A DNA stretch of 38,778 nt from a virus (taxonomy: Duplodnaviria > Caudoviricetes), in the IMG/VR virus record IMGVR_UViG_3300012347_000380, positions 1 through 38,778 of that record. One strand, given 5' to 3'. Each line of letters starts with the position of its first letter. Position 1 is the stretch's first letter. Below are positions 1 through 38,778 of the stretch, in pieces. The notes beneath the pieces are model-generated. The model did not search any database and had not been told where the DNA came from. It saw nothing but the letters and a program-made list of their open reading frames with translations. The position numbers and the translations under genes were made by a program.

Positions 1-77
1 AATCCGGCGTGAACGAGAACAGTAACGGCAACGCGCTGGCGTTCATTTGCCAATCATTCAACCGTGCCAATCCATGA
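1..77 (+). CDS. 3' end of a gene truncated by the window start (possibly a ParB-like N-terminal domain protein)
   Basis: Open frame from nt 3 reads SGVNENSNGNALAFICQSFNRANP*, with TGA at 75-77 overlapping the next ATG (74). The NENSNGNAL tail resembles, from recall, phage ParB-domain proteins found upstream of mom-like genes. Confidence 0.45.
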   Translation, partial: SGVNENSNGNALAFICQSFNRANP

Positions 78-202
78 GCGCTAAGGACATCATCATCAAG
101 CCAATCAAACGCGGTGACAGCATGGGTGGCCATGCGCCGGGCCTCCAGCCCGGAGAAGGCGGTTCGACTCCGACCTCACCGCTCCAGCCGCCTGACGCAT
201 GA
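74..202 (+). pseudogene. 42-aa ORF, probable internally deleted Mom-family adenine-modification gene remnant
   Basis: Reads MSAKDIIIKPI-KRGDSMGGHAPGLQPGEGGSTPTSPLQPPDA*, coupled by ATGA overlaps at both ends (74-77, 199-202). The N- and C-terminal peptides resemble, from recall, the two ends of phage Mom-like proteins, with no catalytic core between them. Confidence 0.5.
111..186 (+). tRNA. atypical tRNA-Gly(TCC)-like RNA
   Basis: Acceptor GCGGTGA/TCACCGC, D-stem GCAT/ATGC, anticodon stem CCGGG/CCCGG with loop CCTCCAG (TCC at 144-146), T-loop TTCGACT, T-stem GGCGG/CCG(A)CC with a bulged A, discriminator T and encoded CCA; 76 nt. Confidence 0.8.
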
Positions 203-828
203 GTAAGTCCGACACCAAGTCCCCAACCGTTGACGTCGGCACGCTCGCCAAGTTGTTTAACGTTACCGAAGTATGGATTCAACGACTGGCAAAAGAAGGT
301 GTCATCGTAAAGGCCACGCATGGCAAGTATGAGCTGTGGCCGTCAATCAAAGGGTTCATCAAGCACCTTCAAGATCGCAAGACCAACCAGTGGGACGGGG
401 ACGAAGACGACGGGTATGAAGAGCACCGGGCACGGCTCACGAAGGCAAAGGCCGACATTGCCGAGATCGAAGCAGACCTCCGCAAGGCACAGGTCCACGA
501 CGCCGGGGCCGTCATGGCCGTGTGGGCCGACATGATTTCCAACGCGAAGGCGAAACTGTTGTCGATGCCGACGACGCTCGCCGGTCGCGTCCACGGCGAA
601 GAATCCCTCGAAGCAATCCGGAACCTCATCGAGGAGGCCGTCACCCAAGCACTCAACGAACTCGCCGAATATGATCCGAGCCTCGCTACCGACCGATACG
701 TTCAGAGTCATAGCGGCTCTGTGGAAGCCGCCACCGAAATGGACGACCTCGGAATGGGCGGACAACCGCCGCCGCCTAAGCAGCGAAAGCAGCGCAGAGC
801 CCGGGCAATGGAGGACGAGCCGGGCTGA
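199..828 (+). CDS. terS: terminase small subunit (lambda Nu1-like)
   Basis: N-terminal winged HTH (LAKLFNVTEVWIQRLAKEGVI), coiled coil (ERARLTKAKAD-like segment), and position directly before TerL. Confidence 0.85.
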   Translation: MSKSDTKSPTVDVGTLAKLFNVTEVWIQRLAKEGVIVKATHGKYELWPSIKGFIKHLQDRKTNQWDGDEDDGYEEHRARLTKAKADIAEIEADLRKAQVHDAGAVMAVWADMISNAKAKLLSMPTTLAGRVHGEESLEAIRNLIEEAVTQALNELAEYDPSLATDRYVQSHSGSVEAATEMDDLGMGGQPPPPKQRKQRRARAMEDEPG

Positions 829-2635
829 GTATCAGCGCGGGATCATGGACGCTCCCCACGAACCGGGGGTGAAGCGGACCATCGTCATGTCGTCGGCTCA
901 GGTCGGCAAGACCGAGATCGTCAACAACACGCTCGGGTATCACATCGACCACGACCCGTGCCCTACGCTGGTCGTCCAGCCGACAATCGACATGGCCGAG
1001 ACGTGGTCCAAAGACCGGCTCGCCCCGATGATCCGCGACACTCCCGCCGTCCGCGAGAAGGTCAAGGGCGTGAAGTCTCGCGACTCGGGCAACACGATCC
1101 TCCACAAGACTTTCCCGGGTGGTCACGTCACAGCCGCAGGCGCAAACGCCCCGGCCTCGCTCGCATCGCGACCGGTGCGCCTGGTGCTCTGCGACGAGAT
1201 CGACCGTTACCCTCCATCGGCCGGCACTGAAGGCGACCCGGTCAAGCTCGCCGAGAAGCGGGCGAACACGTTCTGGAACCGGAAGATCATCCTCGTCTCG
1301 ACTCCCACCGTGAAGGGATCGAGCCGGATCGAATCCGAGTGGGAGCTGTCCGACAAGCGGCGGTTTCACGTGCCCTGCCCGCGATGCCAGACCGAGCACG
1401 TCCTGTCATGGGGCAACGTCCGTTTCGAGAAGGAGAACCCATCCGCCGCCCGGATGATTTGCCCGTCCTGCGATTGGGAGTTCTCGAACGCTCAGAAGAA
1501 CGCGGCGGTCCGTCGCGGCCGGTGGATCGCGACCGCGCCGTTCAAGGGCATCGCAGGGTTCCACATCAACGAGCTCTACTCGCCGTGGAAGACCATTGCC
1601 GAGGTCGTCGAGGATTTCCTCGAAGCGAAGAACGACCCGCTGAAGCTCCAGGTATGGGTGAACACGTCGCTCGGCGAAACGTGGGAAGGTGGGGCCGAGG
1701 TCGTCACCGAACACGAACTCATGGAGCGGGTGGAGAACTACGCCGCCGAGGTTCCGGCCCGTGGTTTGTTCCTCACCATCGGTGCCGACGTCCAGCCGAA
1801 CCGGATCGAGATGGAGGTCGTCGCATGGGGATCAGGCGAGGAATCTTGGAGCATCGACTACCACGTGATCGAGGGAGACGTGGACATTCCCGAGGGATCG
1901 CCGAACAGCCCGTGGAACGACTTCACCGACTACGTCCGGAAGCGGTGGCGTCACGAGAGCGGGGTGGACCTTGCCGTTTCCTACACGTTCATCGACTCGG
2001 GAGGAACGGATGGCGCCACGCAGTCGGTCTACAACTACGTGAAGCGACATCGGGGAGACCGCATCTTTGCGATCAAGGGCCGGGGCGGTGATGGACTGCC
2101 CATCGTCGGGCCACCGAACCGGAAGCGGTCCGGCAAGGCGAAGCGCCCGGTGGACCTCTACATCATAGGCACCGACACGACGAAGAGCGTGGTCATGCGT
2201 CGCCTGAAGCAGGCCGACCCCGGCCCGGGGTATTGCCACTTCCCGGCAGGCCGCGACGTCGAGTGGTTCCGCCAGCTCACCGCTGAACGCCCGGTCACGA
2301 AGTTCGTGAAGGGGTTCCGCAAGACCACATTCGAGAAGCCAGACAAGGACCGGCGCAACGAGGCGTTTGACTGCCGGTGCTACGCGTTTGCAGCGTTTGT
2401 GATGGCCGCTCCTCAGCTCGACAAGATCGCATACCGGATCAAAAAGCAGGCCGCAGAGAAGCCCGCTCCAGCTCCAGCGAAGCCGCGCACGCCCGGTGAA
2501 GTGGTGGCCGCGCTGCATGAGGTCCTGAAACCAGCACCCGACAAAACCACGCTCGACCCAACCCCACCCCCCGAGGATAGTCCGAAGAAGCCGCGACGGG
2601 CCAAACGACGCGGAGGCTTCATCCGAAACTGGTGA
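671..2635 (+). CDS. terL: terminase large subunit (lambda GpA family)
   Basis: SEWAD...SSAEPGQWRT N-terminus, Walker A SAQVGKT, Walker B LCDEID, STPT motif, CPRC/CPSC zinc site and C-terminal RNEAFDC nuclease motif. Confidence 0.95.
   Translation: MIRASLPTDTFRVIAALWKPPPKWTTSEWADNRRRLSSESSAEPGQWRTSRAEYQRGIMDAPHEPGVKRTIVMSSAQVGKTEIVNNTLGYHIDHDPCPTLVVQPTIDMAETWSKDRLAPMIRDTPAVREKVKGVKSRDSGNTILHKTFPGGHVTAAGANAPASLASRPVRLVLCDEIDRYPPSAGTEGDPVKLAEKRANTFWNRKIILVSTPTVKGSSRIESEWELSDKRRFHVPCPRCQTEHVLSWGNVRFEKENPSAARMICPSCDWEFSNAQKNAAVRRGRWIATAPFKGIAGFHINELYSPWKTIAEVVEDFLEAKNDPLKLQVWVNTSLGETWEGGAEVVTEHELMERVENYAAEVPARGLFLTIGADVQPNRIEMEVVAWGSGEESWSIDYHVIEGDVDIPEGSPNSPWNDFTDYVRKRWRHESGVDLAVSYTFIDSGGTDGATQSVYNYVKRHRGDRIFAIKGRGGDGLPIVGPPNRKRSGKAKRPVDLYIIGTDTTKSVVMRRLKQADPGPGYCHFPAGRDVEWFRQLTAERPVTKFVKGFRKTTFEKPDKDRRNEAFDCRCYAFAAFVMAAPQLDKIAYRIKKQAAEKPAPAPAKPRTPGEVVAALHEVLKPAPDKTTLDPTPPPEDSPKKPRRAKRRGGFIRNW
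2540..2583 (+). promoter_or_regulatory. late-promoter motif copy 1 (inside terL 3' end)
   Basis: GACAAAACCACGCTCGACC at 2540-2558, matching three intergenic copies; the -10 position is divergent (GATAGT). Confidence 0.55.
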
Positions 2636-2636
2636 C

Positions 2637-3116
2637 ATGATCAAAGGGGAGACGCTCAAAATTCAGGTGACCGATGCGCTGGCAACGGCCGTCGAGTTCC
2701 GCTTTGGGGGCCCTCAGACCCGAACCATCGCAGGCACGAAGAGCGGCGACGATTGGACAGGCACGCAGTCAACCGCCGCATGGACCGCAGGTTTCTACGA
2801 GTGGCAGGCATGGGCAACCTACGCCGACGCATCGGTCGCGGTTATCGACCGCGGCAACTTCCCTCTCGAAGATTCGCTCGCCGTCGGGGATCGCCGGTCG
2901 GTCGCAAAACAGAACATCGACGCGATCAACTCGATGCTCACCGGCAACGCCGCCGAGGGAGTGCGTCGATACAAGATCAACAACCGCGAGCTTGAACGCT
3001 ATTCGGTGGCCGAGCTGTTGCAACTCCTCTCCTACTGGAAAGCCGAGCTGAAGAAGGAGGAACGCGCCGAGGCCGGACGCTCCACCCTCGGCCCTCGAAT
3101 CGCTGTCCGTTTCTAA
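2637..3116 (+). CDS. head completion / head-tail joining protein (gpW-like C-terminus)
   Basis: Lies between TerL and portal; C-terminal RYKINNRELERYSVAELLQL is typical of gpW-like adaptors. Confidence 0.7.
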   Translation: MIKGETLKIQVTDALATAVEFRFGGPQTRTIAGTKSGDDWTGTQSTAAWTAGFYEWQAWATYADASVAVIDRGNFPLEDSLAVGDRRSVAKQNIDAINSMLTGNAAEGVRRYKINNRELERYSVAELLQLLSYWKAELKKEERAEAGRSTLGPRIAVRF

Positions 3117-3120
3117 CCTC

Positions 3121-4707
3121 ATGGGAATTCTCGACCGCATCCTGAAACGCTCGTCCGGTTACGCGCACCCAACCGTGCCGACGCCGGAAGCACCGCGCCC
3201 GGTCATGACCGCTCTTCCTCCTCGCCGGTCGGCTGAGGGCAACGTCGCGGTCACACCGACGCCCGACAAGCGCATTCCCATGAAGCGCATCATGCAGGCC
3301 GCAGGAACCGGCAGGCTGGAACAGTCGTGGACGTCCACTCCGACGACCGTTGACTCGTGGATTTACCAGCACTGGAACACGCTGGTCGCACGCAGCCGCG
3401 AGCAGGCTGAGAACAACGACCACGCGAAGAAGTTCGTCCAGCTCTGCCGCGACAACATCGCAGGCCCGAACGGGTTTGTCCTCATGGCGAACATCAAGGA
3501 CCCGAACGGGGCCGTCGACAAGCTCGCATCCGACGCCATCGAAGACGCGTTTAAACGCTTCTCGAAGCGGGGCAAGTTCACGGTCTGCAAGGGGCTGAGC
3601 CGCCAAGCAACGGAGCGACTGATCGCCTCGACCTTGGCAAAGGACGGCGAGTTCATCGCCATCGCCCGCTACGGGAAAAACCTCAACGAGTTCGGCTTCG
3701 CAATCCAGATCATCGATCCGGTGTTGCTGGATCCAACCCACTACGTGGACCTCGGCAACGGGAACACCATCCGCCACGGCATCGAGTTTGACTCGAACGG
3801 TGCGCCGGTCGCCTACCACTTCCGCAAGATGGACGAGCGGCAGATGGGATACATCACCGGCATGACTCGGGACACCGACCGCGTGCCGGCCGAGAACGTC
3901 TGCCACGTCATGCTTCCCGAGATCGTCGGTCAAAAGCGTGGACTCCCCTGGATGCGCACCGCGTTGTGGCGCATGCGGATGCTCGGCGGGTTCGAGGACG
4001 CCGCTCTCGTCAACGCCCGCGTGGGTGCCGCGAAGATGGGGTTCTTCCGCAATCAGGACGGCGACGACGTGGAGGCCGACGAGCTTCCGCTGGACGGCGA
4101 CCCCGGCACGTTCGAGGACATCGGCAACCGGGAGTTCGTGCAGTTCTCCCCGCAGTTCCCCGAGCAGACAATCGACCCCTTCACGAAGTCGATGCTCCGC
4201 AGCATCGCCTCGGGCCTCAGCGTCTCCTACAACAATCTCGCGTCCGACCTGACGTCGGTCAATTTCTCCTCCATCCGGCAGGGTGCTCTCGACGAGCGCG
4301 AAGTCTGGAAGGGTCTGCAAGAACTCCTCATCGAGCAGTGGTCCGAGTGGGTCTATGACCGGTGGCTCCAGCGTGCGCTCGTGGCGAACGCGATCACCGT
4401 CGCGGGCAAACCGCTCCGGTTCGACCGCCTCGAAAAATACCGCGCCGTCTCATGGCAGGGCCGTCGTTGGGGCTGGATCGATCCGCAGGCCGAGATGGCC
4501 GCGAACGAGAAAGCAATCGCGATGCGCATCAAGACCCGCTCCGAGGTCATCCGCGAAACCTCAGGCCGCGACGGTGGCGACGTGTGGGCCGAGTTCTCCC
4601 GTGACGATTCCGACATGGCAGCGTTCGGCGTAACTCCCGAGCCGCCGCCCGGATCGCCGATCACCGCCGCTCCACCTCCTAACAACTCGAACGATCAAAC
4701 AGAATGA
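3121..4707 (+). CDS. portal protein, lambda family
   Basis: LVARSRE...NN, GQKRGLPW, VNFSSIRQG and WGWIDP motifs; 528 aa. Confidence 0.95.
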   Translation: MGILDRILKRSSGYAHPTVPTPEAPRPVMTALPPRRSAEGNVAVTPTPDKRIPMKRIMQAAGTGRLEQSWTSTPTTVDSWIYQHWNTLVARSREQAENNDHAKKFVQLCRDNIAGPNGFVLMANIKDPNGAVDKLASDAIEDAFKRFSKRGKFTVCKGLSRQATERLIASTLAKDGEFIAIARYGKNLNEFGFAIQIIDPVLLDPTHYVDLGNGNTIRHGIEFDSNGAPVAYHFRKMDERQMGYITGMTRDTDRVPAENVCHVMLPEIVGQKRGLPWMRTALWRMRMLGGFEDAALVNARVGAAKMGFFRNQDGDDVEADELPLDGDPGTFEDIGNREFVQFSPQFPEQTIDPFTKSMLRSIASGLSVSYNNLASDLTSVNFSSIRQGALDEREVWKGLQELLIEQWSEWVYDRWLQRALVANAITVAGKPLRFDRLEKYRAVSWQGRRWGWIDPQAEMAANEKAIAMRIKTRSEVIRETSGRDGGDVWAEFSRDDSDMAAFGVTPEPPPGSPITAAPPPNNSNDQTE

Positions 4708-4994
4708 GAACTCCGAATCCCTCTCAGGCTCACGCCTCAATCTCCACGACCGGCACCGCCTCGACGCTGGCGACGCTCGGCTACACCATCCATGCGAAGA
4801 CCGCGACCTTGCTCGTGCAGGCAGTCGGAGGCGACGTGCGCATGACATTGAACGGAACAAACCCGACGGCGTCGCTCGGGATTAAGATCGCCGACGGCAC
4901 CAGCATTGAACTTGGGGTAGACGAAGCCAACGTCGCAAAGTTCATCACGGGGGCATCCTCGCCGAAGCTCGAAATCGCCGCTTACGTTCTATGA
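4704..4994 (+). CDS. hypothetical small beta-rich virion-associated protein
   Basis: 96 aa, ATGA-coupled to the portal gene and to the next gene. Confidence 0.6.
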   Translation: MRTPNPSQAHASISTTGTASTLATLGYTIHAKTATLLVQAVGGDVRMTLNGTNPTASLGIKIADGTSIELGVDEANVAKFITGASSPKLEIAAYVL

Positions 4995-6304
4995 TTTTCC
5001 AGCCTCCAATCTTCCGGCCCGGGCTATTGCAATCGCCGCTCGCAGTTGGGCGTATCGCGGCTGACTTAGCATTTAATCCGTTGAGCTTGGTTCCGTTTGC
5101 TTGGTATGACTCAAGCAAAGCCACGTCTCTTTATGATGCGACAACAGGCGGGAGCGTCGTGGCTGCAAACGGAACAGTTCGTCGATGGGAGGACCTATCA
5201 GGGAATTCACGGCACCTCACGCAAGCTGGTAACGCTCCGACACTGACGGAAACCAGCGGGCTGCGTGGCGTTCTTTTCGATGGTGCGGATGACGCCATCG
5301 GTCGCGCTGCAACGGCCTCCGCTTTGCCCGTTACAGTTTATTGCTGTTGGTCGCCGGTAAGTCACACGATCAACGATTCAGTTTGGGACCTTAGAACCAG
5401 CGGAGCGGGGCCTATTTTCCGGCAAGCCGGATCGGCACAAATGGCGGTTAATGGGTCGACGTTATGCGGTCGAGTTCCCCTTTCAATCCCATCGCACGGA
5501 ACACACAAAACCACCGGGACCACGATTGCAGCAAAGATCAATCGTGGCGCGTTCATTTCAGTCACCCAAGCCAACTCTAACGGTTCCGTTATTTGGATGG
5601 CGTCAAGCGGCGGAAGCGCAAGTTTCGGGAATGTCCGCATCCACGAAATGATTTTAGTGTCTGGATCAACGCCGTCCGACACCACTGATGCCGCCGTTGC
5701 CGCATATTTTGAGCGGAAATGGGGCATGACCCGCCCGCGCCTCATGGTCGATGGGAACTCTCTAAGCTCCGGCGGGACTTCGCTTCCCGTGGCCGACGTA
5801 TGGCCAACAATTCTTGCTCCGGAAATCGCCGATTGGGACGTAGTGAATTGGGCAGTCCAAGGCCAAAACATTACCTCCATGGCATCGGATGCGGCGATGG
5901 AATTTGGACGCCAACCAATCCCAACCCGTGCAAAAAATGTCCTCGTTGCGTGGGAGGGCCCAAACCAAATCTCGTCGGGAGCTTCAGCCAATGGAACAGC
6001 CGCCGCAGCCGCGATGAAGTCTTACTGCCAAGCTCGCCAGGCAGAGGGTTACTATGTCATTTGCGCGACCATGCTACCCGCGAACGTAGTCAGCGAGGCA
6101 AATTACAACGCCTTTAATACGGCATTGCGAGACACCCCTGCGAGCTATTGCAACGCGCTGGTCGACCTAGCCGCCAACGCAACAATTGGCGTATGGGGCT
6201 CGCAAACAAATTTGACCTACTACAACGCGGATGCCCTTCATCTAACTGCTGCCGGGCAACTAATTGTGAAGGACCTTTTCAAGGCCGCTGTTCTTGCCTC
6301 CTGA
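4991..6304 (+). CDS. LamG/lectin-like N-domain plus SGNH/GDSL hydrolase domain protein
   Basis: WYDSS...VRRWEDLSGNSRHLTQ and VLFDGADD N-domain; SGNH blocks DGNSLS, AVQGQ, WEGPN and DALHLT. Visibly more A/T-rich codon usage than its neighbours. Confidence 0.75.
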   Translation: MIFQPPIFRPGLLQSPLAVGRIAADLAFNPLSLVPFAWYDSSKATSLYDATTGGSVVAANGTVRRWEDLSGNSRHLTQAGNAPTLTETSGLRGVLFDGADDAIGRAATASALPVTVYCCWSPVSHTINDSVWDLRTSGAGPIFRQAGSAQMAVNGSTLCGRVPLSIPSHGTHKTTGTTIAAKINRGAFISVTQANSNGSVIWMASSGGSASFGNVRIHEMILVSGSTPSDTTDAAVAAYFERKWGMTRPRLMVDGNSLSSGGTSLPVADVWPTILAPEIADWDVVNWAVQGQNITSMASDAAMEFGRQPIPTRAKNVLVAWEGPNQISSGASANGTAAAAAMKSYCQARQAEGYYVICATMLPANVVSEANYNAFNTALRDTPASYCNALVDLAANATIGVWGSQTNLTYYNADALHLTAAGQLIVKDLFKAAVLAS

Positions 6305-6352
6305 CAGAACCACGCTCGACCATAGCAGGACACCGCGCCTAACGTCCCACCA
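6303..6352 (+). promoter_or_regulatory. late-promoter motif copy 2 (capsid operon)
   Basis: GACAGAACCACGCTCGACC-N18-TAACGTCCC, with ATG 7 nt after TAACGT. Confidence 0.8.
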
Positions 6353-8407
6353 ATGAGGCCACGCCCATACAATCCGTTCGCGCTCTTCGCCACGCTCACG
6401 CGTGACGGTGGAGGTTCCGCGAAGCAGGCCCCGACGCCCGACGGCGACATGGTCTATCGGATGTTCGGCGTGGAACCCGACACGATCAACAAGGACAAGC
6501 GAACCGCCGAGTTCTCGTTCTCCTCCGACATTGAGCTGGAACGCTGGCCCGGTGTCATCGAAGTGCTCAGCCACGATGCCGGGGCCGTCGATCTTTCGCG
6601 CCTCCGCAGTGGCGCTCCCCTTTTATTCAATCACTCCCCCGACGATTACGTCGGTGTCGTAGAATCCGCGAATATCGGAGCGGACCGGAAAGGCCGGTGC
6701 GTTGTCCGATTCTCGGAAAACGAAGACGCCGATAAAATCTGGCGAGACGTGCAGGCCGGAATCCTGAGGAACGTCTCTGTCGGCTATCGCATCAAGGAGG
6801 TGAAACTCACCGAAGAGCGTGAGAATGGCACGGACGTCTACACGGTCGCGAAATGGGAACCTTACGAGGTCTCCATCGTCACGATCCCTGCGGACATCTC
6901 TGTCGGAATTGGCCGCAACGCCCGTTCGCTCTTCACCAAGCCTGACAACTCCTCACACAGAAACATCATGAATCGCGCACAGATCATCGCCATGCTCCGT
7001 CAGCTCAACGTCTCGTTCGCCGAGACCGCGACCGACGACGAGCTTTCCGCTCTGCTTCAGCGTTCGCTTCCCGCGAACCCTCCGCAGCCCGCACCCACCC
7101 CTGCCCCGACCGCTCAGCGTTCCGTGCAGGTCGTCAACGAGCCCACCGCCGCCGACGGCACCAAGACCGAGCGCGACCGCGTCCGCTCGATCTTCGAAGC
7201 TGGTCGCCAGTATGATGCTCAGGACCTCGCTCAGGATGCCGTCGAAAAAGGCCAAACCCTGGAGCAGTTCCGCACCGCTCTCGTCGATCACCTCGACAAG
7301 CGCAACAAGGCCGTCGTCGATGGGACCAAACCCATCGGCATGAACGAGAAGGAAGCACGTGGGTTCTCCTTCATCAAACTCTTCCGCCACCTCGCCGCCG
7401 AGCCCGATCAGAAGGCCCGCACGCAGAAGGATTGCGAGTTCGAGCTTGAGGCCTGCCGCGCAGCCGCCGACCAGCTCACGCACCGCAGCGCCAAGGGCAC
7501 CGTCATTCCGACCGACGTCCTGCTCATGCCTCTCGCCGGTCAACGTGCCGACACCATCGTCGGTGCCAAGACCGCATCGGGCTACACCAACGCGGGCACG
7601 AACTCGATCCAGACGTTGCTCCTCACTTCGAGCTTCATTGACCTGCTCCGCAACCGCTCGTTCCTCATGCGTGTGGTGTCCGAGCTTGGTGGCCTCATCG
7701 GCAACGTCGACATTCCGAAGCAGCTCACCGGCCCTGCCGCAAGCTGGATCGGTGAAGACACCGCCGCCGAATCCACTGGCATCACGTTCGGTCTGGTGAG
7801 CCTCCGTCCGAAGACTCTCTCCGCACGCGGCGAGCTGACTCGGAAGTTGCTCATGCAGAACTCGCTCGGCGTGGAGGCACTCTTCCGCCGCGACCTCGCT
7901 CTGGTCATGGCACTGGAAATCGACCGCGCCGGTATCTACGGCACGAACGCCGACAACCAACCGAAAGGCCTCACCATTCAGTCGGGCATCAACACCGCCA
8001 CGTGGGCGACCGACAACAAGCCGACCTTCCCCGAGCTGGTGGCAATGGAAACCGAGATCGCGGCCGACAACGCCGACATCGATTCCATGGCCTACGTCTT
8101 GAACGCCCGCATGCGCGGTCACCTGAAGACCACTCGGAAGTTCAGCGACGGCCTCGACGGCACCATCTGGGAAGCTGGCAACACCGTGAACGGCTACCGG
8201 ACCGAAGTCTCCAACGCCATTACGACCGGCGACGTGATCTTCGGTAACTGGCAGGACATGTTGCTCGGCATGTGGGGCGGTCTCGACGTGACTGTCGATC
8301 CCTACACGCACAGCGACAAGGGCCGCATCCGCATCACTCAGTTCCAGGACGTGGACTTCACGATCCGCCGCGCTGAGAGCTTCAGCTACTTCAGCACCGG
8401 AGTCTGA
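6353..8407 (+). CDS. HK97-type prohead protease fused to major capsid protein
   Basis: Protease motifs LLFNH, NVSVGY and WEPYEVSIV in the first ~190 aa, then a Pro-rich linker and an HK97-fold capsid (FIDLLRNRS, PKTLSA, PKGL, IFGNWQD, VDPYT). Confidence 0.92.
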   Translation: MRPRPYNPFALFATLTRDGGGSAKQAPTPDGDMVYRMFGVEPDTINKDKRTAEFSFSSDIELERWPGVIEVLSHDAGAVDLSRLRSGAPLLFNHSPDDYVGVVESANIGADRKGRCVVRFSENEDADKIWRDVQAGILRNVSVGYRIKEVKLTEERENGTDVYTVAKWEPYEVSIVTIPADISVGIGRNARSLFTKPDNSSHRNIMNRAQIIAMLRQLNVSFAETATDDELSALLQRSLPANPPQPAPTPAPTAQRSVQVVNEPTAADGTKTERDRVRSIFEAGRQYDAQDLAQDAVEKGQTLEQFRTALVDHLDKRNKAVVDGTKPIGMNEKEARGFSFIKLFRHLAAEPDQKARTQKDCEFELEACRAAADQLTHRSAKGTVIPTDVLLMPLAGQRADTIVGAKTASGYTNAGTNSIQTLLLTSSFIDLLRNRSFLMRVVSELGGLIGNVDIPKQLTGPAASWIGEDTAAESTGITFGLVSLRPKTLSARGELTRKLLMQNSLGVEALFRRDLALVMALEIDRAGIYGTNADNQPKGLTIQSGINTATWATDNKPTFPELVAMETEIAADNADIDSMAYVLNARMRGHLKTTRKFSDGLDGTIWEAGNTVNGYRTEVSNAITTGDVIFGNWQDMLLGMWGGLDVTVDPYTHSDKGRIRITQFQDVDFTIRRAESFSYFSTGV

Positions 8408-8434
8408 TCGACGCTGAGAGAATAATTCCCTTGA

Positions 8435-8465
8435 GGGGCGGGTGGGAGACTGCCCGCCCCTTTTT
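8435..8465 (+). terminator. intrinsic terminator after capsid gene
   Basis: GGGGCGGGTGG-GAGA-CTGCCCGCCCC followed by a T-tract. Confidence 0.85.
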
Positions 8466-8481
8466 GATAGAGCCAAACACC

Positions 8482-8754
8482 ATGAAAATCAGACTACTCA
8501 AGAACATCGGGATCGACGGGAAGCACACTCCCGCAGGATCAATCGTCGAGGTCCCTCACACACTCGCACTCGACCTGATCGGGGCACGCCGCGCCGTCCG
8601 CGAGGACGGAGAACCCGAGCCGACCGGAGGCGTCATCTCAACGGAGAACGGACTCGTCCCGTTTCCCGAAGAAGAAACGACCACCGAAGAACCAGCCGGT
8701 GACACCGAGCCCGAGCCCGCCAAGCCCGCCGACAAACCCAAGCGCGGAAAATGA
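8482..8754 (+). CDS. small head-associated protein
   Basis: MKIRLLKNIGIDGKHTPAGSIVEV...ALDLIGARRA with an acidic/Pro tail, typical of post-capsid genes; ATG at 8482. Confidence 0.65.
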   Translation: MKIRLLKNIGIDGKHTPAGSIVEVPHTLALDLIGARRAVREDGEPEPTGGVISTENGLVPFPEEETTTEEPAGDTEPEPAKPADKPKRGK

Positions 8755-9050
8755 TCAAGGACCCGTTGGCCGTATTCATCGCCGACTTCGCCGAAGACGA
8801 GGCAATCGTTTTCGAGTGGGAGGATGGCTCGAAGACCCTGAAGGGGATCTTCGACGACTCGTTCGTTGACGCGGCCACCGGGGAAACCGTCCTCGATACC
8901 ACGCAGCCGCGCATCACGGCGCTCTGGTCCGAGGCGCAGGTAATCCCGCGTGAGGCAATCGCCACGATCCGCGGGAAGGCCTACTCGGTGACGCTCGTCC
9001 AGCCCGACGGCACCGGGTTTGCCATCATCCAAATGACGCAGGAATCATGA
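8751..9050 (+). CDS. head-tail joining protein (lambda gpFII-like)
   Basis: KGIFD...YSVTLVQPDGTG motif and synteny. Confidence 0.75.
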   Translation: MIKDPLAVFIADFAEDEAIVFEWEDGSKTLKGIFDDSFVDAATGETVLDTTQPRITALWSEAQVIPREAIATIRGKAYSVTLVQPDGTGFAIIQMTQES

Positions 9051-9658
9051 GCACCGAGGGGAACAGGTTCGAGCCAGCCTCCGCGCAAAACCTCCTCGCG
9101 TTGTTCGCGTTCGAGGATTGGGACCGCGTGAAGGCTCTCCTCGGTGTCCTGCAGAAGGACATGAAAGCCGCGCTCAAGACATCGGTCCGGCAGACCGGGC
9201 AATGGGCGAACCGCGAGGGTGCTCGTGGTCTGGCAAAGGCAACCAACGTCCCCCTCAACGTCCTGAGGAAAGGCCTCCGCTTCAAGTTCCAATACCAGTC
9301 GGTCAAAGGGTTCTCGACGGCCCGCCTCTGGTATGGACTCAACGACATCTCTCTCAAGTATCTCGGCGCTCGCCAGCAAAAGAAGGGCGTTCGCGCCCGT
9401 GGCAACACCTACAAGGGGGCGTTCGTTTCCGGTGCTCTCGGAGGCCATGCCTTCCAACGTGTGGGCAAAGATCGGTTCCCAATCAAACGCCTCGAAATGA
9501 CCATCGTAGAAAAGGGCAACGCGTTCCTTGCTGAGTTCGAGCAACGGGTCGCCGAGAAGTTCGTCGAGTTCTTTTTCGCCAACCTCGACAAGGTGACCGG
9601 CCGTGACGCCGGCACGTCCGCGTCGTTGGCTGGCAACCTCAAAATCGCCCGCGCATGA
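9047..9658 (+). CDS. tail completion / minor tail protein Z-like
   Basis: Basic protein with LWYGLNDI, YKGAF and RVGKDRFPI motifs; synteny. Confidence 0.7.
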   Translation: MSTEGNRFEPASAQNLLALFAFEDWDRVKALLGVLQKDMKAALKTSVRQTGQWANREGARGLAKATNVPLNVLRKGLRFKFQYQSVKGFSTARLWYGLNDISLKYLGARQQKKGVRARGNTYKGAFVSGALGGHAFQRVGKDRFPIKRLEMTIVEKGNAFLAEFEQRVAEKFVEFFFANLDKVTGRDAGTSASLAGNLKIARA

Positions 9659-10200
9659 GCCTCCCTGAAGTCAACCTCGACACTCTCCACACGGCGATCA
9701 AAACCGCGATGGAGACGCAATTTCCCGACGCGTTCGTCGAGTTCTACGGTCGTCCAGGCGACAAGATCACGACGCCGGGAATCCTCCTCGAACTCGAGGA
9801 CATCGTCGTGCAGGACCCGGACGACACCGGGACCGAACAGCTACCGGTGACCTTGAATTTCAACGCCTTCGTCGTGCTCGACTACAAGGCCGGGAAGAAG
9901 CAGGCGGTGAAGGCTCTCGCCGCTACCGTCATGGCATTCCTGCACGGCAAGCAGTGGTCCGAGCCGGTATCACCCGCGTCCGTTGTTTCCGCCTCCCCCG
10001 ACGTCATCGCCGGGAAAGAAGAGGCCTACGAGGTGATGCGCGTGGAGTTCGTCCACGAGGCAATCCTCGGCGCAGGCATCGACGACACAGGCGTCACGCC
10101 GTGGAAGGTCTACCTCGGAATCAGCCCGCTCATCGGGCCTGAGCACGTGGACGACTACCAACTGATCTACGAAGGCGAGGACCCTAACGAAATCCCATGA
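9655..10200 (+). CDS. tail terminator / neck protein
   Basis: Acidic 181 aa protein, LDTLHTAI...TPGILLEL, located immediately before the baseplate spike. Confidence 0.6.
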   Translation: MSLPEVNLDTLHTAIKTAMETQFPDAFVEFYGRPGDKITTPGILLELEDIVVQDPDDTGTEQLPVTLNFNAFVVLDYKAGKKQAVKALAATVMAFLHGKQWSEPVSPASVVSASPDVIAGKEEAYEVMRVEFVHEAILGAGIDDTGVTPWKVYLGISPLIGPEHVDDYQLIYEGEDPNEIP

Positions 10201-10691
10201 GCGCAGAAATCGGAGACATGCAACGCAGGATCGCGAACATGTTTCGCGTCGGCAAGGTGGCCGAGGTGGAACGCGACACCGCACGCGTCAAGGTCCAGTT
10301 CGGCGACGCCGTCACCGCCTGGCTTCCGTGGATGACGGGCCGAGCTGGTGCCGTTCGTGATTGGAACCCGCCGAGCGTAGGTGAACAGGTTTGCGTGTGC
10401 TCGCCCATGGGCGAGATCGAAGCCGGGTTCGTGATGTTCGGATCGATCAACACGACCGCGAACGCAGCACCAACTTCGGGCGAGAACGTCTATCGGATCG
10501 ACGTGCCGTCCGGTGGCACGTTCGAGATCCGCGTCGGTGGCGCCACTCTCACGTTCTCGGGCGGGAAGATCACGACGAACTGCAACGTCGAGACATCCGC
10601 CGACGTGAAGGCCGGAACGATTTCCCTGAAGAACCACACCCACGTCCACACCTCACCTGAACCCGCGCCCACCGGCGCACCCATCCCATGA
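10197..10691 (+). CDS. baseplate spike (P2 gpV-like)
   Basis: RVGKV, WLPW...RAG, PSVGEQV and C-terminal ISLKNHTH (HxH iron site). Confidence 0.92.
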   Translation: MSAEIGDMQRRIANMFRVGKVAEVERDTARVKVQFGDAVTAWLPWMTGRAGAVRDWNPPSVGEQVCVCSPMGEIEAGFVMFGSINTTANAAPTSGENVYRIDVPSGGTFEIRVGGATLTFSGGKITTNCNVETSADVKAGTISLKNHTHVHTSPEPAPTGAPIP

Positions 10692-11188
10692 TCACCATCG
10701 CCGAAGCGGTCGCACAGGCCGCAGAATCCAAGGTCGGAGTCCGCGAGTCTGGCGGGCCGAACAAGGGCTCAGCCCTGCAACCGTTCTTCGACGCTGACAG
10801 CTACGATCCGAACGGATCGAAACCGGGCGACGACGGCTACGCGTGGTGCGCAGCGTTCGTGTGCTGGTGCGTCATGGTCGCGGTCGCCGGTCGTGTCATC
10901 ACGTTTAAACGCCCCACCACCCCGAGCGCGTGGGGAATGGAGGCGTGGAGTCTGGCACAGGACCGCTCAACGTGGACGCTGAAACCGCCCGGTCGTGACA
11001 TCCAGCGGGGCGACATCGTCGTGTTCAATTTCTCGCACGTCGGGATCGCCGTGGGTCCGGTGGACGCGAACGGGTTTGTCCCGACCGTGGAGGGCAACAC
11101 GAACGCCGCAGGCTCACGCGAGGGCGACGGAGTCTATCGCAAGCTCCGGTCCATCCATTCGATCAGGTCACGGATCAGATTCCGCTGA
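10688..11188 (+). CDS. CHAP-family peptidoglycan hydrolase (putative endolysin)
   Basis: YAWCAAFVCW (catalytic Cys), FSHVGI (His) and VEGNT motifs. Confidence 0.85.
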   Translation: MITIAEAVAQAAESKVGVRESGGPNKGSALQPFFDADSYDPNGSKPGDDGYAWCAAFVCWCVMVAVAGRVITFKRPTTPSAWGMEAWSLAQDRSTWTLKPPGRDIQRGDIVVFNFSHVGIAVGPVDANGFVPTVEGNTNAAGSREGDGVYRKLRSIHSIRSRIRFR

Positions 11189-11194
11189 TTTTTC

Positions 11195-11222
11195 TCGACA
11201 ACCGGCCCGCGAGTGGCAACGT
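11195..11222 (+). promoter_or_regulatory. putative promoter of the RNA cluster
   Basis: TCGACA-N16-CAACGT, resembling the TCGACC/TAACGT boxes of the late promoters. Confidence 0.4.
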
Positions 11223-11231
11223 CGCCGGGAC

Positions 11232-11312
11232 ATCTGGTTGGTGTTACGTCTGCCCTCCTTCCGCCGTGACCGGTTCGCCGTAGCGAGGGAGGGCAGGCAC
11301 CTTCAACGAGAT
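11232..11312 (+). ncRNA. long hairpin upstream of tRNA-Met
   Basis: GTCTGCCCTCCTT pairs with AGGGAGGGCAGGC, extended by GTTG/CAAC and ATCT/AGAT. Confidence 0.45.
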
Positions 11313-11318
11313 ACAAAA

Positions 11319-11394
11319 CGTGCGGTCGCCAAGTGGTTAAGGCGCTGGTCTCATAAGCCGGTTACCGATGGTTCGAATCCATCCCGCGCAACCA
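11319..11394 (+). tRNA. tRNA-Met(CAT), initiator-like (C1:A72)
   Basis: Acceptor CGTGCGG/CCGCGCA, D arm GCC-AAGTGGTTAA-GGC, anticodon loop CTCATAA, T arm GATGG-TTCGAAT-CCATC, and ACCA end. Confidence 0.92.
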
Positions 11395-11395
11395 A

Positions 11396-11464
11396 TAGGG
11401 TTCTTGGACCGGAACGGCCGCTTCAATACTAGTTAAGCGTCTGTCTGGTCCTGGCACCCTGCCA
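11396..11464 (+). ncRNA. rod-like hairpin RNA ending in CCA
   Basis: TAGGGT/ACCCTG closing stem, GGACCGGA/TCTGGTCC and CGCTT/AAGCG inner stems, then CCA-CTTTTCC. Confidence 0.45.
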
Positions 11465-11488
11465 CTTTTCCAACACACACTACCAACC

Positions 11489-11779
11489 ATGAAAGCATCC
11501 CATTTAGCCGCTCTTTGCTTAGCCGGACTTGGCATCGGAGGAATGTCCTCCGCTGCAATCTCCGCACCGATCACGCCTGTCGAGCAACGTCCATATAATC
11601 AGAAGCACGCGCTCGCAGCCGCAAATGCAGCATGCGAGGTCGCTCTCCGTTACGACATGCGCGAGGGCGGATTCCCGATCACCGCTCATCCCATTTCGTG
11701 GAGGAAACTCAACCAGCGGCAGCTCCGCAAGAACCGCCGCCGCGCACACGCATCGGGCAAGCGCAACTCGTTTGCCTGA
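11489..11779 (+). CDS. hypothetical protein with hydrophobic N-terminus and Arg-rich C-terminus
   Basis: 96 aa, preceded by the genome-typical ACCAACC leader. Confidence 0.55.
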   Translation: MKASHLAALCLAGLGIGGMSSAAISAPITPVEQRPYNQKHALAAANAACEVALRYDMREGGFPITAHPISWRKLNQRQLRKNRRRAHASGKRNSFA

Positions 11780-11794
11780 GCACCTTCCACACAT

Positions 11795-12150
11795 CCCCCG
11801 GGCTCCTTGACCGGGCGAGTCGTCACCTGAAGAGCCTAGGGTGACGGCCACCACTTTCCCGAGACCACCGGGCATACCGCAGAGGACCAATCGCAAGCCC
11901 ACCGTGCGACCTAAGCGGCCACCGACATGGTGGGTAATTGCAAATCGCGAGCGCCCGCGATAAAAACGGAGGAGGACGCAAACCAAACATCCCCGCTGGC
12001 GAGCCTGCACCGTAACCAGCCGCAAGCCGAAACGGTTAGCAACCGGACGGGGGGACCACTTTCCGCGCTTGGTAGCAATCGGAAGCAGCATACCGTCGAT
12101 GGTGTGGCGGTTGGCCGGGACGGGACTCCGCCAGCCGTGAAACCGCTCTA
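11795..12150 (+). ncRNA. cluster of structured non-coding elements
   Basis: Successive hairpins (GTCGTCACC/GGTGACGGC, GCCCACCGTG/CATGGTGGGT, TCCCC/GGGGA multibranch, CGGTTGGC/GCCAGCCG), two ending in CCA-CTTTCC; no convincing ORF. Confidence 0.5.
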
Positions 12151-12213
12151 ACTACTCAAGACCTTGACTGCAAAACTTATGGCCAATCGCCACCACCTAC
12201 TTGTTGTGCCTCT

Positions 12214-12384
12214 TCATTTTGGAGTGGCAGCCGCGAGCGCACGGATCGCCAAAGCGGCCTCTTCCGTGATGAGCTTGCCGCTCTCCCGGTTGTGGATCGT
12301 CATTCGGGAAACCCCGAGCAGGGCTGCTACCTGCGTCGGGGTGCCGATGGATTCGCGGAGTCGTTTGTATTCGCTGGCGGTCAT
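12214..12384 (-). CDS. small XRE/Cro-type HTH protein
   Basis: MTASEYKRLRESIGTPTQVAALLGVSRMTIHNRESG; start at the internal ATG 12384. Confidence 0.8.
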   Translation of the reverse strand: MTASEYKRLRESIGTPTQVAALLGVSRMTIHNRESGKLITEEAALAIRALAAATPK

Positions 12385-12385
12385 A

Positions 12386-12697
12386 TCAGATGTCGGCGAT
12401 GGCCAGCTGGATGATCTCGGAAGGAGAGAGCTTGGAGGCAGCGAAAATGCCGCGAAGCTCTTCGCGCTTGGCCTTGGCGGACTCAATATACTCTGGCTCC
12501 TCATCAAGCAGTGTTCCGAGTTCGATCTCTTCTTCCAATCCGCGATCCGCGGTGACCACCCAGCCGAAAGGAAAGCCACTGACAAAAACGCGAACGCTCT
12601 CGCCAATCATCTGGAGGTAAACGCCGGTTTGCGGGATGTCGCCGTATGGCTTGAAAACTGGATTGCCGTTGTCGAAGGTAGGATTTGGAGTGCTCAT
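12386..12697 (-). CDS. hypothetical acidic protein co-transcribed with the HTH gene
   Basis: 103 aa, preceded by a CAAACCAACCAAGACA leader and a sigma70-like promoter. Confidence 0.7.
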   Translation of the reverse strand: MSTPNPTFDNGNPVFKPYGDIPQTGVYLQMIGESVRVFVSGFPFGWVVTADRGLEEEIELGTLLDEEPEYIESAKAKREELRGIFAASKLSPSEIIQLAIADI

Positions 12698-12743
12698 TGT
12701 CTTGGTTGGTTTGGGGTTGGTCGCTCTCAGTGGCGACGGGGAG

Positions 12744-12798
12744 AACGTAAAATCTTTTTACGCTCACGGCAAGAACTTTCTGTAAAATCTTTTTACGC
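12744..12798 (-). promoter_or_regulatory. promoter with two operator-like repeats
   Basis: Minus-strand TTGCCG-N17-TACGTT; identical quasi-palindromes GTAAAATCTTTTTACGC at 12747-12763 and 12782-12798. Confidence 0.75.
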
Positions 12799-12809
12799 GC
12801 CGTTTATTC

Positions 12810-12932
12810 GGCACAACGTCCAAGGTGACGGATCGCCCGGCACTAACACTCAACCGACACGATAATGCCACTGCCACCAACAACCGCTGACAGCCCGCAG
12901 ATGGGCGATTCCGTCCACCGTCTTGTTCAGCC
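12810..12932 (-). mobile_element. complete integron attC-like site
   Basis: Minus strand: GCTGAAC-AAGAC(5)-GGTG(G)ACGGA(A)TCGCCC...GGGCGA-TCCGT-CACC-TTGGAC(6)-GTTGTGC, showing AAC/GTT cores, 5/6-nt unpaired spacers and two extrahelical bases on the R''-side arm. Confidence 0.7.
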
Positions 12933-13200
12933 TCTTTTGACGGGCAAGCAAGTTGCGGTGATGGAGTTCCTGAAGAAATTCCATGAGGCCGAAGATCGGC
13001 TGCCATCAAGCTACGAGCTGCAAGAATTCCTTGGAAGCTCTTCGCAAAATGCCGCCATGAACTATTTCAGGGCGCTCTGCCAGAAGGGGTATCTCGAACA
13101 TCGAACCAACCAATACAACGCCCGAGGATGGTATAGATTCTCTCGGCAGAACGATAAAATAAGCCAACCATGGACCTGCAACAACTTAAAGAAGAATTAG
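12865..13200 (+). CDS. LexA-like DNA-binding (winged HTH) domain protein lacking a peptidase domain
   Basis: LTGKQVAVMEFLKKFH...PSSYELQEFLG-SSQNAAMNYFRALCQKGYLE matches the LexA N-domain pattern; the start codon lies in the attC-like loop. Confidence 0.75.
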   Translation: MPLPPTTADSPQMGDSVHRLVQPLLTGKQVAVMEFLKKFHEAEDRLPSSYELQEFLGSSSQNAAMNYFRALCQKGYLEHRTNQYNARGWYRFSRQNDKISQPWTCNNLKKN

Positions 13201-13697
13201 ATCGCGCCATCGAGTACGCGCTCGAATGCGGGCAAATCCCGCACCAGATCCCTGTCACGCTCCAAATCGACCGGGATGGAGATGATCCAATCTGGTCATC
13301 CTCCGAAGTGGAACTCCACTACGACAACAACGCTCAAGCCACGGGCTGCGTGCTGAATGCTTATTGGCAGGATATCACCAATAATCTTGCACAAACGGAA
13401 ACGCCCGAACAAAAAATCGCGGCTCGCGATGAGCAAATCCGCCATCTTATTTGTCATCGGGAACGACTGAAAAACGACATCGACCGACTGGAGGCACGAC
13501 TCCAGAAAATCGGGGATGCCATGGAAAAAGTCATCGTCACCGAAGGCGAAGACGCTGGCGTGGTGCTGCTATCCAATGACGCCCCAACGACGTGGAATGA
13601 AGGACTCGGGGTTGCGGTCTATGATCTCCAATACTTCTCCCCGCTCGGGGCGGCGCTCATGGCGCTGTATCAAATCTCTCGGCTGAACACCAAATAA
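13170..13697 (+). CDS. hypothetical protein (cassette-like, possibly two fused modules)
   Basis: 175 aa with a central coiled coil; bounded by GGCAGAAC (13145) and GGCTGAAC (13681) core-like sites. Confidence 0.65.
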   Translation: MDLQQLKEELDRAIEYALECGQIPHQIPVTLQIDRDGDDPIWSSSEVELHYDNNAQATGCVLNAYWQDITNNLAQTETPEQKIAARDEQIRHLICHRERLKNDIDRLEARLQKIGDAMEKVIVTEGEDAGVVLLSNDAPTTWNEGLGVAVYDLQYFSPLGAALMALYQISRLNTK

Positions 13698-13699
13698 CG

Positions 13700-13759
13700 A
13701 CAAGGCCCCGGGCGGCAGCGAAGGACAGGGATGGTCCTTCCGGCCCGGGGCCGCTTTGT
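13700..13759 (+). terminator. long GC hairpin closing the island
   Basis: GGCCCCGGGC/GCCCGGGGCC outer stem and GAAGGAC/GTCCTTC inner stem, followed by GCTTTGT. Confidence 0.5.
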
Positions 13760-13769
13760 GTCCGCCCCT

Positions 13770-13819
13770 GACAGAACCACGCTCGACCCATTCGACGCCG
13801 AAACCCTAACGTCCCGACG
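13770..13819 (+). promoter_or_regulatory. late-promoter motif copy 3 (baseplate operon)
   Basis: GACAGAACCACGCTCGACC-N18-TAACGTCCC, with ATG 7 nt after TAACGT. Confidence 0.8.
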
Positions 13820-14158
13820 ATGCGAGGCACGGATGCAGTCACCGGGAAGCCGCTCGACGGAGTGGCGCACCTGCGGCAATCGATCAGGGACATCCTGACG
13901 ACGCCGCTGGGCTCTCGCGTCATGCGTCGCGACTACGGATCGCGGCTGTTCGACCTGGTCGACAACCCGTTGAACGACGCGACGATCATCGAAATTTACG
14001 CGGCCACGGCTGAGGCCCTGATCCGTTGGGAGCCCCGCCTACTCGTCCAACGCGTGCAGGCCCGCATCCTCGAAGCCTCCTCCATCTCCATTGACCTCGA
14101 AGCGGTCTATCTCCCAACCGGCGAGCCTGTTTTCCTCGACGGCCTCCAAGTCTCATGA
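13820..14158 (+). CDS. baseplate wedge protein (P2 gpW / gp25-like)
   Basis: HLRQSIRDILTTPLGSRVMRRDYGSRL...WEPRL. Confidence 0.95.
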   Translation: MRGTDAVTGKPLDGVAHLRQSIRDILTTPLGSRVMRRDYGSRLFDLVDNPLNDATIIEIYAATAEALIRWEPRLLVQRVQARILEASSISIDLEAVYLPTGEPVFLDGLQVS

Positions 14159-15051
14159 GCGCCTACACCGCAATCGACCTTTCCCAAATCCCGGCTCCGG
14201 TCGTCGTCGAGACCCTGAGCTTCGAGACGATCTTTGCGGCGATGCTCGCCGACCTCCAGGCACGGGACGCAACGTTCGACGCGCTCGTCGAATCCGACCC
14301 CGCCTACAAGATTCTCGAAGTCGCCGCCTACCGGGAACTCATCATCCGGCAGCGGGTCAACGACGCCGCTCGTGCGGTCATGCTCGCCTATGCCACCGGT
14401 GCAGACCTCGATCAGATCGGGGCGCTGTTCGGCGTGGTCCGGCTCGTCATCACCGAGGCCGATCCCGAGGCCGTGCCACCCGTCGCGGCCGTCATGGAGT
14501 CGGACACCGATTTCCGCCGTCGAATCCAGCTCAGCCTCGAAGGTTTCTCGACCGCAGGACCCGAGGGCGCTTACGTCTTCCATGCCCTAGCCGCCGACGG
14601 CGATGTTCTCGACGCATCCGCGACCAGCCCGGACCCCGGAGAGGTGCTTGTTTCCGTCCTCTCCCGCACGGGCGATGGGGAGGCATCGACCGAACTCCTC
14701 GACGCCGTGGAGGCCGCTCTCAATGCTGACAGCGTGCGACCGCTCACCGACCTCGTGACGGTCCAATCCGCGACCATCGTGGACTTCACCATCACGGCCA
14801 CCCTTCACACTTACCCCGGCCCGGATTCCGCCGTCGTGCTCGCCGCCGCGAATGCCGCGCTCGACGACTACCTCGAATCCGTTCACCGGATCGGGCGAGA
14901 CGTCACGCTGTCCGGAATCTATGCCGCGCTCCACCAACCCGGAGTGCAGCGGGTCACGCTCTCCAGCCCGAGCGCCAACGTCACGATTTCCGCCACCGAG
15001 GCCGCGCATTGCACGGCTCGAACTGTCACCATTGCTGGCACCGCCGAATGA
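14155..15051 (+). CDS. baseplate J-like protein
   Basis: IDLSQIPAP, ESDP, QRVNDAARAVMLAYA, FSTAGPEGAY and VRPLTD motifs. Confidence 0.95.
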   Translation: MSAYTAIDLSQIPAPVVVETLSFETIFAAMLADLQARDATFDALVESDPAYKILEVAAYRELIIRQRVNDAARAVMLAYATGADLDQIGALFGVVRLVITEADPEAVPPVAAVMESDTDFRRRIQLSLEGFSTAGPEGAYVFHALAADGDVLDASATSPDPGEVLVSVLSRTGDGEASTELLDAVEAALNADSVRPLTDLVTVQSATIVDFTITATLHTYPGPDSAVVLAAANAALDDYLESVHRIGRDVTLSGIYAALHQPGVQRVTLSSPSANVTISATEAAHCTARTVTIAGTAE

Positions 15052-15578
15052 GCAGCATCCTCCCACCGAACGCGACCCCGCAAGAACGAGCGATGGAGCT
15101 ATCCACCGCCCGCGTCGGCGACGTGCCGGTGCCGCTCCGCTCTCTGTGGGACCCGGAGACGTGCCCGGTGGACTTGCTCCCCTGGCTCGCGTGGTCTTTG
15201 TCGGTCGACACGTGGAATCCTGACTGGCCCGAGCACATCAAGCGGGCCGTCGTCGGTGCCGCGGTCGATACCGCTCGCCGGAAAGGCACAGCGAAAGCCG
15301 TCAAGGATGCGCTCTCCGCTCTCGGCGCATCGACTGTCATTGTCGAGTGGTTCCAGAAATCACCGACCGGCACGCCTCACACGTTCACGGTCAACATCGT
15401 TTCAAACGACGCGAGCCTCGAAATGCAGGCCGCGATGGTCTCGGAAATCAACCGGACCAAGCCTCTCCGCTCTCATTACGACATCGTTTTCGGTGCCGCG
15501 ACTGAGGCCTCAATCAATGTTGTGGGCGTGCTCCGCGCCGCCCTGTTCGTTCGCCTCGATGGAGGAGCCACCTATTGA
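15048..15578 (+). CDS. tail protein I (P2 gpI-like)
   Basis: SILPPNAT, CPVDLLPWLAWSLSVD, RKGTAKAV and VEWFQ; ATG at 15048. Confidence 0.92.
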   Translation: MSSILPPNATPQERAMELSTARVGDVPVPLRSLWDPETCPVDLLPWLAWSLSVDTWNPDWPEHIKRAVVGAAVDTARRKGTAKAVKDALSALGASTVIVEWFQKSPTGTPHTFTVNIVSNDASLEMQAAMVSEINRTKPLRSHYDIVFGAATEASINVVGVLRAALFVRLDGGATY

Positions 15579-15589
15579 GTTCTACCCCT

Positions 15590-17239
15590 ATGCCTGCCCT
15601 TCAATTCATCCTCACGACCGCTGGCAAGAACGCCATCGTCAACGCCAACAACACCGGCACGGCTCCGGTCGTGATCGATCGCGTGGCCGTCGGCTCCGCA
15701 TCGTGGACACCGACCGCAGCCGCGACCGCGCTCAACACCGAGATCAAGAAAATCTCTGCCATCGGTGGGGCCGCTGTCGCCGACGACACGATCCACGTCA
15801 CCGCTCATGATTCAGGTTCCGACGTCTACACTGTGAAGGAGGTGGGGCTCTACACCGCTGGCAACGTGCTCCTCGCGATCTACTCGCAGTCCACGCCGAT
15901 CATCACGAAGGGTGCCGACACGGTCGCGCTCATCGCCGCCGACCTTGTCATCACCGGAGTTCCTGCCGGTTCCGTCACCGTCGGAGATACGACGTTCGAC
16001 TATCCGCAGGCCACCGAGACTGTCAAAGGCGTGGCCGAGCTGGCGACGACCGCAGAGGCGCAGGCAGGCACCGACGACGAGCGCATCATCACGCCGAAGA
16101 AACTGCAGGACGTGACCGCGACCGCGACCCGCAAGGGCGTTATCGAACTCGCGACCGACGCCGAAACCACGACTGGAACGGACACCGCCCGGGCTGTCAC
16201 TCCAGCCGCGCTCAGGGCCGCGCTACTCGTCCACGGGATGCCAACCGCAAACCCGCTCGCGAACGGCACCAACCTCAACAGCGTGGCCGTATCGGGGTTC
16301 TACCGTGGCGCTGCTGGTGGCTACACCAACCTGCCCACAAGGCCCGGAGGAGGCACCACGTTCGACTTCGACCTGGTCCACGTGCAGGCACCTGCGGGCG
16401 AGGCCTCGCAGATGATGTTCGTCTCTGGAACCGAGATCTATTTCCGGAACAAAGACGCCGGCACTTGGTCGGTCTGGCAACGCCTCATCACCGCTTCGAA
16501 TGTTGCGACCGAATCCGCGCAGGGCATCATCGAACTCGCGAACTCCACCGAGGTGATCACCGGGACCGACACCGAGAAGGCCGTCACCCCCGCAGGGCTC
16601 GCAGGGCTCACCGCAACGACCGGCCGACGTGGCATCATCGAGATTGCCACCACCTCGGAGGCACAGGCCGGGACCGACTCAGAGCGTGCGTTGACCCCGC
16701 AGGCTCTCCAGCAAGTCACCGCCTCGTCGATCCGCAAGGGAGTCGCCGAGATTGCCACCGACGCCGAGGTCCAAGCCGGAACCGACGAAGAACGCATCGT
16801 CACACCCGCAGGCCTCCGCGCATGCACGGCAACCACCACCCGAGAGGGAGTCATCCGCGTTGCCACCGGAACCGAAGCCAACGAGGGAAGTGCCTCGAAT
16901 CTGGCCATCGTCCCGAACACGCTTAGGCTCTACCCGGGATCGTGCCGCGCATGGGTCAACTTCAACGGTTCTGGAACCGTGGCAATCAGGGCCTCGCACG
17001 GGGTTACGTCGATCACCGACCGGGGCGTCGGTCGTTACACGATCAACTGGGACGGGGTTTTCGGATCCTCGAACTATTGCTTCGTGGCATGCGCTCGGCA
17101 GATCAACGACATTTCGGATTCCTGCACGGTATCCCCTCGGGTCTCCGAAACGAAATCTGCCGGGGCGCTTCAGATCACCGTCACCGAAGGCGCAGACGTG
17201 CAGGATTCCACTGAAATTTGCGTCGCCGCGTTCGCTTAA
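15590..17239 (+). CDS. tail fibre protein
   Basis: N-terminal collar (ILTTAG...VKEVGLY), six ~36-aa ATxxxKGxxELAT...VTP repeats, a central knob-like insert and a C-terminal RAWVNFNG domain. Confidence 0.9.
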   Translation: MPALQFILTTAGKNAIVNANNTGTAPVVIDRVAVGSASWTPTAAATALNTEIKKISAIGGAAVADDTIHVTAHDSGSDVYTVKEVGLYTAGNVLLAIYSQSTPIITKGADTVALIAADLVITGVPAGSVTVGDTTFDYPQATETVKGVAELATTAEAQAGTDDERIITPKKLQDVTATATRKGVIELATDAETTTGTDTARAVTPAALRAALLVHGMPTANPLANGTNLNSVAVSGFYRGAAGGYTNLPTRPGGGTTFDFDLVHVQAPAGEASQMMFVSGTEIYFRNKDAGTWSVWQRLITASNVATESAQGIIELANSTEVITGTDTEKAVTPAGLAGLTATTGRRGIIEIATTSEAQAGTDSERALTPQALQQVTASSIRKGVAEIATDAEVQAGTDEERIVTPAGLRACTATTTREGVIRVATGTEANEGSASNLAIVPNTLRLYPGSCRAWVNFNGSGTVAIRASHGVTSITDRGVGRYTINWDGVFGSSNYCFVACARQINDISDSCTVSPRVSETKSAGALQITVTEGADVQDSTEICVAAFA

Positions 17240-17256
17240 CTCCACCGGAAACCATC

Positions 17257-17673
17257 ATGTCACAAGTCATCATCTATCAAGACGGAGGCTACCTCTGCAT
17301 CGTCCACCCGGCACCAGGCGTCACCATCGAACGCGCATTGCAGGACATCGACCAGGCATTCGAGGCCCGCATCGTCGACGCCGCCTCACTCCCGCAGGAC
17401 CGCTATTTCCGCCGAGCCTGGAAGATCGGCGCTCAGGGCGTTGAAGTGGACATCCCAACAGCGAAGGAAGTGCAGCGCGATTTGTGGCGAAAACGCCGGG
17501 GGCCGAAACTCGCCGAACTCGACACCGAGGTCCTGAAGTCCATCGAACGGGGCGACACGAAGAAGCGGAACGAGCTGTCCGCGAAGAAGCAGGCGCTCCG
17601 AGACGTGACCGCAACCGAGTTGCCGGACGACCTCGAAGGCATCCGCAACGCCGTCCCTGAAATCCTCCTCTAA
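17257..17673 (+). CDS. tail fibre assembly/chaperone-like protein
   Basis: LPQDRYFRRAW and KQALRDVT motifs; follows the fibre gene. Confidence 0.65.
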   Translation: MSQVIIYQDGGYLCIVHPAPGVTIERALQDIDQAFEARIVDAASLPQDRYFRRAWKIGAQGVEVDIPTAKEVQRDLWRKRRGPKLAELDTEVLKSIERGDTKKRNELSAKKQALRDVTATELPDDLEGIRNAVPEILL

Positions 17674-17677
17674 CAAC

Positions 17678-17833
17678 ATGAAAACAACCATCATCGGACT
17701 GCTCGCCGCAGCCGCCGCCGCGTTGCAAAACACCGTGCAGAACGGGGCCGAAATCACCGATTGGAAGACTTGGATTCTGCCGGTCTCCCTCGCCGCTCTC
17801 GGCTACCTCGCAAAAGACAGCACCTCGAAATAA
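17678..17833 (+). CDS. small two-TM holin-like protein (absent from the ORF track)
   Basis: MKTTIIGLLAAAAAALQ...WKTWILPVSLAALGYLAKDSTSK*, 51 aa. Confidence 0.6.
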   Translation: MKTTIIGLLAAAAAALQNTVQNGAEITDWKTWILPVSLAALGYLAKDSTSK

Positions 17834-18057
17834 TGGACCCCGCAACATCCTCCCAACTTGTGGTGCCCGTTTCGTGGGTGCTTGGTGTTTTCGGTCTGCT
17901 CGGAGGGGTGATCGCCACGCTGGCGGGCATCATTTACCGCAGTCTCACCGACCGCCTGTCCGTGCAGGACAAGATCATCGACAAGCTCCAAGACGACGTG
18001 GACCGGCTCTCAAAGGGATGCGGTCACGATGCCTGTCACTGGCGCTTAGGACGCTGA
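17833..18057 (+). CDS. single-TM plus coiled-coil protein (lysis-associated, holin/antiholin-like)
   Basis: WVLGVFGLLGGVIATLAGIIY TM segment followed by a coiled coil; TAATG coupling to the upstream gene. Confidence 0.55.
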   Translation: MDPATSSQLVVPVSWVLGVFGLLGGVIATLAGIIYRSLTDRLSVQDKIIDKLQDDVDRLSKGCGHDACHWRLGR

Positions 18058-18103
18058 CAAAACCACGCTCGACCCCATAGACCCCGAACCATAACGTCCC
18101 ACC
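18056..18103 (+). promoter_or_regulatory. late-promoter motif copy 4 (sheath operon)
   Basis: GACAAAACCACGCTCGACC-N17-TAACGTCCC, with ATG 6 nt after TAACGT. Confidence 0.8.
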
Positions 18104-19543
18104 ATGTCCGAGACATTCCTCCACGGCGTTCAGCTCCTCGAAGTCGATTCCGGCGCTCGCCCGATCCGCACCGTCCGCTCCTCTGTCATCGGACTTGTGG
18201 GATCGGGAAACAGTGATTCCGTTCGCGCCTCGAAAGAGATTGGATCCGGCAACGGCAAACTGAAATTTACCGCCGTCACTGACTCTGCCGCAGACGGGAC
18301 CGCTGGCAACCAGTATCAGGTCCGCGCCATCAACCCCGGCACGAACAACGCCTCGCTCGCTATCAGCATTTCCGGCAAGGTGATCACCATCTCCCTTGCC
18401 ACCGACGGAAGCGCAGTCGCTACCAGCACCGCGCTCCAGGTCATCACCGCGTGGAACTTGGCATCGAGCGTCAACGGCATCGTTGCAATCGCGCTCGGGA
18501 CAGACTCGACCGGGTCCGCTCTCTATGCCGCGCACGCCGCGACAAGCCTAACCGGAGGCGTCAACGCATCTTTCCCACTCAACGTGCCGGTCCTTGTCAC
18601 CAGCCCCACCGGCATCGACGCAAAGGTCGGTGCCAGCACCTACCTCGGCAAGGCTCTCGAAGCGATCTACAAGCAGGCCGGGGCCGTCGTGGTCGTGGTC
18701 CGGTCCAACGACCTCGAAACTCCCGACGCTACCGAGCTGACTGGCGTCTACGCGCTCAAGAAAGCGCAAGCCTCGCTCGGCTACGTCCCGCGCATCCTTG
18801 TGGTCGAGGATGGAAACTTCACCGTCTCCGACGTGAAGGCCGTCGCATCCGCTCTCAAGGCCACCGCGTTCATCGGTCTGAGCACCCTCCACTATCCGAC
18901 CGCCACCGACGCCACCGCGTTTGTCACCAGCGACGGCAACGAACGCACGATGATGCTGTGGCCGTCTGTCAACGGCTTACAGGACCCCGCTCCGTTCATT
19001 GCCGGCGTCACCGCCAAGTCCGACAACGACCGGGGATTCTGGTGGAGCCCATCCAATCAAGAGGTCTTCGGCATCACGTCGCTCGACGCGCCGGTTGACT
19101 TCCAGCTCGGCGACTCGACCAGCCTCGCCAACGTCCTCAACGAGGGCAAGGTCACCACCTTCATCCGCCAAGGCGGGTTCCGCGTGTGGGGCAACCTCAC
19201 CGGCTCCATCGACGCCAAGTGGCAGTTCCTCAGCGTTCGCCGAACCGCTGACATCATCAACGATTCGATCCTGTTCAATCACCTCTGGGCCGTGGACCGC
19301 AACATCACGCGGACCTACCTCGAAGACGTCTCCGACGGCGTGAACGCGTATCTCGCGACACTCACGAACCTCGGCGCGATCATCGGTGGCCGGTGCTGGC
19401 CTGATCCAGACCTTAACTCGCCCGACCAGATCGCGCTCGGGAAGGTGTATTTCAACTTCGAGTTCACGCCTCCTTACCCGGCGCAAACCGTCACCTTCCG
19501 TTCGATCCTCACGAACGACTATCTCTCCGAACTCATCGACTAA
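18104..19543 (+). CDS. contractile tail sheath (P2 FI-like)
   Basis: FLHGV, SVIGLVG, GFWWSPSN, GFRVWGN and FLSVRRT motifs. Confidence 0.95.
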   Translation: MSETFLHGVQLLEVDSGARPIRTVRSSVIGLVGSGNSDSVRASKEIGSGNGKLKFTAVTDSAADGTAGNQYQVRAINPGTNNASLAISISGKVITISLATDGSAVATSTALQVITAWNLASSVNGIVAIALGTDSTGSALYAAHAATSLTGGVNASFPLNVPVLVTSPTGIDAKVGASTYLGKALEAIYKQAGAVVVVVRSNDLETPDATELTGVYALKKAQASLGYVPRILVVEDGNFTVSDVKAVASALKATAFIGLSTLHYPTATDATAFVTSDGNERTMMLWPSVNGLQDPAPFIAGVTAKSDNDRGFWWSPSNQEVFGITSLDAPVDFQLGDSTSLANVLNEGKVTTFIRQGGFRVWGNLTGSIDAKWQFLSVRRTADIINDSILFNHLWAVDRNITRTYLEDVSDGVNAYLATLTNLGAIIGGRCWPDPDLNSPDQIALGKVYFNFEFTPPYPAQTVTFRSILTNDYLSELID

Positions 19544-19549
19544 CCGACC

Positions 19550-20053
19550 ATGAACGCAGCCGCTCAACAGCTCAAAAACTTCAATCTCTACGTCGATGGT
19601 CGCGGTTACGCGGGCAACGCCGACGAGGTCACGCTCCCGAACCTTGCCGTCCTCGGCGAGGACTATCGGGCTGGCGGGATGGATGCTCCTATCGAGATCG
19701 ATATGGGCATGGAGAAACTCGAAGCGTCGTTCACGATTTCGAAGTGGGACGCTCCCATTGAGAAGCTCTTCCGCTCGACCGGGTTCATCGGCCTCACGTT
19801 CCGTGGTGCCATCGTTGACCTCAACGGCACCGTCCGTGCAGGCGTCATCAAGATGCTCGGCAAAATCCACGGCATCGAGCGCGGAGCCGCCTCCCCTGGC
19901 TCTCGCGTGTCGAACTCCTACCGCGTCCCGCTGGTGGCCTACTCCTACACGCTCGACGGAGAGACCCTGCACGACATCGATGTTCGCAACATGAAGTGCG
20001 TCATCAACGGCGTGGACCGCCTCGCCGAGCAGCGCAAAGCCATCGGCCTCTAA
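19550..20053 (+). CDS. tail tube (P2 FII-like)
   Basis: LKNFNLYVDG, YRAGGMDAP, GMEKLE and INGVDRL motifs. Confidence 0.95.
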   Translation: MNAAAQQLKNFNLYVDGRGYAGNADEVTLPNLAVLGEDYRAGGMDAPIEIDMGMEKLEASFTISKWDAPIEKLFRSTGFIGLTFRGAIVDLNGTVRAGVIKMLGKIHGIERGAASPGSRVSNSYRVPLVAYSYTLDGETLHDIDVRNMKCVINGVDRLAEQRKAIGL

Positions 20054-20065
20054 CCGATCCTCATC

Positions 20066-20320
20066 ATGGCACTCAAGATCACGCTCAAGTATCCATTCCA
20101 GTTCGAAGGCCGCGAGGTCAAGGAGCTGTCATTCCGTCGCCTGAAGGTGGGCGAGGTCGCACGCGGCACCCACAAGGGCGACGAGATGAAGACCGCGATG
20201 CATATCTCTGCCATCGCCGCCGACCTGCCAATCGAGGCCATCGAGGAGATCGACGCCGCCGACTTCTCGGCCATCTCCGAGGCGCTGTCGGAAGCGGGTT
20301 TTTTCTCACATACGACGTGA
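20066..20320 (+). CDS. tail assembly chaperone (P2 gpE-like)
   Basis: ITLKYP...ELSFRRLKV...IDAADF; ends in a slippery G GGT TTT TTC tract. Confidence 0.88.
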   Translation: MALKITLKYPFQFEGREVKELSFRRLKVGEVARGTHKGDEMKTAMHISAIAADLPIEAIEEIDAADFSAISEALSEAGFFSHTT

Positions 20321-20442
20321 CCGACATCCGCCGTGCGGTGCTCTTCCTAGCGCACTACACGGGTTGGTCACGCGCTGAAATCCACGACCTGCCGATTGAC
20401 GAGTTCATTGAGGAGGTCGCTTTGATCCCGACTCCCCAATGA
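20296..20442 (+). CDS. -1 frameshift extension of the chaperone (gpE+E')
   Basis: The -1 frame after GGGTTTTTT reads ...LFLAHYTGWSRAEIHDLPIDEF, a typical E' motif, and ends overlapping the tape measure ATG. Confidence 0.8.
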   Translation, partial: GFFLTYDVTDIRRAVLFLAHYTGWSRAEIHDLPIDEFIEEVALIPTPQ

Positions 20443-22211
20443 CGAAAAACTTCGCGGCAAACCTCAAGATCGGAGCGGCACTAAGCTCCTCGGTCAACCG
20501 TGTTTTCGGAGGGCTGAAAAGCAAGATCAAGGAGCAGGAAGCAACCCTCAAAGGACTGCGGTCCGCCTACAAGGAAGCCGCCAAGGGGACCGGCGAATAC
20601 GCGGGCAAGCTCGACGAGCTGAAGGCCAAGATTCAAGCCGCAGAGCGGGAGATGAAGCGCCTTCGGTCGTCGGCGAAGTTCGACATTGGGGGCGGGTTTA
20701 AAACCGTCGGAGGTGCATTCCTTGGCGACGCGAAACGCCTCGCCGCTGGTGCAGGCATCGCAACCGCCGCAGTCGTTGGGCTCGGTGCTGCCGTCTACTC
20801 GACGACACGCGGATTCGTGGATTGGGCCGACGACATCGGCGACTCTGCCGAGGCGCTCGGCATGTCCACCCAGGCGCTTCAGACGTGGCAGTTCGCAGCC
20901 GCGACCGTCGGTGTGGGTGGCGCGAAAATGACAGCCTCCATTGCGAAGTTCTCGAAGTCGATCATGGAAGGTGGGAAGGCCACGGACGAGACGCTTACGC
21001 AGCTCGGATTCAACGCAGCCCGCCTCCGCAAGCTCAGCCTCGACCAGCAGCTCGAAGCCGTCGCCGAAGCGTTCAAGGACTACAAGGGAGCGGACAAGGC
21101 CGGACTTGCGATGAAGCTGTTCGGCAAGTCTGGATACCAGCTCGCAGGCATCCTAGCGAAGGGCAAGAAGGGCCTCGACGAGTTCCGCAAGGCTGGTGAG
21201 GAAACCGGTGCCGTCCTCAACGACGAAGCCGCCGCCGCCGCTGGCAACGCCGCATCGGCTCTCGACATGTTCGACATAACGATGGTCGGGCTGAGGAACA
21301 CCATCGCGATCCAATTTGTGCCGGCACTCACGCGCATGACCGAACGGTTCACGCAGCTCGTCCGCGACAACGGTCCGAAGATTCGAGAGTGGGCGACAGG
21401 CTTAGCTGGCGTCATCGAAACGAAGGTCGTGCCTGCACTGGGACGGTTCGCCGACAAGCTCCCTGGCATCATCGACGGCCTGACTAATTTTCTCGGCAAG
21501 TCGTGGGCCATCGTCACCGCCGTGAAGGATTTCGTCGGTGGATGGGACAACCTAGGGATCGCTCTCCTCGCGATCAACTTCGCGCCTACCATCGCCGCCG
21601 TTGGCAGTCTCGCGACATCACTCTGGACGCTCTCAGGAGCATCGTGGGCGGTCGTCGGCCCGTGGGGCATCCTCCTCGCCACGTTCACCGCTATGATGGC
21701 CGTCGTAGGCGATGGCAACCCGCTTGAAGGGCTCAAGTTCACCATCAAGGCGCTGGGCCGTGAGGCGCAGGCATTGTGGACGATCTACAAGGATCTGTGG
21801 TCCGATTTCGGACAGGACATCGGTCGCAACATCGAGGCGCTTTCGGTCGTCATCGACGAGACTATCGCGTCGATCAAGCAGACGTTCACGGACCTGTTCG
21901 CGTGGCTGACTGCCGGTTTCAATGCGGTCATCGCGAAGATCACCGGCATGTGGAACAAGGTCAAAGAGCTTGGGGCGTCGATCAAGGGCTTGCTCTCGTT
22001 CGGTGGTGACGATGCTCCCGCGGTCGCGCCTCAGATCATGAAGCCCGAGAACATGGCCGCGCCCGGTGGAGACAAGCGCACCTCGAACAACACATGGAAC
22101 ATCAACGTCACCGCACCCGGCGCAGACGGACGGCGCATCGCCGACCAAATCCGCACCGAGTTCCAACGCAAACCGCTGTTCGACTCTGACAGCGCACTCG
22201 TCCCCGCATGA
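20439..22211 (+). CDS. tail tape measure protein
   Basis: 590 aa, Ala/Gly-rich and helical with hydrophobic segments; located after the chaperone. Confidence 0.9.
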   Translation: MTKNFAANLKIGAALSSSVNRVFGGLKSKIKEQEATLKGLRSAYKEAAKGTGEYAGKLDELKAKIQAAEREMKRLRSSAKFDIGGGFKTVGGAFLGDAKRLAAGAGIATAAVVGLGAAVYSTTRGFVDWADDIGDSAEALGMSTQALQTWQFAAATVGVGGAKMTASIAKFSKSIMEGGKATDETLTQLGFNAARLRKLSLDQQLEAVAEAFKDYKGADKAGLAMKLFGKSGYQLAGILAKGKKGLDEFRKAGEETGAVLNDEAAAAAGNAASALDMFDITMVGLRNTIAIQFVPALTRMTERFTQLVRDNGPKIREWATGLAGVIETKVVPALGRFADKLPGIIDGLTNFLGKSWAIVTAVKDFVGGWDNLGIALLAINFAPTIAAVGSLATSLWTLSGASWAVVGPWGILLATFTAMMAVVGDGNPLEGLKFTIKALGREAQALWTIYKDLWSDFGQDIGRNIEALSVVIDETIASIKQTFTDLFAWLTAGFNAVIAKITGMWNKVKELGASIKGLLSFGGDDAPAVAPQIMKPENMAAPGGDKRTSNNTWNINVTAPGADGRRIADQIRTEFQRKPLFDSDSALVPA

Positions 22212-22651
22212 TCGGCACAATGATAGCTCTCGGCCCGTTCCGGTTCTCGCTTTCTGGCGCAGCCTACGACGAGCTGTCGCGATCCTCGAAATGGGATTGG
22301 AAGCCTGTGGACCGTGTCGGAGCGATGCCCGCGCTGCAATACACCGGGCCCCAGAACGACACGATCACGCTCTCCGGTCGCATCATTCCGGGGTTCACCG
22401 GGGGCGTCGAGCAGCTCGCTCGCATGCGTGCCCTCGCCGACCTCGGGTGGCCGCTACCGCTCATCGACGGCACCGGCAGATTCCACGGTCTATGGGTCGT
22501 CGAGTCAGTGGAGGATACCGGCTCGAAACACTTCAAAGACGGATACCCTAGAATGATCACGTTCAACGTCGGCCTCAAAAAATACGGAGACGGGTTCGGC
22601 ATCATCGGGCAACTCGCCAAGGCCTCGAAAATCCTCTCCCTGTTCGGCTGA
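22208..22651 (+). CDS. P2 gpU-like tail protein
   Basis: MIALGPFRF, LQYTGP, ITLSG and GLWVVESV motifs. Confidence 0.9.
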   Translation: MIGTMIALGPFRFSLSGAAYDELSRSSKWDWKPVDRVGAMPALQYTGPQNDTITLSGRIIPGFTGGVEQLARMRALADLGWPLPLIDGTGRFHGLWVVESVEDTGSKHFKDGYPRMITFNVGLKKYGDGFGIIGQLAKASKILSLFG

Positions 22652-22653
22652 TC

Positions 22654-22869
22654 ATGGACTACATCACCCGCCAAAACGACATCCTCGACGACGTGGTGTT
22701 CCGCTACTACGGCGACACCGACCGCCGCATTGTCGAGACGGTGCTGGAAGCCAACCGGGCAATCGGCCTCGCCGATCATGGGCCGGTGCTCCCTGCGGGG
22801 ATCACGATCACGCTCCCCGACCGGGCACCCGAAGCGCCCGCCGAAACCCTCACCCGACTCTGGGACTAA
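22654..22869 (+). CDS. P2 gpX-like tail protein (LysM-like)
   Basis: YITRQNDILD...YYG...VLEAN...LPAGITITLP...LWD. Confidence 0.92.
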   Translation: MDYITRQNDILDDVVFRYYGDTDRRIVETVLEANRAIGLADHGPVLPAGITITLPDRAPEAPAETLTRLWD

Positions 22870-23609
22870 TGCGCCCCACCTTCACGATCACGGTCAACGG
22901 TTCCGACATCACGAGTGCGATCAGTTCGCGCCTGGTGTCGTTGGAGATTGTAGACACCGTGGACGAGACGAGCGACGGTCTCACCATGACGCTCGAGGAC
23001 GTGGCCGGCACTCTGGCTCTGCCGAAGTCCGGAGCAAGGATTGAGGTCGCGCTCGGCTACAACGGAGCAAACCAGCGCCTCGGCGCATTCGTGGCCGACG
23101 AAGTCCAAATCGAAGGCCCGCCCGACGTCGTGGTCGTGACTGGATCCTCGACTCCATTCGTGGAGGGACAGGGAGGAAGCGCATCGTTCACGAGCCGGAA
23201 AACGCGCTCGTGGGACGGCAAGACCATCGGCGACATCGTCGCGACCATCGCTGGCGAAAGCGGACTGTCGCCTATCGTCGATAAGACCCTCAAGGACATC
23301 ACAATCCCGCACATCGACCAGCTCGGGGAGTCCGACGCAAACCTCCTCATCCGCATCGCTCGCCGCTACGCTGGCGTCCTGAAGCCCGCTGACGGGCGTC
23401 TCGTGCTCGCCGCAGAACAGGGCGGGCAAACGACCAGTGGACAGGCTCTCGGCGTCGTCTTGAGGCCCGAGGACGTGACCAACTACCGCGTCCGCATCGG
23501 GGGCAAATCGCAGGGCGTCACGAAGGTGAAGGCCCGCGTCCACAACTACGAAACCGGCGAGGCCGACGAGATCGACGTCGACGTCGAGAAACCCCAGTTC
23601 GGCACATGA
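22869..23609 (+). CDS. baseplate hub / P2 gpD-like, N-terminal part
   Basis: DITSAISSRLVSL, SDGLTMTL, ALGY and HIDQLGESDANLLIRIA motifs. Confidence 0.88.
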   Translation: MRPTFTITVNGSDITSAISSRLVSLEIVDTVDETSDGLTMTLEDVAGTLALPKSGARIEVALGYNGANQRLGAFVADEVQIEGPPDVVVVTGSSTPFVEGQGGSASFTSRKTRSWDGKTIGDIVATIAGESGLSPIVDKTLKDITIPHIDQLGESDANLLIRIARRYAGVLKPADGRLVLAAEQGGQTTSGQALGVVLRPEDVTNYRVRIGGKSQGVTKVKARVHNYETGEADEIDVDVEKPQFGT

Positions 23610-23875
23610 GCGACAATTTCCGAGAAGTCTACGGATGGGCCCGCACGCCGGACGAAGCGAAGGCAGCGGCGAAGACCGCAGCGAAGCGCATCGAACGGGC
23701 GAAGGCCGGGATCGAGCTGACGCTACCGGGGCGACTCGACATCGTTGCCGGGATGCACATCACGCTGGAGGGGTTCCGAGATGGCATCGCGGGTAAGTGG
23801 AAGGTGGTCACGGTCCGGCACACGATCAGTCGAAGCGGGTGGCTGACTGCAATAACGGGAGAATCCGCGCAATAA
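23606..23875 (+). CDS. gpD-like C-terminal part as a separate ORF
   Basis: DEAKAAA...LTLPGRLDIVAG...GFRDGIAGKWKVVTVRHTISRSGWLT is the usual gpD C-terminus; ATGA overlap with the previous ORF. Confidence 0.8.
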   Translation: MSDNFREVYGWARTPDEAKAAAKTAAKRIERAKAGIELTLPGRLDIVAGMHITLEGFRDGIAGKWKVVTVRHTISRSGWLTAITGESAQ

Positions 23876-23938
23876 CGCGCAAACTTCCGCAAACTTTGAC
23901 CTTGCAATCAGTGACCATGTCGCTTGATTGGTGCCGCT

Positions 23939-24775
23939 ATGACGCACCAACCACCGCAAATCATCCATGGCCTGAGCAACGCCGACTATCACGCGTTGCC
24001 ATCGGTCTCGAAGTCGGGCCTCGACCTGATCCGCAAAGCGCCGATCCTGTTCAAGCACCGGCGCGAAAACCCCACACCGCAGACCGAAGCGATGCGCATG
24101 GGGACGCTTGTTCACAAGATCGTCCTCGAACCCGATTCGTTCGGCGACGAGTTCGTCGTGGTGCCCAAGGTGGACCGGCGCACAGCGCAGGGGAAAGCCG
24201 ATTGGGCCGCGTTCGAGATCGCTTCCGAGGGCAAGGACCTGGTCAATCAGGACGAATGGGAACAGCTCCAGTCCATCCGCCTCGCCGTGTGGGCTCACCC
24301 ATCTGCCGGCCGATTGCTTGGCGAGCTCCGCGACGTTGAAGCGTCGATCTTCTGGACCGACCCTGACACTGGCGTGGAGTGCCGGTGCAGGCCCGACGGC
24401 ATCCTGAACAACGGCGTGATCGTTGACGTCAAGACGACGAAGGACGCGAGCCCGGACGAGTTCCTGCGGAGCATCGTGAAATACCGATACCACGTGCAGG
24501 CCGCTTACTACGGCGACGGCTATCAGGCCGTGTTCGGAAAGGCTCCGAAGGGGTTTGCCTTCATCGCCGTGGAACCCGCACCGCCTCACCTCGTGGCCGT
24601 CTACGTCGCGAGCGCAGAGATGGTCCTCCGTGGTCGCACCGCCTATCAGGCCGATCTTGGCACCTACGCCCGGTGCGTCGAAACCGGCGAATGGCCCGGG
24701 CTCTCAACCGAACCCATCATCCTCGACCTGCCCAAGTGGGCAGGTGGGCAAGGGTGGATTATTACCGACTCCTAA
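23939..24775 (+). CDS. PD-(D/E)XK exonuclease (RecE/ExoVIII-like)
   Basis: SNADYHA, SKSGL, MGTLVH, EAS, CRCRPD, VDVKTT and YHVQAAYY motifs. Confidence 0.9.
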   Translation: MTHQPPQIIHGLSNADYHALPSVSKSGLDLIRKAPILFKHRRENPTPQTEAMRMGTLVHKIVLEPDSFGDEFVVVPKVDRRTAQGKADWAAFEIASEGKDLVNQDEWEQLQSIRLAVWAHPSAGRLLGELRDVEASIFWTDPDTGVECRCRPDGILNNGVIVDVKTTKDASPDEFLRSIVKYRYHVQAAYYGDGYQAVFGKAPKGFAFIAVEPAPPHLVAVYVASAEMVLRGRTAYQADLGTYARCVETGEWPGLSTEPIILDLPKWAGGQGWIITDS

Positions 24776-24823
24776 AAAAATCTCAGGCCGTCCATACGGC
24801 CCCACCAACGAAAAACAGACACA

Positions 24824-25822
24824 ATGAACAACACCACCATCGTCCCCTCCACGCACGGAGGAACACCCAATCCGTTTGCCCGCGGGCTCTCCGAGCACGT
24901 CAACGCCGGAACCATCGAGGTCGAGTCCTCACGGGCAATCGCCGAAGCGCAGGGCAAGCTCGTCATCGCGAAGAAGTTCCCGCGCAACGAGGCGCTCGCG
25001 TTTGACGAGGCCATGCAGGCATGTCGCCGGATCGGCCTCGCCGAAGAAGCGTTCTGGTCGTTCCCGCGTGGCCGCGAAACGATCACCGGCTCGTCGATCC
25101 ATCTCGCCCGCGAGCTGGCCCGCGTGTGGGGCAACATCGAATACAACATCCGCGAGCTATCCCGAAAAGACGGCGTCTCGGAGATGCAAGCGTTTGCATG
25201 GGACCTCCAGACAAACACGCTCGTGACGCAGAATTTCACGGTCCGGCACTGGCGGGACACGAAGTCGGGCGGATACGCGCTCACCGACGAGCGCGACATC
25301 TACGAGCTGACGGCAAACCAGGGGTCACGCCGCCTGAGGGGCTGCATCTTCGCTGTCCTTCCGTCGGACCTGATCCGGGCCGCTGAGGACGAGTGCAAAC
25401 GGACACTGGCAGGCTCGAACGAGGAGCCGATCAAGGACCGCGTCCGGAAGATGGTTTCCGGGTTCTCCGGGCTGGGCGTTTCCGCCGCGATGATCGAGGC
25501 CCGCCTCGGCCATTCACTGGACGCCGTCCTGCCCGAGGAGATCGCCGAACTCCGCTCGATCTTCACGTCGATCAAAAACGGCGTGACCGTCGCGGGCGAG
25601 TGGTTCGGAGGCGTCAAGGCCGAGCGCGAAACCGCGACCGACATCCTCGAACCGGCACCGGCTACGGAGCAGCCTGCACCGAAGCCCGCGACGAAGAAGG
25701 CAAAGCCAGCGCCCGCAGCGGCACCGGCCCCACAACCAGAACCAGAACCCACGCCGGAGGAACCAGCCAATGAAGCACCAAGCACCGCCCTCGCCAGCGA
25801 CGACGGCGACATCTTCGGCTGA
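24824..25822 (+). CDS. putative single-strand annealing recombinase (exonuclease partner)
   Basis: Directly follows the RecE-like gene; AKKFPR, SIHLARELARVWGN, and a flexible Pro/acidic tail ending DDGDIFG. Confidence 0.55.
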   Translation: MNNTTIVPSTHGGTPNPFARGLSEHVNAGTIEVESSRAIAEAQGKLVIAKKFPRNEALAFDEAMQACRRIGLAEEAFWSFPRGRETITGSSIHLARELARVWGNIEYNIRELSRKDGVSEMQAFAWDLQTNTLVTQNFTVRHWRDTKSGGYALTDERDIYELTANQGSRRLRGCIFAVLPSDLIRAAEDECKRTLAGSNEEPIKDRVRKMVSGFSGLGVSAAMIEARLGHSLDAVLPEEIAELRSIFTSIKNGVTVAGEWFGGVKAERETATDILEPAPATEQPAPKPATKKAKPAPAAAPAPQPEPEPTPEEPANEAPSTALASDDGDIFG

Positions 25823-25994
25823 GTTCCTGACCGCCGACCAGCTCGTCGCGAGGTGGAACGCTCAGGTGGCATCCGCGACGCTGGCAACGTGGCGCAGCCG
25901 GGGCAACGGTCCCAAGTTCGTGAAGATAGGGGGCCGGGTATTGTATCGACTCGCTGACGTCATCGCGTGGGAAGCCAGAAACACCCGAAACTAA
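25770..25994 (+). CDS. excisionase/AlpA-like HTH protein
   Basis: FLTADQLVARW...TLATWRSRGNGPKFVKIGGRVLYRLADV. Confidence 0.85.
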   Translation: MKHQAPPSPATTATSSAEFLTADQLVARWNAQVASATLATWRSRGNGPKFVKIGGRVLYRLADVIAWEARNTRN

Positions 25995-25998
25995 TCAA

Positions 25999-26040
25999 TC
26001 ACCCCGGTGCAGAAAAAAATGCGCCGGGGTGAAATTTTTC
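25999..26040. terminator. hairpin/terminator after the excisionase-like gene
   Basis: CACCCCGGTGCA-loop-TGCGCCGGGGTG followed by AAATTTTTC. Confidence 0.55.
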
Positions 26041-26110
26041 TTTACCCGGTCGGAAAATTTACTGACGTCCTCTCAGTTGCACGAAGCAACGCACCAACCA
26101 ACACCAACCA

Positions 26111-26593
26111 ATGACACCTGAATTCAAGACCCTGTGCGAAGCCTTCGAGGCTCTCGCGAAGAAACTCGACTCCCGCCTCACCCGCATGGAGATGCACTTC
26201 GGCCTCGCCGTCGATACCGACCCCGCAATCGGCCACCCTGAACTGCCGCTGGCTGAGGCTGACGACGACGAAGCCGACATCCGCTGGGCACCTGTGGAGC
26301 AATCCGACGACGCGGTGTTAGCCGCCGCTGTCCAATGCGGAAAAACTCAGTCCCTTGAAGCGTGGGCTTCAACGCATCCGTCCGACAACGAAATCCCGTC
26401 CATCCCCGTGGAGGTCGGAGGCAACTACTACACCCGCAGCGGAAACGCCGCCCGCGTGACCAGCACCCGCGATGATCACTTCCACGGCGAGGTCCGCGTG
26501 AAAGGCTCGTGGCTCTCCTACAACTGGCACGCCAACGGACAGTCCTACACCGGAGTCAGCCGCCTCGACATCGTCAAAACCACCCCGCTCTGA
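26111..26593 (+). CDS. hypothetical protein
   Basis: 160 aa with ACACCAACCA leader; C-terminal VEVGGNYYTRSG...WHANG module. Confidence 0.7.
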   Translation: MTPEFKTLCEAFEALAKKLDSRLTRMEMHFGLAVDTDPAIGHPELPLAEADDDEADIRWAPVEQSDDAVLAAAVQCGKTQSLEAWASTHPSDNEIPSIPVEVGGNYYTRSGNAARVTSTRDDHFHGEVRVKGSWLSYNWHANGQSYTGVSRLDIVKTTPL

Positions 26594-26623
26594 ACCCTCA
26601 CCCAAACCAAGACACCAACCAAT

Positions 26624-27496
26624 ATGAGCAACGCACTCAGCATCCTCGGCGACGGCTACACCATCGCCATCACGCCCGAGGCCGAACAACAGAAACGCAC
26701 CATCGTCGAGGCTAGCCGCCGCATCATTGCGGTGACCGATCAAGACTCGTGCGACATCGCGCAAAGCCGCCTCAAGGCGCTCGCCGCTATCAGGATCGCG
26801 GTCGACAAGTCCCGCGAGATCGTCAAGCGCCCGGTCCTCGAACTCGGTCGCACCATCGACGGTATCGCCCGCGACTTCGCCGCTGAGGTCGTCGCCGAGG
26901 AAACGCGCCTGGACCAGCTCATCAAGGAGTTTGCCCGGGAGCAGCAACGCAAGGCACGGGAAGCCGCCGAAGCCGCCGAACGTGAACGCCAGCGCATCGA
27001 GCGTGAGGAGCACGAGGCCCGCATGGCTGCACTCCGGGCCGAGCAGGAAGCAGAGCGCGAACGGATGGCCGCTGAACGCGCCAAGCACGAGGCCGAGATG
27101 GCCCGCCTGAACGCTGAGAAGCAGAAGGACGCAGCCGCACAAGCCGAGGCCCGCCGTCGCGTGCTGGAGGCCGCACAGGCGCAACGGGAGGCCACCGCAC
27201 GCGCTGAGCAGGCACGCCGGGAGCAGGAAGCAGCCGCTGAGGAAGCACGCCGCCAATCAGAGGCCGCAGCCGCCGCCGTCGTCGCGCCTGTCGTCCCGCA
27301 GGGCGTGAAGGAGGAGATCGACTTCGAGGTCGTGGATGCTCACGCGTTCGCAGCGAAGTTCCCGCAGCTCGTGACGATCACGCCGAAGCGGTCCGACATC
27401 CTCACCGCGCTCAAAAAGTCCTTCATCAAGAACGGCAAGCTCCCCGAGGTCCCCGGCCTCCGGGTGTTCCAAAACCTCAAGGTCCGGGGCCGCTGA
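26624..27496 (+). CDS. long coiled-coil protein
   Basis: Extended E/A/R/Q-rich coiled coil with a C-terminal VPGLRVF motif common in phage recombination regions. Confidence 0.7.
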   Translation: MSNALSILGDGYTIAITPEAEQQKRTIVEASRRIIAVTDQDSCDIAQSRLKALAAIRIAVDKSREIVKRPVLELGRTIDGIARDFAAEVVAEETRLDQLIKEFAREQQRKAREAAEAAERERQRIEREEHEARMAALRAEQEAERERMAAERAKHEAEMARLNAEKQKDAAAQAEARRRVLEAAQAQREATARAEQARREQEAAAEEARRQSEAAAAAVVAPVVPQGVKEEIDFEVVDAHAFAAKFPQLVTITPKRSDILTALKKSFIKNGKLPEVPGLRVFQNLKVRGR

Positions 27497-27537
27497 AAAC
27501 CACTCACCGGAGGTCCGACCCCTCCGCTCTTCCAAAC

Positions 27538-27813
27538 ATGGACCATACCAAATTCACATCCGCGCTTGCCCGCCTCAACCGTCACCAAATCGGAATTAGC
27601 GAAGCCTGCATCCTGTTCTCCATCGGCGACGGCGCAAGCAAATTGGAGATCGCCGAGAAAGTTGGGCTCGATGCAAACACCGCTAAATCCCGCGCCGGGT
27701 CAATCCGTCGAAAAGGTTACTGCCGAACCGTCTATGACGAGCAGGGCAATGCGAAATATCTCCTCACCAATGAAGGCAAACAAATCATCAGTGAAACCCT
27801 CAGTGAACTCTGA
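27538..27813 (+). CDS. winged-helix DNA-binding protein (MarR-like)
   Basis: EIAEKVGLDANTAKS...RKGY...YLLTNEGK. Confidence 0.65.
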   Translation: MDHTKFTSALARLNRHQIGISEACILFSIGDGASKLEIAEKVGLDANTAKSRAGSIRRKGYCRTVYDEQGNAKYLLTNEGKQIISETLSEL

Positions 27814-28051
27814 ACTCTACTACTACCTCAAGCACCGGACGCATTGCCTCCGGTTCATCCTGTCACTTGCCATCCTGAGCAACTGCATCATCGCCGCGCT
27901 GATCGCTGGCCTCTACGGTCGGCCCGACATCGCCATGACGCTTTGCGGTGTGGCAGTCGCCGCTCTCCTGGTCGCCATGCGCCAGCACAAGCACTGCATC
28001 AACTATTACAACCTCCTCGAACGCTCGAAACCTCAGCCCCGCAAACCATGA
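27803..28051 (+). CDS. small two-TM membrane protein
   Basis: Two hydrophobic helices; probable GTG start at 27803. Confidence 0.55.
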   Translation: MNSELYYYLKHRTHCLRFILSLAILSNCIIAALIAGLYGRPDIAMTLCGVAVAALLVAMRQHKHCINYYNLLERSKPQPRKP

Positions 28052-28785
28052 AACCGACCCACCACCCAAACTGCAACGACGTCCTCAAGAAGCCAGCCGG
28101 CATGACCGAGGAGGAATGCGGCGACCAGCCAATCTGCAGGAGCTCGGAATACGTCACCTCGTTCTGGAAGCCGTCATCGGAGGAACTCCTCTCCCTCAAC
28201 GGTGGAGGATGCGTCGCGCTGTCGATCATGGGCGCCACTCACCCGCCGCTGTCCGTCGATACGTGCCGGCCGCATGACACGCAGGCATTGGGCCGCGTCA
28301 TCGACCCGAGCGAATATTTCCACCGGATGAAGTCTTTGAACGACCGGCTCAACCGTCTGGTTGACCTCACGAAGCGGATTCTCTCGGCATGGGTCGGAGG
28401 CCGCGACAACGAACGCGCTCCGCTCACCGACGAGATGCTCGATTCAATGCTCGCCAACCGGGCCGACGGATCGTTCGTCGGTGTCCACGAGGCAATCGAC
28501 CAGACGCCGACCGCGACACAGAAGGACGTGGACCGCTACCGGGCCGACGCTGAGGGATGGAAGGCCGAGGCGGAACGGTGGCGGAAGGTGGCCGAGGGCC
28601 GAATTTGCCCGCACCTCTTACGTGAGAAAGTCCAGCATCTCGACGGCGACCACGCGTGGAATGAATTCCGCCGCAACTGCGAAAACCTCGGCGAAATCAC
28701 CTTGGAGTTTGTTTATCGGTCGGCATTCAACGAGGCCGCAAACAACGTCATTTCGCTTTCGGACCCCAACCCCGCCGAGTCATGA
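28048..28785 (+). CDS. hypothetical protein
   Basis: ATGA-coupled; the N-terminal NDVLKKPAGMTEEECG...SFWKPSSEEL..LNGGG module resembles, from recall, a recurring phage domain. Confidence 0.7.
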   Translation: MKPTHHPNCNDVLKKPAGMTEEECGDQPICRSSEYVTSFWKPSSEELLSLNGGGCVALSIMGATHPPLSVDTCRPHDTQALGRVIDPSEYFHRMKSLNDRLNRLVDLTKRILSAWVGGRDNERAPLTDEMLDSMLANRADGSFVGVHEAIDQTPTATQKDVDRYRADAEGWKAEAERWRKVAEGRICPHLLREKVQHLDGDHAWNEFRRNCENLGEITLEFVYRSAFNEAANNVISLSDPNPAES

Positions 28786-29222
28786 TCCGCCGACCACTCA
28801 ACGAACGGTTCGCCGACAAGGTGATGCTTGGCGTGAAGAACACCACGATCCGAGACAATCCATGGCCGGTCGGGAAACCGATCATGCTCTTCCGATGGGA
28901 GGGAAAGCCCTACCGATCGAAGCAGGTCGAGATTGCGCCGGTCATCGTGGAGGAAGTCCAGCCCATCGAAATCGACATGCCCGAGTTCGGGGAGCCCGCT
29001 TACTTCCCGCGCAAGCTCGACTGTGGGTGTCCGCTGTGGATCAGCGAAGGGTTCAAGGATCAAGACGACATGGACTCGTGGTTCTCCCGCGTTGTGAAAA
29101 CCGGACAGACCGCCACGAAGGTGCTGATGCGGTTCCGGCTGGCGACCTGTCACGAGGTCGTCATGGATTCTCAGCCGGTTCGTTCGTGGCACAAGCCAAA
29201 CCCTCACTCCACGCTGCCATGA
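28782..29222 (+). CDS. ASCH/PUA-like domain protein
   Basis: FADKVMLGVKNTTIR...VGKPI and EGF..DDM..WF, an ASCH-like pattern. Confidence 0.65.
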   Translation: MIRRPLNERFADKVMLGVKNTTIRDNPWPVGKPIMLFRWEGKPYRSKQVEIAPVIVEEVQPIEIDMPEFGEPAYFPRKLDCGCPLWISEGFKDQDDMDSWFSRVVKTGQTATKVLMRFRLATCHEVVMDSQPVRSWHKPNPHSTLP

Positions 29223-29428
29223 GCCGCCAACTCACTGTCAAATACACGCCGAGCACGCTTGCGCTCATCAACGCCTGCCAGGCATGCGAGGTCATCGAAG
29301 GAGCGGCGGTCGTGCTCACGCAGGATGCAGCGAACAAGATCACCCGCCAGCTACCAACTCGCGATTTCGTCCTGTTCGACATCCAGAATGCAGGGCCGGG
29401 AAAATTCGTCGTCTCGCTGAAGAATTAG
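29219..29428 (+). CDS. hypothetical protein
   Basis: 69 aa from ATG 29219, ATGA-coupled to the previous gene. Confidence 0.55.
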   Translation: MSRQLTVKYTPSTLALINACQACEVIEGAAVVLTQDAANKITRQLPTRDFVLFDIQNAGPGKFVVSLKN

Positions 29429-29474
29429 CTTGTTTAAACGCGCTGAGGTTCTATTCCTCAGCGCATCCAACCAC

Positions 29475-30137
29475 ATGAACACCGCACCAACCAACAACCG
29501 CGAGACATGGCTTCGCCAGCTCGCAGACTTCATGGCTCCTCGCTTCGCCGAACTTGGCAAGCCAATCCCTCCTTTCCGTGTAGGAACCGGATTCACCTCG
29601 GGAGGCAGTAAATGTAACGCTGGCGGCGAATGCTGGAACAAGTCGGTTTCTTCCGACGGTCACTATGAGATCTTCATCATGCCCGATCAGGTCGAGCGGA
29701 TGGACGTTGCCGCTATCCTCTGCCACGAGCTGATTCATGCCGCCGTCGGCCTCCAAGAGGGCCACAAGGGGCAGTTCGCCGTCATGATGGGCAAGCTCGG
29801 ATTACTTCGGCCCTACACGTCATCGGTTCCAGGGCCGATGTTCATCGAATGGGTGAAGCCTGCTCTCGACGAGCTCGGACCGATCCCGCACGCCGCGCTG
29901 AACTTCCGCCGTGGTGGCAACATCGAGATCAAAATCAAGGTCGAGGGAGCGGACGACGACGGCGACGAGGAAGAGCCAGGCAGCTCGAACCAGAAGAAGA
30001 AGCAATCCACCCGCATGCTCAAGGCCTCTTGCGAGTGCGGCTACACCATCCGGCTCTCGAAGAAGTGGGCGCTGGAACTCGGGGCGACCTGCCCGCAGTG
30101 TGGCGCGATGGAGATCGAAGGCCTCGACGAAGATTGA
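29475..30137 (+). CDS. SprT-like zinc metalloprotease with C-terminal zinc ribbon
   Basis: GECW, HELIH (HExxH), GHKGQF and CECG...CPQC. Confidence 0.8.
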   Translation: MNTAPTNNRETWLRQLADFMAPRFAELGKPIPPFRVGTGFTSGGSKCNAGGECWNKSVSSDGHYEIFIMPDQVERMDVAAILCHELIHAAVGLQEGHKGQFAVMMGKLGLLRPYTSSVPGPMFIEWVKPALDELGPIPHAALNFRRGGNIEIKIKVEGADDDGDEEEPGSSNQKKKQSTRMLKASCECGYTIRLSKKWALELGATCPQCGAMEIEGLDED

Positions 30138-30161
30138 AACCTCACCCCAACCACCAACACC

Positions 30162-30596
30162 GTGAGCATTGAGCTAGAGAACCCCAAAACACTCGTCGAA
30201 AAGATCGACGCCGCCGCGAACTACGTCGCCCAGATGCTTCTGGCAAAAACCGTCCGCGATGATGTCCAATTCGAAGAAGCCCACGCCCGAGCAAGCCGCT
30301 TGCTGTTCGAGGCGTGCCAGATGGCCGAGGAATCAAAAACCGAACCCGACCTTCGCGCCGTGGCGGTCAATGACGCTCTCGCCGAACGCACCCGCCAAGA
30401 CGCCAAGTGGGGACAGCAAGACCACGACCCAATCACTTGGTCCGCGATCCTCACCGAAGAGTGCGGGGAGCTCGCCGAGGCCGCGCTTCATCACCGGTTT
30501 GGAGGTCCTGCTGCCGCTGGCCTGAGAACCGAAGCCGTGCAGGTCGCCGCCGTCGCTCTGCAAATCGTCGAGTGCCTCGACCGGAACGGCATCTAA
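30162..30596 (+). CDS. MazG-like nucleotide pyrophosphohydrolase domain protein
   Basis: ERTRQDAKWGQQDH, ILTEECGELAEA and EAVQVAAVA. Confidence 0.75.
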   Translation: MSIELENPKTLVEKIDAAANYVAQMLLAKTVRDDVQFEEAHARASRLLFEACQMAEESKTEPDLRAVAVNDALAERTRQDAKWGQQDHDPITWSAILTEECGELAEAALHHRFGGPAAAGLRTEAVQVAAVALQIVECLDRNGI

Positions 30597-30597
30597 C

Positions 30598-30848
30598 TGC
30601 GGACTTTGTGCGGACTCAAACAAAAGCCCCCGGATCGCTCCGGGGGCCTAAGTCATTGAAAACATTGGTTGCGGGGGCCAGATTTGAACTGACGACCTTC
30701 AGGTTATGAGCCTGACGGCAGCACCTCGCGACGGATTGCGGAAAATTGAGAATCTGTTAGATAACAAACACATGGAAAACACCAACCACCACCAGACATC
30801 GACGCCGGATGCGGACATTTGCGGCGAATTGCGGACAATGAGCGGACT
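30598..30848. repeat. integrase arm-type site repeats around attP
   Basis: TGCGGAC at 30598, 30609, 30810 and 30830, plus variants near 30738, 30820 and 30841, in 10-11 bp phase on both sides of the core. Confidence 0.75.
30666..30716 (-). mobile_element. attP core: 3' half of tRNA-Met(CAT)
   Basis: Minus strand GTCAGGCTCATAACCTGAAGGTCGTCAGTTCAAATCTGGCCCCCGCAACCA contains the anticodon arm, T arm and 3' acceptor only. Confidence 0.88.
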
Positions 30849-31827
30849 GCGCCTATTCGAAGCCGCTGGAAGCCTCGACCGCTATGGCGTCCCAAGAGAA
30901 GAGGTAGTTGAAGCAGTTGAGGCGTTGGCCGACTACGTCGATAACGAGGCGCATGGGAGAGACACGTCGGAGCCGATCAAGCGTCTGTTAGCGTCGGTCA
31001 ATTCGTTGCAGCCCGCCCCAACCACGCCCCCACCGCTGCGAGGACGACCCGGCAGCATCGACCTGCTGCGGAAGGTCACGGGTGATCCGATGGCCGCTCC
31101 TGTGGACGTGGATGAATGCCAGCCCGCCCCGGCCCCGAGCGACCGACCGCTCTATGTCTGCCGCCACTGTGGCCGTGAGTGGGACGACGGAAACAGGCAT
31201 TACTGCGGGTGTGGCGGGCCATACAGAATCCCAAACCCGGCCCCGAGCGCAATTGTGGCGCAATCCATCCGCGACCATCACGGCAAGCTAGAAGCGGAAG
31301 CACGCGCAAAAACCGATTCCGCGTTGGCTGACGAAATCGTCGCGGACGTCACCGAAACCATCGCCCGCTCTGCCGGTGATTGGATCGCTGAGAAGACGGA
31401 CGCTGAGATGATGGCGCTGACCCTAAGCGGACAGAAGACCGTCACCGGAGGCCATGCCCATCCGACCATTCCGATTCCACCACCACCACCTCGGACCGCC
31501 CCAACCCCCGCCAATGAATCCGCTAATGAGCGGTTGCTCCAGCCGCGTCTTGTTCAGCCTCTTTTGAACGTGCGGCAACACCTTGTTGATCGAGCGACTA
31601 ACATCGGAGCGGGAACGTGCCTGCAAAAGAATGAAATACTGTGGGCAATCGAGGTGGTGGACAACGAACTGAAATGGCAAGGACATCCTGAATGCCACTT
31701 CGCAGCCGATAACATCACAGAGCGGACCCGCACCGCCCGCGTGGAAACCTACCGGAAGCTCGTGGCGGATGGCTTCACTCACCACGCTTCGCTGGCCGCC
31801 GCACGCCAACTGATGCATGTCGGCTGA
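30772..31827 (+). CDS. hypothetical mosaic protein between attP and integrase (start uncertain: 30772 or 30838)
   Basis: Modules separated by Pro-rich linkers, a CRHC..CGC zinc finger, and a final module that starts at an attC-like half site. Confidence 0.55.
   Translation: MENTNHHQTSTPDADICGELRTMSGLRLFEAAGSLDRYGVPREEVVEAVEALADYVDNEAHGRDTSEPIKRLLASVNSLQPAPTTPPPLRGRPGSIDLLRKVTGDPMAAPVDVDECQPAPAPSDRPLYVCRHCGREWDDGNRHYCGCGGPYRIPNPAPSAIVAQSIRDHHGKLEAEARAKTDSALADEIVADVTETIARSAGDWIAEKTDAEMMALTLSGQKTVTGGHAHPTIPIPPPPPRTAPTPANESANERLLQPRLVQPLLNVRQHLVDRATNIGAGTCLQKNEILWAIEVVDNELKWQGHPECHFAADNITERTRTARVETYRKLVADGFTHHASLAAARQLMHVG
31528..31559 (-). mobile_element. attC-like half site
   Basis: Minus strand GCTGAAC-AAGAC-GCGGCTGGAGCAACC; shares 22 identical nt (31546-31567) with 12919-12940. 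Confidence 0.55.
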
Positions 31828-31861
31828 ACAGCTAATTATGCCCACCCGGGAGTGTCGATAA

Positions 31862-32998
31862 ATGAAACTCACCAAACGCACCGTCGCCGCCGCCGACATC
31901 GGCACGCATTGGGACGAACAGCTCCCGGGTTTCGGCCTGCGGGTCTGGCCTTCCGGGCGACGGTCGTTTGTCGTGAGGTATCGGACCGCCACGGGGACGG
32001 ATCGGCTCATGACGCTTGGCACTGCGGAAGAGATTCACCCGGAGGCAGCGCGGGAAATGGCCCGACAGGTCCGCGCCGAAGTGCGCCAAGGGAAGGACCC
32101 GAAGGCCGAGCGGACCGAAACTCGAAACGCCCCGCGCCTTGAAGACCTCAAAACCCGGTTCCTCGCCGAGCACTCGTCACAGAAAAAACCCGGCACTGCC
32201 ACCAATCAGGAAATCCACTGGCGGCTGCACATCCTCCCGCACCTGGGCAACCCTGCGGTCGCCGACATCACCGAGAGTGACCTGATCGCGCTCCGGGGTA
32301 AACTGTCCGACCGCCCGACCAACTGCAACCGCGTGTTCGAGACGCTGTCCAAGGCATTCGACCTTGCCGAGCGTTGGAGGTGGAGGCCGAGCGGGTCCAA
32401 CCCGTGCCGGTGGATCGAGGACCATCCCGAGCAGGCGGTCGAGCGCATCCTTGAGCCCGCCGAGGTCGCGGCCATCTGGTCGCAGATCGACGCTGACGAC
32501 GTGCTGCCATCGGCCCGCGCTCTGTTCCGGCTCCTCATGCTCACCGGGTGCCGGTCCGGCGAGTGGATCCGCGCTCTATGGTCGTGGGTGGACCTCGACA
32601 ACGCCGCGCTGAAACTGCCCGACTCCAAGACCGGGGCGAAAGTAGTCCCGCTTTCACCCAACGCAGTGGACCTGCTCCGGTCACTCCCGCGGTCGTCGAT
32701 TTACGTCCTGCCCGGGCTCACCGGTGGCCCGCTCGGTGGGCATCGCCGAATCTGGCTCCGCATCCTGAAACGTGCCGGCATCACCGACCGGGTCCGCATT
32801 CACGACCTTCGGCACACTGTGGGGAGCTACGCGCACCGGGCAGGGGCATCGCAGCGCGAAGTGGCCGACCTCCTCGGGCACAAGCAGATGGCAACCGCCG
32901 CCCGGTATATCCACGGGCCGGGGTCTGAGAAGCACAGCAACGCCGCCCGGGCATCGTCGGCGATACTGGAGATGGCGAAGAAAAATCGCTCGGGTTGA
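31862..32998 (+). CDS. int: tyrosine integrase with N-terminal arm-binding domain
   Basis: WDEQLPGFGLRV arm domain; catalytic TGCR, DSKTG, HDLRH, LLGH and RYIH. Confidence 0.95.
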   Translation: MKLTKRTVAAADIGTHWDEQLPGFGLRVWPSGRRSFVVRYRTATGTDRLMTLGTAEEIHPEAAREMARQVRAEVRQGKDPKAERTETRNAPRLEDLKTRFLAEHSSQKKPGTATNQEIHWRLHILPHLGNPAVADITESDLIALRGKLSDRPTNCNRVFETLSKAFDLAERWRWRPSGSNPCRWIEDHPEQAVERILEPAEVAAIWSQIDADDVLPSARALFRLLMLTGCRSGEWIRALWSWVDLDNAALKLPDSKTGAKVVPLSPNAVDLLRSLPRSSIYVLPGLTGGPLGGHRRIWLRILKRAGITDRVRIHDLRHTVGSYAHRAGASQREVADLLGHKQMATAARYIHGPGSEKHSNAARASSAILEMAKKNRSG

Positions 32999-33006
32999 CG
33001 ATTATT

Positions 33007-33035
33007 GTTGCACAAGTGCAACGCGTGGCTAAGTT
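33007..33035 (+). promoter_or_regulatory. promoter/operator of the replication operon
   Basis: Perfect palindrome GTTGCAC-AA-GTGCAAC overlapping TTGCAC-N16-TAAGTT. Confidence 0.65.
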
Positions 33036-33059
33036 GGCGCTGTCAACCGACACCAACCA

Positions 33060-33242
33060 ATGACACCGACCACCCAAGACATCGAGGCCCGCGCTGAGCG
33101 TGAAGGCCTACCCATCGCCGACGTGCTCGCCACGGCAGGCATCAACCGCTCCACGTGGTGGAGATGGAAAACCGGACGGTTCCAGCCTCGTGCTGAAACC
33201 GTGGAACGCATCGAGGCAGCACTCAAACTCAGCCGGAAATGA
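33060..33242 (+). CDS. Cro-like HTH regulator
   Basis: IADVLATAGINRSTWWRWKTGRFQP; 60 aa. Confidence 0.85.
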   Translation: MTPTTQDIEARAEREGLPIADVLATAGINRSTWWRWKTGRFQPRAETVERIEAALKLSRK

Positions 33243-34708
33243 TCCACCTCCGAGACTACCAAGGCGAGCTGGTGACCGACGTTCGAAACGCGTTCCGGGC
33301 CGGGAAGAAATCGCCCCTCGTCGTATCGCCGACCGGATCGGGCAAGACCGTCCTGTTCGCCTACATCGCCGACGGCACGAGCAAGAAGGGCAACACGGTC
33401 CTGATCCTCGTGCACCGTTCCGAGCTCATCGATCAGACGTCCAAGACGCTCCACATGTTCGGTGTCGGCCATGGCATGATCGCCGCTGGTAGGACGCCCG
33501 ACCGCACCCATCCCGTGCAGGTCGCCAGTGTCCAGACGCTCGCCCGCCGACTCCATGTGTTCAAGCCGACGCTGATCATCATTGACGAGGCCCACCACGG
33601 CACCGCTGGCCAATGGCGCAAGATCATCGACGCCAATCCGCAGGCCCGGATCCTCGGTGTCACCGCCACGCCCGAACGTCTCGACGGTCGAGGCCTGGGC
33701 GAGGTGTTCGACGAGCTGATCCGTGGTCCCGAAGTCCGCGACTTGGTCCGCAACGGTCACCTGTGCCAGCCGGTCTATTTCGCACCGCCGATGACTGCCG
33801 ACCTCGGCAACGTCCACAAGGTGGCGGGCGACTTCAACAAGGCCGAACTCGCTGCCGCAATGGACAAGGCGAGCATCACCGGCGACGCGGTCGAGCATTA
33901 CGCCCGGATCTGCAAGGGTGCCCCATCGGTCGCTTTTTGCGCATCGATCGCACACGCTCAGCACGTCGCCGAACAGTTCAACGCCGCTGGATTCAAGGCC
34001 GCGACGATCGACGGCACGCTCGACCGGGACACCCGGCGCGAAGTGGTCCGCATGCTCGGTGACGGGCGATTGAACGTCCTCACGAGCTGCGAGATCATCA
34101 ACGAAGGTTTCGACCTGCCCATCGTGACCGGCGCTATCCTTCTTCGCCCGACCATGTCGCTCGCCGTGCACCTTCAGCAAATCGGCCGCGTTCTTCGACC
34201 CGCACCGGGCAAGGAACGGGCGATTATCCTCGACCACGTGGGCAACCTTGCACGCCATGGATTCGCCGAGGACGTGCGGGATTGGACGCTCGACGGTCGG
34301 AAGAAAAATACCGGGAAAAAACGCGACGACGAGCCCGCTCTGGACGTGTCGCAATGCCCGCAGTGCTTTTGCTGCCACGATCCCGCGCCGACCTGTCCGG
34401 CCTGCGGTTGGGCATACCCACTCCGGAACCGCCAGATCGAGCAACGTGACGGCGAGCTGAAGCAACTCACCGATGACCGGCAATGCGACTGCGGAACGAT
34501 CCATTCGAAGTGGGACATCCGCTGTCCGTCCTGCGACAAGTTCACCGACCCACAACGCCAGCGGAAAGCCGAACAGTACCAAGCTCAGACGTTTGAGGAT
34601 CTGGTCGCCATCGGCCGCAAGCGAGGGATGAACAACCCGCGTGGATGGGCAACCCACGTGATGCGGGCTCGACAAGCGAAAACCAACAATCATGCTCCGG
34701 TCGAATGA
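33239..34708 (+). CDS. superfamily II DEAD/DEAH helicase with C-terminal Zn fingers
   Basis: LRDYQ, SPTGSGKT, DEAHH, TATP, EGFDLP, QQIGRVLR and CxxC pairs. Confidence 0.95.
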   Translation: MIHLRDYQGELVTDVRNAFRAGKKSPLVVSPTGSGKTVLFAYIADGTSKKGNTVLILVHRSELIDQTSKTLHMFGVGHGMIAAGRTPDRTHPVQVASVQTLARRLHVFKPTLIIIDEAHHGTAGQWRKIIDANPQARILGVTATPERLDGRGLGEVFDELIRGPEVRDLVRNGHLCQPVYFAPPMTADLGNVHKVAGDFNKAELAAAMDKASITGDAVEHYARICKGAPSVAFCASIAHAQHVAEQFNAAGFKAATIDGTLDRDTRREVVRMLGDGRLNVLTSCEIINEGFDLPIVTGAILLRPTMSLAVHLQQIGRVLRPAPGKERAIILDHVGNLARHGFAEDVRDWTLDGRKKNTGKKRDDEPALDVSQCPQCFCCHDPAPTCPACGWAYPLRNRQIEQRDGELKQLTDDRQCDCGTIHSKWDIRCPSCDKFTDPQRQRKAEQYQAQTFEDLVAIGRKRGMNNPRGWATHVMRARQAKTNNHAPVE

Positions 34709-35097
34709 GCGAGCACCACACCCAGCAAGAGATCCGACTTGCCCTCTCGAACGGGGACAGCCGGGTATTCCGGAACAACGTCGGAGTCGGATGGACTGGA
34801 ACCGTCAAACGACTGCCAGGCGGAAGAGTCCTTATCGAGGACGCCCGACCTCTCGACGCTGGGCTCTGCAAGGGATCGTCCGACCTGATCGGTTGGAAGT
34901 CCATCACGGTCACACCGGAGATGGTCGGGCGGTCCCTCGCCGTATTCGTCGCCGTGGAGGTCAAAGGACCGAAGACCAGAATAACACCCGAGCAAACGAA
35001 TTTTATTGACCGCGTGATCTCAGCCGGTGGACTGGCCGGGATTGCAAGGTCCGTCAAAGACGCTCGCAACATCACCAACCACATCAACCAACCATGA
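34705..35097 (+). CDS. VRR-NUC domain nuclease
   Basis: MSEH..QQEI, FRNNVG, GSSDLIG and VEVK...TPEQ; ATG at 34705. Confidence 0.9.
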   Translation: MSEHHTQQEIRLALSNGDSRVFRNNVGVGWTGTVKRLPGGRVLIEDARPLDAGLCKGSSDLIGWKSITVTPEMVGRSLAVFVAVEVKGPKTRITPEQTNFIDRVISAGGLAGIARSVKDARNITNHINQP

Positions 35098-35360
35098 TCG
35101 AAAACCAAGGCACCTGCATGCGCCTCTACATGTCGGATCTCGACAAGGGCTCACTCGAAAAGGACGCCGGGAAAACCGCCGTCGTTCTCTACATCGTCCC
35201 GCGCAAAAACCTCCCCCAAGGCGCAACCCACGCCGTCTATCAGCACGTTCCGGGCAAGAAGGGTGAGGATCATCCTCGCGTCGGATTCGCCAGACCCTAC
35301 CGCAACACCTCGAACGTCCCCGCCTATCTCCAAGACTCGCTCGACATGGGCGACGATTGA
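35094..35360 (+). CDS. hypothetical protein
   Basis: 88 aa, ATGA-coupled within the replication operon. Confidence 0.6.
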   Translation: MIENQGTCMRLYMSDLDKGSLEKDAGKTAVVLYIVPRKNLPQGATHAVYQHVPGKKGEDHPRVGFARPYRNTSNVPAYLQDSLDMGDD

Positions 35361-35380
35361 CCCACCACCACCCAACCAGA

Positions 35381-38029
35381 ATGAAAATCGACTTCGAAGC
35401 GGTCAACACCGCTGCCCTCTCATGCCTTGAATCCCTCGTCACCGAATGGTTTCCAGCGGGCCACAAGGAAGGCAACGAATACAAGGTCGGCTCGATTGCC
35501 GGCGAGCCCGGGCGGTCCCTGTCCATCAATCTCCGCACCGGCAGTTGGAAGGATTTCTCATCTGGCGACGGTGGGTCTGATCCGGTCTCATTGCTCGCAG
35601 CAATCCGCAACGTGAAGATGATCGATGCGGCCCGCGAGATTGCCGACCGCCTCAAGACCGGCATCGTTTCACAAGGCGTGCAGGCCGCGCCGAAGCCCGA
35701 TTCATCGGTGTGGGTGCCGATTGTGCCGGTGCCCGAAAACGTGCCAGCTCCGATCTTCAAGCACCGCCGATTTGGCAAGCCGTCGGTGACATGGACCTAC
35801 CGGGACGATGAAGGCCGTCTGATCGGTTTCGTGCATCGCTTCGAGCTGCCCGACGGCGGCAAGGACGTGGTCCCGCAGTCCTATTGCCAGGGAGGCGATG
35901 GTCGGCAGTGGCGATGGCTCTCATTCGCGAAACCACGCCCGCTCTACGGTCTGGATCTGCTCGCCGCGAACCCAACCGCGGGAGTGATCATCGTCGAAGG
36001 CGAAAAAGCCGCCGATGCTGCCCGGACGATCTGCCCGGGCGTCGTCGTTTCATGGCCCGGTGGTGGCAAGGCCGTCCGATACGTTGACTGGTCGCCGCTC
36101 CAAGGCCGGAAGGTCATCATCTGGCCGGATCGAGACGCCCCCGGCATCGAAGCCGCCGCAGCAATCCACAAAGCGATCCAGCCGCTCGCCGCGAGTGTCC
36201 GCGTTGTTTCGCCTCCGGACGGTCCTGCAGATGGATGGGATCTCGCTGATGCTGTCGCCGAGGGATGGCACCGGGCCCGCGTCGTGGCATTCCTCAAACC
36301 CGCACCGGTGGCCGAACGCGAACCCGACCACGCACCCGAACCGCCGCCCGGATGGGATTGCCCGACGGACATCGACCGCGAACCCGACATCAACCCGCGC
36401 ACCATCCGCCATGACGACCGCATCGAGGACCTGCCGTTTCGGATGCTCGGTGTGGACGGTGACCAGTTTTTCTACATGCCCGACCGTGGCCACCAGATCG
36501 TTTCACTCAGCGCATCGGGCCACACCAAGAACAACCTCATGAGGCTGGCCCCGCTTCAGGTGTGGGAGACGGAATTCCCATCTAAGTCCGGGGCAGAGTG
36601 GGACGTGGCCGTCAATGCCCTGATCCAACGCTCGCAGACCCTCCCGAAGTTCGACCCCCGGCGCATCCGGGGCCGTGGGTGTTGGGTGGATGCCGAGGAC
36701 GTCGTTTTCCACGCTGGCGACCGGCTGGTCGTCAACGGCGAGGAGTGCGACATTCCGTTCTATCAATCGCAGGTCCGGGCGATCTACGAGGGGGCACTCG
36801 AAATCCCCGTCGATTCCGCCGAGGTGGCTGCGAACCGCGATTCAGCGAAGCTCATCGAACTATGCGAAATGCTTTCATGGGAGCGCCCGCTCTACGGAAA
36901 ACTCCTCGCCGGGTGGCTGGCAATGGCTCCTGTATGTGGGGCTCTCACCTGGAGGCCTCACCTATGGGTCACCGGGCCGTCTGGATCGGGCAAGAGCTGG
37001 ACTGTGGCCAACATCATCCAGCCATTGTGCGGAAAAGCTGCCCTCAACGTGAAGGGCAACACCTCTGAGGCTTACCTTCGTCAGAAGCTCGGCTGTGACG
37101 CGCTTCCCGTCGTGTTTGACGAAGCCGAATCAGAGGACAGGGCCAGCCAAAAACGATTTGAGGGAGTCCTTGAGTTGGCGCGACAAGCGTCCAGCGAGGA
37201 TTCGTCTGTCATCGGCAAGGGAGGGGCCAACGGCAATGCCGTCGATTATCTGATACGGTCCTGCTTCCTATTCGCCTCGATTGGCGTCGCGGCGGTGAAG
37301 AAGGCCGACACGAGCCGCGTCACGGTCCTCCCATTGCGCAAGAACATCGGACCAGACGCCTCCGCTCACTTCGACAAGGTCAAGTCCCTGTGGCGCGAAA
37401 CGGTCGCTCAAGATCACTACTGCGAGCGCATCCGCTCACGGTCGTTGAGGTTCGCAAAAGTGCTCCGTGTGAACTGTGAGACGTTCTCCTCGGTCGCGGT
37501 CGAGTTCACAGGCGACAAACGCTCAGCCGACCAGATCGGCACGCTCCTCGCCGGGGCATTCAGCCTGACAAGCACCAAGGAGATCAGCAAGGAGGCCGCT
37601 CGCGGGTGGATGGCGAAACAAGACTGGTCCGGCTTCCAATCCGAGGACGTGGACAACGACGAGAACCAATGCGTGGCTCGCCTGTTTGCATCGTCGATTC
37701 GGTTCGAGATGGACGGGAAGTCGATCACCCGTTCGGTCGCCGAGACGGTCGCGACGATCCAATCCATCCCCGACCATTCATCCGACTCCGAACTGGCTCG
37801 GCGCCACGAGCTGAAGGACGCGCTCATCCGGCATGGAATCAGGATGCACCACGACCGGCTCTATGTGGCCAACCAGCACCCGGCTCTTGAACGCATGTTC
37901 CAAGACACTCCTTGGGCCGGGGCCAAGTGGAGGCAGCAGCTCGCACGGGTGGCGGGTGCAAGGGCGGAAAATTCCACGTCGTTCGGAAAATTCCTCAGGC
38001 AGCGGGCGGTGTCGCTCCAGATCGGTTGA
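35381..38029 (+). CDS. bifunctional primase (Toprim)-helicase
   Basis: N-terminal SLSINL..G.WKDF domain, Toprim VEGEKAAD / WPDRD..G / WDLAD, Walker A GPSGSGKS and Walker B VFDEAE. Confidence 0.88.
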   Translation: MKIDFEAVNTAALSCLESLVTEWFPAGHKEGNEYKVGSIAGEPGRSLSINLRTGSWKDFSSGDGGSDPVSLLAAIRNVKMIDAAREIADRLKTGIVSQGVQAAPKPDSSVWVPIVPVPENVPAPIFKHRRFGKPSVTWTYRDDEGRLIGFVHRFELPDGGKDVVPQSYCQGGDGRQWRWLSFAKPRPLYGLDLLAANPTAGVIIVEGEKAADAARTICPGVVVSWPGGGKAVRYVDWSPLQGRKVIIWPDRDAPGIEAAAAIHKAIQPLAASVRVVSPPDGPADGWDLADAVAEGWHRARVVAFLKPAPVAEREPDHAPEPPPGWDCPTDIDREPDINPRTIRHDDRIEDLPFRMLGVDGDQFFYMPDRGHQIVSLSASGHTKNNLMRLAPLQVWETEFPSKSGAEWDVAVNALIQRSQTLPKFDPRRIRGRGCWVDAEDVVFHAGDRLVVNGEECDIPFYQSQVRAIYEGALEIPVDSAEVAANRDSAKLIELCEMLSWERPLYGKLLAGWLAMAPVCGALTWRPHLWVTGPSGSGKSWTVANIIQPLCGKAALNVKGNTSEAYLRQKLGCDALPVVFDEAESEDRASQKRFEGVLELARQASSEDSSVIGKGGANGNAVDYLIRSCFLFASIGVAAVKKADTSRVTVLPLRKNIGPDASAHFDKVKSLWRETVAQDHYCERIRSRSLRFAKVLRVNCETFSSVAVEFTGDKRSADQIGTLLAGAFSLTSTKEISKEAARGWMAKQDWSGFQSEDVDNDENQCVARLFASSIRFEMDGKSITRSVAETVATIQSIPDHSSDSELARRHELKDALIRHGIRMHHDRLYVANQHPALERMFQDTPWAGAKWRQQLARVAGARAENSTSFGKFLRQRAVSLQIG

Positions 38030-38050
38030 AGCTCCACGTAGACCACTCAA

Positions 38051-38084
38051 GGCCCGCACGGTTACCCCGTCGCGGGCTTTTTTT
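38051..38084 (+). terminator. intrinsic terminator after primase-helicase
   Basis: GCCCGC-ACGG...CCGT-C-GCGGGC followed by T7. Confidence 0.8.
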
Positions 38085-38335
38085 GTTGCAAGGTGTTGCG
38101 GGCTAAGTGCCTGAGAATCAAAGGTAATACGCGAAAAACCCGTGCAACGGAACACCCCGGCAAACACCCCCTAATAGATATTAAGACACCTATAGGCATA
38201 TAGAGGCCCTATATAATAATAATAAATATATTCTTGTTGTTGTTGTTGTTGTAGGCGGCAACTCCCAGAAAATCAAAGGCTTAGGCTGCAACCACGACCC
38301 GTTGCACGCCCGTTTCTCGGTTGTTGCGGGTATTT
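38084..38335. other. putative replication origin
   Basis: Strongly AT-rich core (38172-38233), (TTG)6 tract, 10-bp inverted repeat at 38141/38299, and direct repeats TGTTGCGGG and AATCAAAGG. Confidence 0.6.
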
Positions 38336-38383
38336 GTGAGTTTTCGCTCGACATGACCGCGCCCGCCGTCATCAGCTCACCGC

Positions 38384-38778
38384 ATGAACCTGCCACCGAC
38401 CGCTATGGAGTTCGCCCGAATACTCGGGGTTGGTGTCACGCTGAGGCTGGCTGACTGTGCCAGGCGCAATCACCGGAAGGGTCACCCGAGCGGCGGATAC
38501 CGCATCCGCATCCCTGCTCGCGAGATGGCCGACGATCACGCGTTAGTCCGGACACTCGGTAGGGAACATGCCGACATCCTGCATCGTCAATTCGCAGGCG
38601 AGACGATGGCATTCCCGGCCCGACGCATCCGAGCGATCAAGCGAGACATCGAGATTGCACGTGACCACATCCAAGGCATTCCCATTCCCGTGCTGGCGCA
38701 GACCCACGGCGTGAGCGAGCGGACCGTGACGCGAGCCCTCGACAGGGTGAGTCACGGGGACATCGCAAGGGCACAGGG
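38384..38778 (+). CDS. Mor/C-family transcription activator (runs off the window end)
   Basis: MNLPPTAMEFARILGVGVTLRL...DHALVRTLG...FAGETMAFP...RDIEI...LAQTHGVSERTV; absent from the ORF track because no stop codon is reached. Confidence 0.8.
   Translation, partial: MNLPPTAMEFARILGVGVTLRLADCARRNHRKGHPSGGYRIRIPAREMADDHALVRTLGREHADILHRQFAGETMAFPARRIRAIKRDIEIARDHIQGIPIPVLAQTHGVSERTVTRALDRVSHGDIARAQ

Follow-up and report, generated by a model that had tools for sequence, protein, structure and literature searches.

The question raised by this locus is why a phage should carry an RNA that has the glycine identity bases of a tRNA but lacks features needed for translation, and why that RNA is written into the end of a reading frame of 42 codons. 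The window, that is, the whole stretch of DNA analysed here, is the complete 38,778-nt viral record IMGVR_UViG_3300012347_000380, a linear, ~90% complete sequence from a temperate, tailed phage with a gpA-type terminase, an integrase, a helicase and, at the far end, a Mor-like gene (Pfam). The locus occupies the extreme contig start and is sandwiched by a truncated ParB-like gene and the small terminase gene. The 42-aa ORF at 74-202 and the ATGA overlaps on both its sides (74-77 and 199-202), described in the initial annotation, are present in the sequence. The features of the region are as follows.

1-77, + strand: 3' end of the ParB-like gene (frame-3 translation), truncated by the contig start; its stop TGA at 75-77 overlaps the remnant ATG
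74-202, + strand: 42-codon mom remnant consisting of the first 11 and the last 31 codons, fused in frame without the catalytic core
98-107, + strand: deletion junction, one surviving copy of a putative 7-10-nt direct repeat (codons KPI / QPI)
111-186, + strand: tRNA-Gly(UCC)-like RNA with encoded CCA; 76-nt cloverleaf with C8, G14 and C33 and a one-base T-stem bulge
199-828, + strand: terminase small subunit gene (terS), overlapping the remnant stop and starting 12 nt past the RNA CCA
671-2635, + strand: terminase large subunit gene gpA (terL), Pfam GpA_ATPase and GpA_nuclease

Window positions 1-107 were 92.5% identical to the intact relative L001 (= L006), whose upstream gene matched Pfam ParB_N at E 9.5e-6 (26.0 bits, just below the 26.3 cut-off). 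A 92% identical cluster member of the terS product bears the name 'phage terminase Nu1 subunit'. The gene order parB-mom-terS-terL is intact in L001 and in L002. In the closest terminase relatives (L306-L308, 85-86% nucleotide identity) the slot upstream of terS is filled, without RNA, by a cassette of a methyltransferase-domain protein (396 aa in L306) and a 143-aa protein with no Pfam match, possibly an alternative DNA-modification module; the mom/RNA module is therefore exchangeable. Elsewhere in the window, a tRNA with a CAT anticodon was called tRNA-Met by ARAGORN at 11319-11394, the first acceptor-stem positions pairing imperfectly, and a 437-aa gene with a GDSL/SGNH hydrolase domain was located at 4991-6304, between the portal and capsid genes.

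Protein comparison identified 74-202 as derived from a mom gene. All longer homologues of the 42-aa ORF (25/25) were Pfam Mom (PF25680) proteins of 236-276 aa in which the same two ends are collinear and enclose a full Mom domain, as had been proposed from the resemblance of both peptide ends to the ends of Mom-like proteins; one of them, P0002, matched the Mu Mom structure 8bv8 (E 6e-28). The proposed in-frame loss of the catalytic core was likewise borne out in this one assembly: in the alignment ~200-230 codons are missing relative to intact Mom, including the GNAT core with R111/S124/D149, and the 42-aa ORF gave no Pfam match. A Mom-core HMM, which detected all seven control loci, found no match anywhere in the contig (~90% of the genome), and in this contig the RNA is thus without a cognate enzyme in the available sequence. 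The same-length protein search returned no same-size homologue of the 42-aa ORF. The ATGA overlaps were considered as a sign of peptide function and ruled out, since the intact mom of L001 has the identical two overlaps; they are inherited from the intact gene and are uninformative on the function of the 42-aa peptide.

The RNA at 111-186 is built from the following elements, all on the + strand.

111-117 paired with 176-182: acceptor stem, with G1-C72, C2-G71 and G3-C70
120-123 paired with 132-135: D stem
137-141 paired with 149-153: anticodon stem; loop CC-TCC-AG, with C33 at 143 and TCC at 144-146
158-162 paired with 170-175: T stem, A173 bulged
173: bulged A, between T-stem pairs 50-64 and 51-63 (standard numbering)
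183: U73, followed by CCA at 184-186

The full cloverleaf, the GlyRS identity bases and the C8, C33 and bulged A reported in the initial annotation can all be read from the sequence. A feature missing from that description is G14, which replaces A14 beside C8 (position 118). C8 occurs together with G14 in 6 of the 101 distinct copies found by the RNA-first search described below, which suggests a coupled substitution of the U8-A14 tertiary pair. The minimum free energy fold of 111-186 was the cloverleaf (z -2.53; 5/200 shuffles folded as well). ARAGORN made no call on 111-186 and Rfam gave a sub-threshold tRNA-clan match only (30.1 bits, E 0.0015). A bulged-cloverleaf rule, drawn up after the element was seen, matched once in the window and in 0 of 200 Markov-resampled windows. 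Covariance model R1, whose training set includes the window copy, scored it at 79.7 bits. Against L006 the window RNA has 7 differences, 4 of which make up two compensatory pair swaps in the anticodon stem. The TTC T loop and G18G19 are retained. By our numbering, A173 falls among the three T-stem pairs which we take to be those setting EF-Tu affinity. A distant BLASTN search of window 1-210 against cultured phages returned short T-arm matches only.

Relatives of this RNA were sought from both sides of the association with mom. The first related-locus scan, with an alignment that included the remnant, returned 2 loci. The RNA-first search, whose degenerate pattern described the acceptor end together with the bulged T arm, covered about half of the viral collection and yielded at least 120 viral loci. 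A Mom HMM matched in 78 of the 80 loci with long flanks, the two exceptions being the gutted L057 and L017, whose upstream sequence is 49 nt long, and Pfam Mom was found on 66 of 71 submitted in-frame ORFs of at least 53 aa. In the protein-first direction, R1 matched 77 of 78 viral mom loci (best 80 of 585, in a ranking that included the tail) and 71 of 80 loci found in bacterial genomes by the Mom core alone (best 80 of 164), 65 of them at E<=0.001; at 2 of the 9 misses the sequence stops right behind mom. Being the best 80 of 585 and of 164, these protein-first sets describe the near clade. The co-occurrence with Mom-family genes that the initial annotation had proposed to check was thus found from either side. 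Both viral contigs and genomes from many phyla have family copies next to mom. Among cultured phages, a sample of 18 Mom loci spanning the family, drawn from 189 matching records, included one with the RNA nearby, in Psychrobacter phage Y8A, and the RNA is therefore regarded as a branch-specific extra. D108 has no such RNA in its mom locus or genome-wide. Ordinary tRNA-Gly also scores ~36-56 bits with R1, so the alignments, not the scores, bear the argument. ARAGORN made any call on 11 of 130 distinct family copies (tRNA-Gly on 5), and because it mostly misses the family the RNA is largely unannotated.

Some records deserve mention in their own right. In Psychrobacter phage vB_PmaS_Y8A (OQ059336.1), two tandem, unannotated short-D-arm copies lie between mom and terS (L129, 1656-1796), and a second Mom gene is present near the record end; this phage is a practical test system. 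Two cultured phages encode tRNA-Gly(UCC) far from mom: that of Aeromonas phage AS-sw (L345) has, by eye, A8 and an irregular T arm, and that of Klebsiella phage RaK2 (L344) an 8-nt T loop. Both may be unlinked donors. Bacillota rows of the genome alignment (e.g. L296, L298 and L270) form a sub-type in which the bulged base is T and the anticodon loop is often of 6 nt; ARAGORN assigns them no amino acid.

Covariation of the stems, proposed as a check in the initial annotation, was found in both protein-first alignments, at ~0.58 against ~0.14 when shuffled. In the viral alignment A4 the score was 0.576 (0.138 shuffled), with double changes at 16/21 pairs, and in the genome alignment A7 it was 0.583 (0.144 shuffled), with double changes at 20/21 pairs; both alignments were fitted to R1 and such alignments lean to its structure, and slid structures scored at most 0.11. 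All four arms covary, the T stem on either side of the bulge. Values are quoted from A4 and A7 because in the ungapped alignment A3 the D arm (39% paired) and the anticodon arm (63% paired) are out of register. In the RNA-first alignment A5 the T stem and acceptor tip were set by the search pattern and those positions were left out. One weak minus-strand match each in L202 and L303 was left out of the base counts and is still in the pair counts and in the 72 genome rows. Together with the searches, these alignments demonstrate the structure of the RNA, its family and its linkage to mom.

The placement of the copies bears on what is conserved. Among 84 RNA-first loci, 69 have the RNA inside the mom frame, where it is 5' in 49 and 3' in 20, and 3 have it antisense. 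Of the genome copies, 35/71 lie wholly past the mom stop codon and others overlap mom in other frames; the farthest downstream copy lies up to 1275 nt after the stop, and tandem copies occur. Because copies lie past the stop, in other frames, antisense and in tandem, selection acts on the RNA, the peptide being incidental. L042 (1414-1559), L087 and L009 have free-standing copies that run opposite to mom or to a gene resembling it. The antisense copy of L042 is preceded, at a distance of 13 nt, by a sigma-70 match (12/12) and followed directly by a terminator-like hairpin, which point to a free transcript.

The family keeps some parts of a tRNA-Gly and has lost others. Invariant in 61 distinct viral copies are G1, C2, G3, G71, C72, U73 and C35, with C36 in 60/61. 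Of these copies, 14 have U33, 4 have U8 and 18 have U55; the base at 34 varies freely, giving ACC in 21. The reported determinants of bacterial GlyRS are G1-C72, C2-G71, C35, C36 and U73 (PMC10464925). The bulge is an A in 61/61 distinct protein-first viral copies, and in the 72 bacterial-genome rows it is A in 46, T in 17, C in 2 and absent in 7. The T loop is TGC/TGT in 30/61 viral and 19/71 genome copies and TTC in the window copy; 15/61 viral copies are without an encoded TCCA end. Some family copies have a shrunken D arm, and a D-armless tRNA is described as charged very poorly by one bacterial GlyRS (PMC10464925). All 13 tRNA-Gly genes of five genomes taken as host controls keep U8, U33 and an unbulged 5-bp T stem. 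Set against an elongator tRNA-Gly, the window RNA has the cloverleaf, CCA, G1-C72, C2-G71, C35, C36 and U73, and it lacks U8, U33 and an uninterrupted 5-bp T stem (C118, C143 and bulged A173).

The join at 98-107 determines how the window copy itself is to be read. In L006 the 7-mer of window 98-104 is present at both deletion ends, 606 nt apart, and codons xPI occur at both sites in 13 of 40 intact homologues; four proteins match the remnant at 27/27 residues (junction through RNA) and all four have xPI at both sites. On this basis a direct repeat of 7-10 nt, in frame, was probably present in the parent mom, and the join presumably arose by slippage or recombination at its two copies. L006 contains 28 repeated 7-mers, such a repeat length being not unusual in a 700-nt gene. 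The junction repeat is in frame and ends 3 nt ahead of the RNA; the frame was therefore kept and the RNA spared with no need for selection. An in-frame join would also maintain translational coupling to the essential terminase. The in-frame join was accordingly ruled out as a sign of selection, the repeat itself being in frame. The proposal that the RNA 'survived', in a selected sense, is not upheld, since the in-frame repeat suffices and the remnant is without decay. As neither half shows decay, the mom deletion is recent or artefactual. Because the contig has no Mom enzyme, the window RNA was probably orphaned by a recent deletion between the repeat copies.

Two other loci have lost mom sequence. 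L057 (element 1501-1569, minus strand) has the N-terminal half of ParB fused, out of frame, with the final ~25 codons of the mom core; ahead of terS its short-D-arm RNA of 69 nt is intact. In L003 (2441-2899) a 5'-type RNA accompanies a mom from which an in-frame loss has removed ~70 internal codons and with them the catalytic motifs. Both records are fragmentary and neither gave a Pfam Mom match. Retention of the RNA in 3/3 gutted loci was rejected as a sign of selection because all, each a single assembly, were found through the RNA, and L091 was rejected as a second deletion of the L003 type, being the same contig as L003.

The alternative that the join is an assembly or amplification chimera, the true phage mom being intact, is considered unlikely, although several observations fit it. 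The junction lies ~100 nt from the contig start, the remnant protein P0001 is absent from a 15-billion protein collection and has no same-size homologue, neither half has decayed, and the 33-nt 5' flank occurs exactly in no other viral contig. No reads over the junction were found in the 4 of 7 sequencing runs examined; among the runs listed as matching the locus none was of RNA, and the best DNA run shared 0.26 of its words. Against a chimera, L057 and L003, each also a single assembly, show different losses of the mom core with the RNA intact, and a repeat of 7-10 nt is shorter than usual assembler k-mers.

The reading preferred here is that in intact relatives the RNA corresponding to 111-186 is probably a non-translating glycine carrier; the host is predicted to charge it and Mom to use it on phage DNA. 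Late transcription of parB-mom-terS-terL would be followed by excision of the RNA by RNase P and 3' trimming, each transcript giving full Mom or the RNA; alternatively, the RNA would be made from its own promoter. Host GlyRS would charge it via G1-C72, C2-G71, C35, C36 and U73. The T-stem bulge would weaken EF-Tu binding, whose affinity is reported to be determined by three T-stem pairs (PMC3239215), and the loss of U33 and U8 would bar decoding, so that the glycyl-RNA would be left free. Mom would then transfer the glycine to the N6 of DNA adenine ahead of packaging, and restriction enzymes would be blocked. For an RNA sited at mom in which only the charging signals are kept, a dedicated donor is the simplest explanation. 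Against it stand the use of host tRNA-Gly by Mu Mom, the 17/18 cultured-phage Mom loci without the RNA, the lack of Mu's R151 in register and the shrunken D arms of some copies, as well as the copies without TCCA (15/61) and the TTC and G18G19 retained in the window copy.

Other functions would account for parts of the same evidence. Mu mom is toxic, and the RNA, whether charged or uncharged, might act as a decoy: by binding Mom it would restrain the enzyme and so keep down the modification of host DNA or the draw on host Gly-tRNA. Such a role, which we consider distinctly unlikely, would show the same mom linkage and acceptor-stem conservation; the acceptor end is, in a speculation of the Mom authors, read by Mom (PMC13219725), and lysogens could express the antisense stand-alone copies that have a promoter-like site of their own. 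It fits less well with the retention of C35 and C36 while positions 32, 33 and 34 drift, since GlyRS determinants (PMC10464925) are not obviously needed by a pure decoy. The RNA could instead be a cis-acting processing signal at which RNase P or other tRNA nucleases cut the mom-terS mRNA and tune the output of Mom or terminase. Its location in the mom reading frame at 69/84 RNA-first loci (49 5' and 20 3') and the CCA 12 nt before the terS start in the window agree with this, but antisense, tandem and far-downstream copies (to 1275 nt) and a strict glycine identity would be superfluous for a cut site, and the proposal is improbable.

Least probable of all, and largely refuted, is an ordinary or decaying phage tRNA-Gly, or the remnant of an integration site, lying next to mom by chance. 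The full cloverleaf, UCC anticodon and encoded CCA, the integrase of this phage and the tRNA-Gly calls by ARAGORN on 5 of 130 distinct copies are what such an origin would leave; the bulge, however, is conserved and flanked by compensatory changes, U33 and U8 are lost family-wide and kept in 13/13 host controls, 78/80 copies stand beside Mom, and the integrase gene of this contig is 31 kb away. Returning to the donor reading, a broader version of it would be that mobile elements widely encode a translation-proof glycyl-RNA inside the gene of the enzyme that consumes it, one stretch of DNA giving either the enzyme or its co-substrate, and that enzyme-less copies are real, recurrent donor-making alleles served in trans by Mom from a co-resident prophage; this extension is highly speculative and we give it little credence.

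Mom has only recently been shown to take glycine from a charged tRNA, and EF-Tu is expected to compete; competition of EF-Tu for the glycyl-tRNA pool is documented for FmhB (PMC7826273). If the donor reading is true, the escape of a large branch of Mom from this competition would be explained by a phage-encoded glycyl donor that is proof against EF-Tu, and dedicated non-translating tRNAs would extend from cell-wall synthesis to DNA modification. The window locus, as a broken copy, locates the family and says little on function.

A tRNA-Gly-like element inside mom was already known. McMurdie et al. (2011) described a conserved 76-bp tRNA-Gly-like 'pseudo-tRNA' of Dehalococcoides ssrA islands, embedded in a mom homologue within its first 150 bp, and in the text available gave no function for it and no link to Mom chemistry (PMC3146451). 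By description it resembles the window RNA in its 76-nt length, full tRNA-Gly-like fold, NCC anticodon ('DCC') and a mom homologue placed after a ParB-domain gene. It differs in lying within the first 150 bp of an intact gene on a chromosomal island, whereas the window RNA occupies the last codons of a gutted phage gene; the Dehalococcoides-like 5' placement is shared by 49/84 RNA-first loci and the window copy is of the 3' type. In the literature within reach of the search, which left most subscription journals outside it, no paper was found that joins the RNA to Mom chemistry.

That chemistry is known from Mu Mom, which moves glycine from Gly-tRNA-Gly to the N6 of adenine in dsDNA, the Gly-tRNA-dependent formation of 6-NcmdA (Silva et al. 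2026, PMC13219725). Gly-tRNA-Gly is thus a co-substrate of Mu Mom, as stated in the initial annotation, and the enzyme is reported to work with all three E. coli tRNA-Gly isoacceptors (PMC13219725). A keyword search of that paper and the 2023 preprint, of which the main supplement may lie outside the text searched, found no mention of phage-encoded tRNAs. The intact relatives of the window gene are, like Mu Mom, PF25680 members and keep the equivalents of R111, S124 and D149. Differences are that Mu Mom uses host tRNAs, that its close relative D108 is without such an RNA and that the window copy has no catalytic domain. Moreover, R151, essential in Mu Mom, has no equivalent in register in this clade, in which 40/40 intact homologues have D-G/A-T-Q-C in place of the D-E-R-C of D108 Mom, and for this reason the chemistry of the clade is assumed.

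Canonical bacterial tRNA-Gly shares with the window RNA the acceptor identity, NCC anticodon, cloverleaf and CCA; U8, U33 and an unbulged 5-bp T stem are kept in 13/13 canonical genes, and the window RNA has none of the three. A further parallel is provided by the staphylococcal non-proteogenic tRNA-Gly species NP1-NP3, donors for FmhB/FemA/FemB (PMC7826273; PMC3239215). Like them, the window RNA has a UCC anticodon and an altered T arm and would serve a GNAT-fold transferase outside translation. The staphylococcal RNAs are charged by GlyRS yet bound weakly by EF-Tu and inactive in decoding, and the same is predicted for the window RNA from its sequence. The TGC/TGT T loop described for the staphylococcal species (PMC7826273) is found in half of the Mom-linked viral copies, the window copy having TTC. 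The staphylococcal species are chromosomal, restricted to staphylococci and serve a peptidoglycan acceptor, with changes in a T-stem pair and the T loop and no bulge mentioned in the portions available; the Mom-linked RNA, by comparison, is borne by mobile elements and is often written within the gene of its enzyme. It belongs to a real and strongly conserved family that is best filed among the non-translating glycyl-donor tRNAs, represented here by a copy in a broken host gene.

Follow-up and report, generated by a model that had tools for sequence, protein, structure and literature searches.

We found that a temperate, contractile-tailed phage carries two attC cassettes placed at one point of its genome, most probably by a borrowed integron integrase (IntI), with the larger cassette lying backwards and its attC site predicted to give its genes a leader and a start codon; judged from sequence, we put the probability of this reading at roughly 0.85. 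The anatomy of the site, a 1,594-bp insertion, an identical larger cassette (cassette A) in three contexts and the loss of an inner attC were all observed in the records compared. Together, the empty site, the filled site, the second phage and the unfused forms document, to the exact base, how a phage in nature gained genes in integron fashion. They point to a route of phage mosaicism independent of sequence similarity, which bears on how cassettes arise and grow and on where phages obtain small accessory genes.

The phage locus, its attC sites and the empty target

The window, by which we mean the whole stretch of DNA analysed, is a whole virus record of 38,778 bases, ~90% complete. When compared with a prophage in a Verrucomicrobiae genome (G002), 7 of the 12 tested proteins matched, with structural proteins at 46-67% identity (terminase 61%, capsid 52%), and this similarity of the structural proteins points to Verrucomicrobiota as the host. 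There was no match among 50,697 annotated phages, and no RNA dataset among the listed holders of the stretch. The locus is flanked by an endolysin/tRNA region and a baseplate wedge gene and lies in a lower-GC stretch, the GC content of the cassettes being 0.535 and 0.557 vs 0.616 for the phage. We also observe a repeated motif 5' of structural gene blocks (2534-2560, 6300-6321, 13764-13815, 18054-18104), likely a late promoter or activator site, with similar sequence 5' of the baseplate gene in relatives.

The features of the locus are as follows, where L120 is a related phage, G001 an unrelated one and X1 a sequencing run.

12087-12210, minus strand: attC site 2; relaxed grammar score 14.7, fixed by the empty site
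12094-12816, minus strand: cassette B, 723 bp, normal orientation, own attC; absent from L120
12179-12865, plus strand: open antisense frame across cassette B; core AAC read as Asn, stops in TAATG on the LexA-like start
12214-12384, minus strand: 56-aa HTH (XRE-like) gene; HTH_3 21.3 bits (cut-off 23), stop just before the R'' of attC 2
12386-12697, minus strand: 103-aa gene of cassette B, no assigned function
12747-12798, no strand: a 17-nt near-palindrome in two identical copies, upstream of the genes of cassette B; probable operators
12810-12932, minus strand (top strand of the site): attC site 1, by grammar and covariance model; crossover G at 12817
12817-13687, no strand: cassette A, 871 bp, fused two-gene unit with genes antisense to attC; identical in G001 and X1
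12865-13200, plus strand: LexA-type DNA-binding-domain gene; starts, by prediction, within the loop of attC 1 and continues through R''
13145-13169, minus strand: eroded attC remnant with core, 6-nt spacer and L'-like box
13170-13697, plus strand: 175-aa gene, no assigned family; stop codon in phage flank
13366-13373, minus strand: earlier cassette boundary, now cryptic, within the 175-aa gene; mutated core; single record
13681-13688, minus strand: insertion junction, where cassette A begins next to the target G of the phage (13688)
13706-13753, plus strand: terminator-like hairpin in native phage DNA just 3' of the insertion; present in L120

Reading the minus strand from 12932 to 12810, attC 1 consists of R'' GGCTGAAC, a 5-nt spacer, L'' GGTGGAC and a 10-nt stem arm, followed by a 64-nt loop (12839-12902), a 9-nt stem arm, L' GTCACC, a 6-nt spacer and R' GTTGTGCC. 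The R'' and R' boxes with their AAC/GTT triplets pair (8/8 pairs in the circular form), the L boxes are paired over 6 bp, the central spacers of 5 and 6 nt are unpaired, and the R''/L'' arm has two unpaired (extrahelical) bases, at 12916 and at 12909/12910. The first extrahelical base of an attC site is usually G on the bottom strand; in attC 1 it is C, as in the bacterial sites of its family.

The AAC..GTT attC grammar has attC 1 as its sole match in the window (score 15.2), and of the shuffled windows 0/20 reach a score of 15 and 1/20 reaches 13. A home-made covariance model, not that of IntegronFinder, scores attC 1 at 36.9 bits (E 4.7e-9, a rough value), exclusively on the minus strand, with 14.9 bits for the next best match. 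This model was built from 10 neighbouring bacterial chromosomal sites at 6 loci, all with 6-nt right spacers; the 10 sites did not themselves match the two-arm search pattern, and the model is not fully independent because its loci were reached via a pattern derived from attC 1. The two-arm pattern identified 23 bacterial loci, 10/23 labelled Verrucomicrobiota, and among the bacterial genomes carrying the site family, 12 of the 22 tested have an IntI over the cut-off. The preliminary description had proposed attC geometry for the minus strand here, with AAC/GTT cores, 5- and 6-nt spacers, two extrahelical bases on the R'' arm and a 64-nt loop; every one of these elements is present, and anatomy, grammar and the match to an attC model all agree with it. 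It did not include the second attC (12087-12210) with its 723-bp, normally oriented cassette.

The folding energy of attC 1 is unremarkable (z -1.2 on the minus strand, -0.5 on the plus strand), Rfam yields no attC-like match in the window, and a share of just ~0.04-0.1 is predicted for the recombinogenic fold. The predicted fold is more stable on the top strand (-20.6 kcal/mol) than on the bottom (-17.4 kcal/mol). Higher stability of the bottom strand is typical for attC sites, not a strict rule. In the part of PMC5027507 available, which also describes the extrahelical base G16, attC sites of mobile integrons have the bottom strand more stable than the top, the opposite of attC 1. An attC site in another phage (L157:1160-1283) is 84% like attC 1 and has the same stop-start overlap in its loop, with another R'' and other genes.

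On its own, attC 2 is not significant, as 5/10 shuffles reach a score of 13 and the model gives only a 6.7-bit partial match. Its R'' (12203-12210) pairs 8/8 with the core at 12810-12817, and its R' is supplied by the phage target sequence, hence the GGT core. From attC 2 an empty target was predicted, which was then found in L120, a single record recovered with a flank pattern and 74% identical over 2.4 kb. There, window positions 12055-12094 are joined to 13688-13770 with one base in common. The 1,594-bp insertion (cassettes B and A) lies at G/GT; the L120 target is unrelated to attI or attC (no model match), and there is no duplication. No close empty allele was seen among the matches listed for 80 baseplate-gene relatives. 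For genome insertions by IntI1-3 in E. coli, a GWT consensus is given in the available part of bioRxiv 10.1101/2022.09.11.507474; the GGT target departs from it, and the right-hand hotspot motif is matched at 3/4.

Two further candidates, 13681 as the head of an eroded attC and the hairpin at 13706-13753 as another, were rejected because both lie in native DNA of L120. Of two tRNA-like matches in the window, at 11319-11391 (56.5 bits) and 30669-30730 (35.3 bits), the first is also matched in L120.

Movement and build-up of cassette A

Cassette A is present in G001, a Mu-like phage that was found with an 18-base pattern; of the matches of the first search pattern, 3/4 had no attC context. Set against the whole window, G001 has just two stretches in common, 12814-13694 and a site fragment of 22 bp; within the first, 12817-13687 is identical at 871/871 positions and has different neighbours on both sides. 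At the left end the identity stops one base beyond the core, and at the right end it stops at the core and an intact attC follows. G001 carries 6 co-oriented attC sites, and R'' pairs 8/8 with the preceding R' in 5/5 steps, a chain that is the trace left by cassette insertion. Additionally, a contig of run X1 contains exactly 12817-13688 with 0 differences and unlike sequence on both sides, and these limits place the crossover between G and TT. The left flank in X1 may also be a G/GT target, a one-base slip beside GTT reading the same. The comparison of sequencing runs covered 4 of 21 listed runs, and all contexts found for cassette A are viral or metagenomic.

The R'' of attC 1 (12925-12932) pairs 8/8 with the core at the start of cassette A itself (13681-13688), so that excision as a circle would yield a complete R box; the circular junction has a predicted fold of -23.3 kcal/mol vs -17.4 integrated. 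The unit moving today is the fused two-gene cassette 12817-13687. Mechanistically, the bottom (plus) strand would fold and be cut by IntI in the R' core, between AA and C, and cassettes would excise as circles restoring the 8-bp R box. First entry would have been at the off-target G/GT site, with cassette A arriving either together with B or later at the new G/TT junction.

Like the LexA repressor, the product of the first gene has the N-terminal winged-helix DNA-binding domain (PF01726, 28.9 bits; cut-off 23.7). Unlike LexA, it has no C-terminal peptidase domain and falls far below the cut-off of the full-length model (TIGR00498, 24.8 bits vs 110.95). In a further record (L117) the LexA-like gene forms a single cassette, where similarity stops at 13154 and is followed by an attC (21 bits) whose R'' matches the near core, at 13145; the remnant at 13145-13169 thus appears to be the former boundary of a LexA-only cassette. 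Inside R'', 3/3 protein homologs have Leu and the window protein has Gln, a change that makes R'' match the far core instead of the near one, as would be expected if the fused unit had kept moving.

The 175-aa gene is likely itself a fusion of two cassette genes. Homologs of its protein cover 33-66% in 15/16 cases, and the 7 that were read cover the C-terminal part. A contig of another run (X4) matches 12991-13370 and continues with AAC and an attC-like arm from 13371, a stop overlapping the ATG of the second gene. Because of this exit at 13371 and the partial coverage by the homologs, cassette A is likely a fusion of three. Its build-up proceeded through loss of inner attC. Neither the 175-aa nor the 103-aa protein has a family over the cut-off in profile searches.

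The preliminary description had placed GGCAGAAC at 13145 and GGCTGAAC at 13681, at the ends of the two genes, and had taken both for boundaries with eroded sites. The positions are correct, but they lie near rather than at the ORF ends (13200 and 13697), and the reading holds for 13145, an eroded boundary by comparison with L117, and fails for 13681, which the empty site of L120 identifies as the insertion junction. Natural breakpoints at GTT cores, which it had proposed to look for in related phages, exist in G001, X1, L117 and L120. With the model match, they support its proposal that the phage may gain or shuffle genes via attC, and it is likely that phages swap accessory genes with a borrowed integron recombinase.

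Antisense genes and proposed translation through attC

In a canonical cassette the gene lies on the top strand, upstream of its attC. Cassette B follows this arrangement, whereas the genes of cassette A lie on the bottom strand, with an ATG at 12865 in the loop of attC 1 and a second in-frame ATG at 12901. The preliminary description had recognised the antisense layout with its loop ATG, and it proves typical of this site family in phages. A second pattern, drawn from phage sites and used to gather them, returned 59 viral loci, of which 58 were searched with the model, giving 105 matches. After a duplicate record, cut-off matches and lone sites were dropped and G001 was added, adjacent site pairs with intact cores and at least 7 chain pairs were kept, resulting in 50 cassettes from 22 loci. 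The bacterial loci were judged non-phage by eye, among the matches listed.

We observed that an antisense ORF starting from an ATG inside attC covers at least 90% of the phage cassette in 33/50 cases, and a sense ORF in 3/50. Among bacterial cassettes such an antisense ORF occurs in 1/12, and the longest ORF is sense in 10/12. The longest upstream open run reads the core AAC as Asn at 92/95 phage sites vs 10/29 bacterial ones. This Asn frame stops inside the site in 63 of the 64 phage cases with an internal ATG, and its stop overlaps the ATG in 27/64 (2 and 7 of 64 for the other frames). Because antisense genes start in attC in 33/50 cassettes and one entry frame accounts for 92/95 sites, the attC site likely doubles as a translation coupler. 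Since the cassette genes lie on the bottom strand, they would probably be read from the phage's own plus-strand transcript. An upstream frame would enter the site (AAC = Asn), stop inside it and hand the ribosome to the loop ATG, and with such a handover at each site any cassette order would stay translatable. With attC serving translation of the opposite strand in this way, phage promoters would be able to express the cassettes in any order.

In the window, the frame at 12179-12865 is possibly such a coupling leader. Random synonymous controls leave the cassette B frame open in 1065/2000 cases, about half, so that it is not significant against these controls as a sign of selection; full shuffles keep a frame open in 4/2000 and shuffles of the non-coding part in 765/3000. 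The G001 counterpart is open in 1011/2000 synonymous controls and 345/3000 non-coding shuffles. The leader 5' of 12865 is like those of genes native to the phage, which are A/C-rich, and two LexA-like homologs start at the position aligned to 12865. We infer from this a start of the LexA-like gene at 12865 with coupling, a TTG at 12934 being a weaker alternative.

The G001 counterpart is a normally oriented cassette (G001:C1 15055-15724; L006 3276-3965) that follows cassette A, as in the window. Both cassettes contain palindromes resembling operators and a small gene plus an HTH gene, are unrelated in sequence, and keep an antisense frame open over their whole length. The two HTH proteins gave no alignment that could bear on a possible toxin-antitoxin role of cassette B, and no promoter passed a sigma-70 scan.

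More broadly, we lean towards the view that Verrucomicrobiota phages run a mirror-image integron system. Here, shared backwards cassettes with a fixed entry frame, whose attC would be recombination site, stop, leader and start codon at once, would pass from one phage to an unrelated one through host IntI or phage IntI-like enzymes with their own attI family, and new genes would arise by fusion.

The probable recombinase, rival explanations and known systems

Passive uptake of the block, with illegitimate recombination taking it out of an integron in the host chromosome and its backwards genes being accidental, would fit the abundance of the site family in Verrucomicrobiota chromosomes and the lower GC content of the cassettes, and the available part of PMC9892861 suggests such routes for phage arrays. 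We consider this very unlikely and largely refuted by the empty site, since the insertion ends exactly at crossover points with one common base; furthermore, host arrays are sense in 10/12 whereas phage arrays are antisense, and the contexts in which cassette A was found are viral or metagenomic. An exchange free of IntI, through homologous recombination of similar attC repeats, would be helped by attC sites that are up to 84% alike between phages (L157) and by the 22-bp R'' stretch repeated at 31546. It has little to recommend it, however, as the target has no similarity to attC, the G001 and X1 flanks share nothing with the window beyond the core, and the R''/R' chain is the mark of site-specific excision.

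Consistent with the preliminary description, there is no IntI in the window (best 25 bits vs a cut-off of 265); none was found in G001, a record that is 46% complete. The G002 prophage has an IntI of 345.8 bits beside two model-scored attC sites with antisense genes. Two other viral records have IntI (482 bits in the one scanned) and weaker antisense sites, and in 5/39 viral records there are IntI-like proteins scoring 193-260 bits, below the cut-off; one and the same protein accounts for three of the 5, and each of these records belongs to the 33 that bear arrays. The best reading is an IntI acting in trans that would come from the host or a prophage. The earlier suggestion of a host enzyme is borne out insofar as host genomes with IntI exist, although a co-resident prophage could also be the source.

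An attI-like site lies at 31827-31861, just before the phage integrase, and 25-30 of its 35 bases match a motif in 6 viral records. This motif heads an attC array in 5/6 records, its core pairing 8/8 with the nearest R'', and stands directly before an IntI-like gene in 3/6. The window phage may have lost its own intI at 31827-31861. Behind the site, 31552-31829 is a remnant cassette whose R'' pairs 8/8 with the core, the other attC arm being gone. Its gene is fused in frame into the ORF 30706-31827, and a 22-base stretch here (at 31546) matches the R'' end of attC 1 without a difference.

A role for the tyrosine integrase of the phage (31862-32998) in moving the cassettes might be supposed from its place directly behind the attI-like site and the cassette remnant, but it is of the arm-binding phage integrase type, scores 31 bits vs the IntI cut-off of 265 and is without the insertion common to IntI-like proteins, which makes this scarcely plausible. 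All records are metagenome assemblies, the fold z-scores are weak and none of the 4 compared runs spans the whole stretch, yet a chance hairpin with the shared 871 bp as an assembly chimera can practically be dismissed, since an artefact of this kind would not stop at both cores each of three times and would explain neither the empty site of a separate record nor the R''/R' chain.

Phages are known to carry attC arrays without an integrase (CALINs), five sites of which recombine with IntI1 (Qi et al. 2023, PMC9892861, available part). Like a CALIN, the window has two nearby co-oriented attC sites with small genes between and no intI nearby. Unlike the phage CALINs in the available part of that paper, cassette A has its genes antisense to attC, with a predicted start inside the site, and is seen to have moved between phages; this part mentions neither genes antisense to attC nor a natural empty site. 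In its phage TJE1 the two located sites run with the genes, and one P12002L site may be antisense. Compared with a complete integron, intI is missing beside the array and the array head is native phage DNA rather than attI, the attI-like site lying elsewhere (31827-31861). As in attG insertion (Loot et al., bioRxiv 10.1101/2022.09.11.507474, available part), non-att DNA is the target, the crossover follows G and there is no duplication; in contrast to attG, the target is G/GT, not G/WT, the insertion is in a phage and a natural empty allele is seen.

In class 1 integrons, according to the available part of PMC8876359, loss of an inner attC fuses cassettes, and coupling occurs via ORF-11 of attI or a shortened attC. 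That coupling is on the top strand and an intact attC hinders translation there, whereas the intact site here would supply stop, leader and start on the bottom strand. Phage attC arrays, off-site insertion, fused cassettes and top-strand coupling are already published in the available parts of these sources. A literature search, with most subscription papers outside its reach, found no paper on backwards phage cassettes, and the available parts of PMC12614218 and PMC11551772 added nothing on cassette orientation.

The sites resemble those of Verrucomicrobiota sedentary chromosomal integrons in their R''-spacer-L'' pattern and in the unpaired base at L'' position 4. Unlike the phage arrays, the Verrucomicrobiota chromosomal arrays have sense genes, mostly ending before R'', and no fixed bottom-strand frame. 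In the genome of G002, the related prophage (G002:C4, ~1267700-1307200; L114-L116) encodes a complete IntI together with antisense cassettes in the early operon. Divergent phage-borne IntI-like proteins lie beside arrays of this attC family in L180-L184, and in a Luteolibacter prophage-like region an IntI N-terminal fragment heads an antisense array (L110:1405-1800).
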